This document shows, piece after piece, positions 1-64,000 of a stretch of DNA of 64,000 nucleotides (positions are counted from its first letter, which is position 1; each line of letters begins with the position of its first letter). The notes under the pieces are model-generated. The model did no database searches. It was not told where the DNA came from and saw only the letters and a list, made by a program, of their open reading frames with translations. The stretch is taken from the NCBI RefSeq assembly GCF_009914755.1, contig NC_060934.1. The stretch is one strand, 5' to 3'. The position numbers and the translations under genes are program-made. This DNA is from the human T2T-CHM13v2.0 reference genome, Homo sapiens.

Positions 1-308
1 TCACGGTGAGAGAAGAGCCTAGAATCTTGACTGTCCTTTGAGTATCAGGTAAAGAAATTTGAATGTGATTAGGTAGTCAGTGGGGACCATTACAGAGTTC
101 AGGGAGAGAGGTGAGGCAGTCAGAACTGGGGGAAGATGGAGAAGGGACAAGTGTGTTGTTTCAAACGTAGAGTCCTCTGATATCTACCTTTTAAATTCTT
201 ATTGAAGTAAATGCACAGAGAGGACCAGAAGTGGTGATCCATATTGGTGCACATTTATTTTTTTGACTCTGATTCCTTTAAGCCTAAAACTAGGGCAGTG
301 TCCCATAC

Positions 309-547
309 TGAGCACTAAAGAGAAGTAGGGTCAAACCCAGGAGGGAGGAAAACCAGATCCCTGCACCTTGGCCAAGATGAGGATGCCGGATGGAGCATAG
401 CCAGTCCTGGAATGAGGCCTGCATCTCTCCCTTGCACAATGCCCCCACCCACAATCCAGCCAGGTCTCTCTGTGTCCCCAGCTGCATGCTCCCACCTCTT
501 CGTGATATGGTTTCAAAAACACAATCCAGCACCATGTGTAAATTGTT
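309..547 (+). repeat. Diverged direct repeat, copy 1 (partner at 1970-2175)
   Basis: tgagcactaaagagaag...caccttggccaagatgaggatgc...aaacacaatccagcaccatgtgtaaattgt aligns colinearly with 1970-2175. Confidence 0.85.
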
Positions 548-749
548 TGATGCTTGAGATCAACTTTACTGAATTGCCTACATTGAAAGTGATGAGGACA
601 ATACCTCCTTCAGGAAGAAAAAGGCAAAATGAAGTGCTTTCATGAATAGTCAGAAGGGTCTTACTAACATAAAAATATTTTGATTATGTCTTCAGAATCT
701 CTTTATGTAGTTAGTGGCTTGTAAGCTGTCAACTTGTAAATGATGCCGT

Positions 750-2325
750 TGGAAATTGAAATGTAAATAACATTACCATTTATAATAGCATCAAAAATAT
801 GAAATATTTAGGAATAAATTAGGTCAAGATGTGTAAGACCTGTATACTGAGAACTATGATATATTGCTCAGAGAAATTAAATAAGATCTAAATAAATGGA
901 GAGATATACTATGTTCATGGATCAGAAGACTCAATCTTGTTAAGATGTCATTTCTCCCCAAATTGATGTAAAGATTCAGTGCATTACTAATCAAAATCTG
1001 AGCAGACTTTTTTTTTTGGTAGAAATTAAGCTGGTTCTAAAATGTATATGTAAATGTAAAGGAATTAGAATGGGCCAAAATAACTTTGAACATGAATAAA
1101 GATGGAGTCCTTATACTACCTGATTAAGACTTCTTTGAATCTCAATAATTAAATCAGTATAGTATTGGCATAAAACCAGATAAACAGATCACAGAACATT
1201 ATGGAGAGTCTAGAAAGTGGCCCACTATTGATCTTTGTCAGAGGTATCAGTGGACTTCAGCAGTGAGTGAATGATCTTTTCCACAAAGGGTGCTGTAGCA
1301 ATTAGAGGGCCGTTTGCAAAAAACTCACTTCAATTGTTACTTGAAACCACATGAAAATTTAGCTTGAACTGGATCATAGACCTAGCGTAAGAGCTAGAAC
1401 CATGCAGCTTCCACAAGATCACACAGGACTTCTTTCTTTAAATATGACACCAAAAGCAGAAACCACTATAAGAGGAAACCAGTCAGTTGGACCTATGAAG
1501 ACGACCGTGGCAAGCGCTGGGGAGGCGGTGGTAGCACTGCAGCCGTCGTGTTAGTGCTGGAAATGTAAAACATGCGAAAACATGGAGGTCTTAAAAAAAA
1601 CGTTGAAAATACACACACCGTATCACCCAGCCGTTTCCCTCTTCAGTATTTACTTAAGAGAAATGAAAGCACATTCCACACTAAGACTGAATGTTCATAG
1701 CAGCTTTATTCAGAATAGCCAAAACCTGTCAACAGCCCAGATAGCCACAGCAGGTGAGTGGGAACAGGAGGGGACAGTCTGTGTACACCGTGGTGTGTCA
1801 GCTGTCGCAGTAATTATGGTGGGCAAAAGAATCCAGACCAAACCAAAAATGCATTCTGTATGATTTCATGTATATCATATTCTTAAAAATGCAAACAAGT
1901 CTGTAATGACAGAACACAGATAGTGGTTTCCCGGGGAAGGGGTTGTGGTGGGGGCTGGAGGGATTCCAGTGAGCACTAAGGAGAAGCCAGGTCAAGCCCA
2001 GGAGGGGAGCACGGTAGATCCCCGCACCTTGGCCGAGGTGAGGATGCTGGACGGAAGGCAGCTGTCCCTTCCACACTGCCCACCCCACCCGCACTCCAGC
2101 CTGGCCGCTCTCTGCTCCCACCCTTTCATGCTGTAGTTTAGCAAACACAATCCAGAGCCAAGTGTAAATTGTGTCAAGGGGCGAAGGGACCCAGGGAACC
2201 TTCTGGAGCGACGGGCATGTTAGTCTCCTAATTGTGGTGATGGTTTCACGTGTGGATGTGTCAGGACTCATCCAGTTACACGTCACATGGGTGCAATTCT
2301 GTCAGTGCCACTTACACGTACCTTA
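750..2325 (+). mobile_element. Old L1M (L1MC/ME-like) fragment: ORF2 3' end and 3' UTR
   Basis: Typical L1 3' text: ataaatggagagatatactatgttcatggatcagaagactcaat; aatgttcatagcagctttattc; gggaaccttctggagcgacgggcatg. Interrupted by a ~205-bp insert at 1970-2175. Confidence 0.8.
1970..2175 (+). repeat. Diverged direct repeat, copy 2, inserted in L1M 3' UTR
   Basis: tgagcactaaggagaag...caccttggccgaggtgaggatgc...aaacacaatccagagccaagtgtaaattgt. Confidence 0.85.
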
Positions 2326-2577
2326 GCACTCTAGAAGGAAAATCTAGTCTTGTGGTGGATGGCTTGTGAGGGGTCAAACTGCAGATTTAATGGAAAAGGG
2401 AAGTACTTCCATCAGCAGCTGGCCCCTCGAACGGACTGTGCACACCACTGTGTGTCTCACAACTCAGGCAACTCGGCACGCCGCAGGACATAACGGCAGA
2501 GTGTGAGTAATTTTCCATTTTATATACACATATGCGTATGTTATATAAAATTGAAAAGACTTTCTTCTCGTTAAATC

Positions 2578-2870
2578 TTATTTTATTTTGACACAGGATG
2601 TCACTCTGTTGCCCAGGCTGGAGTGCAGTAGTGCAATCGTGGCTTACTGCAGCCTTGAACTCCTGAGCTCAAGTGATCCTGTGGCCTCAGCCTCCCAAGT
2701 AGCTGAGGATACAGGTGTGCATCACCACGCCTGGCTAAAAAAAAACTGTTTATAGAGACTGGGTGTCACCGTGTTGCCCAGTCAGGTCTCCAACTCCTGG
2801 CCTCAAGTGATCCTCTTGCCTTGGCCTCTCAAAGTGCTGGGATTACAGGTGCGAACCACTGTGCCCTGCC
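2578..2870 (-). mobile_element. AluJ-like SINE
   Basis: Reverse-complement Alu dimer with T-rich tail (ttattttattttgacacagg...gcccaggctggagtgcag...gggattacaggtgcgaaccactgtgccctgcc). AluJ-type cagccttgaactcctgagctcaagtgatcc. Confidence 0.92.
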
Positions 2871-4810
2871 AAAAAGACATTTTTAAGGTTAAGTAAGGCT
2901 TTGTTGATTTTGAATGTAACATTATTCCCACTCAATGAGTGATTTTGGTCGACGTTCACCTGTACTTTCTCTGCACTCTGAGCCGGCAGGTGCCACTTCT
3001 AGCTTCTGGCTGGGGTTGGTTTGCAGTGGAGTCTGTGCCTGTGGCAGCCGTCTGCATGACTTTGGGTCATTGCGCTTTCCTTGCCTTTTGGGGAGGGTCC
3101 CTGGTGCTCTGTGAGCAGATTCGCCCCTAGGGGTGAAGTCATCTCGCTCCTCTTCTGAGCCGTGAGCTGGGCAGGGCCGCGCTCACATCATTCCTCTCCC
3201 CCTGTCGCCGGGTGGGAAATCCGTAACAGGCTCTGTGGCAAAGGCTGGGCCAAGGTGCCTCGTGGGCAGCCGATCCATCAGGCGGCCGACAGGCGTGATC
3301 GAGTGCCGTGTCACACGCAGCCCAGGAAACAAACACGCCGCGCGAAAGGTATTGGTGAACGAACTGAAAAATTGTAAAGCTCTTAAGGACTTTCATGCTT
3401 GTTAGCATTTTTTGACAGAAAATCACTGAAGCAGTGAACATAAAGAAATAGCCATGGTTGATTCACAGTTTAGCTTGTTGTTCTGTTCATTTGGCCTCAG
3501 GTGATGTTTCACTTCCGGAGCCCCGTGAGCTGCTCCTTGCTCTGCCTGGCTTTCTTTCCTGTGCAAATTCTTGCGGGTCCCTCAGCTGTGCTCACCCAAC
3601 CACAGCCTCCCTGGAGATGGGTTTTTATGATTTTGAAGGAGACCGAAGGAAACTGAATGAACAAATATTTTCTCCAAAGCCCGTCCAGGTTTGGCTTCAG
3701 ATGCTGTGAGCCGTGTGTACATTTCTAGGCTTAATCCACAGAATGAATGTGAGCTTTTATGTCACAGCCTGCCCAGGACCCTGCTGTGTGCCTGGAGGGC
3801 ACCTGACCTGCTCTTGAGGCTTCACTACCTGATGTCCCAAAGGGAACATCGTGTTTTTCAGTGTGTTCCTGAGCAGATGGGTGTCTACACAGACCTCGCC
3901 TGTTGCCCTGTGCGTTTGTGTGATGAGTTGGGGTGTGGCACACCGCTGTGTGGGGGTGGCTGGGCCTCTGAGTGCGCTCTCTCACAGCCACGTCTGCTGG
4001 GGCCCACAGCTCCCCATCAGCAGCAGCCCAGAGCTGAGCACAGAAGTGTGGGTGATTTTCATGAGTGCACCTTGCCATTTGGCTTGGCACCTGTTAGAAC
4101 TGCTATGTGCTCTTTGAAAACCACCCATCCTTCTGTCCCAAGGAAGGTGACAAGCACGATGTTTTCCTGGGAGAAAGTGGCTCCCATCCTGGCCACACAT
4201 CCCTGTCAGGGCAGCGTTTAGTGCATCCCACCTGTGCACGTAGAGATGCATCCTGCTGTCTTAAGTATCGGAGTCCCCGATGTAGGCTTGTTGGGGTGGC
4301 TCAGGTTTTCCCGTTGCAACTGAGGCGTTGAGCAGTCAGGGGCTGCCCCTGCCTGCCCAGAACTTTCCTGAAGTCGTGGCCTGGCAGCGCCCCGCCTGTG
4401 CAGGGCAGGTCCCTCAAGGCCAAGCCCTGTTGTGCATGAGGGCACCCCCAGACTGAAGGAAACGAAGCTGGAGCTTCAGAGATCATGCCCACCTGAGGCC
4501 TTCCCTCGCCTTTGCAGACACACCTGTGTTTCCAAAGAAGGGGGACAGACGGAGCACTTCACTTCCATCCCGAGAGTGTCTCCCAGACAGCGCACCCCGC
4601 AGCGGCCACTGGCTGACCCGTGGCCTTGAGAACACAGGAAAGCCCCCTCTTAGATTCACAGAAACGCCCTTCCTAGGAGTAAACGGATCCTGTGTTTTTC
4701 CCCTCGATTCTGTGTCGCTAATTGTTAATTATGACAAAGGAAAAGTGATATTAAGATTCGGGGTATTTGTTTCATTGTGTAATTTCTTCCTTGGTTAAAA
4801 GGGAAGAATG

Positions 4811-5463
<653 letters not shown>

Positions 5464-6419
5464 TTAAAACTGAGTCACTGTGTGCCTGGCCTTTACTCAG
5501 CGCTTCCTCCCATGTCGTGACTGTTATAATGCATCATTACTTCCTCACTATGATTCATCTAGGAACTTGGGGGAGTAATTCATAGTCAGGGATATTTATG
5601 TTTAAACCGACAGAAAGGGAGAGCCATTTGAACACATTATTCCATGTTTTCACTGGTTTTAAATCTGATTTCTGCTGGCTGGGGGAAACTTGAGGAACTG
5701 TGAAGTCATCGTAGGCAGTAGGGAGGTAACGGATAAGGGCCTTTCAAGCATGCAGTGAAGAGACACCAGCTGTACAGCTCCCTCCTGTATGGAAAAGGTG
5801 GAATTTAGACAGTTAAAGTATTAAAGTATACATCACTGGGTTTGAAAACAGCCACAAAAAAACCCCTGTCGGATCACCCAAAACCGCTGGCCCCGTGGCG
5901 CACCATCCCGAGGCTGCCGACTTTGCAGTGGGGCTCTCTTTCCTTCTGGAGTGCAGCAGCATCTGGAATTGTCTGGGAAAACCCTGAAGGATGGCCCACA
6001 CCGAGCCGAAACATCTTTCAAACGGAAATTGTTACACTGTGCTCTTCATCTTGAAATTAATGTTTGGTTGTCAATTTTTATTGCTGACCTAATGGATGAA
6101 GTCCAGCAATTGCAGCTGTCCCCTTAAAGCGGCCCCCAGCGTGTGCTGTGCAGACCTTCTCGGCAGGCTACCCACCCACCTCATCCGTAAGTGGACTCGG
6201 GTAGAGAAAGATATCTGTGCATTGAGAGCTCGTTGGAGATAACTTGAGTCATAATGTGTACTGAGTGTGCTGGGAATCATAGGAGGGTAAAGGTGGTTTT
6301 TAAAAAAGTTATTTTCATTAATTCCTCTCACCCCCAACCCCCTCTGCCACCTGGGACAAAAAAATGGCAGGGTCCTGCTGGATGCCGCTTTCCAAGCTGG
6401 GGCAGACCCGCCAGTGTTG

Positions 6420-7330
6420 AGCAAGAGGGAGGTTTCATCTGAGGCTGGCTGAGTTTTATATATCTATTTATGAGATCCAATAATGTAATGATGTGCTTGT
6501 CTAATAAATGCTGCTGTACAAGCTCAGGACAGCAGACGTTTCCAGTATGACCTGGATTGTCTAAGCCGCAGCCCCTTTTGGTTGGAGCTCGGCTGTTTAA
6601 TAAATGTCGGCTGTTCTTCCAACCATCATAATTATTTAAAGGGGCTTCAAAAGAGAGAGAACAAATCAAATCAAGCCATTACTGTTGAAGCTCGTTCTGG
6701 AGTTAAGTGTGTTTTTAAAACTGTGGGCCTTGTGCAGAGGCTCCTCCCAGTTTTCATCTATTATCACAATAATTGAGTTTGTAGCTGGAATTAAATTTAT
6801 CAAATTGCGTTATCCTCTTTAGAAATTGGATAGGCATGCTGGCAGGGCGAGGCAGAAGTTAATCTGCTTTGCTGAAGCCTCCAGTGGCCCTGCACAGCGG
6901 GGCTGAAGAGGCCCAGACAGCTTCCTGTCACCCCGGACACGATGTAATTTCTCCTCAATCCCTTGTGCAAATAATGACATTTGAATCGAGCATTAACAGG
7001 CTTAATTACTTTAAAATTGTCATTTTAATTTACACTGATATAGTATTGATCATACAAGCAGAGATTAAGCTGTTCAGTGGAGCAGATGATGGGGAATTAA
7101 ACATTAAAGGGTCCTCAGGGGGCCGTGTGCGCTGCCCGGCGCGAGCCGGAAGAGGGATGATATTTCTCGGTAATGAACTGGCGGCATGCGGGGACATGAA
7201 TCTTGGGCTCTTGGAAAAGGGGAAATAATGGGGTTTGGGAGGCATTTGCAGGTTATTCATTCGCCGCCATGCACCAATTCTCCAGTGATTCATCCGCCTC
7301 ACCAACATTTATTTATCCAGCAAATTCCGG
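6420..7330. promoter_or_regulatory. Candidate conserved enhancer island (non-repetitive, AT-rich, TAAT/ATTA-dense)
   Basis: Abrupt AT-rich unique DNA in a GC-rich intron, e.g. gcattaacaggcttaattactttaaaattgtcattttaatttacac and ataattgag. Inferred from composition only. Confidence 0.5.
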
Positions 7331-8322
7331 AGCTTTGACCTTTTTGCTAAGTACATTGAACATAAGTTGGAGTGGAGATCTTTCAAGTGTAACTTTTACA
7401 AGTATTTGTTATTTTTCCTTATTTCTAGGCAACATTAAACAAAGTTATTCAGTTTTTTGAGTGTACTGGAGTCTGCCGGCCTTGCAGGGTTGGTGTGGTG
7501 GTGAGGGACTAATGGGCTCCTGCAGCCCAGCCCCACACTTGACTTTTGAAAATTCCAGTGGCAGATCCCAGGCTCAGGTGTCACTGATCCTTTCTTAGGT
7601 GAAATGACACGAGAGCCTCACGTTCCTGCCATGGGCTGATGGCCTCGGCCTCCTTTCAGTTGAGGCTTTCTGTTGGTGGTTAGGGGGCAAAGTGACGCCC
7701 TGTAACTTATTGATGCTGCCATGGAAAAAATATGGAAATGAAGCAGAACATGAGTTTCTCAGAAGCACATTTGACGGACTTCTTTTGGCGAAAATCAGAG
7801 CACTTCAAATCCTGTAACCTCAAACTGTTTCACTTTTCAGAGGTTATATAATAAAAAGTTAAGTGATTGATTTTATAGTTCAGTAGGGAGTGATGAAATT
7901 CTTGATCACTATCCATAATGGCTTTATTTTAAACAGTGGGCTAGAGATTTAATTAAAGCATGATCAGGGAAATGAAAAAATGTTGATATTTCTCCTCAAA
8001 TTAAACATGAATTTGCACAGGGAGCATTAGAAGGGCTTATCATTCCTCCTGATGTTTTTATTCTCTTCCGTAGGATTTAAAAGCTTGCGGCCCACTTCAC
8101 CCCTCTCTGAATAGCTCAGGGGGCTTCAGCCCCTGTTGACCGTGCTCTGGGTTTGGTCCATTTCTGTGGCTTTCTTTAAAAACTGCCGAGCTCCATCGCA
8201 CGACCACCACTGCTGGCGTTTATTGAGCGTGTACTGCTTGTGAGGCTTTGTTCTGGGGGATCATTTCCCCACTTTATCTTTGGGGTGCCGGAGACACAGG
8301 AAGGTTAAGAAACAGCCGGTGA

Positions 8323-8779
<457 letters not shown>

Positions 8780-9439
8780 CTATGTAGCACGTCCTCACGG
8801 GACCACAGAACGAGAGGGAGCTGGGGGTGTGGTGGAGGAGTGGCAAGTGACAGGGCAGAAACAGCTGCTCGAGGAGGCCCCGTGTTCTCCTGGGGGACCG
8901 TCGGTGACATTTCAGCCTGGCTTAGCTGCGTCCTTGAAAGTGGTTCTGCTTCTCTTACGTGCTTGCAGACACCATTCATGTGTCCTTAGTCTGACAGTGA
9001 CTTGGTCAAGCTTGGAGGATGTGGGGCCTGCCTGTGCGTGCCCCATGGGCAGAGAGGGCGGGCGCGGTTCGTGCTGGACTCTAGATGTGCAGCTCCAAGT
9101 GAGATGTGGGTAGATGCCATTGGGATTTTGGCGTGAGCGTGGACCTGGGTTTCTGGAAGGGCATTGTTCCCGTGTCCCTGTCCCCACTGTGGCCTTGCTG
9201 AGCCCCCAGGGAGCCAGGACCCGCTGGTGACTGCTCCCTCTCTGTCCTCAGGGTGCAGCCCTGCACAGCCCTTCTAGCCCTCTCAGGTCTTTCTTTTGTC
9301 CAAACTCTTATCTTCTCTTGGGTCCCCAGGGTCACCAACCTCTTTGCAGAAAATCCCTCTGCAGCCACTGACCCCACACCCCCAGCCCCCATGCCCTCAC
9401 TGCACACGTTCTCAGCCCCCATGTCCTCAGCTTCCAATC

Positions 9440-9810
9440 CCTAAACCCCACGTCCTGAAACCCACACCCTCAGCCTCCACCCCCAAGACCCTACACCCTC
9501 TGACTGCGCACTCCCAGAACCTGCACCTGACCCCACACCCCCTGACCCCACCCCCCCGACCCCACACCCCCTGACCCTACACCCCCTGACCCCACACCCC
9601 CTGACCCCACACCCCTGACCCCACATCCTCTGCATACTCCCAGAACCCACACCTGACCCCACACCCCAGACCCTACATCCTCTGTGCACTCCCAGAACCT
9701 GCACCTGACCCCACCCCCCCGACCTCACACCCCCTGACCCTACATCCTCTGAGTGCGCACTCCCAGAACCCGCACCTGACCCCCACACCCCCTGACACCA
9801 CCCCACAGCC
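9440..9810. repeat. C-rich degenerate tandem repeat (accccacaccccctg units); G-quadruplex-prone on - strand
   Basis: Repeated ctgaccccacacccc and ctcccagaacctgcacctgacccc. Confidence 0.85.
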
Positions 9811-10670
9811 CCCATCTTCAGCCTCTCCTCTGCTGTAGTCCCCAGCCCCTGGCTGGCTTGCTTCTCAGCACAGCCCTGGCCCAGAAGCAGGAGGACACTG
9901 TCAGCCCCTCCTTGCTGGGGGGAGAGTGGTTGGGGCACACCTGTCCCCTGCCCCTCTGCTGCCCACAGCACAGCTAAGTCTTCACCCTGCCTGCGCGCAT
10001 CCCTGTGGCCTTCTGGGAGGTCCCAGTGGGGAGCCTGTCTTCTCCCCAGAACACCCAGTCTCCCTTTGTGCCGGGTCACCCCTGTGAGCAAACAGGCAGG
10101 CATTTCCCTCTTAGGGAAGAAGCCTCCCTTGACCCCGTATCTCCCCAGCTCCTTGTCCTATAGAAACTGATTTCTTGGCAGTGTCTTTCTTTCTTTTTTT
10201 TTTTTTTTTTTTTTTAAGGAAAATGATGGATATTCATGTGGTCAGGACAGCGGTGCCAAAGTGGAGAAACTGCAAACGGCGGTGACGGCTTGACGGGCGT
10301 CACTTTTCCTTGGTCTTTGTCAGTCAGGTCTAATTTATAACAGGGCCATTAGTGGGAGATAGCTTTCTTTGGATGTCTTTTCCCGTAAGGGTTGCTCATG
10401 GTTTGGCCTCAGTAAAGAAAAGAGAAGGTCTCTCTTTCATATTGTTGGAAGCAGCAGGTGGCCCACTCCTTCTGGAGTGAGGCATGGGCATGTGGGCACG
10501 CCTCCATCTGTCAGGAGTGTCCCTGTCTCTCCCTTCTGATTGGGACAGTGGGTCACACTGGTGGCCAGTGGGCAACTGGGGCCCCTGGAGCCGTGGCCTC
10601 CCCTGGGCCCAAGGGAGGCACAGATGACTTAGGAGTGGAGAGTTCAAACGTGGGCTGCGGCGAGGCTTGT

Positions 10671-10852
10671 GCCCTCCCTGCTTCGGACTCCGCCCTCCCT
10701 GCTTCGGACTCCGCCCTCCCTGCTTCGGACTCCGCCCTCCCTGCTCTGGACTCCGCCCTCCCTGCTTCGGACTCCGCCCTCCCTGCTTCGGACTCGGCCC
10801 TCCCTGCTCTGGACTCCGCCCTCCCTGCTTCTGACTCCACCCTTTCTGCTTC
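10671..10852. repeat. 21-bp minisatellite, ~8.5 copies (gccctccctgcttcggactcc)
   Basis: Read directly from the sequence; produces the ALPASDS repeat ORF. Confidence 0.95.
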
Positions 10853-11044
10853 GGTATCTACCTCCTTGCTTTGGAAGGACACAACCTTCTTGGCTGGCAC
10901 AGCCCTTCCTGCCATGCCTGTTGATCCCATCATCAGCCAAGGATGTGTTGGGGCCGTATTCTGCGGCTCCTCCAGCATGGGAAGGTGCTGACAGGAAGCA
11001 GCACCAACACCTCCTGGAATAGCCGTTGGCACATGAGCTTCCTG

Positions 11045-11238
11045 ATACTGTTTCATGTGCCTTACATGTGCCACCCATGCAGGGATCAGAGCAGCCCTAT
11101 GAAGTGGGTACTGTTATTTGTCTTCCCCGTGTCACAGATAGAGATGTTGAGGCACAGAGAGGTTCAGGGACCAACCAGAAGAGGCCAATGTGGGATTTGA
11201 ACTTGGTTCTGGCCTCAGAGCCTGTACTCTCAACCAGC
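11045..11238 (-). mobile_element. MIR fragment
   Basis: ccctatgaagtgggtactgttatt...cagatagagatgttgaggcacagagaggtt...gggatttgaact...cagagcctgtactctcaacca. Confidence 0.7.
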
Positions 11239-11480
11239 CTGCTCTGCTCTCAGAAGGGGACAGCGCAGGAAAGGCCAGCTTCAGCCAGGGTGACGGTGGG
11301 GGTGGTGCTCAGGGTGGACAGCATTGATTAGAGGTGACTGTTGTCCAATATTCAGCTAAACTGTAGGTTTTAAAGCTTGAGGACAGGTTTCGTTAGAGGT
11401 CAAAATTCAGTAGTTCCTTTCCCAAGGATGTAGGGAGAGAACTACGTTTTGTTAAGTGGCTCTTATTGAGCATTGTGACA

Positions 11481-11641
11481 TTCTTTTGCTAAAAACATGT
11501 TTGTGCATGTATACACTTGTACTAAGAAAATATCTTCATTTTATTTCCTTTTCCTTTATCATGTGACATAAGATTTATTCACTTCATATCAGCATTTAAG
11601 TATTGTCAACTTTATGAAATAATATTTGGGTTGGCGATTGG
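11481..11641 (+). mobile_element. HERV-L internal 3' (post-dUTPase) fragment, inverted relative to the adjacent pol remnant
   Basis: ttcttttgctaaaaacatgtttgtgcatgtatacacttgtactaagaaaatatcttcattttatttcc...catgtgacataagatttatt matches the HERVL-int 3' region as I recall it. Confidence 0.75.
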
Positions 11642-12042
11642 TTTTGAAATGTGAGGACAGGAGATCTGGGAGGGGTCGGGATGGAATAATATGGTTTGGC
11701 TGCGTCCCCACCCAAATCTCATCTTGAATTCCCACATGTTATGGGAGGGACCCTGCGGGAGGCAAGGGGATCATGGGGGCAGGTCTTTCCCATGGTGTTC
11801 TCATGGTGGTGGGTGGGTCTCATGAGATCTGATGGTTTTACAAAGAGGAGTTTCCCTGCACAAGCTCTTTCTTTGCCTGCTTCCATCCATATAAGATGTG
11901 ACTTGCTCCTCCTTGCCTTCTGCCATGATTGTGAGGCCTTACCAGCCATGTGGAACTGTAAGTCCATATTAAACCTCTTTCTTTTGTAAATTCCTCAGTC
12001 TCGGGTATGTATTTATCAGCAGTGTGAAAACAAACTAATACA
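11636..12042 (+). mobile_element. THE1-int 3' end (PPT) plus complete THE1A-type MaLR LTR (11687-12042)
   Basis: gattggttttgaaatgtgaggac...gggaggggtc, then taatatggtttggctgcgtccccacccaaatctcatcttgaattcccac...attaaacctctt...cagcagtgtgaaaacaaactaataca (356 bp). Confidence 0.9.
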
Positions 12043-12150
12043 AGGTCTTTCCTAAGTTTGGAAAAACGTGATTTCTCATCTCTTCAAAAACGACTTCCAC
12101 TCCCCCTCTGCATTCCCTCTAGGTTCCAGTTACATGTGCGTTGGACCCCA
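12043..12150 (-). mobile_element. Short L1M ORF1 fragment, inverted; its continuation is at 14411 on +
   Basis: Reverse complement ggtccaacgcacatgtaactggaacctagag...tttgaagagatgagaaatcacgtttttccaaacttaggaaagacct resembles L1M ORF1. Confidence 0.6.
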
Positions 12151-12176
12151 CGCCTTCCACGCCCCACCCCACTCCC

Positions 12177-14410
12177 CTGGTATTGATGACTGCCTTCTTC
12201 TACTGTCCATTCTGTATTCCCTTTGCCTTCAGCATCACCTCAGCGGGTCGTGGTTTTTTTCCTGGTGGAATGTCCCAAACCTTCATTCCTGAGGGGTCTG
12301 GGTCACTTGTAGTCTTGCCTGGATTGGGCTGTTGTAGTTTCCCGTTGACCTTAATCACAAGGCATGGTAATACTATGGGACGCCCTAATGGATCTCCTGT
12401 ATTCCATGTATACTCTTCCTTAGCTTCGTTGCAGAGTAGTAGACTGATTTCACCTTGATAGACCAGATCAATCACCCCAACAGTGTAACTCCTTTCTTAG
12501 CCTATTGACATAAAGGTAGGAGGAGCCCAGAGTATCCAGGTGACAATCTTAACTTCCAGTTCAGTGGGATTGCTGTTTGGTCTCGCGGTGGCAGCATTCT
12601 TCCCTCTGGAACTAATAACGCTAGGCCAGCAGAACGTAATGTTGCAGGAACAGGAAGCAAAACTTTTGCTAGTGGATCATTAGGGGTGATGGTGAGTGGT
12701 GCCACTTCCACTTCCACCCTTGATTCCCGGACCCGTGAATCCTGGCTATGGGAGAAACAGTATCATATATTGGACGCTGATTCAGAGCATCCATGGCCCT
12801 CTGGAGAACTTTGCCCCAGCCCTGCAAAGTATTGCCACCTAGTTGGTGTTGTAATTGTGACTTCAAAAGGCCATTCCACCATTCTGTCAACCCAGCTGCT
12901 TCAGGATGATGGGGAACATGGTAAGACCAGTGAATTCCATGAGCATGAGCCCCCTGCCACACTTCTTTAGCCATAAAGTGAGTGCCTTGGTCAGAGGCAA
13001 TGCTGTGTGGAACACCATGATGGTGGACAAGGCATTCTGTGAGTCCATGGATGGTAGTCTTCACAGAAGCATTGCATGCAGGATAGGCAAACCCATATCT
13101 AAAGTAAGTGTCTATTCCAGTGAGGACAAACCTCTGCCCTTCCCATGATGGAAGAGGTCCAATATAATCAACCTGCCACCAGGTAGCTGGCTGACCACTC
13201 CAAGGAATGGTGCCATATCAAGGACTCAGTGTTGGTCTCTGCTGCTGGCAAATTGGGCACTCAGCAGTGGCCGTAGCCAGATCAGCCTTGGTGAGCGGAA
13301 GCTCATGTTGCCGAGCCCATGGGTACCCTCCATTCCTGCCATCATGGCCACTTTGTTCATGGGCCTATTGGACAATGACAGGGGTGGCTTGGGAAAGAGG
13401 CTGAATGGTATCCACAGAAGGGGTCATCCTGTCCACTTGATTATTTAAATGCTCCTCTGCTGAGGTCACCCATTGGTGAGCACTCACATGCGATACAAAT
13501 ATCTTCACAAATTTTGACCACTCAGAGAGGTCTGTCCACATACCTCTTCCCCAGATTTCTTTGTCACAATTTTCCAATCATGCTTCTTCCAAGTCCCTGA
13601 CCATCCAGCCAAACCATTGGCTACGGCCCATGAATCAGTATATAATCACACATCTGGCCATTTCTCCTTCCAAGCAGAGTGCACAAGCGGGTGCACTGCT
13701 TGAAGTTCTGCCCACTGGGAAGATTTCCCTTCACCGCTGTCCTTCAGGAATGTCCTAGAAAGGGGCTGTCATGCTACAGCTGTCCACTTTCGGGTGGTGC
13801 CTGCATACCGTGCAGAACCATCTGTGAACCAGGCCCCGGTCTTCTCTTCCTCTGTCAGCTGATCATAGGGAACTTCCCATGAGGCCATCGGTGCAGGCTG
13901 GGGGAGAGAAGGGAGGGTGGCGGGAGTGGAGACCATGGGCATTTGAGCCACGTCGTCATGTAACTTACTTGTGCCTTCAGGACTTAATCAAGCCCAATCA
14001 CATACATGCCACTTCCATTTGATGATGGAATGCTGCTGTGCATGACCCACTTCATGGCTAGATGGGTCAGAAAGCACCCAGTTCATGACATGCAGTTCAG
14101 GTCACACGGTGACTTGATGACCCATAGACAAACGTTCAGTTTCCACCAAAGCCCAGTAACAGGCCAAGAGCTGTCTCTCAAAAGGAGAGTAGTTACCTGC
14201 AGAAGATGGCAGGGCCTCACTCCAAAATCCTAGAGGCCTCCGCTGTGATTCACCTATGGGGACCTGCCAAAGGCTCCAAACAGCATCCTTATCTGCCACT
14301 GACACCTCAAGCACCATTGGATCTGCTGGGTCATATGGCCCAAGTGTCAGAGCAGCTGGCACAGCAGCCTGGACCTGTTGCAGAGCCTACTCCTCTTCTG
14401 GACCCCCTCA
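12177..14410 (-). mobile_element. HERV-L internal remnant: RT connection/RNase H, integrase and dUTPase-like region; many stops and frameshifts
   Basis: ORF fragments LGPYDPADPMVLEVSVAD...RPLGFWS, WFTDGSARYAG, HVSAHQ, IASDQGTHF...WSYHVPHHPEAAGL-E-WNGLLK and IPLNWKLRL. Confidence 0.92.
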
Positions 14411-14800
14411 GTCCTCCATACCCAAAGTCCAGAAAGTTGGGAATCCCAGTGAATCCCTAGCAGCATCAAAAAAATAAAAACTCATACCCAGTCAGATTAT
14501 AACAAATCAAGAAAACCATAGAGAGCATAGGGGTGTGCCGCAGTCACACTGACAGGCCACCTTCCTGTTCCTGCAGAAATGGTAACCGCAGGGGACGGTG
14601 CAGCCGCATCTTCCGTGTCCTTGGAGGAAATGTCAGCATAGGGTCTTACCCGGCAAAACATCTCCTAAGATTGAAGGTGAAATAGACATTTTAACTCAAA
14701 TGAAAAACAGTAAGTACTAACGGATGTTCTTCAAGCGGAGAGAAAATGATCTCATATGAAGTCAGAGAGGAGAAAGGAATGAGACTCAAGGCAGTTGGGG
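14411..14800 (+). mobile_element. Old L1M ORF1 3' part
   Basis: cagtgaatccctagcagcatcaaaaaaataaaaactcatacccag...gaaggtgaaatagacattt...gatgttcttcaagcggagagaaaatgat. Confidence 0.65.
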
Positions 14801-16256
14801 GAAGCGGGCAAATGGCCATGGGCATTGGTTGTGTAAACCGAGGCACCTCCTGCAGTGTAAAACACGGAGAGAAGTGCGGTTGAGCATGGGGGTGGGTGCG
14901 TGTGGAGTGAGCGTTCCAGGGGCCTTGCCGTGCCCGGGAGAGTGAGGGTAACGGACATTCCCACGGGGATATTCCCACGCGGAGAACTGGGACCCCGATC
15001 AGGGTCTGGAGGGAGCGTGTGCCCTTGGAATACTGCTGTTTTAGCATTTCTGGGGACCGGGAACTAAGGTAAATTATTTGAAACAGAAGTAGATGGCAAT
15101 TTCCTAATATAATGGACATTTAAAACTCAATTAAGGCTTTTGAGTAGAGTTTTATATGCCCTGAGCTTTTGTACTGGCAGAAGGTATTTTGTAAACAGCT
15201 TGTGTTCAGTGTTGGCCATCTCTTAAAGTGCATTTTACTTTAATTATTCTATATCCATAATGCACATAACCAGTTTCTCCAGAACATGTATACATGAAAT
15301 GTAATTGAAAAGCTAATGATTTTTAGAAGACAAAAGATAAGAGTCAGAACCATTTTAATTAGGATGCAAACTCCTTACATAATTTAATTGGCATAAAAGT
15401 TTATTGATTTACTTGTATAATCATTTATACGTAGAAAAATATAACAAATTTCATAATTAAAACTAGTTATTTTAAGACTGATATTTTTCTTTGTTCATTA
15501 TTGAAATTTTCAATTTGTGAAATATTTATTATTCAAAAAATAGCATCTGCGTTGTAAATGAATCTCATTTTGAGAGGAAGAGCTCTAGGTGATACAGGTT
15601 TAAAATGACTGGTAGGCACCCACAGGGAAACTAGGTTCCTCACACAGCCTCGTTTTTCATGAGACCTGCGGAAAGGCTCTGGGGCGTCACGTCTCCCTGT
15701 GGCCGAGGCTGCTGTTGTCTGGCACACCGTGAGTTCTGGGCCAGGACCTTTCCACCTGTCTCCCTCCACTCCGGGTGAAAGAGGCATGGGGAATTTACTT
15801 GCTTTTCCTTTTTGTCTGGCATCAGCTCGTGAAATATATTACATCAGACAAAAGTCAATAGAGATTTCCCTTTTGAAAAGCAAGGTCCATGATAATGGGC
15901 TGAACACAAGCAGGTGACTGTGTGGGACAGGGCTGCCCAAACCGCCGCTGGCCTACAGACTGCTGTCCCGGCCAGTGCTCCGCTCCCTGCGCCCCTGATG
16001 AGATGGCAGCCCTGGGCACCTGTGGCTGCTCCCTCCTCCTGACTCTGCTCCAAGGTGCCACCTGCCCAAGGTTCCGTCCTAGTCCCTGACCGGCCCCTCC
16101 TGTTTCCCCCGTGGCTCCTTGCCCCACTGACTGCTGGCTCTCACCTGCTCCTGTCTCTCCACAGTAGTAGCCTCAGTCCAGTGCTTGACCCTGCCCTTTT
16201 CTCTGGCTCCAGCTCCTCCTTGGCAAGCTGAGTCTTCCCCAGCTTTGAGGCCCATC

Positions 16257-16487
16257 CACATGGTGACCCCCACCGTCACCCAGGCATCTGTCCTCAACTG
16301 CAGACCCACAGGTATTCACATGGTGACCCCCACCGTCACCCAGGCACCTGTCCTGAACTGTAGACCCACAGGTATTCACATGGTGACCCCCACCATCACC
16401 CAGGCACCTGTCCTGAACTGTAGACCCACAGGTATTCACATGGTGACCCCCACCATCACCCAGGCACCTGTCCTGAACTGTAGACCT
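16257..16487. repeat. 60-bp minisatellite, ~4 copies (cacatggtgacccccaccgtcacccaggcacctgtcctgaactgtagacccacaggtatt)
   Basis: Identical columns in consecutive 60-nt lines 16261-16441. Confidence 0.96.
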
Positions 16488-18989
16488 AGGTTCAGTCACC
16501 TTTGATGCCTCCCTGAGGTGTCTGAAGCTGTTTCAGCCTCTGCAGGTCCATGGCTGGACGCTGTCTCTCCAGAGCCCATCCCAGCTCACATTGGTCTTGG
16601 AGGTCCTGTGGATGCTGCCTGGGTGCAGAGCTGAACCTCCCCACTGGGGCTCCTCTGTCATGGCCCCCCTCACCACGCTGCCGTCTTGGGCTCTGGCCAT
16701 CTGGTCACTCATGTATCTCACATGTCTGAGAACATATGTGGCACAGAGGAAGGAGAAAGTGCCGGGTGCATATTTGTGGAATGTGAGTGGTGACTGAATT
16801 CTCTCAGCAAGGGTGGGTGTCCTTAGACCGGCCAATGACTTTGCCCCCGCAGTGTGACAGAGAGCCCAGTGCTGGTAGCAGGCGAGAAGCCAGGACTGCT
16901 GGTCACCTTGCCGCCCTCAGATGTACCCCCTTTGGAGAAGCCTGCCGCAGGCTGTTTTACAGGCCATCTCGTTCCATTTCAGTTGCTCCTCACCGTGGTA
17001 ATCGGAAATGTTAACGGGCGCACTCGTCTGGTGGAATTTATCGTGGCCAGCGAGGGCGATTAAGCGGCTGGTATGTGGTGTGTTTACCCTCGTGTCAGCA
17101 TGACTGGTGTTCCACCCTGGCAGATGAAGGCCCGGTCCTTCCTGGGCTCCTAATTGGGGACACTACATCCAAGAGCCGTGACAGGGTTCAGCACCCCGCG
17201 TGCAGAATGCCGGCTTCCACGGGGCACGCTTTATAAAATGCTCTTTAATTCAGGAACAGAATATCATTAGCTTTGTAAAGTGGATGAATACAATGGACAA
17301 CCAATTTAATTAACCTCTAGCGTCAGCTGTCGAACAGGAGGCAGAATGAGATTACGTGTGCATCTCTCCCGCCAGCAGCCAGCCGGGAGAGGGGCTCGGC
17401 AGGAGGCCAGACAGGGGGACACCTTGGTGCCGTCATCCCGTTTGGCCCCAGGAGCTGAAATTGGAAAGTCAGTGCTTTGTAAATAAGTCAGCTGTCATTT
17501 TGTGGTGGTCACGGAGCTCCTCTGAGAGCGGACGGTCACAGCCCCCCGTATGCTGCCTGGGGGTGGCACTGGGGGAAGTGGGCAGTAGTGAGGACGCCGC
17601 CTTGTCCAGTTGGGTCAGCCGCCCATGAGTTCATTATACAGGAAAAGATCAATGAAGCGCTACATTGATTTAAACAAAAGCTTTGTTTCATTTATTATTG
17701 TTTATAATCTAATGACTGTTATTATAACTTTGCTTTGATTTATTACTCAATCTGTTAAATTGTTTCAAAACAAGGTGTCTTGGGACTTGCCTTTGTGATA
17801 GGGTTAAATGTGTGACTTTTGCAAGTGTGTTCAGCTTCTCGGGAGCACCGTGAACCTGTGCCTTGGGTTGTGCTTTGAGACCTGAGCTGAGGGTTCTGTC
17901 CAGCGGTCCTGAGCTGCTGCTGCTCAGCTGGGCGCCCAGAGGGTGTGGTGCCTCTCTCATTGCCCAGGAGCCGTGGAATTCCTGCCTGCCGTGACCTGGG
18001 CATTGTGGTGGAGGACTCAGAGGCGCCCAGGCCACATGCCTGCCCTCAGGGGGCTTCCCTTCCCTGAAAGAATTTAGATGAGGAAACCAGTGAGTGCTGG
18101 AATATGCAGCACCTTGAAGGAAAGGCTGGGGACTGGGACTGCCAAGCCTCTGCCCAGAGTAGCCAATCAAGAGGGCTGCTTGGAGGAGGCTGCATTTCCA
18201 CAGAGACCTGAAGCAGCAGGGGGTCCATGTGAGAAGCTGGAAAAGGGGAGGCAGCAGAGGTACCCTCCTGACAGAAGGGCGCAGCCTCCTCAGGCCCAGA
18301 TGGCCAATGGGGCTGGAGCTCTGTCAGCTGGGTGTGTGAGGGCCAGAGGACAGCTGGGGTGGCCACTGTGCAGGACGTGGCTGGGAGGAAGTGCAGTGGC
18401 AGGCCCAGAGGTGCATGTGGAAAAGGCCACCTTGGTGCCCGGTGGAGAAGAGACCAAGGGGGCTACAGCTGTGGAGGAGGCGGGGGCCCCACAGGGAGAT
18501 GAGGGAGGTGGGTGTGCAGCAGTGCAGAGACGTGGAAGGCTAGAGATGGACAGGGTTCTGTAATCCGTAGAACCTGTGGAAGGAAGGGATGTTTGGGTGA
18601 GGCATATGGACAAGATGCTGGAGGAATCTGGAGAGATCCGTGGTTTCCAGTGGGAGCTGGAGGAGGGTGAGGGTGGAGTAGGTCTCCAGTCCTGAAAGGT
18701 CGGACTTGTCACGGGAGACCCAAGTGGAGACTGTGCAGCCGCCGGGCCAGGAGGCTGGCCTTTAGGAGGCTCCATGCTGTACACACAAGAGCTGCCCGCT
18801 GGAAGATGGGACAGACGGGCCACCCCAGCGGGAGGAGGAGGTGGAGGAGAAGGGCTCGTAGGGTACCCTGAGCAGATCCAGAGTGCTGTTATTCCCAAGT
18901 AGGAGGAGGAGATCCAGGGAAGGAGAATGTGGAGTCCCGTAGCCTAGAAGTAACAGAGTTTGGAGGAGGGTGGAGGGCGTGAGAAGGTG

Positions 18990-19828
18990 ATGAGACAAAT
19001 AAATAATTCTGGATTATATTTAAAAATTAAAAATCTACAAAATGAGACAGGAAAATGGGCAAAGGATACAAAGAGTTCACAGAAGAAACTTAAATTGCCA
19101 ATAATCTTAAAAAGAGATGCGCCAGACACACAGACCATGGAGCAGAGGGGACAGCCAGGAGGCACCCTGCCTGGGCAGCCAGGTGGTCTCTGACAAGGGT
19201 GCAAGAGCATTCCATGGGAGAGGACAGCCTCCAGCCAGTGGTGCTGGGACGCTGATACCCACACGCAGAAGAATGAAGTTGGCCCCTCACATTACATTGT
19301 GTACAAAGTTAACCCAAAATGAGTCAAAGACCTAAAACTATAAAACTTTTAGAAGAAAACATGGGCCAGAACCTTCACAACATTGGATTTGGCGATGATT
19401 TCTCAGACGCAGCACCAAAGGCACAGGCAGCAAAAGAAAAAAGAGACAAATTGGACTGCATTAAAACACAACCACTTTGTACAGCCAAAGACAACATCAA
19501 CAGAGTAAAAAGGCAACCGTGGAATGGGAGAAAATATTTGCAAATCAAAAATCTGATAAGGAATTACTATCCAGAATATATAGAGAACTCCGAAAACTCA
19601 ACAACAGCAACAACAAAAACCAACCTGAGTCAGAAAGGGGTTTGAATAGGCGTCTTCCCTCCAAGGACGGCGTGGAGACGGCCGATAAGTACACGAAAAA
19701 GCGCCCAGCTCCACGAACCTTTAGGGAGATGCAGATCCAAACTGCCATTTTCATTTGTCAGTTTAAAAGGACTTGCAAAATACCTTATACCCATTAGGAT
19801 GGCTGTTGTCAAAAAGCGCAGAAGATAG
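18990..19828 (+). mobile_element. L1M fragments: older L1ME-like piece, then L1MB-like ORF2 3' end
   Basis: gaaaatgggcaaaggata; agacctaaaactataaaacttttagaagaaaacatggg; aaggcaaccgtggaatgggagaaaatatttgcaaatc. Confidence 0.85.
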
Positions 19829-20939
19829 TGAGAGGTGACAGCGTGCTGGCAGTCCTCACAGCCCTCGCTCGCTCTCGGCGCCTGCTCTGCCTGGGCTCCC
19901 ACTTTGGCGGCACTGGAGGAGCCCTTCAGCCCACCGCTGCACTGTGGGAGCCCCTTTCTGGGCTGGCCAAGGCCAGAGCCGACTCCCTCAGTTTGTAGGG
20001 AGGTGTGGAGGGAGAGGCGCTAGCGGGAACCGGGGCTGCGCGTGGCGCTTGCGGGCCAGCTGGATTTCCGGGTGGGCGTGGGCTTGGCGGGCCCCGCACT
20101 CCGAGCAGCCGGCCGGCCCTGTGCAATGAGGGGCTTAGCACCCGGGCCAGCAGCTGCGGAGGGTGTACTGGGTCCCCCAGCAGTGCCCACCCACCGGCGC
20201 TGCACTCAATTTCTCGCTGGGCCTTAGCTGCCTTCCCGAGGGGCAGGGCTCGGGACCTGCAGCCCGCCATGCCTGAGCCTCCCACCCGCTCCGTGGGCTC
20301 CTGTGCGGCCGGAGCCTCCCCGACGAGCTCCGCCCCCTGCTCCAGGGCGCCCAGTCCCATCGACCACCCAAGGGCTTGAGGAGTGCGGGCGCACAGCGCG
20401 GGACTGGCAGGCAGCTCCACCTGCAGCCCCAGTGCGGGATCCACCGTGTGAAGCCAGCTGGGCTCCTGAGTCTGGTGGGGACGTGCAGAACCTTTGTATC
20501 TAGCTCAGGGATTGTAAACGCACCAATCAGCGCCCTGTCAAAACAGACCACTCGGCTCTACCAATCAGCAGGACGTGGGTGGGGCCAGATAAGAGACTAA
20601 AAGCAAGCTGCCCGAGCCAGCAGTGGCAACCCACTCGGGTCCCCTTCCACACTGTGGAAGCTTTGTTCTTTCGCTCTTTGCAATAAATCTTGCTACTGCT
20701 CACTCTCTGGATCCACACTGCCTTTATGAGCTGTAACACTCACCGCGAAGATCTGCAGCTTCACTCCTGAGCCAGCGAGACCACGAACCCACCAGAAGGA
20801 AGAAACTCCGAACACATCTGAACATCAGAAGGAACAAACCCCGGACACGCCGCCTTTAAGAACTGTAACACTCACCGCGAGGGTCCGCGGCTTCATTCTT
20901 GAAGTCAGTGAGACCAAGAACCCACCAATTCCGGACACA
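19829..20939 (+). mobile_element. Solo LTR12C-type (ERV9/HERV9) LTR, 1111 bp, sense to INPP5A
   Basis: Starts tgagaggtgacagcgtgctggcagtcc and ends cccaccaattccggacaca, with a perfect 4-bp TSD atag (19825-28 / 20940-43). CCAAT boxes at ~20523 and ~20561, GATA site at ~20588, AATAAA at ~20682. Confidence 0.95.
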
Positions 20940-20943
20940 ATAG

Positions 20944-21775
20944 CAGGTGCTGATAACGATGGGAGGGAGTTGGAACCTTTGTGCACGTGGGTAGAAATAT
21001 AACAGGGGGCAGCCACTGTGAACATTGAGGTGATTATTCAAAAAGTTAAAAATAGAATTCCCGTCTGATTCAGCAGTCCCACTTCTGGGTACAGACCCCA
21101 AAGAATTGAGAGCAGTCTCCAGCAGATATTTGCACACCTATAATCAAAGCAGTATTATTCACAACTGCAAAATGCGGAAGCAGTACCATGGAATATGACC
21201 CAACCGTAAAAAGGAAAGAAATTCTGGCAAGCACTACAACATGGTGGAGGAACTTGGAGGACATTATGCCAAGTCAAGCCTGTCACAGAAACACGAACAT
21301 GGTATGATTCCACTTACATGAGGTACTCGGATTAGTCAAAGTCATGGAGACAGAAAGTACAGTGCCTGGTTGCCAGGGGCTGGGGAGAGCGGGAAGGGAA
21401 GAGCGGGAAGGGGAGAGCGGGAAGGGAGCTGCTGCTGGACAGGAACAGTTTCAGCTGGGAAGGTGGACAGCGTCCTGGAGGTGGGAAGGTGGACAGCGTC
21501 CTGGAGGTGGGAAGGTGGACAGCGTCCTGGAGATGGGAAGGTGGACAGCGTCCTGGAGATGGGAAGGTGGACAGCGTCCTGGAGATGGATGTTGTGATGG
21601 GAGCTGTTGCTGGTCGGGAACAGTCTCAGCTGGGAAGGTGGACAGTGTCCTGGAGATGGATGGTGTGACGGGTGCAGACGTTCGTTAGGCGCGGACTGCG
21701 TGCCACTGACCTGCTCACCTGAAGGTGGGTACGATGGTCAAGTTTATGCTGTGTGCATTTTACCACAGCCACACA
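20944..21775 (+). mobile_element. L1MB-like 3' UTR, continuing the element split by LTR12
   Basis: ttcaaaaagttaaaaatagaattccc...cagcagtcccacttctgggta; tatgattccacttacatgaggtact; ggttgccaggggctgggg. Confidence 0.85.
21457..21660. repeat. 26-bp minisatellite (gggaaggtggacagcgtcctggagrt), 5+1 copies, derived from L1M 3' UTR
   Basis: Units at 21457, 21483, 21509, 21535 and 21561, plus one at ~21632. Confidence 0.9.
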
Positions 21776-21974
21776 GTTCGATGAAGAGGTGCCCAACTAT
21801 GCTAGTATAATGAAGATGCAAATTAAAACAATAAGGTCTAATTTCACACCTATCCAGTTGGCAAAAACTAGAGGCTGGCACTGGGCCATGGCAAGGATGT
21901 GGAACGTGGGCACTGCCCTGATGAGACCACTGGGGGATCGTCATGGCAACAGGAGGGGCAACGTGGTGGTGCCT

Positions 21975-22885
21975 GGGAGGGCATGTGTCTGTGGTGACCC
22001 AGCAAGGCCATCTGTGTATTATATACATATGCACGCATGTTTAATCAGCGTGTAAACTGTGTGTTATCCTATGTGGAAGGCACGTGTCTGCCATGACCCA
22101 GCAATGCTGTGTATTATATACATATGCACTCATGTTTAATCTACGTGTACACGTGTGTGATCCTATGTGGAGGACACATGTCTGCCGTGACCCAGTAAGG
22201 CCATCTGTGTATTATATACATATGCACGCACGTTTAATCTGTGTGTACACATGTGTGTGATCCTATGTGGCGGGCACGTGTCTGCCATGACCCAGCAATG
22301 CTGTGTATTATATACATATGTACGCACATTTAATCCACGTGTACACGTGTGTGTTATCCTATGTGGAGGGCACGTCTCCTGTGACCCAGCAAGGCCATCT
22401 GTGTATTATATACATATGTACGCACATTTAATCCACGTGCACACGTGTGTGTTATCCTATGTGGAGGGCACGTGTCTGCCGTGACCCAGCAAGGCCATGT
22501 GTTGTATTATATACATATGTATGCACGTTTAATCCACGTGTACACGTATTATCCTATGTGGAGGGCACGTGTCTGCCGTGACCCAGCAAGGCCATGTGTT
22601 GTATTATATACATATGCACACACGTTTAATCCACGTGCACACGTGTGTGTTATCCTATGTGGAGGGCACGTGTCTGCCGTGACCCAGCAAGGCCATCTGT
22701 GTATTATATACATATGCACACACGTTTAATCTGCGTGTACACATGTGTATTATCCTATGTGGAGGGCACGTGTCTGCGGTGACACAGCAAGGCTGTTATA
22801 TATATATGCACGCATGTTTAATTCACGTGTACATGTGTGTATTACCCTATGTGGAGGGTGCGTGTCTGCAGTGACCCAGCAAATC
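21975..22885. repeat. ~94-101-bp minisatellite, ~9 copies, rich in CACGTG
   Basis: Recurrent tgacccagcaaggccatctgtgtattatatacatatgcac...tttaatccacgtg...ttatcctatgtggagggcacgtgtctgcc. Confidence 0.93.
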
Positions 22886-23051
22886 CTCCTGCATAGTATG
22901 TCTGTGTGAACACTCAGTACCCATGTACCTGGATGCTTGTTATCTCTGACACACTTGCTCAGTAACACCATGCAGGGAAGATTATTATAGCATCAATTAC
23001 AATACTCAAATAATTGGAAGTAGTCTTTATGTGCAACAGAGAAATGGATAA

Positions 23052-23386
<335 letters not shown>

Positions 23387-23689
23387 TGAATTATTATGTA
23401 GCATTCAAAATAAGCTAAAATATGTCTTTATCTTGGTATCACGCCATAGGACATTTGAGAAACTGTCCTCTTTCTTGGCTTCCTTTGTGAAATCCACCTG
23501 TGTTTCTGGATGTAACTCTGATCTGTGTATTTTCCTTGCTGTATCTGGTTCTATCATAGGAATATTTCAAATTTGATTTACCCATTTGCACGTTAAGCAT
23601 TTGGGTCATTTTCAGTTGGTGTTTTCAGAGGTCATATGCCATTGTATTCTCATGCCTGTGTCCTGAGAGCTCCAGCGTCTCTGAGAGAG

Positions 23690-23850
23690 GTCTGTGTGTG
23701 CATTCCACGTGTGTATACAGACATATGTATGTCTACAGGTGTATGCATGTATGTGTGTGTATTACATATGTATGTTTGTCTATAGTGTATATGGATGTGG
23801 GTTATGTACATGTGTGTGCATGGATGTGTACATATGTGTGTGTGTGCAGG
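23690..23850. repeat. TG/TA low-complexity tract
   Basis: gtgtatacagacatatgtatgt...atgtgtgtgtgtgc. Confidence 0.8.
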
Positions 23851-26285
23851 AGTTTCTCTTGGGTGCAAAGCAGCCGTGAGGGTGTGGGGTTGTAAGTTCA
23901 CAGGATGTGGTGTGTCCCTGTGGCTCATGTCTTCAGCAGTCACTCATTAGTCACTGTGAGCCTGTCTTCTCATTTCTCCTGTATTACAAGGGCAGAGGAA
24001 ATGTCTGAAAGATCAGGCTCAGAACCACATGCCTGCCTCAGCTCGGGCAGGTGCTTTCACCCTAATGAGGACGGAACGTCAGGCTTGGCCTCTCCGTGAT
24101 GTCCTTAGCTTTGTTCTCAGAGAGCACAGATGTTTGCCACTGGCCCTCACAGGGTGTGTCAGAGCCCAGGTGAGCATGGTTTCGTGCCCCTGGGCTCCTG
24201 CGTGAGGCCGCGTCCTTCATTTGGGGGTCCTGTGTCCTCACAGCATGCAGCTGGGGAAGGAGTGGGCTGCGTATGAGGGGAGTCATGTTTAGTAATCTCT
24301 CGACTCTCATTTAAAACAAATGAAGTTCTCTATTTTGTTGCAGACTTGAAGATTAGTTACCAACAATATCTTATGAAGTTTTTCTTTCTGCTCCTAGATT
24401 TATTTTATTTAAAAAAAAAACTGGAGGTGAAAACGCTTTATCTGTAGAAATAACAAAATGTCATGCTGTCTCAGAGTGAGATGGGAGTCACCAAATGCTG
24501 CCACTCTTTTTTCTGAGTCACTGTTGATAAGCACGGTCGGCCTTAGTCAGGGCTCCCCTGGGCCGCGGGCCGTGGCCTCCTCCCTCAACACTTTTTCCCT
24601 TCCCAGTGGCAGAATGCAGTGGCAGGCTCCACAGAGATCCCCCTGGGGCGCACTGGGAGCTGGCACCTGTGGTCACGCCCGCGACGCGGTTGGAACCAGC
24701 ACAGGGGAAGGGCCCTGTTGCCACCTGGGGCCTCACATGGGCACTGCTTGTGCATTTCCCCTTTCTGTCTCGAGCAGAGTGTGTGCTCATGTGCGTCCCT
24801 TAGCGCGGGGTCTGTGTGACTGAAGTTTTAGGAATGTGTTCTGTTTTGTGCACGAGGGAGCTGGGTGCAGAAGACCAGGTTAATGATGTGTGCTTTGGTC
24901 GTTCACCTGATTGCGGAAATGATAAATTACCGGCCATCTGACTTGTTTGCAAATAAAAAGTGATGGAGGCATTTCCAATGGCAGCTTTGTGTTCCTGGCT
25001 TGTCAGCCTCTGCCCCGGCCTGAGTCATCCCGAGCCTTCCAGCCGGTGGCTCCGTCCGGGAGGTGGGACCCTGCTCAACAAACACGGGCTTTGTGATTGC
25101 ACAGTGCCTGCCGGGACGCGTTGTTCTTTCCAAATGTGTGAGAAGTGGTCTGCTCCCGCCCTGAGTTGGCTGTGTTTGCAAAGTGGGCCCGCTATCAGAA
25201 TTCAGCTCCCGAAATCAAGCTAAGTGACACGGTGTGGCCATTTATCACATTACCGGACTCCAATTGAAGTTGAGAGGTTGTTTTAATAGCATTTGTAAAT
25301 ACTCCATCTTCACTAGCCGCCCCTGTGAGAGGCACTGAGCCCCCATGGTACGCAGGGTTCGTTGCGCCCTGGTCGCCAGTTGGTGTGGAAGCCTGATGGT
25401 GGTGACTGGGAGCTTCAGTTGCCCATTAGCTCCCAGGCTGCCTTCAGAGACCAGGGTCCCACCAGTGCAGCCCCAGCCAGGGCCCAGGTTAGCCGGGGTC
25501 TGGATCTCCTGTGTGGCCCGCACCGGATCGACTTTTCGGTGCCCCAGGGGCTTGGCTTTGTCCAGTGGAGGCCGCTTCCCGGCTGTGCCGTGGCCTCCGG
25601 GGGCTGGAGGACTCCTGCCCATGTCTGCAGTCCTCGCAGAAGCATCACAGCTAATGGCTGCATTTCACTAATGCAGAATTAATGAGCACTCTTGACAGTC
25701 TTGTTTATCAATACGTAAAAAGTATTTTGTTTTTAGCAAGAGGCGAGGAGTCATTATTCTCAGATGTGACAGACATACTCTTGACAAGTACTGTGGTCAG
25801 AGACCTGGGCGAGCTGGGGACTTCCTGTCGGCAGGCCCCGGACACGCTCCTGGCCCAATGTCCTGGTGTCTGTGATAAATGGGTGCCCTGAACCGTATTG
25901 ATGGGACAGGGTAAACACCGAAAAAGTTGGGTCGAACTTTGACTTTAAATGTTCATTACAGCTAATTATGGATTTTCTGACTATGAATTGCAGTTTCTAT
26001 CCCTGCACTGGCAATTTATTTTTCACTTATTTATTGCAAACTTTATAATATTCTGTTAGCTTTAACATTCAATGAGGTAATGATTTAAATGTTTGCAGCG
26101 ACATTTATTATGTTTTTTCAGAGTGCTTTCTTTATCTGAAACAAATGAAGGGATATCTTCTATAAAGAAGGGCTGATGTTGGTGGAGGAGACATTAAGTT
26201 TCATCCATGGGGCATAGGCCTGCAGTTTTCTCTCTTAACTCTGTGCTGAAACTCTATTTTGCCAAAGAAAAGGATGAACACTGGC

Positions 26286-26593
<308 letters not shown>

Positions 26594-27934
26594 AACACTG
26601 GGTGTTTTTAAGACCTGCTGTAAAGGTGGCTCAGTTCCCCGGGTTCTGAGCAGGTTCACAGCAGATGCCTAGTGAGATAGCGGGTCAGTCGAGCAGTGTC
26701 CATGTCACAGCCGAGTGCATCATGGCCACACGCAGCCTTCTGGACCCAGCAGCAGCTCACCAGGGCATGTGGCCTGGGGCCAGGGACCACAGAGGGCCTG
26801 AGGACACAGCCCCATGTCAGGCACACAGGTTCTCCCACCTTCTGGCTTTCCCGTGGAGGCAGAGATGCTGCCTGCTGCACCCTAGACCCACCTGCGAGAG
26901 AAGAGGAAGTGCACTGCGTCCCCCTCGGGTATCCTTCATCTCCGTCCCCTAGACAGAAGGTCCCTGTCATCTAGCCTGGGGGCTCCCATCTGGGTGGTGG
27001 CCAGGATGCAGGGCTGGGAGGCCCATGGTTACCCTGCAGCTTTGGGTTCTCCCACCGAGGTCTGGCACTCATGAGTGTGCATGTGTGTGTGCACATGCAA
27101 GCGAGCACTCGCACCTGCCACCTGTGCTGGGTGGAGGCGGCACGTGTCCCTGCTCCTGCCTGTGGGTGTGTTCCCTTCCCCACCAGACGCAGCAGAGACA
27201 GGAGGCAGAGGCCACCATGGCGTCGGTGCACAGGACTCAGGCTTGCCAGCCGGCCTCTCTTTTTAGGAGTTTAAATGCACTCCTTGAAGTGTGTTCTGTC
27301 AGAGGGCAGCTGTGTCATCCCCAAGGTGAAACACTGTTTTCTGGTGAGGTGTCCATGTGGCCAGCGTCCCCGGGAGCAGGACCATCACCCCAGCCCACCA
27401 TGCACTGCACACGCCCTAGGAGCAGGAGCTGCACGGCCTCCAGGGAGCTTCCCATGTTGTGGAGTCGGCATCAAACCAGAGACGGCCTAACAGGCCCCAG
27501 AGAGCTGACCCAGGGGCCCAGGGGGCTGCAGACAGGGACCAGGCCAGAGTTACTGGCACGATTGGCCCTCAGCAGGCCCAGAACATAAGTCCCCTCACCA
27601 TGCACTGTGCCTGCCGCCCTGCGCCTCTGAGGGAGCAGCAGCCTCCTGACGCCCCAGTGTGGTGCACCTTCTTGCAGCCCTGCCCCCAGGACAGCCACCC
27701 CAGTGACCAGTCGTCAGGGAGGGAGCAGCAGTTCCCTGGGAACTGCAGAGCCTGAAGTGTGTGGGACGTTTAGCTTGGGCCATGGAATTAGGTGATGTTC
27801 AGGCATTGCCTTTGACTTTCTTAGAGAGACAATAGCTCTGCAGCCCCGTAGGGCAGCATCTCAGCAGGAGGTCCACACTGGGGCACTCAGAACTGCAGGG
27901 TTGTGGGGTCATGGTTCTGCCCAAAACAAAGCAA

Positions 27935-28445
27935 GAGTGCATGAGTGCGTGTGTGCAAGTGTGTGAGTGTGAGCAAGTGCGTGCGTGTGCATGAGTGTGT
28001 GTGCAAGTGAGTGTGAACAAGTGTGTGCGTGTGCATGAGTGCATGTGTGTGCAAGTGTGAACAAGTGCATTGTGTGCATGAATGTGTGCAAGTGTGTGAG
28101 CAAGTGCATGTGAGTGCACGAATGAGTTCGTGTGTGAGCAAGTGCGTGTGTGCACCAGTGTGAGTGCATGACTGAGTGTGCAAGTGTAAGTGTGCGTGAG
28201 TGCGTGTGTGCATGAGTTAGTGCATGAGTGTATGAGTGCAAGTGGGAGAGCAAGCACGTGAGTGTGCATGAGTGCATGTGTGCATGTTAGTGCCTGTGAG
28301 CAAATGCATGTTGTGTGTGCATGAGTGTATGTGTGCAAGTGTGTGTGAGTGCCTGTGAGTGCTTGTGCGTGAGTGCATATATGTGTTGTTTGCAAGCGTG
28401 TGGTGTGCATGTGTGTACATGAATGTGCAAGAGTGTACAAGTGAA
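27935..28445. repeat. (GTGTGCAT/GAGT)-type degenerate microsatellite
   Basis: ~500 bp of gtgtgcatgagt and gtgtgcaagt variants. Confidence 0.9.
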
Positions 28446-28946
28446 GCCTTGGAATGAGGTGATACTCAGGCGTTGCCCTTGTGTTGCCCACAGGCTCACA
28501 CAGACACAGTGAGGGATGCACCACGCCCTGTGCTTTCAGCTGAGGACAGGCCCTGTTCAGAATGCAGAGTTGGGGTTAGAGCCCCCAGTGGCTCAGAGTC
28601 TCTTCCCTGTGGAAGGCCCTGTGTGACCTGGTAACGGTTGGGCTCCCTGCAGGCAGCCCCTGCCCTCCGTCTGCAGCTGCGCCCGTGTGCCCTCCTCTCT
28701 GGCCCACCTGGCACCGCCGCTTCAAACTCTCCCCTGCTTTATCCCAGGACCTGCTACCCCCACAGGGCACACAGCTATCTCCTATGAGATAGGTTTGTTT
28801 GTTAAGTCAGGTTTATAACGATTAATGTATAGATGGTGAGATTCGCCCTCTTTGGGGTATAATTTAGTGAGTTTTGACAAAGGCAACCACTGCAAACCAG
28901 TGTAGAATATTCTGATCACCCCAGAGTTGCACCAGGCCCCGTGTTG

Positions 28947-29085
28947 GGGTTGCCAGATTTAGCAAAAGAAAAAAATACACAGAAATAATACACATGTCAG
29001 TACGAACACACTGCTGCATGTAGACACAGGTTCATCTGTAGAAAATACCACGTGAAACTTGCAGTTCAGATCAACAAGTAACTGT
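28947..29085. mobile_element. Possible MER53-like DNA transposon end
   Basis: gggttgccagatttagcaaaagaaaaaaatac...aacttgcagttcagatcaacaa resembles the MER53 terminus. Confidence 0.45.
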
Positions 29086-29295
29086 CTGTGTGGTATCCGT
29101 CGACCCAGCCCTGTGGCGTCCAGCCGCGTACTTTTGCCTTCTCTGGTATGAAGAGCAGGGATCCCTGTGCTCTGCAACCATCCGGCTAATTTGTAAGTGG
29201 GAGACACTGGCAGCTCCTGGGGCGATGGGGCAGGGTGGGGCCAGGCGCAGTGGAGCTGATGGTTGGAGGCCCCAGGACGAAGCCGAGCATCAGTG

Positions 29296-29538
29296 CTGGG
29301 AAGGGTCTGGTCCACTCAATGCCCGGCCGGTGGGACCTGCGCCCCTGCTGGAGCCAGCACCGGCTGCACGGCTCACCTGGGAAGGGTCTGGTCCACTCAA
29401 TGCCCAGCCCGCGGGACCTGCGCCCCTGCTGGAGCCAGCACCGGCTGCACGGCTCACCTGGGAAGGGTCTGGTCCACTCAATGCCTGGCCCGTGGGACTT
29501 GCGTCCCTGCTGGAGCCAGCAGCGGCTGCACGGCTCAC
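29296..29538. repeat. 81-bp minisatellite, 3 copies, ~200 bp upstream of the first INPP5A exon
   Basis: ctgggaagggtctggtccactcaatgcc...cggctgcacggctcac at 29296, 29377 and 29458. Confidence 0.95.
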
Positions 29539-29740
29539 CGCATGCCTGGAGCTTGGTGGAGTTTGGGTGTTTGCAGGTTACCTCTGCCTGACATCCTGTG
29601 CCTCAGTAACTGTGATTAAATTATAACTGGTGAAACTCTTGCTCTAGCTAGTTTAAAAGAGCTTCTTTTATTGTTAAAAATGATCTTTAGAAATATTCCC
29701 AGCACCAGTCTCTCATTTGATTTCTCTTTTTGCTCTACAG

Positions 29741-29804
29741 GCACTAGGAAGCTTTTATTTTCTTCATGAGTCCTTAAAAAACATCTACCAGTTTGACTTT
29801 AAAG
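29741..29804 (+). CDS. INPP5A: INPP5A internal coding exon (probably exon 5), 64 bp, ALGSFYFLHESLKNIYQFDFK+(A)
   Basis: Acceptor tttctctttttgctctacag|GCA and donor AAAG|gtaaga. The peptide matches the INPP5A sequence as I recall it. The phase-1 end joins the next exon (G+CT = Ala). Confidence 0.96.
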
Positions 29805-31124
29805 GTAAGACTGCGTGCCGTCTTCCGGGATTTTGTCTCGGCACTCACCCCTCCTGGTGTCTGGCTTCCCCAGACCTCTCCTGCCCTGTCTCTGTGAGTG
29901 GCCACTGTGGGCTGGGTGTCTTGAGCCACTGTCCAGAGGTCACTCCAGGGGCCTCCTGGACCTGGACTCGAGGCCCCTTGGCTGTCCCACACTGGCTCCC
30001 TGGCAAGGCTCTGGTGGGGACCTGGCTTTCCTAGAGTTGAGTTAAGAGGAAGGAATAGTTTGTATCTGTGTTCCCATCCAGTGTGAGAAAATGAAAAGCC
30101 GAATGAGAGGGTTGCATGTTTCAGAAATAAGAACGGGCAGGGACGGTCCTCCCTGCCGTGAACAGCATCCCCGTTTGATGGTCATGTGCTGTGTGTCTTC
30201 ACGGAAAAGACTTGCCCTGAGACGCTCCGCTGACACAAGCTGTCCCCTCCTGTTCATTTCTTTGTCGGGGGCAGGTGCGTGAGCTAGGCCGGGTGTGGGG
30301 CTTCCGTGCGTGCTCCACACGGCCTGGGGGTGTTTGTGCGATGACTTCCCGTCTGACGCTATCGTTTCCTGCCGTGTGTGAGTTCTCAGAACCCCACGCG
30401 GCCTCCGGAGCAGATGACATCCATGTGAAGTGCCCTGCACGTCGTAGTAACTGTGGAGCCACAAACGATGTCGTTTCGTTCGGATTCCGTGTTTGTGCTC
30501 CCTCGGGAGACGGAGCGGCTCCTGTGAAATTGCGCGGCAGTCTTATCTCAGTTGCTTGAGTGGTGATTTCATTGATGACGAGAGCAAGATTCTGGCCAGC
30601 AAAATGATTTGTCACTGCCCCGTTACCTGAAGACCTTCAGATCCTTCCAAATTATAGCATCCAAGCCCTTCTATGAGGCCCGTGGCAGGATCAGCCGCAC
30701 AGAATTGCAGGAGCCGGCCGGTGGCGCTCTCCGCTCCGTTTTGGAGACACGGCGTCTGCGTGCTGTGCGCTCAGGCACGGAGCGGCCGGCGAGAGTGGAG
30801 AGAGCGCGCCGACGCAGCGTGTGCTGCAGGAAGCTGGAGCCAAGGAGCTGGTGCGTCAGGCTGCGCCGTGCCGCGGATCTGCAGACCTTTTGTGTTTTTC
30901 AGTAGCCATTTGAATACCTGTTTTACTACTAAGTTAAATCAGTCATAAAGTGCCTGGTGAACCTACAGTGTATTTAAAACTATACATGAGATACACACTT
31001 CACTCTAGCAAAACTTTCCCCAGAGCCCTCCATGTGGCCAAACTAACAAGAACAACATGAGGAGTGGGCAGCGAGCATGTCCTGAGCACGTGGTGCGTCA
31101 GGAAGGCATGCAGACACAGGAGGC

Positions 31125-31325
31125 GTGTGGACGCGGGAGACGTGTGGACATGGGAGACGTGCGGTCGCGGGAGACGTGTGGTCGCGGGAGACGTGCGGTC
31201 GCGGGAGACGTGTGGTCGCGGGAGACGTGTGGTCGCGGGAGACATGCGGTCGCGGGAGACGTGTGGTCGCGGGGTGTGCGGTCGCGGGAGGCGTGCGGTC
31301 CTGGCAGGCGTGCGGTCCCGGGAGG
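31125..31325. repeat. 17-bp CpG-rich minisatellite (ggtcgcgggagacgtgy), ~9-11 copies, within a CpG-rich region (~30250-31460)
   Basis: Read directly from the sequence. Confidence 0.92.
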
Positions 31326-31469
31326 CATGCGGATGCTGACGATATTCTCAGTGCCCCACACGGCAGGTGTTGCTGCTGATGCTCAGCGCAGTCGGGGGGC
31401 CTCGGGCTGGGCGGTTGGGCTCGAGGGTCAGGCTCGGGGGTCAGGCTAGGGGCTCGAGGCTCTGAGAAG

Positions 31470-34400
31470 GACTCAAAAAGAAAACCTAGAAATCAGAAAC
31501 AGTACCAGAAATGAAGCAGTGGCTCATGTGCACACGCGGCTGAGGGAAGAATCAGCGAGCTGGAAGGTGTTAGAAACTTCACAAACTGAAAAGCAAGAAG
31601 AAATGAGAATAAATTTGAAAACAGAAGAAAATGGCCAAGACCTGTGAAACAGCGACAACAGGTGCAGCTTGTAAAGGGAACCCCAGTAGGAGTAGAAGGA
31701 AAGGAACAGAAGGAAGATTTAATGTAGTAATGGTTTAGAACTTTCCAAACTTGTAACTGACACCAAACCACAGATCCAGAAAGCTCAACGAATGCCAACA
31801 CCAAGCAGGATAAATGCCAGAAAGTCAACCCCAGGCCACCTTGTATTCAAACTGCAGAAAATCAAAGAAAAAAGAGAAGATCTTGAAAGAATCCAGGAGA
31901 TTCCTTATAGGCGAGGTGATTCCTTATCTGTAAAGGAACAAGGATAACAATTACATTGGACCTTTTCCCAGGAACCATGCAAGAAGGAAGAGAGTAGTGT
32001 GAAACATTTAAAGCATTATAAGAAGAAGAATATCATATTCAGAAAAAGATTATTCTTCAAAAGTGAAGGAAATTGACTTTGTCAGATAAGCAAAAATTGA
32101 AGTAATTTGTTGCCAGTAGACCTGCCTTGCAAGAAATGCTAAAAGAAGCTCTTCAACGGAAGGAAATATCATATAGCCCAGAAACTCTGGTTTACCTAAA
32201 GAAAGAAAAAGCATTAGAGAGGGAATAAGTGAAGGTAAAATGAAATATATTTTTCTTACCCTTAATTGGTCTAGCAGATAACTTTTGCTCAACGTAACAA
32301 CAGCAACCATGTATTGGTTAACTGCAGCTTATGGATAAGTGGAATGAATAACAGAAAAGTCATAAGGACAGGAGGGAGGAATTTGGGGTACTCTGTTATA
32401 AGAAACCTGTACTATCGTTTTAAGGAATATAGTATTATTTAAAAGTGGACATGGATTAGTTATACATTATATTGCAAACTATGGCAACCACTAAAAAGCT
32501 TTTTAAAAGAAGTATAATTGATGTGTTAAGAGAGGAGAGATAATGGAATCATATAAAATGCCCAGTAAAAGCCAGAGAAGGCAGATAAAGAATGGGAGAC
32601 CCCAAAGATACAAAGAACAAAGGCAACAAATAGAAAACTTACAAATATGGTAAATATTACTCCAACTATATCAACGATCCCTTTAAATGTGAATGGTCTA
32701 AATATACCAATTAAAGGACAGAGACTGTCAGAGTGGATTAAAAAAAATACCCAACTATATGTTGTCTTCTAGAAACCCATTTATATAAACACCTAAAGAT
32801 TAATAGATAAGGGATGGAGGAAGGTATAGTGTTCTAACATGAATCAAAGGAAAACTTAAATGGGCCAAAAGAAAGCTGGAGGAGCTATATTAATTTATAG
32901 CATCAAATACATATATTAGAAAAGCAGAAAGATCTGAAATCAATTATCTAAGCTTGTACCTTAGGAAACTAGAAGAAAAGTAAATTAAACCAAAAGCTGG
33001 TTGTTTGAAAAAAACAATAAAATGGATAAACCTCTAGCCAGACTAAGAAAAAAAATGACACAAATTATTCATATCAGAAATTATCAGAATAGGCAGAGCA
33101 GACTTCAGAGCTAGGAAAGTTTTCAGCAGTAAAGAGGGACATTACATCATGATGAAAAGATCAGATCTCCAAGAATACATAACAATCCTTAGTATCTAGC
33201 TGCCTAACAACAGAGTGTCAAATACACAAGGCAAACCAAGTAGAGCTGCCAAGAGAAACAGATGAACCCACTATCATAGTTAGAGACTTCAACACCCTGT
33301 ATCAGGAATGAACAGATCTGGCAAGCATAAAATCAGGAAAGACATAGTTTAACTCAACAGCACCATCAAACAAATTGATCTAATTGACACTTATAGGATA
33401 CCTCATCCAGTAACAGCAGAATCTACGTTTTTGTCAAGCTCGCCTGGAACATTCACTGAGACATCACATTCTGGGCCATAAAACACACCTTTACAAATTT
33501 AAAAGAACAGAAACCATATACAGCATGCTCATAGATTACAATGGAATTAAACCAGAAATCAGCACCAGAAAAGTAGCTGGAAAATCCCCAAATACTTGAA
33601 CATTAAACAACACATATCTAAATAACATATGAGTCAAAGAAGTCTCAAGAGAAATTTAAAAATATTTTGAACCAAATGAAAACGTAAATACAGCTTAACA
33701 TTCATGGGATATTAGCAAAAGTAATGTTTAGAGGTAAATTTATAGCATCAAATGCATATAAGAAAGAGCTAAAAAGAAAAAAGTGCTAAGAAGAAAGGAA
33801 GAAAGAGCTAAAATCAATTATCTAAGCTTCTACCTTAGGAAGCTAGGAGAAGAAAAGAAAATTCCAAAGTAAGCAGAAGAAAAGAAATAATGAAAATTGG
33901 AACAGAAAGCAACAGAATTGAAAACAGGAAATGAATAGAGAAAATTAGCAAAACCAAAAGCTGATTCTTTAAAGCGATCAATAAAATCGATAAACCTCTA
34001 GCCAGACTAAGAAAAAGAGAGAGAAGACACAGATTATTAATATCAGAAATTAGAGAGGGGCCATTACTGCCGATCCTGTGGACATTTAAAGGATAATAAA
34101 AGAATATCATTAATTTCTGCCTATAAATGTAATAACTTAGATGGGCCAATTCCTTGAAAGACACAATCTATGAAAACTCATAAAAGGAAAACTAGAGAAT
34201 CTGAACAGGTCTATAGCTATTAACAACACTGAATAAGTAATTAATAACCTGCTGAAAAAGAAAGCATCAGACCAAATGGTTTCACTGGTGAATTCTATCA
34301 AGCATTTAAGGAAGACGTTATACCAGTTCTCTACAATCTTTTCCAGAAAATATAAGCAGAGGACAAACGTCCTAAATCATTCTATGAGGCCAGCATTACC

Positions 34401-36010
34401 CTAATACTAAAACCAGATAAAGACATTACAAAGAAGGAAAACTATGAACTGTAAACAAAAATGCTCAACAAAATTCTCAAGAGTCAGTTATATACTATGA
34501 CCAACCGAGATTTACTCCTGGTATAGAGGCTGGTTCAGCATTTAAAAATCAATTAATGTAATCCATCACAGCAGCAGGCAAAAGAAGGAAAATCACATGA
34601 TCATAGGATAGATGCAGAAAAAGCATTTCCCAAAATCCACATCTCTTCATTGTTTGAAAAAAAACTCCCAGCAAACTAGGAATAGAGGGGAAGTTCCTCA
34701 ACCTGATAAAGAAGAGCTCCAAAAATCCTACAATGAATACCACACTTAATGAGAAATTAGATGCTTTTCCTATGAGATCAGGAACAAGGCAAGGATGCCT
34801 CCTCTCCTACTTCTCTTCAACATCTTACTGAAAATCTTAGATAATGTAATAAGACAAGAAAAGGAAATAAAAGCCATGTTGATGGGGTGATGGGAGATAG
34901 AACTATTTCTGTTCTCAGATGATATGATTATGTCAAGAATCTCAAAGAGTCAGCAACAATAACAGACAAACCTGGTACCAGTAAGCAATTATAGCAACAT
35001 TGCAGGATGCCTAGTTAAGATACAGAAATCAATTGCTTTCCTGTGTAGCAGCAATGAACAGGTGGAATTTTAAATTAAAAACATAATACCATTTGCTTAA
35101 GCACACACCAAAAGGAAGTACTTAGGAATAAATCTAACAAATTAATACAAGATCTCTGTGAGGAAAACTATAAAACTCTGATGAAATAAGGAAGATCTAG
35201 ATAAATGGAGAGAGATTTCATCTTCATGGATAGTTCTATGGTTGGAAAGTAGGTGCCCCCCACCCCCAAATTCATCTGCTGACCTCCTAACCCCTAAGGT
35301 GATGGTGTTAAGAGGCGGGGCCTTGGGAGGCTGATTAGAATGTGAGGTCAGAGCCCTCACGAATGGGATCGGAGCCCTCATGAAAGAGGCTGGGAGTTCA
35401 TTTGCCCCTTCCATGCATGAGGACACACACAAGGCACTATCTGTGAGGAACCTCATCTCCTAGCACCCTGATCTTGGACTTCCCATCCCTCCAAACTAGG
35501 AGAAAGACACTTACTTTGTTTACAAACCACCCAGTCTATTTTGCTATAGCTGCCCAGTGGACTAAGGCAGATGGGAAAACCCAATACTGTCAAGGGCTCA
35601 GCTCTTCCCAACTTCAGCTATAGATTCAACACAACCCCAGCAAGGTGTGTCATGCCATTGACAAACTGACTGTAAAGGTTATGTGGAAAGCAAAATACCC
35701 AGAATAGCCCAGAGTTTTGAAGAAGAAGAGCAGAGTCAGAGCCTGCACTTCCTGACTTCAAGACTTGCTGTTCTGCCTTGTGGGTGAATGGGCCAAGCAG
35801 ACTGTGGCATGTCAGCTCCACGGGGTGTTATTTGGTGATAAAAAGAAATGAGCTTTGAAGCTGCGAGAAGACACAGAGGAGGCTGACACACCTGCTACCA
35901 ATGAAAGAAGCCAACCTGAAAAGGCTACACACTGTGATTCCAACTCTGTGACACTCTGGAAAAGGCAGAACTGTGGAGACAGTGAAAGGATCCGTGGTGT
36001 CTAAGCTCCG
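31470..36010 (+). mobile_element. Long degenerate L1M element (ORF1 3' half, inter-ORF, ORF2 EN/RT remnants, partial 3' end), interrupted by an MLT1 LTR
   Basis: accacagatccagaaagctcaacgaatgcc; ctttaaatgtgaatggtctaaatataccaattaaaggacagagactg; ggtttcactggtgaattctatcaagcatttaaggaag; tcaggaacaaggcaaggatgcc; cagatgatatgatt (degenerate ADD motif). Confidence 0.92.
35234..35569 (+). mobile_element. MLT1A-like MaLR solo LTR
   Basis: ttctatggttggaaag...cccaaattcat...gagccctcacgaatgggat...gatcttggacttccc...ccacccagtcta...gactaaggca. Degenerate 5-bp TSD gatag/gatgg. Confidence 0.85.
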
Positions 36011-37164
36011 AGTTTAGGGAATGGCCTCTATTTCACGTTCTGTCCATGCTCCATAAGTCGCTGAAACATCTCATGCTGTCTCCTGTCCATGAGGCACCCA
36101 CATCCAGGACTGTGCGCCTAGGGCTGGGCCGGGTCACAGCACCCAGGGCCAGGTCAGACCACAGCACCCAGGGCCGGGCCACACCACAGCACCCAGGGCT
36201 GGGCCAGACCACAGCACTCTGTTTTTTCCTGAAACTCCTGCCCACCCCAGTGGTGACCCAGTACCTTGGCCCATGGTGCTGTGGTCCTCAGGTTGCCCCC
36301 TCTGTTCCTCCTGCCATAGTGGGGTGGATAATACCCCAGAAACTGCAGGTTGGAGCTGCTTGTGGGACACAACACACTGCTCCAAAGCGGTCTCCAGGAA
36401 CCTCGTTGACACCCAGGAGTGTCACCTCAGTGGCCCAGGAGCCATCCTGTGGCATCTTGCAAAGAGGCCAGCAGCCACCTGCCCACTGGACCCAGCAGGA
36501 GTTTGAGGAATGGATCCCTGCCATCCTTGATCACACCCCACCTTGGGTGTGGAGCTACCTGTCCATAAAAAGAAAGGCTGAGGCCTGGTTGTGAACAATA
36601 GTGAGACGGGCCCTGCCCATGGCGAGGCCTGTGTCCCTGGGCCTGGCCTATCCACTGGGGGGTCCAGGAAAGGTGCCAAGCAGCCACTGGCAAAGCCCAT
36701 CTGGGAGGCACCCTGCCGCGCGCTGCCTCTCTCACCATCACACATAAACCTCTTCCCTGGAATATGAGTGATGGAGGCTGGATACGGGGAGGAAATCGAT
36801 GTTATTAAATAAATTCATGTGAAGGTCTGAGTGAATGGTAATTCTACAGCCCTCTTAAATATATTCACGGGTTTAAAAGAGGATGCCAATTAGCTCCTGT
36901 AAATCTGCAGTCTGGGAGCTCTCAGGCGATAATGGAGTGGAGTGTCAGATTCCAGGTCATGGGAGGGGAATTTATGAGCCACAGGCATGGAGTAGCCGGC
37001 CCGCTGGGGGTCTGTTCTGGGTCGGACCCCTCATCAGGGCCTCCTCTCGGGGGGCCTCTCTGGCTCCCATCGGGCTGAAGTCGGGTGGAAACAGGTTGTG
37101 CTCCAGGCTGGTTGGATGGGGCACAGTGATGGGATAGTCACCTCGTCCTTCTGGTCTCTTCCAG

Positions 37165-37268
37165 CTAAGAAGTATAGAAAGGTCGCTGGCAAAGAGATCT
37201 ACTCGGATACCTTAGAGAGCACGCCCATGCTGGAGAAGGAGAAGTTTCCGCAGGACTACTTCCCCGAG
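37165..37268 (+). CDS. INPP5A: INPP5A internal coding exon (probably exon 6), 104 bp, (A)KKYRKVAGKEIYSDTLESTPMLEKEKFPQDYFPE
   Basis: Acceptor ctggtctcttccag|CT and donor GAG|gtacgt. In frame with both flanking exons; visible inside ORF 37098..37466. Confidence 0.97.
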
Positions 37269-40069
37269 GTACGTAGCGAGGCTTTCTCACTGACGTGTTT
37301 ACTTCTCAGAGTGAGCCAGTCAGAAGTGACATGGAACACGGAATTTTCGCATTGCACTGTTACTAGTCACAGCTGCCTGTTGTTACCTCCGATAATCTGT
37401 CTTCCTGGGAGTCCAGGCTTCTGTGGTTGGTCTGGGCTGTCACACGTAAGGGCAGTGAGAATCTAAGGCATTAGCACCAAGTAATCAGTAAGTTCCTGAA
37501 TCCTCATATCCAGGAGAAAGAACCTTCGCCAAAAGATGTAGGAAAATCATTCAGCTCCCTTGGCGTGCACCTGGGGTCTCCCGCACGCCCAGCTGGGAGA
37601 GGGTCAGGCTGACTGGTGGTAACCAAGACAGTGGCTGACAGTCCTGTGTGCCCGTGGTGTGAGTGTGGGGCAGGGGCACGGTCCTGTGTCAGATACAGCC
37701 TTGGTGGTTGTGCCAGGCTGCGAGCAGCAGGGTCCCGGCAGTTATGCCTGCGTCACACGGAGAGATTAGAATCAAAATGTGTGGAAGGCATTTGTCGTCT
37801 CACTGCCAGACACGGTGTTGATGAGAAATTGGTGTTTCCTTCTGGCGGCCATGCACTTTGCTGAGCTGTGTGCGCGGCTGTTGCTCTGTGCACGTGATCT
37901 TTGGGTAAACCTCACACGCGGCATTGTCGGCGTCTCCCTGGCTGTGTAGTTAACCTGTCGAGGCAGCGTTTGCTGCTTTGCCCTTCCTCATCTGCTGAAT
38001 CACAGTGGGGTGCAGGCACTGTGGCCAGAAGCAGCCCAGGCACTGAGACGGAAGAGCTGGCAGCTGGACGCAGGTTTGGGGGCGTCCAGGCTGTGATATA
38101 GGAGCTCTCGTCCGGACTTGTCTGCGCAGGCAGCCCCAAGAAGGATTGCTCTGCGGTCCTGTCTCCACGAGAGCTGTGCAGGCTGAGGCTGCTACGGAGC
38201 TGACTTCCAGCAAGGCCACAACTTTATTAACTTGCTTTATGGCCCGCACCTTGAGTGAGGGACTGTGGCCGCCCGTGAAGGATGGGGTGCTCCTGTCACC
38301 CTGTGGCTCGGCCTCCTCATCCGTCTTCCCAAGGCCAAGGACGCCGTGTCAGTGGGCCAGCCTCCCGTCCTCGGTCCTGCTTCCGGCACCGCCCGTTTGC
38401 CTCCCTCCGCTCCGGATGTCCAGCAGTTGGAAAGGACATGCAAGAAAGCTCCATGGTCTTCTCCACGCACAGTAGTTGCGTCCCTGGGTCATGACAGCCT
38501 CCCTGAAGGGGCCACCTGTGGTGCAGGCCCATCGGAAGGGCAGGGCGGGGGCTGTGGTGCAGGCCCGTCGGAAGGGCAGGGTGGGGGCTGTGGTTCCCCT
38601 GGAGAGCCTGCGAGCTGAACTCTGGCCTCTCTTGAACCCGGGCAAGGCTCTCATCTCAGAGTGACCAGAGACCGACTCAGGGCCCTTTGTGGGAAGCGTG
38701 GGTGCTGGGGTGGGGGGGGGGCTGGGCTGGGCAGGGCCAGGCGCTGCCACCTGATGGCATGAGGAGAGCAGCTGTGGGTGGCTGGGCTGGTCCAGGCAGA
38801 GGCTGTTGACCCGGCACCTCGTCTCAGGACCCATGTGGCTGCATTGCTGTCCAGGGCCGTGGCCGGACCAGGTGCTGCTGGGCTGTCCCCTCCCCACCAG
38901 GTGTCCACTTATTCACTGGGTCCTGTCCACTCCGGATGGGGTAGGAGAGCCCATAGGGAGCCCCATAGCTCTTGGGGGTGGGGGCCGAGGTGTGTCCTGA
39001 GAGGCCAGGGCCCGCAGGGTCAGCCAGGGTGGGAAGCTCGGGGGCAGCGGGCCCTCAGCAAGGAACAGACACTCTAGGGTCCTCCCAGGCAGCCACACAG
39101 GCTCCTGACCCCTCCGTCTCTCAGCCCCGCCCCGAAGCAGCCCTGCCACTCTGGCCAGCGGGACCTCCTTCTTGCACCCATGCCTCAGGCTTCTCTTTTG
39201 GACCCAGCAAGCGGGGAGCTGAGGCCCGGGGCCCAGACTGAAGTTGGGCAAGATCTGGGGGCCTCTGCTATGACTTTGCCACCCTTTGAAGGGTGGGTGC
39301 CCTGGCAGGGGTCTGAGTGTGGCCCCTGGCCTTGGTCCCTAATGCCAGTACTCTGAGGCCTCTGTGATGCTGGGGGCCTGCTGGCATGGGTCTGTGGAGG
39401 GCATAGCACGAGGGGCCGCCCCTCCCCCAGGAAGAGCAGCCTCAGGCCCGGTTTGTATAGAAACCCCAGCCCCCAGCCTGGGTCCAACCCCAGTGTTGTG
39501 CAGTGTTGTGTCCACAGGCAGAGGAGAAGGCACATTCTGGAAAGTAGACGATTCCTGGGAGGAAAAGGCACCGAGCCTCTTTGTGTGGACCCGTCTCTCC
39601 CCTGGGAAAGCAGCGTGTCGCTGTCTGCGGCCTGGTGGTCAGCTGCTCAGCAGATCCTTGTGGCTGCTGGTGGCTGGGACGGGGGGCCAGCCCCTGCCCT
39701 GGGCCGAGGCCTCCCTGTGGGTCAGGGCCAGCCCTGCCACGTCATCGTCTTAGAAATCCTCCCGGGACCCGTGTGTTTGATGATCTGCAAAGGTTTTCTG
39801 ACGTTTCCTCTTCCCTGGTAAATTAACAAAAGGAAACCCTTATTTTAAAAACTGTAAGCTTCTAACATTCTGTCCCTAGTGTGGGTTTTTAACCCCACAG
39901 AGCCTATGTGGCACCCTGTGTCCTTGCTGGAGGGAGGAAGGAGGAGGGAGGGGCCCGGGGAGCCATGGGAGTCCCGGCCTGGCAGCCTGGCCGGGCCCGC
40001 CCCTCCCTCTGTGCCTCTGCACCCGACCTCTCGCTGTGTTTGAACACATTTTGGAGGAAGGAACTAGTT

Positions 40070-40560
40070 TCAGACTGATTTCTCTTTCTTTTATTACCAT
40101 CACTTAAGGGTAATCTAAATGTAATTACCTTGATGGGGGTATAATGCAGTCTCAGATAATTACAGCCGCAGCAGAAACTAACAAAACTTTCTCTGCTGAT
40201 TTATGGATGCTTTTGGCTTGGTATGAATTTCAAATGATGCCTCTGGGAGCCACACTCCAGATAATGTGAGGCCATTTTTAAAACGCAGATTTGTGTAGTC
40301 GATCAGGGTGAGTCATTTTTTTCCTTTTGCCCGTAGTGAGAAATTGGTTGCTACCATAGATCACAGGGCCGGCTGCAAGCTCTCATGAAGGATGAATTAA
40401 TTCCACTAATGCTCTGAGCGGGCCTTCGGCGTGAGGGTTGTGTGGCAATAACCTCCCCGCAGCCTCTCTTTTCTCCGTGGCGATTTATGCCGTCTTTTAG
40501 TAGATGAAACCGGCTGGATTCGCTATCCATCTGCCTGCTGAAGGAACCCTATTAACAGGG
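40070..40560. promoter_or_regulatory. Candidate conserved enhancer island
   Basis: gggtaatctaaatgtaattaccttgatg, agataattacagcc, ctgatttatgga (PBX-HOX-like TGATTTAT), gaattaattccactaatg. Inferred from composition only. Confidence 0.5.
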
Positions 40561-42749
40561 GCCTGAGAGAGACTTCATATCATCAGGTGAAGGATGTACC
40601 CCCACCCCCACGGGATGTGGGTGTCATTTCTGAGGTGAAAACCTCTCTGGGAGTAGAGGAGCCAACACAGGCCAGGGGGCGGCCACCTCGGGAGAGCGGA
40701 GCCACGGCCGTCCCATCTGCAGGCTCCTGAGGGCTCCCCAAGTGAGGGCTTCGAAGGTGGCCGGTGACCAGAAAGTTCCCGCACACAGCCTGGGATGGAG
40801 GAGACCCCCAGCCCTGGCCATACACCCTCTGCCTCCATTTGCCGTGGCTGGAGCAACAAGTATGTACATCCAGAAGCTTCTGGGGTCTTCCTGAGTCCTG
40901 AGCATGTGAGCGTTGGCTGAGGCCCCAGGACGCCCGTCTCTGCCTCCCAGCACTTCCCGGCCCTGCTCTGGAGGACAGTGTTGGGTGTGGGGTGCATCCA
41001 CCTCAGGCTGGGGTGCTCAGGTGCGCCCGTGGGGGCGTGGCCTCTGGGAGGGGCCCCTGAACCTGCTGATGACTCTGGGGACCTCCTTCCTCTTGGGCCA
41101 CCCCACCCCACCCCAGCCCTGGCTGCCTGCTTGGGGCTTGGCCAGCAAGGGGAGTGGGGCGTCGGGAGGCGGGGACTTCAGTGCAGGAATTGGGGCGGTG
41201 GTTCCCGTTCTGGTTCTTTCTCCAAAGAGCTGGAGGTCTTCAGGCCCCAGTTTCCTCGCTGGGGAAATGAGGGTGGTACCTGTCCTGAGTGCTGGTGGGG
41301 CCACCGAAGGGTGCATGGGACGCCCTCTGTGAGGACTCTCCCTGCACCGCGCATCCCACCCTAAACCCAAGGATGCGACCGCACCTGCAGCCACGGGCCG
41401 TGGAAGTGTCAGGACACTGTGGGCTGTGGCTTCATTTGTTCCTGCTGTAAAATCCCTCGAAACATAGTCTTAGTGCAGTGGTAGCTGCTCTGACGAGCTT
41501 ACCTCAAAAGGAACTTATTTTCTACAAATACTTTAGAAAATAGTTGGTTATGATAATATACTGTTAAATTTTCTGAGATTCATTTGCAATTTATTTAAAA
41601 ATCTTAGAATCCTAAAACTACAGTTATTACCAATTTATATTATTCAAAAATAACATTGTTTCTCGTTTTATTTATTCAGTCTATGGATAATTAATGTTGG
41701 AAAAAATTCTCCATTACTGTGGAAAACTTAAAAATTTAAAAAACCAAGATGTACCCACATGCACATAGATTCAAGACACACAAACACACACCTTAACACA
41801 AATAATCGAAAACTCAGGAGAAGAATAATTAATTTTGGTTCAAAAATTTACAAATGCCTTCCATTTTTAATGGAAGTAAAACTGTTGACGGTTATCGCAA
41901 ATTCTAGGTAAAAACCTGGGCATGCTCAGTTTGGGGTCTCTGCTGTACCTGTCAGAATTCAGAGGCGTGCGTGCAGGGAGGTGCTGTGTCCCTGTGTCCC
42001 GGGCCCTACTGCCTGCCTGGAAGCAGGAGAGGCAGTGCCCGGGCACAGCTCTGACGCACATGGGAAGCGCTTGCCTCCACATGCCACGGAGCACCTCTGC
42101 TCTCTCGTTCCACAGTGTGCTCTGGGGCTCTGGCCCCATCCAGCAGGACTGAGACCCATGGGCTGTCCTAGCAGAGGATGTGGACAGCGCCTGCACCCAG
42201 GAAGTGGGCTGTGGGATGCTTGGGGTGGGCCGGGGCACTTGTTTACACAGGGGTGACTGTGGGCTTGGGGGAGTGGCAGGGGCACTACCGCGAGTCTGGA
42301 CGTGGGAGCTGGCAGAGGGCGTCCTGCCGGTGCTGGTTAGGAGCGGCCTCCAGGCTCCCTGCCGAGCCCACACACCGGGGTTGGGACTCCCCTCCCTCCC
42401 GTTGGGTGCCCCCCACCCTTCGGACTCACCGTTTCTCCCAGAGGAGCTGGTCCTGACTGTCTCACAAGGCCAGCTTCCCCTGCGGTCACCCCTGTGACTT
42501 GGTGCAGGCAAGACACCTGTCCCGGTCGCTTGGTGATTGCATCAGCGAGGACAGATCCGGGCTCTTGTGATTGTCATCAGCTGGCGAGGACATGGATCTG
42601 GGCTCTTGCGGTCGTTGTCATACGTGCCTCCTGCACAACCCTGTGCCCGCGGTGCCTGTCTTCCCATCCATGTTGACCGCAGGTTTCTCACCCGCCAGCC
42701 GCAGGCCCCTGATGGAGTTGGTTTCTGGGGAACTGGCCCTCGGCCATCT

Positions 42750-43410
42750 TCACACACAAGCGGCTTCACCCCCCCACATACACACAGCTTCACCCCCACA
42801 CACATGCTTCACCCACAGACACACGTGGCTTCACCCCCCACACAGTGTCTTCACCCACACACACACACACACACTCACATTTACCCATACACACACGTGG
42901 CTTCACCCACACACACACGTGGCTTCACCCCTGCACACACATGGCTTCACACACACACGCACAGCTTCTGCCCCCCAACACACGCGCACCTTCATCCCCG
43001 CACACCCCCACACACACACACGTGCAGCTTCACCCCCGCAGACACATGCGGCTTCACCCCCCCCACACACTCACGGCTTCACCTGCACACACATACACGT
43101 ACGGCTTCACCCCCCCCACACACACACACAGCTTCACCCCCACACACACGCTTGGCTTCACTCCCACACACACACGTGGCTTCACCCCCCCCCACACACA
43201 CAAGCTTCACCCACACACACACGCACGGCTTCACCCCCCACACACACACGTGGCTTCACCCCCACACACACACGCAAGCTTCACCCCCACACACACGCGG
43301 CTTCACACACACATGCCACACACACGCAAGCTTCACCCACACACACACGCACGGCTTCACCCCCCCACACACGCGTGGCTTCACCCCCACACACACGCAG
43401 CTTCACCCGC
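42750..43410. repeat. CA-rich minisatellite, variable ~20-27-bp unit (gcttcacccc(c)acacacacacgtg), >25 copies
   Basis: Recurrent gcttcaccc anchor separated by (CA)n tracts. Confidence 0.92.
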
Positions 43411-44080
43411 ATGGGTTCTGAAGGCTTGGCCTGATCTCTGCTGCAGCATCTGGTTCCCAAAGCATGTCAGGCCCCCCAGTCCCCCCAGACAGGAGGTGTC
43501 GAGGCACGGAAGATGAGCTGCTGGTGCTCTAGGGGAGTCGTGTATTGAGGCGCCTTGGCCTGCAGGGACGGTACCTTTTCTCCTGGAAAGACGCCTGCCT
43601 CCCACTGTCACTAGTAGAGGGGCCTCACCCAGTTACTGTAGATTTGTCACCAGTCACACGTCCAGCCTTCTCCCATGGCAGCCCCCATGGGTGAGAACCC
43701 AGCCTTGGGCCCAGTGACTGTGGCCTAAAGCCACCAAGGGACCATAGGTGCAGTTCTTAACCTGTGAGCCTCAGTTTCCCTTTCTGGTCGGCCCGAGGGT
43801 TGGGTGTGTGCCTGTGTGTTGGACGCCAGCCCGCGGCGGCTGCTGGTGCGCAGAGCCACCCCTCGCAGCCCGCCGGCAACATGGGCTCTGTCCTCCCCTC
43901 CTTGTACCCGAGGCCCCACAGCTGGGACTTGAACCTGGCAGCCTGGCAGTCCTGTCTTACCCACTGCCTTGAGGCCCTGGGTGCTGCTGGTGTGGATCCT
44001 GTGCGTGGCTGGGCCGTGGGGGGGCAGTGGCTGTTCCAGGTGGGCCGTCTCCCCGGAAAGTGCAGGCTGGATTTGGACGT

Positions 44081-44399
44081 GTGGGAGATGGAGGAAGGGC
44101 GTCTAGTCAGGCAGCAGGCAGCTCCTCTGGAGTGTGGAGGATGGAGGAAGGGCGTCTGGACAGGCGGCAGGCAGCTCCTCTGGAGTGTGGAGGATGGAGG
44201 AAGGGCGTCTGGACAGGCGGCAGGCAGCTCCTCTGGAGTGTGGAGGATGGAGGAAGGGCGTCTGGACAGGCGGCAGGCAGCTCCTCTGGAGTGTGGAGGA
44301 TGGAGGAAGGGCGTCTGGACAGGCGGCAGGCAGCTCCTCTGGAGTGTGGAGGATGGAGGAAGGGCGTCTGGACAGGTGGCAGGCGGCTCGTCTGGAGTG
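44081..44399. repeat. 53-bp minisatellite, ~6 copies (ggaggatggaggaagggcgtctggacaggcggcaggcagctcctctggagtgt)
   Basis: Units at 44136, 44189, 44242, 44295 and 44348, plus a degenerate first unit. Confidence 0.96.
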
Positions 44400-45239
44400 C
44401 AGGCTGAGTGGAGGGGAGAGAGTCCAAGCATTGGGGGTGTCCCAGCTGCACCGTTGGTGGGAGCATGGAGCCCGCTGTGGGGCATCAGCAGCACCCACTT
44501 CTCCCCACAGCTCAGCTTCCCACTGATGTGTTTCCATTGCAGACACAGTTACCGACAGGAAATGAACACAGAGGCTCCCCGGGGCAAATGGCCTCCCCGA
44601 GAGAGGAGGCGGACATGTTTGGAATCAGAGACAAGTGTCTGGTGCAGCACGCAGGGAGCCTGCCACCCCGCCACCCCGCCATAGAGCTCCCTGGGTCGTC
44701 TGGGCATGGCCCCATGCAGCAGCCAGACCAGTAGCCTGGGGATGCCTTGGCCAGCCTCCTGGAGCTTTGGCACAGCCCATGTTGTTTGGCAAGCAGGGCA
44801 GCCTGAGCACAGCAGGGGATGTGGGCTCAGTACCAGAGCCAGCTCGTGGTGTGAGGACGGATCCTCCTCGACGAGTAGAGCCATAGCCTGGCGTCCAAGT
44901 GCGTGGCCAGGCCGGGAGGAGTGTACAGGAAGTCTCTGTACCTTATGCTCAATTCTTCTGGAAGCCTAAAGCTGCTCTGAAAAATAAAGCCTATTACTTC
45001 TTTAAAAGTCTGCTTACCTGGGGCCCGGGACTTTACAGGTGAGGGAAGAAGGACCAGCCCTGGAAGGAGGAAGCTTGGAGCCACCTGTGGACCCTGAGGG
45101 TGCGTCTGTGGGTGCCTCAGTATCACTGGGGAGCAGAGAGCCCAGACCTTTTACAATGCTGGGTGGGGTGGCCATGGAACTGCACAGGTGAGGAGGGGGC
45201 GCCTCTCACTCCCCAGGAGACTGCAAACCAAGAACGTCT

Positions 45240-45850
45240 ATGAGACGAGCAGACACCAGAATACAGACTCACCCCAAATAAAGTTGATTTCTTGGGAAAA
45301 GCTGACAGACTTTAAGTATGTTTAAATTGCTCAAAGAGATAAGTGAAAGATAGGGTTCATTAAAAATGTTATTCAACTAAAACAGAAATAAAACAAGAAA
45401 AGGGAATATGAAGAGGAGCCTGTAGAAACATTAAACATTCTGCATTAGAAATTACAGAACAGATTCTAGACTAGATGTGGTCAAAGAGAGAATCAGAGAA
45501 TTAGACAATGTCATTAAGGAGTTCATCTAAACATAGTCAAGACGGACAAAGATTTGTGTTTGTTTGGTTGTTTGTATGTTTTTTATTTTTATAGAAAGGA
45601 GCAGTTAAAAGACATAAAGACTATTAAGAGGCTCAAATAAACTCAAAATAAATTCCAGAAAGAAGCAGTGGAGCAGTGTTGGAAGTGATAAGGGGAAATT
45701 CTTAAAAATTTAATTCCCGAGCACAATTTGGATACAGAGCAGGATATATAAAAATAAACCCATACCTGGATGGCAGTGAAGCTTCAGAATATTGATGACA
45801 AAGAGAAAAACTTTAAAACAGCCAGAGAGAGGAAAACATACATTCAGAGG
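45240..45850 (+). mobile_element. Ancient L1M ORF1 fragment
   Basis: cagacagactttaagtatgtttaaattgctcaaagagataag; gagagaatcagagaattagac; aaataaacccatacctgga...aaagagaaaaactttaaaacagccagagag. Confidence 0.7.
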
Positions 45851-46809
45851 ATTCACAGTTCGTGTGCCGGGGTGCTTCTTACAGCAGTGGTGGATCCAGA
45901 GTGCAGGGGAAGAATGCAGTGTGTACGGGAAGGGTTGGCTGGCTTCAGCATCACCCCCACCAGTGTGTGGGGCTTGGAATTTCCCTTCTTGAGCATGAGT
46001 GGGAGCACTTAGGGAGGGGGCAGGGAGCACTTGTGGTGGGGGCAGGCAAAGAAGGGCCTCATGCCTGGGAATCCACAGCCCTAGAGCCTTGCCCAGGAGG
46101 GAGCTGTGGGGGCCACTGTCCTGGAGGGAGACAGGGAGAAGGAGACGGGGCTGCAGGGGCCACTGTGCTGGATGGGGACCAGGAGAAGGAGACAGGGCTG
46201 CAGGAGCCACTGTGCTGCCAGGTGCCGCCAACAGGCCAGGCGAGATGAAGGGCGAGTGTCTGTAGGAGTTTGCCTGTGGAGGCTGTGGTGACCTTGCAGA
46301 GAGCATTTGGGCAGCTGTTGTCTGGCACGTGCGCATACTGGAGGAGCCAAAGGGGACGGTGGCCAGTGGCAAGGTGGGGTCAAAGGGAGAGCCTCTGATC
46401 ACTGCGCTCTCCGTGTTAGATAGAGGGAGCACGCCACGCTGGACCCTTTCTTCACGGGTGTTTCGTCCACAGTTAACTCCAGATTCCCATCTGCTTTCAT
46501 CTCCTCAGCAGACCTTAGGGTGTGGTGGAGGAGACAGGGTCTTCCCTGTCCTGCTTTCCTTCTCTGCCAGCCCATGAGCACCAAGAACAGCAGCCCCTGT
46601 CCACCTCCGCCCCCGATGGCGCCAGGCATATGGCTGCTGCTGGGAACGGAATGGGCGGTGCCCTGCCCTGTTGGCTGCCGTTCCCCCGCCACTGCCTGAA
46701 GCGCTTTGCTTTGTGGACCTTGGACTTGACTCTGTCAGCCTCTTCCCAGTGCCTTCTGTGGTTTTCAAGGGTTTCCCAAGAGGCCTAGGCTGTGAAGCTA
46801 CCCTGTTCT

Positions 46810-46950
46810 GCATGGCTGTTTAAATTAAAATTAATGAAGATAAAATGGAATCTAAAATTCAGTTCTTCAGTCATACACTTTGCACGCTCGGTGGCCCCGG
46901 TGGCTGGCCACTGCTGTACTGGGTGGCCCAGCAGAGGAACCTACCATGGT
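46810..46950. mobile_element. MER3/MER33-like hAT fragment
   Basis: catggctgtttaaattaaaattaatgaagataaaat...aaaattcagttcttcagtc...gtggctggccactgctgtactgg. Confidence 0.6.
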
Positions 46951-47114
46951 GGGAGGTGGGAGGGCAGGAGGGCCTCCATGCCATCTCGAGGGGAGCCCTG
47001 CCACCTCTTAAAGAACACCCCTCTTTGGAATCTCATGCTGTTGACTGTTTCACTTGAATTTTGGGGGTACTTTTAGACCAGAGCTCAGGCTCTACGTTCG
47101 GTGGCTCTGCTAGG

Positions 47115-47215
47115 TGGTGGGGATCAGTGAGAGGCATCGGTGGGTGAGAGGCATCGGTGGGTGAACGGCATCGGTGGGTGAGAGGCATCGGTGGGTGGTG
47201 GGGATCAGTGAGAGA
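47115..47215. repeat. 17-bp tandem repeat (gagaggcatcggtgggt) x4, bracketed by ggtggtggggatcagtgaga
   Basis: Read directly from the sequence. Confidence 0.85.
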
Positions 47216-47662
47216 CCACACACACTGTTGGGGTGGGCAGGTCACCCACTGTCCAGGACGCCTGGCTGGGCACGGCTGCTCAAGTCTTCCCTGTGGTCCA
47301 GCCGAGGGCGGCCGTGTGTCTCGAGCTCCCTGATCAGCATCTGTGGTGACAGTGGTTTCCCTGCAGCTGCTCTCACATGGGGGCATGGGGCTCACAGGCG
47401 GCAGGCTGGCACGTTTCTTCATATCTTCCCCCCACCCCACCCCAGGCTGGGCATCAGCAGCCCCTGCAGGCATCTCTGTGCGAAGCCCCACTTGAGGATA
47501 GGTGCACAGCTCGGTTCTCTTTAGTGGGGCGGCATCAGTGCCGGAAGAGCCCTGCTGTTTTTTGTTTGGAAAGCATCTCCTGTGTCCTTTAGGTGTGTGG
47601 GACCCACGTGTTGCTCTTGCTCACTTACTCTGGCTCATTTGTGTGACGTGTTTATTTTTCAG

Positions 47663-47715
47663 TGCAAATGGTCAAGAAAAGGCTTCATCCGGACGAGGTG
47701 GTGCATTGCAGACTG
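47663..47715 (+). CDS. INPP5A: INPP5A internal coding exon (probably exon 7), 53 bp, CKWSRKGFIRTRWCIAD+(C)
   Basis: Acceptor tttatttttcag|TGC and donor TG|gtacgt. Contains the 5-phosphatase KG motif (SRKG). The phase-2 end matches the next exon (TG+T = Cys). Confidence 0.95.
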
Positions 47716-48344
47716 GTACGTGGTGTCTGTGCTTTGTCAATTTCCATAACGTTTCTTACCCTTTTATATCTTGCACCAGCGGCATGTTCCACACACCTCA
47801 TTGGAGGCTCTACTGATTTTGCATGAGGACCCCCAGCTGCCTGACCCCCACCTGCCACTCTGACCCTTTTGGTTCACGGCGATGCATTCGGAGCATTGTC
47901 ACTGTTCCCTGTAAGTCAGACATCTGGGTGCCCAGTGCCAATGGAGACACAGTGACGGCCCCAGTCCCTCCCCGCAGCTGGAGAGTTCCGCTGGCCAGAG
48001 CCCGCTGCACAGAGAAGTCAGCAGGGAGGCCCCCTAGTACTGGGGCCCTGTGGCTGCCCAGTGAGACGGCGTAAGCGCTGCCTGGCAGCCTGGTCCATCA
48101 GCAGACTGAGCACAGACGTAGCGGAGCCTGCGTCTCATCCACATATCCTCTGGCCTGGCCTTTCTGCAGTGAACATGTTCTCGATAGCGCCGCCCCACCT
48201 TTTCTGCATCATAAGAAACAGAAACCTGTTATCTGCTTTCCTAAGGTGGCTTCCAGGTGGCTCCCCAACGTGTCCCTCCAGCCATCACATCTCATTTGAA
48301 TACTGTTTTCATTTTCTTTTCATGGATTTTCCAAAACTTGGCTG

Positions 48345-48600
48345 CTTGATTATCTGCTGCCATGTAACAGACCGCCCTAAACTTAGCAGCTTTAAAAACA
48401 CATACGAGGTCATAGCTGTGAGTGTCTCAGGACCCAGGAGTGGCTTTTCTGGGGCTCTGGCCCTGGTCACCTTGGGGCTTCCAGAGGACTCATCTCCGAG
48501 CTCACTGGGGCTGTGGGCAGGGGTTTCTGCCCCTCCCCCTCGGGCCTCTCCCTGGGGCTGCTCAGGGCAGGACATCCCCAGGAGGAGCAAGAGTCCAGAA
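48345..48600 (-). mobile_element. Degenerate MLT1-type LTR fragment
   Basis: ttatctgctgccatgtaacagaccgccctaaacttagcagctttaaaaac resembles a reverse MLT1 terminus. Confidence 0.45.
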
Positions 48601-48601
48601 A

Positions 48602-48810
48602 GTGAGGGGGATGGAGGGAGGGAGGGGGGAGGAGGGGGAGGAGGAGGGGATGGGGGAAGGAGGGGGAGGGGGAAAAGAAGGAGGTGGGGGAAGAGTGAGA
48701 GAGAAGGGTAGGAGAGGAGAATGGGGAGGGGGAAGAGAGGAGGAGGGAGGAAGGAGGGGGAGAGAAAGAGGAAGAAGAGGGAGGGGGAGGACAGAGGGAG
48801 CTGAGAAGGA
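48602..48810. repeat. Polypurine (GA/GGA) tract
   Basis: ~200 bp almost free of pyrimidines; G4/H-DNA-prone. Confidence 0.9.
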
Positions 48811-49686
48811 GCCGCGGTCCCGTGCCCACCCCAGGCAGTGCAGGCTGCAGGCTGCCCTTTGCTGTTGGTCACAGGGAACAGCCTTGGCATGGTGTGGGGG
48901 CACATGGGGCACGTTCACCAGGCAGCGTCATCGGGGTCATTGTGGCAGCTGGGCCACAGGCTGGAGGAGGGCAAGACCGCCTGCACGCACTCATTCCTGG
49001 CGCCTCCTGGTAGGGAGACGGCCAGGTCTTGGAGCCTGTGGAGGACACGCAGGCAGTGAGGGCTTTGTGGGACAGTGTCCAGACTGTGCCAAGCCCTGCA
49101 CTGACCTCCCCTGGTGAGAGGGCACGTCCTTGCCAGCTGAAGGTGCTGAGGGTCCCCTGCAGTGTGACAGAGGCTCAGGCCTTGATCAGGCCTTGCCGAG
49201 TCCATGTGCCTGCAGGCCCACAGCCGGCCCACGGGGCTTCCCAAGGGTCTTCCCTTTGGGAGTGAAATGAAGCACTCTTCTTGCCTGTCCCTGTGCCCCC
49301 AACCCTGCCTTACAGGGTCCCCGATGGGTGCAGCCGGCAGCCCTGAGCAGCATCAGCTGAGGCTGAGGGGTGGCCCTTCCTCTTAGCTTAGCCATCAGGG
49401 AGAGTTTCCATAGTCACCTGTAAGTTTTTCTCTTTAAAGAAAAGTAGCTCACTTTTTAGTTGCCCAGAGTAACTGCATTTGTAAAGACATATTCAGACTT
49501 CACTGGAGGTTTCCTGACCTCTGGCCTTGTCGGAAGACAGGTGGGTGGACAGGTGCCCCGCCTCGGGTGGCTCCGCACGGCGGAGGCCAGTGCAGGTCTT
49601 ATCTTCCCGGGGACTCCTTGGGAGAACGAAGTGTGACCCGGAGGCTCCGGCCCTTGGTGACGTGTCCTTTTCTCTTTTGGTTGCAG

Positions 49687-49806
49687 TGCCTTTGACTTGG
49701 TGAATATCCATCTTTTCCATGATGCTTCCAATCTGGTCGCCTGGGAAACAAGCCCTTCCGTGTACTCGGGAATCCGGCACAAGGCACTGGGCTACGTGCT
49801 GGACAG
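49687..49806 (+). CDS. INPP5A: INPP5A internal coding exon (probably exon 8), 120 bp, (C)AFDLVNIHLFHDASNLVAWETSPSVYSGIRHKALGYVLD+(R)
   Basis: Acceptor ttttctcttttggttgcag|T and donor CAG|gtaggt. Contains the conserved VNIHL (NxHL) motif of inositol 5-phosphatases. Confidence 0.96.
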
Positions 49807-50240
49807 GTAGGTGTGGGCGGGCAGGTAGGCGTGGGCCGGGCAAGTAGGTGTGCTGGGCAGGCAGGTGTGAGTGGAGAGGTAGGTGTGGGCGGACAAGTAG
49901 GTATGCTGGGCAGGTCGGTGTGGGTGGACAGGTAGGTGGGGTGGACAGGTCAGTGTGGATGGAGAGGTAGGTATGGATGGCAGGTAGGTGTGCTGGGCAG
50001 GTAGGTGTGAGTGGACAGGTCGGTGTGGATGGAGAGGTAGGTGTGGATGGCAGGTAGGTGTGCTGGGCAGGTAGGTGTGAGTGGAGAGGTAGGTGTGCTG
50101 GGCAGGTAGGTGTGAGTGGAGAGGTAGGTGTGCTGGGCAGGTATAGGTATGGGTGGAGAGGTAGGTGTGCTGGGCAGGTATAGGTATGGGTGGAGAGGTA
50201 GGTGTGGGCGGGCGGGTAGGTGGGTGGGCAGGTCGGTGTG
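49801..50240 (+). repeat. ~17-18-bp minisatellite built from the exon donor site (ggrcaggtaggtgtg..), ~25 units
   Basis: The first unit overlaps the authentic CAG|GTAGGT donor. Six further exact CAGGTAGGT copies at 49929, 49981, 49998, 50051, 50068 and 50103, plus ~7 GAGGTAGGT. Confidence 0.93.
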
Positions 50241-51534
50241 TCCACTCACCCTGTTGGCCACTGGGAAAGGCTGTGCCTGCTCTGGGAGGCACACTCTGCT
50301 CTGCGCTTGCTGATTTGCCGATGGGCCTTACTGGAGTTGCCCCATGGAGGTGGCAGAGCCCCCAAGCCCTGGCAAAGGCTGGAGCTGCACCCTCACAATG
50401 GACTTGGATGGGGATGGCTTCACTTTCTCTCTGACTTTTTTGTGGGAAAGATAAGAAAACGGTGCCATGGGGTGCTGTGGTGGGAGGTGAATAGGACACT
50501 GAAGAGTCAGTGGGAGCGTGGGGGCCACCTCCACCTGCGCCTGGGCCCCTGCCCCCCAGTGCTCCGGGCTGCTCCACCGGTGATGCTGTGGAGATGACGG
50601 GCTGTCACTGGGAAGCAGGGAACCCCCATTGGTGGGATGTGTCTGATCTTGGGGCCCGTGTCCCTCCCCATCTACAGCTGGGCCTTTTGCTGAAGCTCAG
50701 GCCCCACAGCCAGGCAGTCTGGGTTTATTCTCTGCCCATTCCAGTTAGGCCTGTCATGGAAACCTTTCCCGCCAGCATCCCTGTGGTTGACAAGACAGTG
50801 CTCCGTCAGCTTGGGCTTGCAGCAGTGATGAACACAGGCCTGAGACCAGCAGTTCTGCCCTGGGGTGGTCCCTGATTTCCACCTGAACCCCATTCTGCTC
50901 CCTAGAGGGCCCCTGACCTGAGCCCCCGCCCAGCCCCCGTGCGTGCAGAATGCGGAGTTACACTCCCGACTAAGCGTGCGAGGGCCTGGAGCTGCCCTGC
51001 GCCTCGCCCACCTTCCAGCAGCTGGCATCCTCAGACGCCGACCTTCTGTTCCCGGGGCCGGTTCTCTCCCACCCACACCTGTCTTAGCCTGGACTTGTGC
51101 AGAGCAGAATAACTGAGTCATTCCCAGGCCACCACTGTCCCTGGGGCAGTCACAACTGCTTGGGGCTGCACAGGCAGAGGCAGGGATTGGCAGGCACTGA
51201 GGTCTGGACCCAGAGAGGGAGGAGGCTGGGCAGGGCCTGGTACCCTCTGAGCCTCTGGGAGGCTTCCTGGGGAAGACAGTGGGAGGAGCAGTCCATGTGG
51301 AGGGGTCCGTGGGTGGGGCCCCTGCCCCAGAGTCATGTGTGGTATGTGACCAGCGCCGTCAGATGCTCAAGAGCAGGAGTGGGAGAGTCCTATGAGAGGC
51401 ACCCCTGGGGACTGTGTGGAGCACATTTCTACCCAAGACCCACGTCCTGAGGGGTCCCTAAGGCAGGTGGGGTTATGAAGGAGAACAGCAGCCAGCAGGT
51501 CCCTGCCTCCTAATAGTGCCTTGTAAGGATAGTG

Positions 51535-52625
51535 TTCAGTGTGCATGTGTGTGCCTGTGCGTGTGTGCATGCCTGAGTGTGCACACCTTGTGTGCATGCA
51601 ATTATGTATGTAATTGTGTGTGTGCACACATGCACATGCATGTGAGTGTATGCACAGTTGCTTGTGGGGTTTGTGTGGGGGTGGGTGTGCGCACATCTGC
51701 GTGTGTGTGTTCGTGTGTGCATGTGTGTGGATGCTTGTGTGTGCATGTGTGGGTGCACGAGTGCATACATATGTGTGTGCACGCGTGTGTGGGTGTGTGT
51801 GGGTGCATGTGTGGTGTGGATGTGTGTGGGTACATGTCTATTTGGGTGTGTGCACACTTGCAGGGGTGTGGGGGTTGCATTGTGTGTGCACACGTGGACA
51901 CATGTGAGTGCACTTGTGTGGCTGCATGTGAGTGCGGGTGTATGTGTGTGCGGGTGTGTGGGTGCATGTGTGTGTGGGTATATGCATGTGTGGGTGCATG
52001 TGAGTGGGTATATGCATGTGTGGGTGCATGTGAGTGGGTATATGCATGTGTGGGTGCATGTGAGTGCAGGTGTATGCATGTGTAGGTGTGTGTGTAGGTG
52101 CATGTGTCTGTGTATTTGGGTGTGTGCATGTGTGCAGGGGTGCACTGATGCATGTGTGCATGTGTGTGGGGCCTCGTGTGGGTGCATATGTGTAGGCTTG
52201 TGTGGGGGTACGTGTCGATGTGTAGGCCTGTGTGGGTGTGCATGTGCCTGTAGGTGTGTGCATGTGTGTGGGTGTGTGCATGCATGGGTGTGGGCGTGTG
52301 GGTGTGTGGGTGCATGTGGATCTGTGTGGATGCATGTGTGCTAAGGTGTATGCATGTGTGCTGGGGTGTATGTATGTATGTGCGTGTGTGTGGGTGTGTG
52401 TGCATATGTGGGGAGAGCATATGCACGTGGGTTGGATATGTGTGCAGGTACATGTGGGTATGTGTGCATGCAGGTTGTGGGTGTGTGGAGTGCATGTGTA
52501 TGTGTGTGTGCGGGTGTGTGTGCATTTGTGGGTATGTGCACATGTATGTGTGTAGGTATGGGTGTGCACACGTGTGTGTAGGTGTACAGGTGTGGGTGCA
52601 TGTGCACATAAGTGTGTACCTGTCA
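51535..52625. repeat. ~1.1-kb (TG)-rich degenerate microsatellite (gtgtgcatgtgtgg)
   Basis: Read directly from the sequence; includes 3 x 30-bp perfect subunits at ~51975-52065. Confidence 0.93.
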
Positions 52626-54619
52626 TAGCTCAGCACTGTGCATCCTGAGGAAGGGGTGGAAGGCTGCATTCTCCAGTAGGTGTGGCTCCAGGGGGAGTTG
52701 GAGCTGATGGGGCCCCTCCTGAATGCTGGCTCCGTCTGCTGCTGTGGTGAGTGTGGCCTGCGTGGCTCCTTGCCTGCCGCCTTCACGATCCTCCCGGGTT
52801 CCCCACAGGGCTCTGCACAAGGAGTCTGGGCTGGGCTCCCATCCCTGTGCTGTTATTAGCGGGTATATGGCCTTGGCTCTCCTCTGCATCTGGCCCTTGC
52901 TGAGGGCCCTGAGGCGTGGCCCCTTATCCCCTCTGACCGCCCCTGACCTCCGTCTCCAGAGTGATGGAGCCCTGGTCCCCTGCCACTAGCCTGGTCCCGG
53001 GGAGGGTGGCAACTGCGAGGCCTGGGTGCTGCTGTGCTCGTGGCCACACACTGAGGCCGGCCCTCAGCCCTGTGCACGGCCACACCCTCTGCAGGGGACC
53101 TGTCCGGCCTCCCGGATATCTCTGGAGCTGGCACTGACACCGAGGCAGGGATCGGTCTGAGCCTGGGGACTGTGCTCTCAACTGCCCACCGTAGGGAAGC
53201 AGCACAGGTGGGGGATGGGGGCCTGGGGCTTTGTCAGCGACAAAGTGACTGATGACCGCCTGTGCCCTGGGCGCCCTCCCTGGACAGCATGTCAGTCGCC
53301 CAGGGAGAAGGGCCTCACCCACAGGAGCGGCGCGGTTCTTCCTGCCTGATCAGCCCTCGGCTTGCAGGCACCAAGCGTCTCGGGGACCTCCCACGGAGCC
53401 CAGGAGCAGGGAGGGCCCTGCCGTGTCTGCTGTTGGGTCTTGGTGACAGCGGTTAGGTTGTCAGCATGGCATGGCATTAAAATGTGTCATTGCCCCTCGC
53501 TGCCATGGCTCCGCGGCCTCAAGAAAGCAGCCTTTGGGCTTTTGGGCCACTTTTCTGCGTCTCTGCATTCCCATGAATGGCTCCTGCGGCGCGCTCAGCC
53601 AGCCGCAGATCCGGACCTCCGCGGCGTGGGGCGGGCCGCGCAACACAAAGGGCGGCTCTGTCGGAGTCTGGAACAATGGGTCGCCCTTTCACCGCGGCTG
53701 CTAACCTCTTGGCAGCCACCAGCAGACCACATTCTGCTGTGCGGATCGGGCAGGACAATGCCGCGCGGCCTCTGAATGGACGCTGCCACCAACGGGGCCC
53801 CATTCACGGCGTTGGGAACCGGGCGCACATTGTCTGCCCCGCAGGGAGACAGCGAGGAGGCTCCTGCAGCCTCTTCCTGGTTTAATCTCCCCGCGCGGCT
53901 TCCCAGGTCCATGTCCCGTATCAGCTGCGGGGCCGGCAGCACCAGGCCCAGGAGGGAGGGCAGGTCCCAGCCCTGGAGGAGGATGCAGGCCAGGTTAAAA
54001 CCCAGAGGCACCGTAGGACCTTCGCACCGTTGCTCTAAACCTAAACGCATTCCAGAGTAGGAAGATGATTGTAAAACAACTGAGAGACAAGCTCTGAGTT
54101 AAAGTCTTCAGAAGCAGCCCCAGGGCGAGTGCTGCGGGGTGCCTGCCACCACCACAGCCAGTCACAGGGCTCCACTGGACTTCTTATCACAGATGCGAAC
54201 CTTTACTTTTTTGTGTGTAATTTTTGAAATTGTTGCTGTTAACCTCTTGTTATGAGAAGTTTAAAAAGAAGACAAATCCCTAATGAGTGAGGAGGACCAG
54301 GCTCTGGGCAGGTGTTGGCGGCATCTGTGCTGGGCTGGGGTCCTGGACCCTGGGTGAGGCCGGGCCGTGCACACCCTTGTGTGGCTCTTGGAGGCGCCGA
54401 GCACTCAGCCCGTGTTGGGGGCAGCCCCGGTCCCTCTCCTGGACACACAGGTCAGCCCTTGGGGGGCATCTGGGGGCTGAGCCAGAGGTGCACGTCAGCC
54501 TTCCTAGGCACCATCCACTGAGGCGTCCCGAAACCTTCCTGAGCTTTCAGCTGGAAAGGAGATTTTCCCATAAGTGACGGGACTCTTTGTCTCCCCTCTG
54601 AAATGTGGCCTGGGCTAGT

Positions 54620-55060
54620 TCAACAGAAACATTTTACATTACAACTGTGAAATCTCGGCATAAAGCACCCCTTTGTCCCCCCATTATTTTCTCACAAATA
54701 CAGTCCATTGTCATGGCGCTGAAGTTAATTTGATCAACATTGGGACATTTAACTTTTATGTCCAGTCAAAAGAGTTGTTTCATGCTCATTTTGGGCATTC
54801 AAAGGAAATGATTGCCAGAAAAATAATGTTCTTCTGAACAATTCCAAGCAATTAGTTTCCCAGGGAGAGGTGACGTGATGCCCGCGCCCCAGCCCCGCTT
54901 TGTGGCTTTATGGAGGGCCATCAGTTAGCTGTCAGCCGCTCAAAGAGCCCCCAACCTAAATGTTTCTCTTTAGACGTTCCCAGAACTTGCCTTGCTGTGC
55001 AGCCAGTAAAGAAAAGCTGCTGCGTCTCCAGGCAAAGGCAAACTCGGCATTAAAGATCTG
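54620..55060. promoter_or_regulatory. Candidate conserved enhancer island
   Basis: ccattgtcatggcgctgaagttaatttgatcaacattggg (SOX-like CATTGT), aacaattccaagcaattag, tttatgg. Inferred from composition only. Confidence 0.45.
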
Positions 55061-56449
55061 GGTCACCCTGAGCGCTCCTGGCCACAGGGCTGGTTCTCGC
55101 GCTCCTCACACTCCCGCTGGCCTCGGAGAACAGCTCACAGGCTCTTGCTGGTCGTGGGCTCGTCCCAATCAGGCTTTCTCAGACTCGGAGACCTCAGGGT
55201 GGCCGAGGTCATGTGTCTGTGGAGCCCACCAGGCACCCTGTGGTGTCCCTCCGCATGCCCGGGACTCCTGGCAGCACAAGCCCGTGCCCTCTGCCGTTCC
55301 GCTGCCGTGAAGCCCGCTGCCTCTGTGTCGCCTTAGCCTCTCCAGGGCGTGGTCGGTCCACTGCTGCCCGGCAGGAGGGGCTCCTTTCGCCTGTGCCTCA
55401 GCTGATCCATGGCTGCGATCTTCATTTTGTTGAACATGGAGTCAAGAGCCAAGAAAGGTGGTGCCGCTATGCAGATGCAGGGGCAGCACCTGCACCCGCC
55501 ACGCACCCTGCACGTTCTCCGCATGTTTCCTTTCCTTAAGAAACAAACCATGTGGGCCCGCAGGTGCCCCGTCCTCCATCCTGAACCCCATCCTGGCCCC
55601 CAGCATCAGCCTGAATTCAGCACCTGTCGCTCCTTTGCAGCTTTCTGGCCTCTTGTGACACAGGCACGGATGTTTCTGTACTTTTATTATGTGCCAGCTG
55701 GAGGCAAGCGTCGACGTGACGTTGCTGTGACGCCTGTGTGTGGTTTATGTCTTTACACATGTCATCGCCTGTGACCAACATGTCCAGCATCCTGTGAACG
55801 GAGTCTGCCGGACGTCTCCACGAGCTCCAGCCACGGTGCTCGGTCATGGGACTCGCTGCCGGCTGTCTGGAGAGCGTTTGGGTGGTTCCCGGCCCTTTGG
55901 TGGCAGACAGGACGATGCCTGTGCTGGGCCATGGGGGCCGTGTGTCTCCACTCCCGCTGGTCCTTTCCACACCCTGAACCCCAGCGTCACCACTGGCATC
56001 TCAGCCAGTTGTGTTTTCTGCTAGCTGGAGAGGAGTGGGGGGTCCTGGAGGTTGAGGCACTTCTGTGCCGCACCAGTTTTTGTGGTTTATGGCGGTGTCC
56101 AAGCAGAGTTTGAGAGGGTGGGTCTCAGAGTGAGAAAAACAAAAGTAAAATGGCGATGCTCCGTGTGGAGAGCATGAGAGCGGCGGCTGCCGAAGGAGAG
56201 CCCTGCACAGCCCTCCTGCCGCCCTGCACGGGGCTCCCCGCACGACTCTGCCCGAGAGCACTTGATGTGGGGATGGACTCATCGAAGGGAGTGTGGGCTT
56301 TAAAAGGTGCCAGACACTGAGAAGGCACATACTGCTGGGGCCCAGGATGCCCCCAGCCCCAAGGCTGAGGTCCAGAGGCCATCTCAGCCCCGCCCACCGC
56401 AACACAACTCTGTGGCGGGGCTTTGCAGCCGACCTTAGTTCTCAGTTTG

Positions 56450-56620
56450 AGATCTGAGTTCTGGTGACAGCTTGCAGACGGCCGCCTTCTCACTGCGTCC
56501 TCACGTGGTGGAGGGAGGGAGGGAGGGAAGGTGAGCTTTTGGTGTCTTCCTCTTTTACAAGGACACCCTTCCTCTTGCATCAGGGCCCCGCCTCCCTCCC
56601 CCACCCCCGTGACCTCAGGT
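56450..56620 (-). mobile_element. MLT1A/B-like LTR fragment
   Basis: gcttgcagacggccgccttctcactgcgtcctcacgtggtggag...ggtgtcttcctcttttacaaggacac...agggcccc. Confidence 0.6.
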
Positions 56621-56845
56621 GCTGGCCCCTAAAGGGTTGGGGCTCCGAGGCTGGGACTCACTGGGTGGGGAAGTCAGGGGGCCTTTGGGTGCGGCACTGG
56701 GGATCAGCGGGTTGGTCAAGGAGCTTCCTCAAGAGCAGTGGTTGCTGTGACTCCACCCAGTGAGCAGCCTGGCTGCCCCAGGCACTTTGGGGGCTCTGCT
56801 AGCCCTGAGGCTGACCCTGCTGCTTCAGAACATCCCGCCATCTGC

Positions 56846-59800
56846 CTGGGTTCTGCCTGGAGGAGCCTTAGACGACTGTCTTCAGGGTTCTGTGGTACCT
56901 GGGTTCTGTCTGAGGGCGCCTTAGACGGCTGTCTTGTGGGTTCTGTGGTACCTGGGTTCTTTCTGGGGGCGCCTTAGACAGCTGTCTTCAGGGTTCTGTG
57001 GTGCCTGGGTTCTGTCTGGGCGCCTTAGACGGCTGTCTTGCGGGTTCTGTGGTGCCTGGGTTCTGTCTGGGCGCCTTAGACAGCTGTCTTCAGGGTTCTG
57101 TGGTACCTGGGTTCTGTCTGGGCACCTTAGACGACTGTCTTCAGGGTTCTGTGGTACCTGGGTTCTGTCTGGGCACCTTAGACGGCTGTCTTGCGGGTTC
57201 TGTGGTACCTGGGTTCTGTCTGGGCGCCTTAGACGGCTGTCTTCAGGGTTCTGTGGTACCTGGGTTCTGTCTGGGCACCTTAGACGGCTGTCTTGCGGGT
57301 TCTGTGGTACCTGGGTTCTTTCTGGGGGCGCCTTAGACAGCTGTCTTCAGGGTTCTGTGGTACCTGAGTTCTGTCTGGGCGCCTTAGACGGCTGTCTTGC
57401 GGGTTCTGTGGTGCGTGGGTTCTGTCTGGGTGCCTTAGACGGCCGTCTTCAGGGTTCTGTGGTACCTGGGATCTGTCTGGGCGCCTTAGACAGCTGTCTT
57501 CAGGGTTCTGTGGTACCTGGGTTCTGTCTGGGCGCCTTAGACGGCTGTCTTCAGGGTTCTGTGGTACCTGGGTTCTGTCTGGGCACCTTAGACGGCTGTC
57601 TTGCGGGTTCTGTGGTACCTGGGTTCTTTCTGGGGGCGCCTTAGACAGCTGTCTTCAGGGTTCTGTGGTACCTGGGTTCTGTCTGAGCACCTTAGACAGC
57701 TGTCTTCAGGGTTCTGTGGTGCCTGGGTTCTGTCTGGGCGCCTTAGACGACTGTCTTGCGGGTTCTGTGGTACCTGGGTTCTGTCTGGGCGCCTTAGATG
57801 GCTGTCTTCAGGGTTCTGTGGTGCCTGGGTTCTCTCTGGGCGCCTTAGATGGCTGTCTTGCGGGTTCTGTGGTACCTGGGTTCTGTCTGGGCACCTTAGA
57901 CGACTGTCTTCAGGGTTCTGTGGTACCTGGGTTCTGTCTAGGCACCTTAGACGACTGTCTTCAGGGTTCTGTGGTGCCTGGTTTCTGTCTGGGCGCCTTA
58001 GATGCTGTCTTCAGGGTTCTGTGGTGCCTGGGTTCTGTCTGAGCGCCTTAGACGGTTGTCTGGCGGGTTCTGTGGTACCTGGGTTCTGTCTGGGCACCTT
58101 AGACGACTGTCTTCAGGGTTCTGTGGTACCTCGGTTCTGTCTGGGCACCTTAGACAGCTGTCTTGCGGGTTCTGTGGTACCTGGGTTCTGTCTGGGCACC
58201 TTAGACGGCTGTCTTCAGGGTTCTGTGGTGCCTGGGTTCTGTCTGGACGCCTTAGACGGCTGTCTTGCGGGTTCTGTGGTACCTGGGTTCTGTCTGGGCG
58301 CCTTAGACGACTGTCTTGCGGGTTCTGTGGTACCTGGGTTCTGTCTGGGCGCCTTAGACGACTGTCTTGCGGGTTCTGTGGTACCTGGGTTCTGTCTGGG
58401 CGCCTTAGACGGCTGTCTCGCGGGTTCTGTGGTACCTGGGTTCTGTCTGGGCACCTTAGACGACTGTCTTCAGGGTTCTGTGGTACCTGGGTTCTGTCTG
58501 GGTGCCTTAGACGGCTGTCTTGCGGGTTCTGTGGTACCTGGGTTCTGTCTGGGCACCTTAGACGACTGTCTTGGGGGTTCTGTGGTACCTGGGTTCTGTC
58601 TGGGCACCTTAGACAGCTGTCTTCAGGGTTCTGTGGCAACTGGGTTCTGTCTGGGCGCCTTAGGCGGCTGTCTTCAGGGTTCTGTGGTACCTGGGTTCTG
58701 TCTGGGCGCCTTAGACGGCTGTCTTGCGGGTTCTGTGGTACCTGGGTTCTGTCTGGGCACCTTAGACGGCTGTCTTCAGGGTTCTGTGGTACCTGGGTTC
58801 TGTCTGGGCACCTTAGACGGCTGTCTTGCGGGTTCTGTGGTACCTGGGTTCTGTCTGGGCGCCTTAGACGGCTGTCTTGCGGGTTCTGTGGTGCCTGGGT
58901 TCTGTCTGGGTGCCTTAGACGGCTGTCTTGCGGGTTCTGTGGTGCCTGGGTTCTTTCTGGAGGCGCCTTAGACAGCTGTCTTGCGGGTTCTGTGGTACCT
59001 GGGTTCTGTCTGGGCACCTTAGACGGCTGTCTTGCAGGTTCTGTGGTACCTGGGTTCTGTCTGGGCGCCTTAGACGGCTGTCTTCAGGGTTCTGTGGTAC
59101 CTGGGTTCTTTCTGGGTGCCTTAGACGGCTGTCTTGTGGGTTCTGTGGTGCCTGGGTTCTGTCTGGGCACCTTAGACGACTGTCTTCAGGGTTCTGTGGT
59201 ACCTCGGTTCTGTCTGGGCGCCTTAGACGGCTGTCTTCAGGGTTCTGTGGTACCTGGGTTCTGTCTGGGCACCTTAGACGGCTGTCTTCAGGGTTCTGTG
59301 GTACCTGGGTTCTTTCTGGGGGCACCTTAGATAGCTGTCTTCAGGGTTCTGTGGTGCCTGGGTTCTGTCTGGGCGCCTTAGACGGCTGTCTTGTGGGTTC
59401 TGTGGTACCTGGGTTCTGTCTGGGCGCCTTAGACGGCTGTCTTGCGGGTTCTGTGGTACCTGGGTTCTGTCCGGGCACCTTAGATGGCTGTCTTCAGGGT
59501 TCTGTGGTACCTGGGTTCTGTCTGGACACCTTAGACGGCTGTCTTGTGGGTTCTGTGGCACCTGGGTTCTGTCTGGGCACCTTAGACGGCTGTCTTGCGG
59601 GTTCTGTGGTGCCTGGGTTCTGTCTGGGTGCCTTAGACGGCTGTCTTGCGGGTTCTGTGGTGCCTGGGTTCTTTCTGGAGGCGCCTTAGACAGCTGTCTT
59701 CAGGGTTCTGTGGTACCTGGGTTCTGTCTGGGCACCTTAGACGGCTGTCTTGCGGGTTCTGTGGTACCTGGGTTCTGTCTGGGCGCCTTAGACGGCTGTC

Positions 59801-61192
59801 TTCAGGGTTCTGTGGTACCTGGGTTCTGTCTGGGTGCCTTAGACAGCTGTCTTGCGGGTTCTTTGGTGCCTGGGTTCTGTCTGGGCACCTTAGACGACTG
59901 TCTTCAGGGTTCTGTGGTACCTCGGTTCTGTCTGGGCACCTTAGACGGCTGTCTTCAGGGTTCTGTGGTACCTGGGTTCTGTCTGGGCACCTTAGACGGC
60001 TGTCTTCAGGGTTCTGTGGTACCTGGGTTCTTTCTGGGGGCACCTTAGACAGCTGTCTTCAGGGTTCTGTGGTGCCTGAGTTCTGTCTGGGCGCCTTAGA
60101 CGGCTGTCTTGCGGGTTCTGTGGTACCTGGGTTCTGTCTGGGCGCCTTAGATGGCTGTCTTGCGGGTTCTGTGGTACCTGGGTTCTGTCTGGGCACCTTA
60201 GACGGCTGTCTTCAGGGATCTGTGGTACCTGGGTTCTGTCTGGGCGCCTTAGACGGCTGTCTTGCGGGTTCTGTGGTGCCTGGGTTCTGTCTGGGCGCCT
60301 TAGACGGCTGTCTTGCGGGTTCTGTGGTGCCTGGGTTCTGTCTGGGCACCTTAGACGACTGTCTTCAGGGTTCTGTGGTACCTGGGTTCTGTCTGGGGGC
60401 CTTAGATGGCTGTCTTCAGGGTTCTGTGGTACCTGGGTTCTGCCTGGAGGAGCCTTAGACGACTGTCTTCAGGGTTCTGTGGTACCTGGGTTCTGTCTGG
60501 GCGCCATAGACGGCTGTCTTCAGGGTTCTGTGATACCTGGGTTCTTTCTGGGGGCGCCTTAGACTGCTGTCTTCAGGGTTCTGTGGTGCCTGGGTTCTGT
60601 CTGGGCACCTTAGATAGCTGTCTTGCGGGTTCTGTGGTGCCTGGGTTCTGTCTGGGCGCCTTAGACGGCTGTCTTGCGGGTTCTGTGGTACCTGGATTCT
60701 TTCTGGGGGCGCCTTAGACAGCTGTCTTCAGGGTTCTGTGGTGCCTGGGTTCTGTCTGGGTGCCTTAGACGGCTGGCTTCAGGGTTCTGTGGTACCTGGG
60801 TTCTGTCTGGGCGCCTTAGACGGCTGTCTTCAGGGTTCTGTGGTGCCTGGGTTCTGTCTGGGGGCCTTAGACGGCTATCTTGCGGTTTCTGTGGTGCCTG
60901 GGTTCTGTCTGGGCACCTTAGACGGCTGTCTTCAGGGTTCTGTGGTACCTGGGTTCTGTCTGGGCACCTTAGACAGCTGTCTTCAGGGTTCTGTGGTGCC
61001 TGGGTTCTGTCTGGGCACCTTAGACAGCTGTCTTGCGGGTTCTGTGGTGCCTGGGTTCTGTCTGGGCGCCTTAGACTGCTGTCTTCAGGGTTCTGTGGTG
61101 CCTGGGTTCTGTCTGGGCACCTGAGACGGCTGTCTTGCGGGTTCTGTGGTGCCTAGGTTCTGTCTGGGGGCGCCTTAGATGGCTGTCTTGCC
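56846..61192. repeat. Large VNTR, 51-bp unit (gggttctgtggtacctgggttctgtctgggcgccttagacggctgtcttca) with interspersed 53-bp variants, ~85 copies
   Basis: Continuous ~4.35-kb array; source of the 17-aa-repeat ORFs in the track. Confidence 0.98.
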
Positions 61193-62778
61193 TGCGTCTG
61201 TGGTGCTGGGAGATTCACCCTGAGGGCTTGAGGCTTTATGGGGGTAGAGCTCACAGTGGGTGGAGTAAAAAGTGAAGTCATGAAAAATAGTCCAGCAGTT
61301 TCTAGGAAGGTAAAAATAAACAGGCTGGTATGTTTATTTTGGGGGGATGAGTTTATTTAAAGTGGCTTAAACACATCTGCGATGAACCATGCAGTGAGGT
61401 GTTTATGATTATTAAGAGAAACTTTTAAGCGATTAACTAAAATATTCTCAGTAGTTTTAGTAATTTTATACTGTCGATGTTTTTGCTTATGTAAAGTTGT
61501 TTGATCAGAGAATGTGGTCTCTACCATAGCAGAGAAACAAACCAACTTTAATAGATTCCCAATTGTACACAACTTAGGCCTTTAAAAATACAGTGCCAAA
61601 GGTTTCAGCTACGGTCGCTTTCAGGGGTTAAAAAATAAAAAAGGAAAGAAGGAAAAAAACCAACTCCTAGCAAGTTAGGTGTCCTGGTTGGATGAATGTC
61701 TCACGGCCAGTTTGCTTCCCACACTGCACTAGCTCCTCCTTGGGGGAAAAAAAACTAGCCCCATTCGAGTCTGATATTTTTTAGGGCCCCAGTGAGACTG
61801 CCGATGACGCTCTCCCGCCACCTGCCCTGTCACCGTGGTGCCTCCCACGGTGTCCCAGGCCCCAGCAGCCTCGCGCCCGGTTCCCACTGCTGTGTTAGGG
61901 AAGCGCCCGCTGTTGGAAATGTAATTCGGAACGTTCAACCCGTGACTCTCCCTAAGTCTTTAATCTGCGGTGTCGTGAGGTCGCAGTTGTCCTGGAGACA
62001 CGCTGACGAGCCCCCCAGCCGTCGCGGTGGAGCAGCTGCTGGGACGATGAGGCAGCCCCTCCTCCCAGTGCCTCCGCCGCGTAATGAGACCACTTGTCAA
62101 AACAGAGAGAGACACCCATTTTCAAGGCCTAAAAAATTGATTTTTATGGCTCTTCTTGTAATTCTCTTTTTGAATTAGGCACATGATATTGATGTGGGCC
62201 TACGTTTTAATCATAATAGCTACTGACAAGGTAATTAATTTTAGAACAACTGTTTTTTTTTCTCCTGCTCCAAATGGCACTATATTGAAATTGAAAGTGA
62301 GCTCTGGGAGGGCAGCGGGGCTGGCACTCAGGTGATTGCCTCGGCCGTGACAGCCCCTTCGTCTTGCGGCCGCCGTGCACCCTTTAGAGGCAGCTGCTGT
62401 TATTAATGGGCTCAAGCTGTTCTGTCAGCAGAGCAGGGCGAGGAAGTGTGATCCAGTTTAGGGTTTCATGATGATCCTGCAGGATTCCAGACAGGACGAT
62501 GACGCGGCGTCTCCAGGGCGTTGCAGGCCCACCTGGTGCGTCGCCTGGCGGCTTTCTCGGGAAGAAGGAGCAGCCAGGCCTGGGCAGGGCCTCCTGTGAG
62601 GCGGCACCCCAGAGTATTGAGAGAGGAAACTCGGTCAGTGGAGTGAGGGCCAGCCGGGAGGCCGCATTTCCTCTCTCTCCGCACTGGGGAACTCATTAGA
62701 GTTTGTTCCGTCAGGGTTCTGCTGTTTGTTTAGCCAACTGACGGCCGCGTCTGTTCCTGCGACACCGCACACAGATGC

Positions 62779-63018
62779 TTGGCCATGTGGGGATTGGCCG
62801 TGTGGGGATTGGCCATGTGGGGATTGGCCGTGTGGGGATTGGCCGTGTGGGGATTGGCCATGTGGGGATTGGCCATGTGGGGATTGGCCGTGTGGGGATT
62901 GGCCGTGTGGGGATTGGCCATGTGGGGATTGGCCGTGTGGGGATTGGTTTTGTGGGGATTGGCCATGTGGGGATTGGCTGTGTGGGGATTGGCCGTGTGG
63001 GGATTGGCCATGTGGGGA
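62779..63018. repeat. 15-bp minisatellite (tggccrtgtggggat), 16 copies
   Basis: Read directly from the sequence. Confidence 0.96.
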
Positions 63019-63259
63019 TGGCTTTGGTATCTTGTGGTCTCGCCTACACCTGGGCTTGGCTGGCTGCATCCTGCCCGCTGGCCGGCGGGCGTTGCCGCCC
63101 TCCCTCGGGATCCTCTGTGCCCCGGGCTGCCGCTCTCCTGGGGTCTCGGAGCACAGGGCCCTCTGTCTTCCTCCATGCACCCTCCGAGCTTTCTGTGCTC
63201 ACGGGACACAGCAAGCGCTTCCCTTTCTCCTGGGCAGAGCTTGGGGCTCGTTTAAGCAA

Positions 63260-63830
63260 ATCACACTAGAATAGATCAAACTTGTTACAACTGAGATTTA
63301 ACCTAAAGTGGAAGGAATTCCAATTAAAAAGGTAAACAAGACTTTCGTGGGCTTTGCCAAGCCAAACTATAGCAATTAACAGGCAAGAGGAGCACGAAAT
63401 AGCTGGGACCATTTTTGAAAGAACTGTCAACAAGAAGGACTTCCCTATAAAAAGTTGTACTAATTAAAAGCATGCAGGAATTGATTTTTTAAAAGATCTG
63501 CAGAAAAGAATAGATTGTCTCAAAAAAACCCGTGCCGCTGGGAATGTTGTGTTGAGATACAGACTTGGTGGGAAGATGGGACACGTTGAATAAATGGTGC
63601 CGATCAATTGACCGTCCGCTTGGGAAATCGATGAACTTAGATCCCTGCTCTACACCTTAATTCCGGATGGATTAAAGGATAACCCTTAAAACTCTACCAT
63701 AAAGATGAAGGTGGGGGCTCCATGCCCGCGTGGGGACTGGGGCAGGTGTCTCAGCCACAGGGGAAACTGATACATGTGACTATATGGAAATTAAAACTTT
63801 TGCCTGACAGAAGCCACCACAGGCAAAACG
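63260..63830 (+). mobile_element. Degenerate L1M ORF2 3' fragment
   Basis: aagaatagattgtctcaaaaaaaccc; aataaatggtgc; gaacttagatccctgctctacacc; ggatggattaaag; aaattaaaacttttgc. Confidence 0.65.
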
Positions 63831-63835
63831 GAAAG

Positions 63836-64000
63836 GCCAGCCCCAGGCCAGCAGGAGCACGTGTTCACCACAGACGGGGGTTACTCAATCTCCAGAACTC
63901 ACAAGGAGGCCCCAGGCCAGCAGGAGCACACACCATATTCACCGCAGATGGGGGTTACTCATTCTCCAGAACTCACAGGGAGGCCCCAGGACGACAGGAG
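63836..64000. repeat. ~70-75-bp tandem repeat running off the window end
   Basis: ccccaggccagcaggagcac...ttcacc.cagaygggggttactca.tctccagaactcaca x2, then the start of a third unit. Confidence 0.85.

What the first reader, a model, noticed from the sequence alone, without database searches (positions are those of the whole stretch)
11481..14415. Apparent HERV-L / THE1A recombinant provirus with one 5-bp TSD, later broken by a ~700-bp inversion
Seen in the sequence: an HERV-L 3' internal fragment (11481-11641, +) runs directly into the THE1 polypurine tract and a full THE1A LTR (11687-12042, +). The junction sits on a shared gattggt (11636-11642). The HERV-L pol-dUTPase body (12177-14410) lies on the - strand and stops at ...catcaataccag, just upstream of where the + fragment starts in the consensus as I recall it. 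An L1M ORF1 piece at 12043-12150 (-) continues at 14411 (+). Flipping 11481-12176 restores one colinear element: TG...HERV-L pol - HERV-L 3' region - THE1 PPT - THE1A LTR...CA. It sits antisense in an L1M and is flanked by aggac (revcomp of 14411-15) and aggtc (12043-47), a 4/5 match to the 5-bp TSD typical of ERVL/MaLR. Established: MaLRs such as THE1 lack pol and are thought to have been mobilised by ERV-L. Inference: this is a fossil of template switching between co-packaged HERV-L and THE1 RNAs, i.e. physical evidence of the helper relationship.
Basis: partly seen in the sequence, partly recalled or inferred. Interest (0 to 1): 0.8.

Follow-up and report, generated by a model that had tools for sequence, protein, structure and literature searches.

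The report
Inverted HERV-L/THE1 chimeric retroelement insertion
An intron of human INPP5A holds a broken, partly flipped fossil in which the tail of a HERV-L retrovirus is fused to the end of a THE1 element, probably because the two RNAs were copied together before insertion.

Summary
12177-14410 (-) is HERV-L pol: RT-connection, RNase H, integrase, weak dUTPase. 11481-11642 (+) is the HERV-L non-coding stretch that, in 9 of 9 other genomic copies, starts 57-60 nt after the point where the pol piece ends. One copy was therefore split by an inversion. The + piece joins a THE1 internal tail (11643-11686) and a THE1-type LTR (11687-12042) at a shared heptamer, GATTGGT. This junction was found nowhere else in the genome (0 of 39 other scored matches).

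The LTR end and the pol 5' end abut two halves of an old L1 ORF1 remnant. The flank carries 5 extra nt (GACCT/GTCCT), consistent with a 5-bp target-site duplication.

Corrections: it is not a provirus, since the 5' LTR, gag, pro and RT are missing. The THE1 subfamily was not tested. The left flank could not be shown to continue the L1.

Best reading (about 0.5): one 5'-truncated chimeric cDNA, made by reverse-transcriptase template switching between co-packaged HERV-L and THE1 RNAs, inserted once. A 696-bp inversion followed.

Not excluded: the alternative flip (12043-14410, a captured autointegration circle) and DNA-level rearrangement. Primate orthologues would decide.

The parts
11481..11642 (+). 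HERV-L internal 3' non-coding fragment (segment B). The start is uncertain by 1-13 nt, because weak HERV-L likeness may reach back to about 11468.
   Evidence: 92-95% identity to 39 of 39 other scored copies. In 9 of 9 fetched copies it lies 57-60 nt downstream of the end of the pol-dUTPase match.
11636..11642 (+). Heptamer GATTGGT shared by HERV-L-int and THE1-int. This is the crossover point.
   Evidence: alignment of 9 HERV-L and 11 THE1 copies with the window. THE1 homology begins at 11626-11642.
11643..11686 (+). Last 44 nt of the THE1 internal region, including the purine-rich tract in front of the LTR.
   Evidence: colinear with 11 of 11 THE1 copies.
11687..12042 (+). THE1-type LTR, 356 bp. 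It starts TA (TG in the other copies) and ends CA. Subfamily not tested.
   Evidence: 79-87% identity to 11 of 11 fetched copies. The alignments end at 12040-12043.
12043..12047 (.). Putative target-site duplication, copy 1 (aggtc, which is GACCT in L1 sense).
12043..12176 (-). L1 ORF1 remnant (segment D). It covers the start of the RNA-binding domain, through the FPNL motif. 12151-12176 is unassigned.
   Evidence: the translation aligns to ORF1p P0208 residues 47-81, and 0 of 300 shuffles reach the score; profile positions 116-135.
12177..14410 (-). HERV-L pol 3' part (segment E): RT-connection, RNase H, integrase core and dUTPase. It is frameshifted and carries many stop codons.
   Evidence: Pfam; 84-90% identity to 9 copies; the 5' limit of homology is at 14405-14410 in 4 of 4 copies.
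14411..14415 (.). Putative target-site duplication, copy 2 (gtcct; 4 of 5 matches to GACCT).
14411..14750 (+). Continuation of the L1 ORF1 remnant (segment F). It also contains the annotated alternative INPP5A exon 14577-14676.
   Evidence: Weak support: nhmmer E=0.68 at 14608-14687; profile positions 220-244; 34 of 300 shuffles reach the score. The register with segment D is shown.
11480..11481 (.). Left inversion breakpoint, where single-copy flank meets HERV-L.
12176..12177 (.). Right inversion breakpoint, where the L1 remnant meets the HERV-L dUTPase end.

Best explanation
A single extrachromosomal DNA molecule was inserted, antisense, into an old L1 ORF1 remnant in an INPP5A intron. The molecule consisted of the 3' 2.4 kb of HERV-L (RT-connection to about 126 nt before its own LTR) fused to the last 44 nt of THE1-int plus a complete THE1-type LTR. 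The insertion duplicated 5 bp of target.

The fusion most likely arose during minus-strand DNA synthesis inside a HERV-L particle that had packaged both a THE1 and a HERV-L RNA. Synthesis copied the THE1 LTR and 44 nt of THE1-int. It then jumped to the HERV-L RNA at the heptamer GATTGGT and continued through dUTPase, integrase and RNase H. It ended, or was cut, in the RT-connection region, leaving a 5'-truncated product whose left end begins TG.

Later, or possibly in the same aberrant event, the 696 bp from 11481 to 12176 were inverted, with loss of about 45-59 nt of HERV-L. That stretch holds the HERV-L tail, the THE1 tail and LTR, and 134 bp of L1 flank.

Shown: the parts, their orientations, the near-contiguity of HERV-L coordinates, the microhomology, and the uniqueness of the junction.

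Inferred: a single insertion, reverse-transcriptase template switching, co-packaging, and the order of events.
For: - HERV-L coordinates are near-contiguous across opposite strands in 9 of 9 reference copies, with a 57-60 nt gap.
- The flanks of the two outer ends (12043 onwards on the - strand; 14411 onwards on the + strand) read as consecutive parts of L1 ORF1. The spacing between the FPNL motif and the following [IV]Q is 7 residues in 17 of 21 diverse ORF1 proteins and never more. The window has 21+5 nt there, and the surplus coincides with GACCT/GTCCT.
- The LTR ends exactly at its terminal CA against this flank.
- The junction sits on a 7-nt identity shared by both families, near the 3' end of both internal regions: 44 nt before the THE1 LTR and about 126-128 nt before the HERV-L LTR. 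That is where an early minus-strand switch would fall.
- No MLT2-type LTR and no second THE1 LTR lies between the parts.
- The junction 81-mer is unique: 0 of 39 other scored matches span it, with 40 scored of 119 candidates.
- The HERV-L pieces are as diverged from other copies as those copies are from each other. For the tail piece the figures are 94.1% against 94.5%; for the dUTPase end, 86.8% against 88.4%.
- Partial and rearranged MERV-L and MaLR insertions are documented as new mouse mutations (PMC6466679, section 14 read).
Against: - The element lacks a 5' LTR, so concerted integrase action on two LTR ends cannot have produced the duplication. The duplication is only 4 of 5.
- L1 identity of the flank at 14411 onwards is statistically weak.
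- The left flank (up to 11480) could not be shown to continue the L1. It weakly resembles a different part of ORF1 (11 of 300 shuffles reach the score).
- In 4 of 4 HERV-L copies the sequence upstream of the 5' truncation point is not purine-rich and shares no microhomology with the flank, so no mechanism for that end is evident.
- Only one such junction exists, so no replicating chimeric lineage is shown.
- A 7-nt microhomology fits DNA-level MMEJ or MMBIR as well as template switching.
Confidence: 0.5

Rival explanations
1. DNA-level origin. Independent THE1 and HERV-L insertions lay in or beside the L1. They were later joined and trimmed by deletions, or by one complex microhomology-mediated replicative rearrangement (MMBIR/FoSTeS type). 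That rearrangement also produced the inversion. The GATTGGT junction is then a repair junction, not a reverse-transcription crossover.
For: - A 7-nt microhomology, an inversion and a small loss at a breakpoint are typical of such rearrangements.
- The junction is unique in the genome.
- The 5' end in pol has no retroviral explanation.
- The 'duplication' is imperfect.
Against: - A deletion would have to start exactly at the first base of a 5' LTR, or the rearrangement would have to end exactly at the LTR's terminal CA. At the same time the L1 flank would have to stay colinear with a 5-nt surplus.
- No remnant of an MLT2 LTR, a second THE1 LTR or more THE1-int is left.
Confidence: 0.25
2. Alternative flip history. 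The inverted segment is 12043-14410 (L1 piece plus pol), not 11481-12176. Before inversion the order was HERV-L tail, THE1 tail and LTR, HERV-L pol, then intact L1. That is a circularly permuted element, as expected if an autointegration 'deletion circle' was opened about 50 nt after the dUTPase end and captured beside the L1. In such a circle the 3' LTR's CA end is joined to an internal pol site. The 5-nt duplication would then come from a staggered break at the L1 breakpoint.
For: - Flipping 12043-14410 also makes the two L1 pieces contiguous. It places the rc-GACCT and GTCCT copies exactly where a staggered-break inversion would put them (geometry).
- It joins the LTR's CA end to the TG start of the pol piece.
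- Deletion circles carrying one LTR plus the cDNA up to an internal autointegration site are known for LTR retrotransposons (PMC7197481, passages read).
Against: - An inversion breakpoint would have to fall exactly on the last base of the LTR, which is a coincidence.
- It needs three rare events: circle capture, loss of about 50 nt, and an inversion.
- It still requires the HERV-L/THE1 fusion to have existed in cDNA.
Confidence: 0.1
3. The chimera was made at the DNA level at another locus, for example by THE1 and HERV-L nesting followed by deletion. It was transcribed there, and this site holds a retro-copy. The source has since been lost.
For: The single-insertion evidence does not say where the fusion arose.
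Against: - No second copy of the junction exists in this genome (also 39 of 39 other HERV-L matches stop at the junction).
- It adds an unseen locus.
Confidence: 0.08

Closest known systems
Recombinant or mosaic HERVs, such as HARLEQUIN and HERVS/HERVL32/HERVL66 with class I env
   Same: Two retroelement lineages are joined colinearly in one element. This is attributed to recombination after cross-packaging (PMC4724089, passages read; PMC5753468, passages read).
   Different: Those are multi-copy lineages with two LTRs, formed between autonomous ERVs. This is a single, 5'-truncated, one-LTR copy joining an autonomous ERV-L to its presumed non-autonomous dependant. Vargiu et al. judged most MaLR-on-HERV mosaics to be secondary insertions or software artefacts. 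Their table has no chr10 entry near my estimate of this locus's hg19 position (the estimate is my own).
Partial, rearranged MERV-L/MaLR insertions causing mouse mutations (Npc1 m1N; Fgf5 go-moja)
   Same: Class III elements inserted as partial, internally rearranged pieces rather than as complete LTR-int-LTR units (PMC6466679, Table 4 passages and section 14 read).
   Different: Those cases come with genomic deletions. Here the target appears intact with a 5-bp surplus, and the element is a two-family chimera.
Autointegration deletion and inversion circles of LTR retroelements (Ty1, SISYPHUS)
   Same: [quoted passage not shown]
   Different: Those are extrachromosomal dead-end products. Here the DNA is chromosomal, and the inverted block includes 134 bp of host flank.
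L1 twin-priming 5' inversions
   Same: 5' truncation together with an inversion.
   Different: There is no poly(A), and the LTR runs to its terminal CA. The order of direct and inverted pieces is the reverse of the twin-priming order, and host flank is inverted too. The twin-priming layout is recalled, not tested.

Membership tests
HERV-L (ERV-L, class III) | pol with RNase H and integrase, followed by a C-terminal dUTPase | tested here: met
   RT_RNaseH_2 1.6e-10, RNase_H 1.4e-10, rve 1.2e-12, and dUTPase 8.9e-4 (19.5 bits, below the cut-off of 22), in that order on the - strand. The dUTPase at the pol C-terminus of HERVL is stated in PMC4724089.
HERV-L (ERV-L, class III) | DNA homology to the multi-copy genomic family across both pieces | tested here: met
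   84-95% identity to 9 fetched loci, plus upstream extensions of 4 of them. At least 1401 candidate copies.
HERV-L (ERV-L, class III) | Own (MLT2-type) LTRs at both ends, plus PBS and gag-pro-RT | tested here: not met
   Homology starts in the RT-connection region. It stops about 126 nt before the point where the HERV-L LTR begins in L002 and L010. No HERV-L LTR is present.
THE1 / MaLR | LTR of about 350 bp with TG...CA ends, preceded by the THE1-int tail | tested here: met
   colinear with 11 of 11 genomic copies from 44 nt before the LTR to its last base. The first dinucleotide here is TA.
THE1 / MaLR | Subfamily THE1A | not testable with these tools
   No Dfam or Repbase consensus is available.
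Integrase-made class III insertion | 5-bp target-site duplication flanking both ends | tested here: inconclusive
   GACCT against GTCCT is a 4-of-5 match. A 5-nt surplus relative to ORF1p spacing holds against 17 of 21 proteins. However, the left end is not an LTR end.
Retroviral template-switch recombinant | Parents joined colinearly at shared sequence, with no LTR in between, inside one insertion | tested here: met
Retroviral template-switch recombinant | Recombinant propagated, meaning further copies carry the same junction | tested here: not met
   0 of 39 other scored matches span the junction; 39 of 39 stop at it.
L1 (ORF1) as host of the insertion | Both flanks are consecutive ORF1 sequence | tested here: inconclusive
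   The flank at 12047-12148 is significant (0 of 300 shuffles). The flank at 14411 onwards is weak. Pfam finds nothing. No DNA match to 20 younger L1 copies. The genome holds no other copy of these flanks.

The most novel reading that the evidence does not exclude
This locus is a physical fossil of a HERV-L particle that had packaged a THE1 (MaLR) RNA beside its own genome. Reverse transcription began on the THE1 3' end and jumped to the HERV-L RNA. The aborted one-LTR cDNA was still inserted with a class-III-type 5-bp duplication. That would be direct sequence evidence for the long-assumed helper/parasite link between ERV-L and MaLRs. It would also show that integrase can place a cDNA that has only one LTR end.
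Probability: 0.45. Interest if true: 0.65.

Novelty: new variant of a known kind. Interest (0 to 1): 0.5.

Why it matters
MaLRs such as THE1, MST and MLT1 form a very large non-autonomous class III group that keeps only small traces of retroviral homology (PMC6466679). They encode no polymerase. That they were mobilised by ERV-L is assumed from sequence relatedness, not shown.

A chimeric cDNA that begins on THE1 and continues on HERV-L, inserted as one piece, would place both RNAs in the same particle. It also suggests a concrete genome-wide screen: HERV-L-int running directly into MaLR LTRs inside one target duplication.

My literature searches returned no paper whose title, listed abstract or read passages describe a HERV-L/THE1 chimera. 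That covers only the open-access library searched.

For INPP5A itself nothing functional is implied.

Tried and rejected
- Pfam on the L1-like flanks, read with X at stops, found no L1 family.
- A profile built from 21 diverse L1 ORF1 proteins placed the two flanks at the right positions, but with E-values of only 0.23 and 4.6.
- L1 subfamily could not be named. blastn of the flanks against 20 L1 loci and against L024 gave nothing usable at the junction. An nhmmer profile of 22 L1 loci gave only E=0.68.
- Direct alignment to the L1HS ORF1 protein and DNA was uninformative.
- The search for homologous proteins returned only near-identical primate ORF1p, which was useless for a profile. The clustered library gave the diverse set instead.
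- Genome DNA searches with the three flank pieces found only themselves, plus one 61-nt L1 hit. No second copy of this old L1 could therefore serve as a ruler.
- Internal polypurine priming as the cause of the 5' end is rejected. The sequence upstream in 4 of 4 copies is not purine-rich.
- Extended HERV-L/THE1-int homology around the junction is rejected. There are no hits apart from unrelated repeats in the loci flanks.
- A different age for the two HERV-L pieces is rejected.
- L1 twin priming is rejected: there is no poly(A), the piece order is wrong, and host flank is inverted too.
- A THE1 solo LTR with its own duplication is rejected. The internal tail is present, and tggaa (11682-86) does not match aggtc.
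- Vargiu et al.'s 'MaLR chain with MuERVL-like Pol' (rvnr 5922) is a chr1 HERVL32 element, not this locus.
Full report
**What is there.** The stretch 11481-14415 lies in an intron of INPP5A (hub annotation). I divided it into six segments:
- A: up to 11480
- B: 11481-11642
- C: 11643-12042
- D: 12043-12176
- E: 12177-14410
- F: 14411 onwards

**Segment E is HERV-L pol.** On the minus strand, read with X at stops, Pfam finds RT_RNaseH_2, RNase_H, the integrase core (rve) and a sub-threshold dUTPase, in that order. The matches are spread over three frames with many stops. E is 84-90% identical to nine HERV-L copies fetched from the same genome. A dUTPase at the pol C-terminus is the HERV-L hallmark (PMC4724089, passages read).

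**Segment B is HERV-L too, on the other strand.** B matches 39 of 39 other scored genomic hits at 92-95% identity, with 40 scored of 1401 candidates. Every one of these matches stops at the same point, query position 160-163, which is window 11640-11643. In 9 of 9 fetched copies the E-type match ends at ...catcaataccag, and the B-type match starts 57-60 nt further on. B and E are therefore neighbouring parts of one HERV-L copy lying on opposite strands. About 45-59 nt are missing between them. The lower figure applies if the weak likeness at 11468-11480 is real.

B is more similar to other copies than E is, but the other copies show the same pattern among themselves. B is 94.1% identical to the window's counterparts against 94.5% among the others. 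The last 360 nt of E are 86.8% against 88.4%. The two pieces therefore need not differ in age.

**The junction with THE1.** From 11626-11642 up to 12040-12043 the window is colinear with 11 of 11 fetched copies of a second, very abundant family, at 79-87% identity. This covers 44 nt of internal tail, including the purine-rich tract, and then a 356-bp LTR at 11687-12042. The LTR begins TA, where the other copies have TG, and ends CA.

The alignment of 9 HERV-L copies, 11 THE1 copies and the window shows the crossover on GATTGGT at 11636-11642. The heptamer is present in 8 of 9 HERV-L copies. It is exact in 3 of 11 THE1 copies, and the other 8 differ by 1-4 mismatches. There is no wider homology between the two families here.

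In HERV-L the heptamer lies about 126-128 nt before the element's own 3' LTR. In THE1 it lies 44 nt before the LTR. An 81-mer centred on the junction is unique in the genome: 0 of 39 other scored matches span it, with 40 scored of 119 candidates.

**The flanks.** The reverse complement of D translates to a sequence that aligns with L1 ORF1p (P0208 residues 47-81, through the NFP.L motif). None of 300 shuffles reached the observed score. F continues in the register expected for ORF1, but its likeness is weak: 34 of 300 shuffles reach the score, and nhmmer gives E=0.68 at 14608-14687. Pfam sees nothing.

In 17 of 21 diverse ORF1 proteins there are exactly 7 residues between FPNL and the next [IV]Q, and never more. 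The window has 26 nt there, which is 21+5. The surplus coincides with GACCT (the end of D, in L1 sense) and GTCCT (the start of F). D and F therefore look like the two sides of one target site with a 5-nt duplication.

Segment A is single-copy. It could not be shown to continue the L1 upstream of D. If anything it weakly resembles the C-terminal domain of ORF1 (11 of 300 shuffles; nhmmer E=2.7). This does not contradict the inversion, but it removes one hoped-for independent confirmation.

**The 5' end.** HERV-L homology begins at 14405-14410 in 4 of 4 copies, in the RT-connection region. There is no 5' LTR, gag, pro or RT, so 'provirus' is the wrong word. Upstream of this point the other copies are not purine-rich and share nothing with the flank. 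I therefore have no mechanism for why the cDNA ended there.

**History.** Flipping 11481-12176 on paper, by coordinates only since I did not build the sequence, gives the following order: L1(+) / THE1 LTR(-) / THE1 tail(-) / HERV-L tail(-) / [about 50 nt lost] / HERV-L pol(-) / L1(+). That is one colinear chimeric element, antisense in the L1, bounded by the LTR's CA on one side, by TG on the other, and by the 5-nt duplication.

The two outer ends share one target site, so the HERV-L/THE1 fusion must already have existed in the DNA that was inserted. The simplest source is a reverse-transcriptase jump early in minus-strand synthesis between two co-packaged RNAs.

Recombination after cross-packaging is the accepted source of mosaic HERVs (PMC4724089; PMC5753468). 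Partial, rearranged MERV-L and MaLR insertions are known as fresh mouse mutations (PMC6466679). The inversion could therefore even belong to the insertion event.

**Rivals.** A second flip, of 12043-14410, also restores the L1. It puts the two 5-mers exactly where a staggered-break inversion would leave them. The ancestral state would then be a circularly permuted element (tail-LTR-pol), such as a captured autointegration deletion circle (PMC7197481). Its weakness is that an inversion breakpoint must fall exactly on the last base of the LTR.

A purely DNA-level history is also possible: nested insertions followed by deletions, or one microhomology-mediated complex rearrangement. It explains the 7-nt microhomology equally well. 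It needs a deletion or breakpoint to coincide with an LTR terminus while leaving the L1 colinear.

A chimeric source locus elsewhere cannot be excluded, but none exists in this genome.

**Verdict.** It still rests on a single, old, imperfect locus and cannot be settled without orthologues, which these tools do not hold.

My literature searches returned no paper whose title, listed abstract or read passages describe a HERV-L/THE1 chimera. Subscription journals and unread supplements may hold one.

Noticed in passing
window 14577-14676: The annotated alternative INPP5A exon lies wholly inside the L1 ORF1 remnant. It has a pyrimidine tract plus AG in front (14560-14576) and GT behind (14677-78), so it is an exonised L1 fragment next to the HERV-L piece.
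   Followed up: partly
window 12643-12657 and 14561-14575: A perfect 15-nt inverted repeat. One arm lies in the HERV-L integrase/dUTPase region and the other on the pyrimidine tract and AG of that alternative exon. By my rough estimate about 0.01 such pairs are expected by chance in 4.2 kb. Its meaning is unknown.
   Followed up: no
window 10671-10854: A 21-bp minisatellite with 8.8 copies at 90% match, about 630 bp upstream of the chimeric element. It accounts for the long repetitive ORFs. PMC6466679 notes that MaLRs are associated with minisatellite formation, but no link was tested here.
   Followed up: no
window 12177-12537: This HERV-L copy keeps more CpG than the nine compared copies over the same 360 nt: 5 against 0-2.
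   Followed up: no
window 11300-11420: The single-copy left flank weakly resembles the C-terminal domain of L1 ORF1. It may be a second, separate, very old L1 fragment rather than the upstream part of the interrupted one.
   Followed up: partly

What the first reader, a model, noticed from the sequence alone, without database searches (positions are those of the whole stretch)
49801..50240. Minisatellite made of the exon's own 5' splice site: a decoy donor array behind an in-frame stop
Seen in the sequence: the repeat starts at the authentic donor CAG|GTAGGT. It contains 6 more exact CAGGTAGGT, ~7 GAGGTAGGT and several weaker variants, spaced ~17-18 nt apart and separated by G-runs and UG dinucleotides. 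Read-through of the exon frame gives GAC AGG TAG, so use of any downstream donor adds a premature stop (an NMD substrate, or a protein lacking the C-terminal catalytic motifs). Inference: the locus either has a mechanism that forces use of the first of ~14 near-equal U1 sites, or the array works as a copy-number-tunable poison-splicing or U1-loading element controlling INPP5A dosage.
Basis: partly seen in the sequence, partly recalled or inferred. Interest (0 to 1): 0.7.

Follow-up and report, generated by a model that had tools for sequence, protein, structure and literature searches.

The report
Repeated splice-donor minisatellite in INPP5A intron
A short DNA repeat that grew out of an INPP5A exon-intron junction copies that exon's splice signal about two dozen times, a rare arrangement already described at ABCA7, and nothing here shows that the copies regulate the gene.

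Summary
Window 49796-50240 holds a 25-unit, 17-18 bp minisatellite with a 35-bp higher order. Unit 1 is the annotated INPP5A donor CAG|GTAGGT. Thirteen of the 24 downstream units carry CAGGTAGGT (6) or GAGGTAGGT (7). Five share the donor's 11-mer. Three match it at 21 of 22 positions, including 10 of the last 11 exon bases. Read-through gives GAC AGG TAG, so any downstream donor adds a premature stop.

Best reading: a minisatellite seeded by duplication of the exon-intron junction in a repeat-dense region (about 20 arrays in 64 kb). I infer that the first donor wins because only it has exon context. The spacers carry 21 GGG runs and 20 UAGG, motifs reported to suppress the downstream of two competing donors.

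The arrangement is not new. The ABCA7 intron-18 repeat also starts at a donor. Its second-unit donor gives about 2% of transcripts, sensitive to nonsense-mediated decay (NMD) and independent of repeat length.

Copy-number-tuned poison splicing remains untested. I had no RNA data, no second human haplotype and no orthologue. My searches found no paper on this array.

The parts
49687..49806 (+). INPP5A coding exon (120 nt), phase-2 end ...CTG GAC AG|
   Evidence: Hub annotation. Frame 0 is open across the four exons. The acceptor is cttttctcttttggttgcag|.
49804..49812 (+). Authentic 5' splice site CAG|GTAGGT, which is unit 0 of the array
   Evidence: Computed U1 duplex energy is -13.7 kcal/mol. 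The other three INPP5A donors in the window give -6.0 to -9.5.
49808..49810 (+). In-frame TAG, read if any downstream donor is used
   Evidence: GAC AGG TAG.
49796..50240 (+). Whole minisatellite of 25 units of 17-18 bp with a 35-bp higher order. Its left edge lies 11 nt inside the exon.
   Evidence: TRF, unit table, homology into the exon.
49825..49966 (+). Proximal, more diverged units 1-8. Only 2 of 8 keep a strong donor (GAGGTAGGT with GT at 49879, CAGGTAGGT with GT at 49932). The others carry -1A, +2C (GC), +3C or +6C changes.
   Evidence: Copies here are 62-69% identical to the reference copy.
49967..50215 (+). Distal, homogeneous units 9-22. 11 of 14 are strong donors. They include the five 11-mer-identical copies (GT at 49984, 50001, 50054, 50071, 50106) and recent 70-bp and 37-bp duplications.
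   Evidence: (49952-50009 against 50022-50079, 97%).
49815..49840 (+). G-run cluster just downstream of the authentic donor. It fits a loose G-quadruplex pattern (loops up to 12 nt).
50206..50224 (+). The only canonical G3+ / loop 1-7 quadruplex motif, at the 3' end of the array

Best explanation
This is a G-rich intronic minisatellite that arose by tandem duplication of about 18 bp spanning the INPP5A exon-intron junction and was then amplified, so each unit carries a copy of the donor.

Shown:
- Its structure and its origin in the junction.
- The local equality of five copies with the real donor.
- The in-frame stop.

Inferred:
- Productive splicing uses unit 0 because only that site follows a real 120-nt exon with a strong acceptor (exon definition).
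- The sequence between unit 0 and any copy is packed with GGG runs and UAGG. For the upstream site these act as intronic enhancers. For the downstream sites they act as silencers in what would be exon.
- U1 bound to the copies probably helps define the exon more than it competes.
- Occasional use of a copy gives a stop-containing mRNA removed by NMD, at the level of a few percent.
- The array has no dedicated regulatory role, though its length may be polymorphic.
For: Structure and origin:
- Array structure and motif counts.
- Homology reaches 11 nt into the coding exon, 10 of 11 positions. The null is 0.04% of all window 11-mers and 0.8% of those ending in CAG. Overall match is 21 of 22 around three copies.
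- Internal recent duplications: 97% identity over 58 nt at a 70-bp offset, and two repeated 37-bp units.

Background:
- The window holds about 20 distinct tandem arrays, roughly 10 of 64 kb.
- Similar G/T-rich minisatellites with 15-54 NAGGTRGGT words exist at five other loci fetched from the same genome (from 24 matches). Donor-like words are therefore a common by-product of this sequence class.

Spacer content:
- 21 GGG runs and 20 UAGG in 434 nt. UAGG occurs 0.86 times per 434 nt elsewhere in the window and 4.6 times in shuffles.

Literature:
- Silencers and intronic elements placed between competing 5' splice sites suppress the downstream site, in 26 of 31 elements tested (passages of PMC1877881).
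- A G-rich element between the PLP and DM20 donors enhances the upstream one through hnRNP H/F (abstract of PMC1919487).
- UAGG acts through hnRNP A1 as a silencer (abstract of PMC1079783).
- Cryptic intronic sites are used where the intervening sequence is enhancer-rich and silencer-poor (abstract of PMC2095810).
- Modified U1 snRNAs bound downstream of a donor rescue exon inclusion (abstract of PMC4289686).

Precedent:
- The ABCA7 repeat includes the exon 18 donor. Its next-unit donor gives 2 +/- 1% of transcripts, rises with cycloheximide and is not length dependent.
- I located it in the same assembly and saw the same layout.

Annotation:
- No RefSeq exon listed for this window uses a copy (hub table).
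Against: - No RNA evidence of any kind was available, so the low usage figure is borrowed from ABCA7. The ABCA7 copies are weak donors (computed -4.4 to -5.8 kcal/mol). The INPP5A copies are near-consensus (-12.3 to -13.7), so they could be used much more often and be hidden by NMD.
- RefSeq rarely lists NMD isoforms.
- Classical in vitro work (recalled, not from a call) found that with equally occupied sites the one nearest the acceptor is preferred. That would favour the copies.
- Predicted accessibility does not favour the authentic site over all copies. It scores 0.091, against 0.065-0.389 for the seven GAGGTAGGT copies and 0.006-0.061 for the six CAGGTAGGT copies.
- The weakening of six of the eight nearest copies could reflect selection against decoy use. 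That would mean decoys do matter.
- Polymorphism and age of the array were not testable.
Confidence: 0.6

Rival explanations
1. Poison-splicing rheostat. A substantial share of INPP5A pre-mRNA is spliced from the copies. The stop-containing products are degraded, and the number of strong copies sets INPP5A dosage.
For: - 13 copies are within 1.4 kcal/mol of the authentic donor in computed U1 pairing, and 5 have an identical 11-mer.
- The TAG is in frame for every copy.
- Recent internal duplications suggest the copy number can change.
- ABCA7 shows that such copies can be used and that the products are NMD-sensitive.
Against: - At ABCA7, decoy use was about 2% and independent of length.
- The spacers are rich in motifs reported to suppress downstream donors.
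- No RefSeq exon in the window uses a copy (hub table).
- No INPP5A paper on VNTR, tandem-repeat splicing, sQTL or NMD concerned this array.
- Supplements of three repeat catalogues gave nothing on it.
Confidence: 0.15
2. Selected splicing enhancer. The array is kept because it loads U1 and hnRNP H/F just downstream of the exon, and so secures definition of this exon in front of an intron longer than 14 kb.
For: - U1 bound downstream of a donor rescues exon inclusion.
- G-rich elements enhance the upstream donor.
- G runs begin 9 nt after the donor.
- The next exon lies beyond the window end, so the intron exceeds 14 kb (hub table).
Against: - The authentic donor is already the strongest of the four in the window (-13.7 against -6.0 to -9.5 kcal/mol), and the acceptor has a long pyrimidine tract. 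Extra help seems unnecessary.
- The internal structure looks like ordinary minisatellite turnover.
- Comparable arrays occur elsewhere in the genome.
- Conservation could not be tested.
Confidence: 0.15
3. DNA-level or transcription-level element. The strongly G-skewed sense strand forms R-loops or quadruplexes that pause RNA polymerase II after the exon. The donor words are incidental.
For: GC skew is 0.74 and G content 54%. There is one canonical and one loose G-quadruplex motif, at the two ends of the array.
Against: - Only 1 canonical quadruplex motif in 441 bp, and only 1 GGGG against 36 expected in shuffles.
- No data on R-loops or pausing.
- This reading does not explain homology to the exon end.
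Confidence: 0.05
4. Chance juxtaposition. A pre-existing G/T-rich minisatellite merely abuts the exon, and the exon borrowed its donor from the array.
For: The region is very repeat-dense. Unrelated arrays of the same sequence class carry the same words.
Against: Units copy 10 of the last 11 coding bases of the exon. The null is 0.8% even among 11-mers ending in CAG. The coding end of the exon is constrained by the protein, so the direction of copying is from exon to array.
Confidence: 0.05

Closest known systems
ABCA7 intron-18 25-bp VNTR (De Roeck et al. 2018, PMC5954066; passages and section 21 read; also PMC13747324 passages)
   Same: - An intronic tandem repeat that includes the donor of the upstream exon, so each unit starts with a donor copy.
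- Use of a downstream unit adds intron sequence and a premature stop.
- In the same assembly the ABCA7 array starts 4 nt before the first donor GT (TRF start 2005, GT 2009 in L011). The copies equal the authentic site in computed U1 pairing.
   Different: - ABCA7 units are C-rich with weak donors (CCY|GTGAGC, -4.4 to -5.8 kcal/mol). INPP5A units are G-rich with near-consensus donors (-12.3 to -13.7).
- ABCA7 has RNA, Southern-blot and disease-association data. INPP5A has none that I could find.
- In ABCA7 the stop comes through a frameshift. Here the TAG lies inside the donor word itself.
G-run (hnRNP H/F) and UAGG (hnRNP A1) elements between competing 5' splice sites, such as the PLP/DM20 M2 enhancer (PMC1919487 abstract; PMC1877881 passages; PMC1079783 abstract)
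   Same: GGG runs and UAGG words lie between an upstream and a downstream donor. The published effect favours the upstream site.
   Different: Those are single elements between two sites and were tested by mutation. Here the motifs are part of a 25-unit repeat, UAGG is part of the donor word itself, and nothing was tested.
Exon-specific U1 snRNAs binding downstream of a donor (PMC4289686 abstract)
   Same: U1-complementary sites in the intron just downstream of a donor.
   Different: Those are engineered U1s directed at non-donor sequence. Here natural U1 would bind functional-looking donors that could themselves be spliced.
VNTRs that alter splicing in population studies (Hamanaka et al. 2023, PMC10078293, passages; Mukamel et al. 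2023 Cell, not held)
   Same: An intronic repeat near a splice site that may act as a length-dependent splicing modifier.
   Different: INPP5A was absent from the 10 searchable supplement files of PMC10078293 (file 1 was not searched). My memory that Mukamel et al. describe a donor-carrying repeat at CUL4A is recalled only and could not be checked.

Membership tests
Minisatellite / VNTR | Head-to-tail units of about 10-100 bp | tested here: met
   TRF period 18 / 35, 24.9 / 12.5 copies, score 389 / 426. 25 units tabulated.
Minisatellite / VNTR | Copy number varies among individuals | not testable with these tools
   Only one human assembly is held. Recent internal duplications make variation likely but do not show it. 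The catalogues searched did not list this array.
Donor-embedded intronic VNTR (ABCA7 type) | The array includes the authentic 5' splice site of the upstream exon | tested here: met
   Array edge at 49796, donor GT at 49807. ABCA7 has the same layout in the same assembly.
Donor-embedded intronic VNTR (ABCA7 type) | Units carry donor copies comparable to the authentic one | tested here: met
   13 of 24 copies are CAGGTAGGT or GAGGTAGGT, and 5 share the 11-mer.
Donor-embedded intronic VNTR (ABCA7 type) | Downstream-unit donors are seen in RNA and the products are NMD-sensitive | not testable with these tools
   No RNA data available. No paper found.
Regulated unproductive splicing (AS-NMD) element | The alternative event introduces a premature stop upstream of later exon junctions | tested here: met
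   TAG at 49808-49810 in frame. Further exons of the 16-exon transcript lie downstream of the window (hub table).
Regulated unproductive splicing (AS-NMD) element | The event occurs at an appreciable, regulated level and changes gene output | not testable with these tools
   No expression or junction data.
Intronic G-run splicing enhancer | GGG runs within about 100 nt downstream of the donor | tested here: met
   GGG at 49815 and 49819 onward, 21 runs in 434 nt.
Intronic G-run splicing enhancer | hnRNP H/F binding and loss of donor use on mutation | not testable with these tools
   No CLIP or mutational data.
TDP-43 UG-repeat element | Long (UG)n tract | tested here: not met
   18 GUGUG but 0 UGUGU, so no run reaches three UG repeats.

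The most novel reading that the evidence does not exclude
The array is a length- and composition-polymorphic VNTR whose near-consensus donor copies divert a sizeable, NMD-masked share of INPP5A transcripts. In that case the number of intact copies would be a hidden cis dosage variant for an inositol-phosphatase gene. The mutated copies nearest the exon would be scars of selection against decoy use.
Probability: 0.12. Interest if true: 0.7.

Novelty: new member of a known kind. Interest (0 to 1): 0.4.

Why it matters
The locus is a natural experiment in 5' splice-site choice. Thirteen near-consensus copies, five identical over 11 nt and three matching at 21 of 22 positions, compete with one productive site. 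It can therefore test directly how exon context and G-run/UAGG spacers override local donor strength.

If the copies are used, the array would be a repeat-length dosage variant that SNP-based studies miss. INPP5A is named in GWAS papers on insulin resistance (passages) and on brain age (listing only). Neither links to this array.

The hub's list of the longest masked stretches does not include this 441-bp array, so repeat-aware pipelines may overlook it.

If the copies are silent, the finding is an ordinary minisatellite with an unusual origin.

Tried and rejected
- Watson-Crick secondary structure hiding the copies. Local unpaired probabilities do not separate the authentic site (0.091) from the copies (0.006-0.389).
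- G-quadruplex sequestration of the whole array. There is only one canonical motif, at the 3' end.
- Telescripting need. There is no AATAAA on the + strand within 47000-56000, and the nearest ATTAAA is at 53476.
- TDP-43 UG-repeat element. There are no long UG runs.
- Literature on INPP5A. The search with VNTR gave 1 irrelevant paper. The search with tandem repeat and splicing gave 9 papers, 8 listed, none relevant by title or abstract start. The search with sQTL gave 4 papers, and the one I read concerns a missense variant. The search with nonsense-mediated gave 8 papers, titles only, none on this exon.
- General literature. The search minisatellite + 5' splice site + U1 snRNA gave 0 papers.
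- Supplements. PMC10078293 has no INPP5A in 10 files, with file 1 unsearched. PMC8096271 has one INPP5A repeat of unknown position at FDR 0.13. PMC8024321 lists only a 3'-UTR AT repeat, which is not an eQTL.
- Papers not held: Mukamel 2023 and a guessed id for an all-5'-splice-site activity study. No empirical donor-strength table or MaxEnt score could therefore be used. Donor strength rests on a simple U1 duplex calculation that ignores pseudouridines.
- A Pfam check of the exon-encoded protein was not run. Gene identity rests on the hub annotation.

Full report
**What is there**

The sequence at 49796-50240 is a tandem array. Tandem Repeats Finder reports 49800-50240 with period 18 (24.9 copies, 72% matches, score 389) and period 35 (12.5 copies, 79% matches, score 426). 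I cut it into 25 units of 16-20 nt, mostly 17 or 18.

Unit 0 is the annotated INPP5A donor CAG|GTAGGT, with the exon ending at 49806 and GT at 49807.

- The word CAGGTAGGT occurs 7 times on the + strand of the 64-kb window, and so does GAGGTAGGT. All 14 occurrences are in the array.
- The other 11 units carry one to three changes. These are CAGGTCGGT x3, CAAGTAGGT x2, CAGGTATAG x2, and one each of CAGGTAGGC, CAGGCAGGT, CAGGTCAGT and CGGGTAGGT.
- Of the 47 + strand sites in the window that match a strong donor consensus at 8 or more of 9 positions, 22 lie in these 434 nt.

**Frame**

The four annotated exons, joined by coordinates, are open only in frame 0. The exon ends ...CTG GAC AG. Reading on gives GAC AGG TAG, with the stop at 49808-49810. 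Any downstream donor would leave that stop in the mRNA. Several copies would add a multiple of 3 nt, but frame 0 across the array is full of stops. No in-frame insertion isoform is possible.

**How similar the copies are**

- Five copies (GT at 49984, 50001, 50054, 50071, 50106) share the 11-mer CAGGTAGGTGT with the authentic site.
- Three of these (50001, 50071, 50106) are also preceded by GTGCTGGGCAG, against the exon's GTGCTGGACAG. That is 21 of 22 positions.
- I computed a simple duplex energy against the 5' end of U1 snRNA. The U1 sequence is a short motif recalled from memory, and pseudouridines were ignored. The energy is -13.7 kcal/mol for the authentic site and the five copies, and -12.3 for the seven GAGGTAGGT units.
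- The three other INPP5A donors in the window give only -6.0 to -9.5.

**Origin**

Homology to the units runs 11 nt into the coding exon and stops at 49796. Only 0.04% of all window 11-mers (25 of 63,517), and 0.8% of those ending in CAG (14 of 1,682), match any unit's upstream 11-mer at 10 or more positions. The exon end is protein-constrained, so the units were copied from the junction and not the reverse.

The array has recent higher-order duplications. Segment 49952-50009 matches 50022-50079 at 97%, and there are repeated 35-bp and 37-bp units. The half next to the exon is more diverged. Among units 1-8 only 2 keep a strong donor, against 11 of 14 among units 9-22. This could reflect age or selection. 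I cannot tell which.

**Background**

The window is very repeat-dense, with about 20 distinct arrays at TRF score 80 or more, roughly 10 of 64 kb. A search of the window's own genome with the array gave 24 matches. One is the array itself and the other 23 are about 67-79% identical.

Among the nine other loci fetched, which include two overlapping windows on one array, several are G/T-rich minisatellites full of donor-like words. One has 28 NAGGTRGGT, one 54, and one has 21 plus 25 AGGTRAGT. Arrays of U1-like words are thus a common by-product of this sequence class. What is special here is that the array contains a working donor.

**Why the first site would win (inferred)**

The 434 intronic nt are 54% G and 8% C. 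They hold 21 GGG runs, 20 UAGG (0.86 per 434 nt elsewhere in the window, 4.6 in shuffles) and 18 GUGUG. Published work bears on this.

- Silencers and conserved intronic elements placed between two competing 5' splice sites suppress the downstream site, in 26 of 31 elements tested. A GGGTGGGTGGG control was the strongest suppressor in the companion 3' splice-site reporter (passages of PMC1877881).
- A G-rich element between the PLP and DM20 donors enhances the upstream donor through hnRNP H/F (abstract of PMC1919487).
- UAGG silences exons through hnRNP A1 (abstract of PMC1079783).
- Cryptic intronic sites are activated where the intervening sequence is enhancer-rich and silencer-poor (abstract of PMC2095810).
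- U1 particles bound just downstream of a donor rescue exon inclusion (abstract of PMC4289686).

Together these predict that only unit 0 is used. It alone follows a real 120-nt exon with a strong acceptor. U1 on the copies would then help more than harm.

Predicted RNA accessibility does not explain the choice. The authentic site scores 0.091 and the copies 0.006-0.389. There is only one canonical quadruplex motif.

**Precedent**

- Use of the donor one unit downstream adds 25 nt and a premature stop.
- The frameshift isoforms made up 14 +/- 6% and 2 +/- 1% of transcripts. The second figure is the one-unit retention.
- Both rose with cycloheximide, and neither depended on repeat length. Length did affect skipping of the next exon (section 21).
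- A 2026 paper repeats this picture (passages).

I located that array in the same assembly with a primer printed in the paper. It has a 25-bp unit and 39.9 or more copies, running off the locus. It starts 4 nt before the donor GT. Its donors are weak, at -4.4 kcal/mol for the authentic site and -4.7 to -5.8 for the copies. The INPP5A array is thus a second member of a known arrangement, with much stronger copies.

**What is not known**

I had no RNA data, no second human haplotype and no orthologue.

- Searches for INPP5A with VNTR, tandem repeat plus splicing, sQTL, and nonsense-mediated decay found nothing on this array.
- A search for minisatellite with 5' splice site and U1 snRNA found no paper.
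- Supplements of three repeat catalogues held nothing on it, and one file could not be searched.
- Mukamel et al. 2023 was not held. My memory of a donor-carrying repeat at CUL4A in that paper is unverified.

The strong copies could be used far more than at ABCA7 and be hidden by NMD. I put that at about 0.12-0.15.

**Verdict**

The array does come from the exon's own donor, and the stop is in frame. No special forcing mechanism is needed, and a dosage-tuning role is untested. This is a new member of a known kind, of moderate interest as a natural test case for splice-site choice.

Noticed in passing
window 56845-61189: A 4.3-kb minisatellite with a 51-bp unit, 84.7 copies and 90% matches, in the same INPP5A intron as the donor array.
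   Followed up: no
window 4835-5200: A 52-bp unit repeated 7 times at 98% matches. The unit looks Alu-derived to me (my impression, no call). It overlaps the RefSeq enhancer 5110-6309 (hub table).
   Followed up: no
window 9526-9812 and 42751-43408: C-rich arrays on the + strand contain CCCCACACC-type words that are partly complementary to the GGTGTGGG words of the donor array. They lie in other introns of the same pre-mRNA. I computed no duplex.
   Followed up: no
L003 (G000:C1:229968989-229969398); L006 (C4:8013006-8013316); L002/L007 (C17:46303329-46303993, minus strand): Other G/T-rich minisatellites carry dozens of donor-like words. L003 has a 20-bp unit TGTAGGTAAGTAGGTAGGTG x 36 with 25 AGGTRAGT. 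L006 has 54 NAGGTRGGT. L002 and L007 have 28. Their gene context is unknown.
   Followed up: partly
L011 2005-3020 (G000:C19, ABCA7 intron 18): In this assembly the ABCA7 VNTR has at least 39.9 units of 25 bp and runs off the fetched locus. The authentic donor and the unit donors are equally weak in computed U1 pairing.
   Followed up: yes
window 49800-50240: The 441-bp array is not among the longest masked stretches listed in the hub table, although shorter stretches are. It may not be masked as one block.
   Followed up: no
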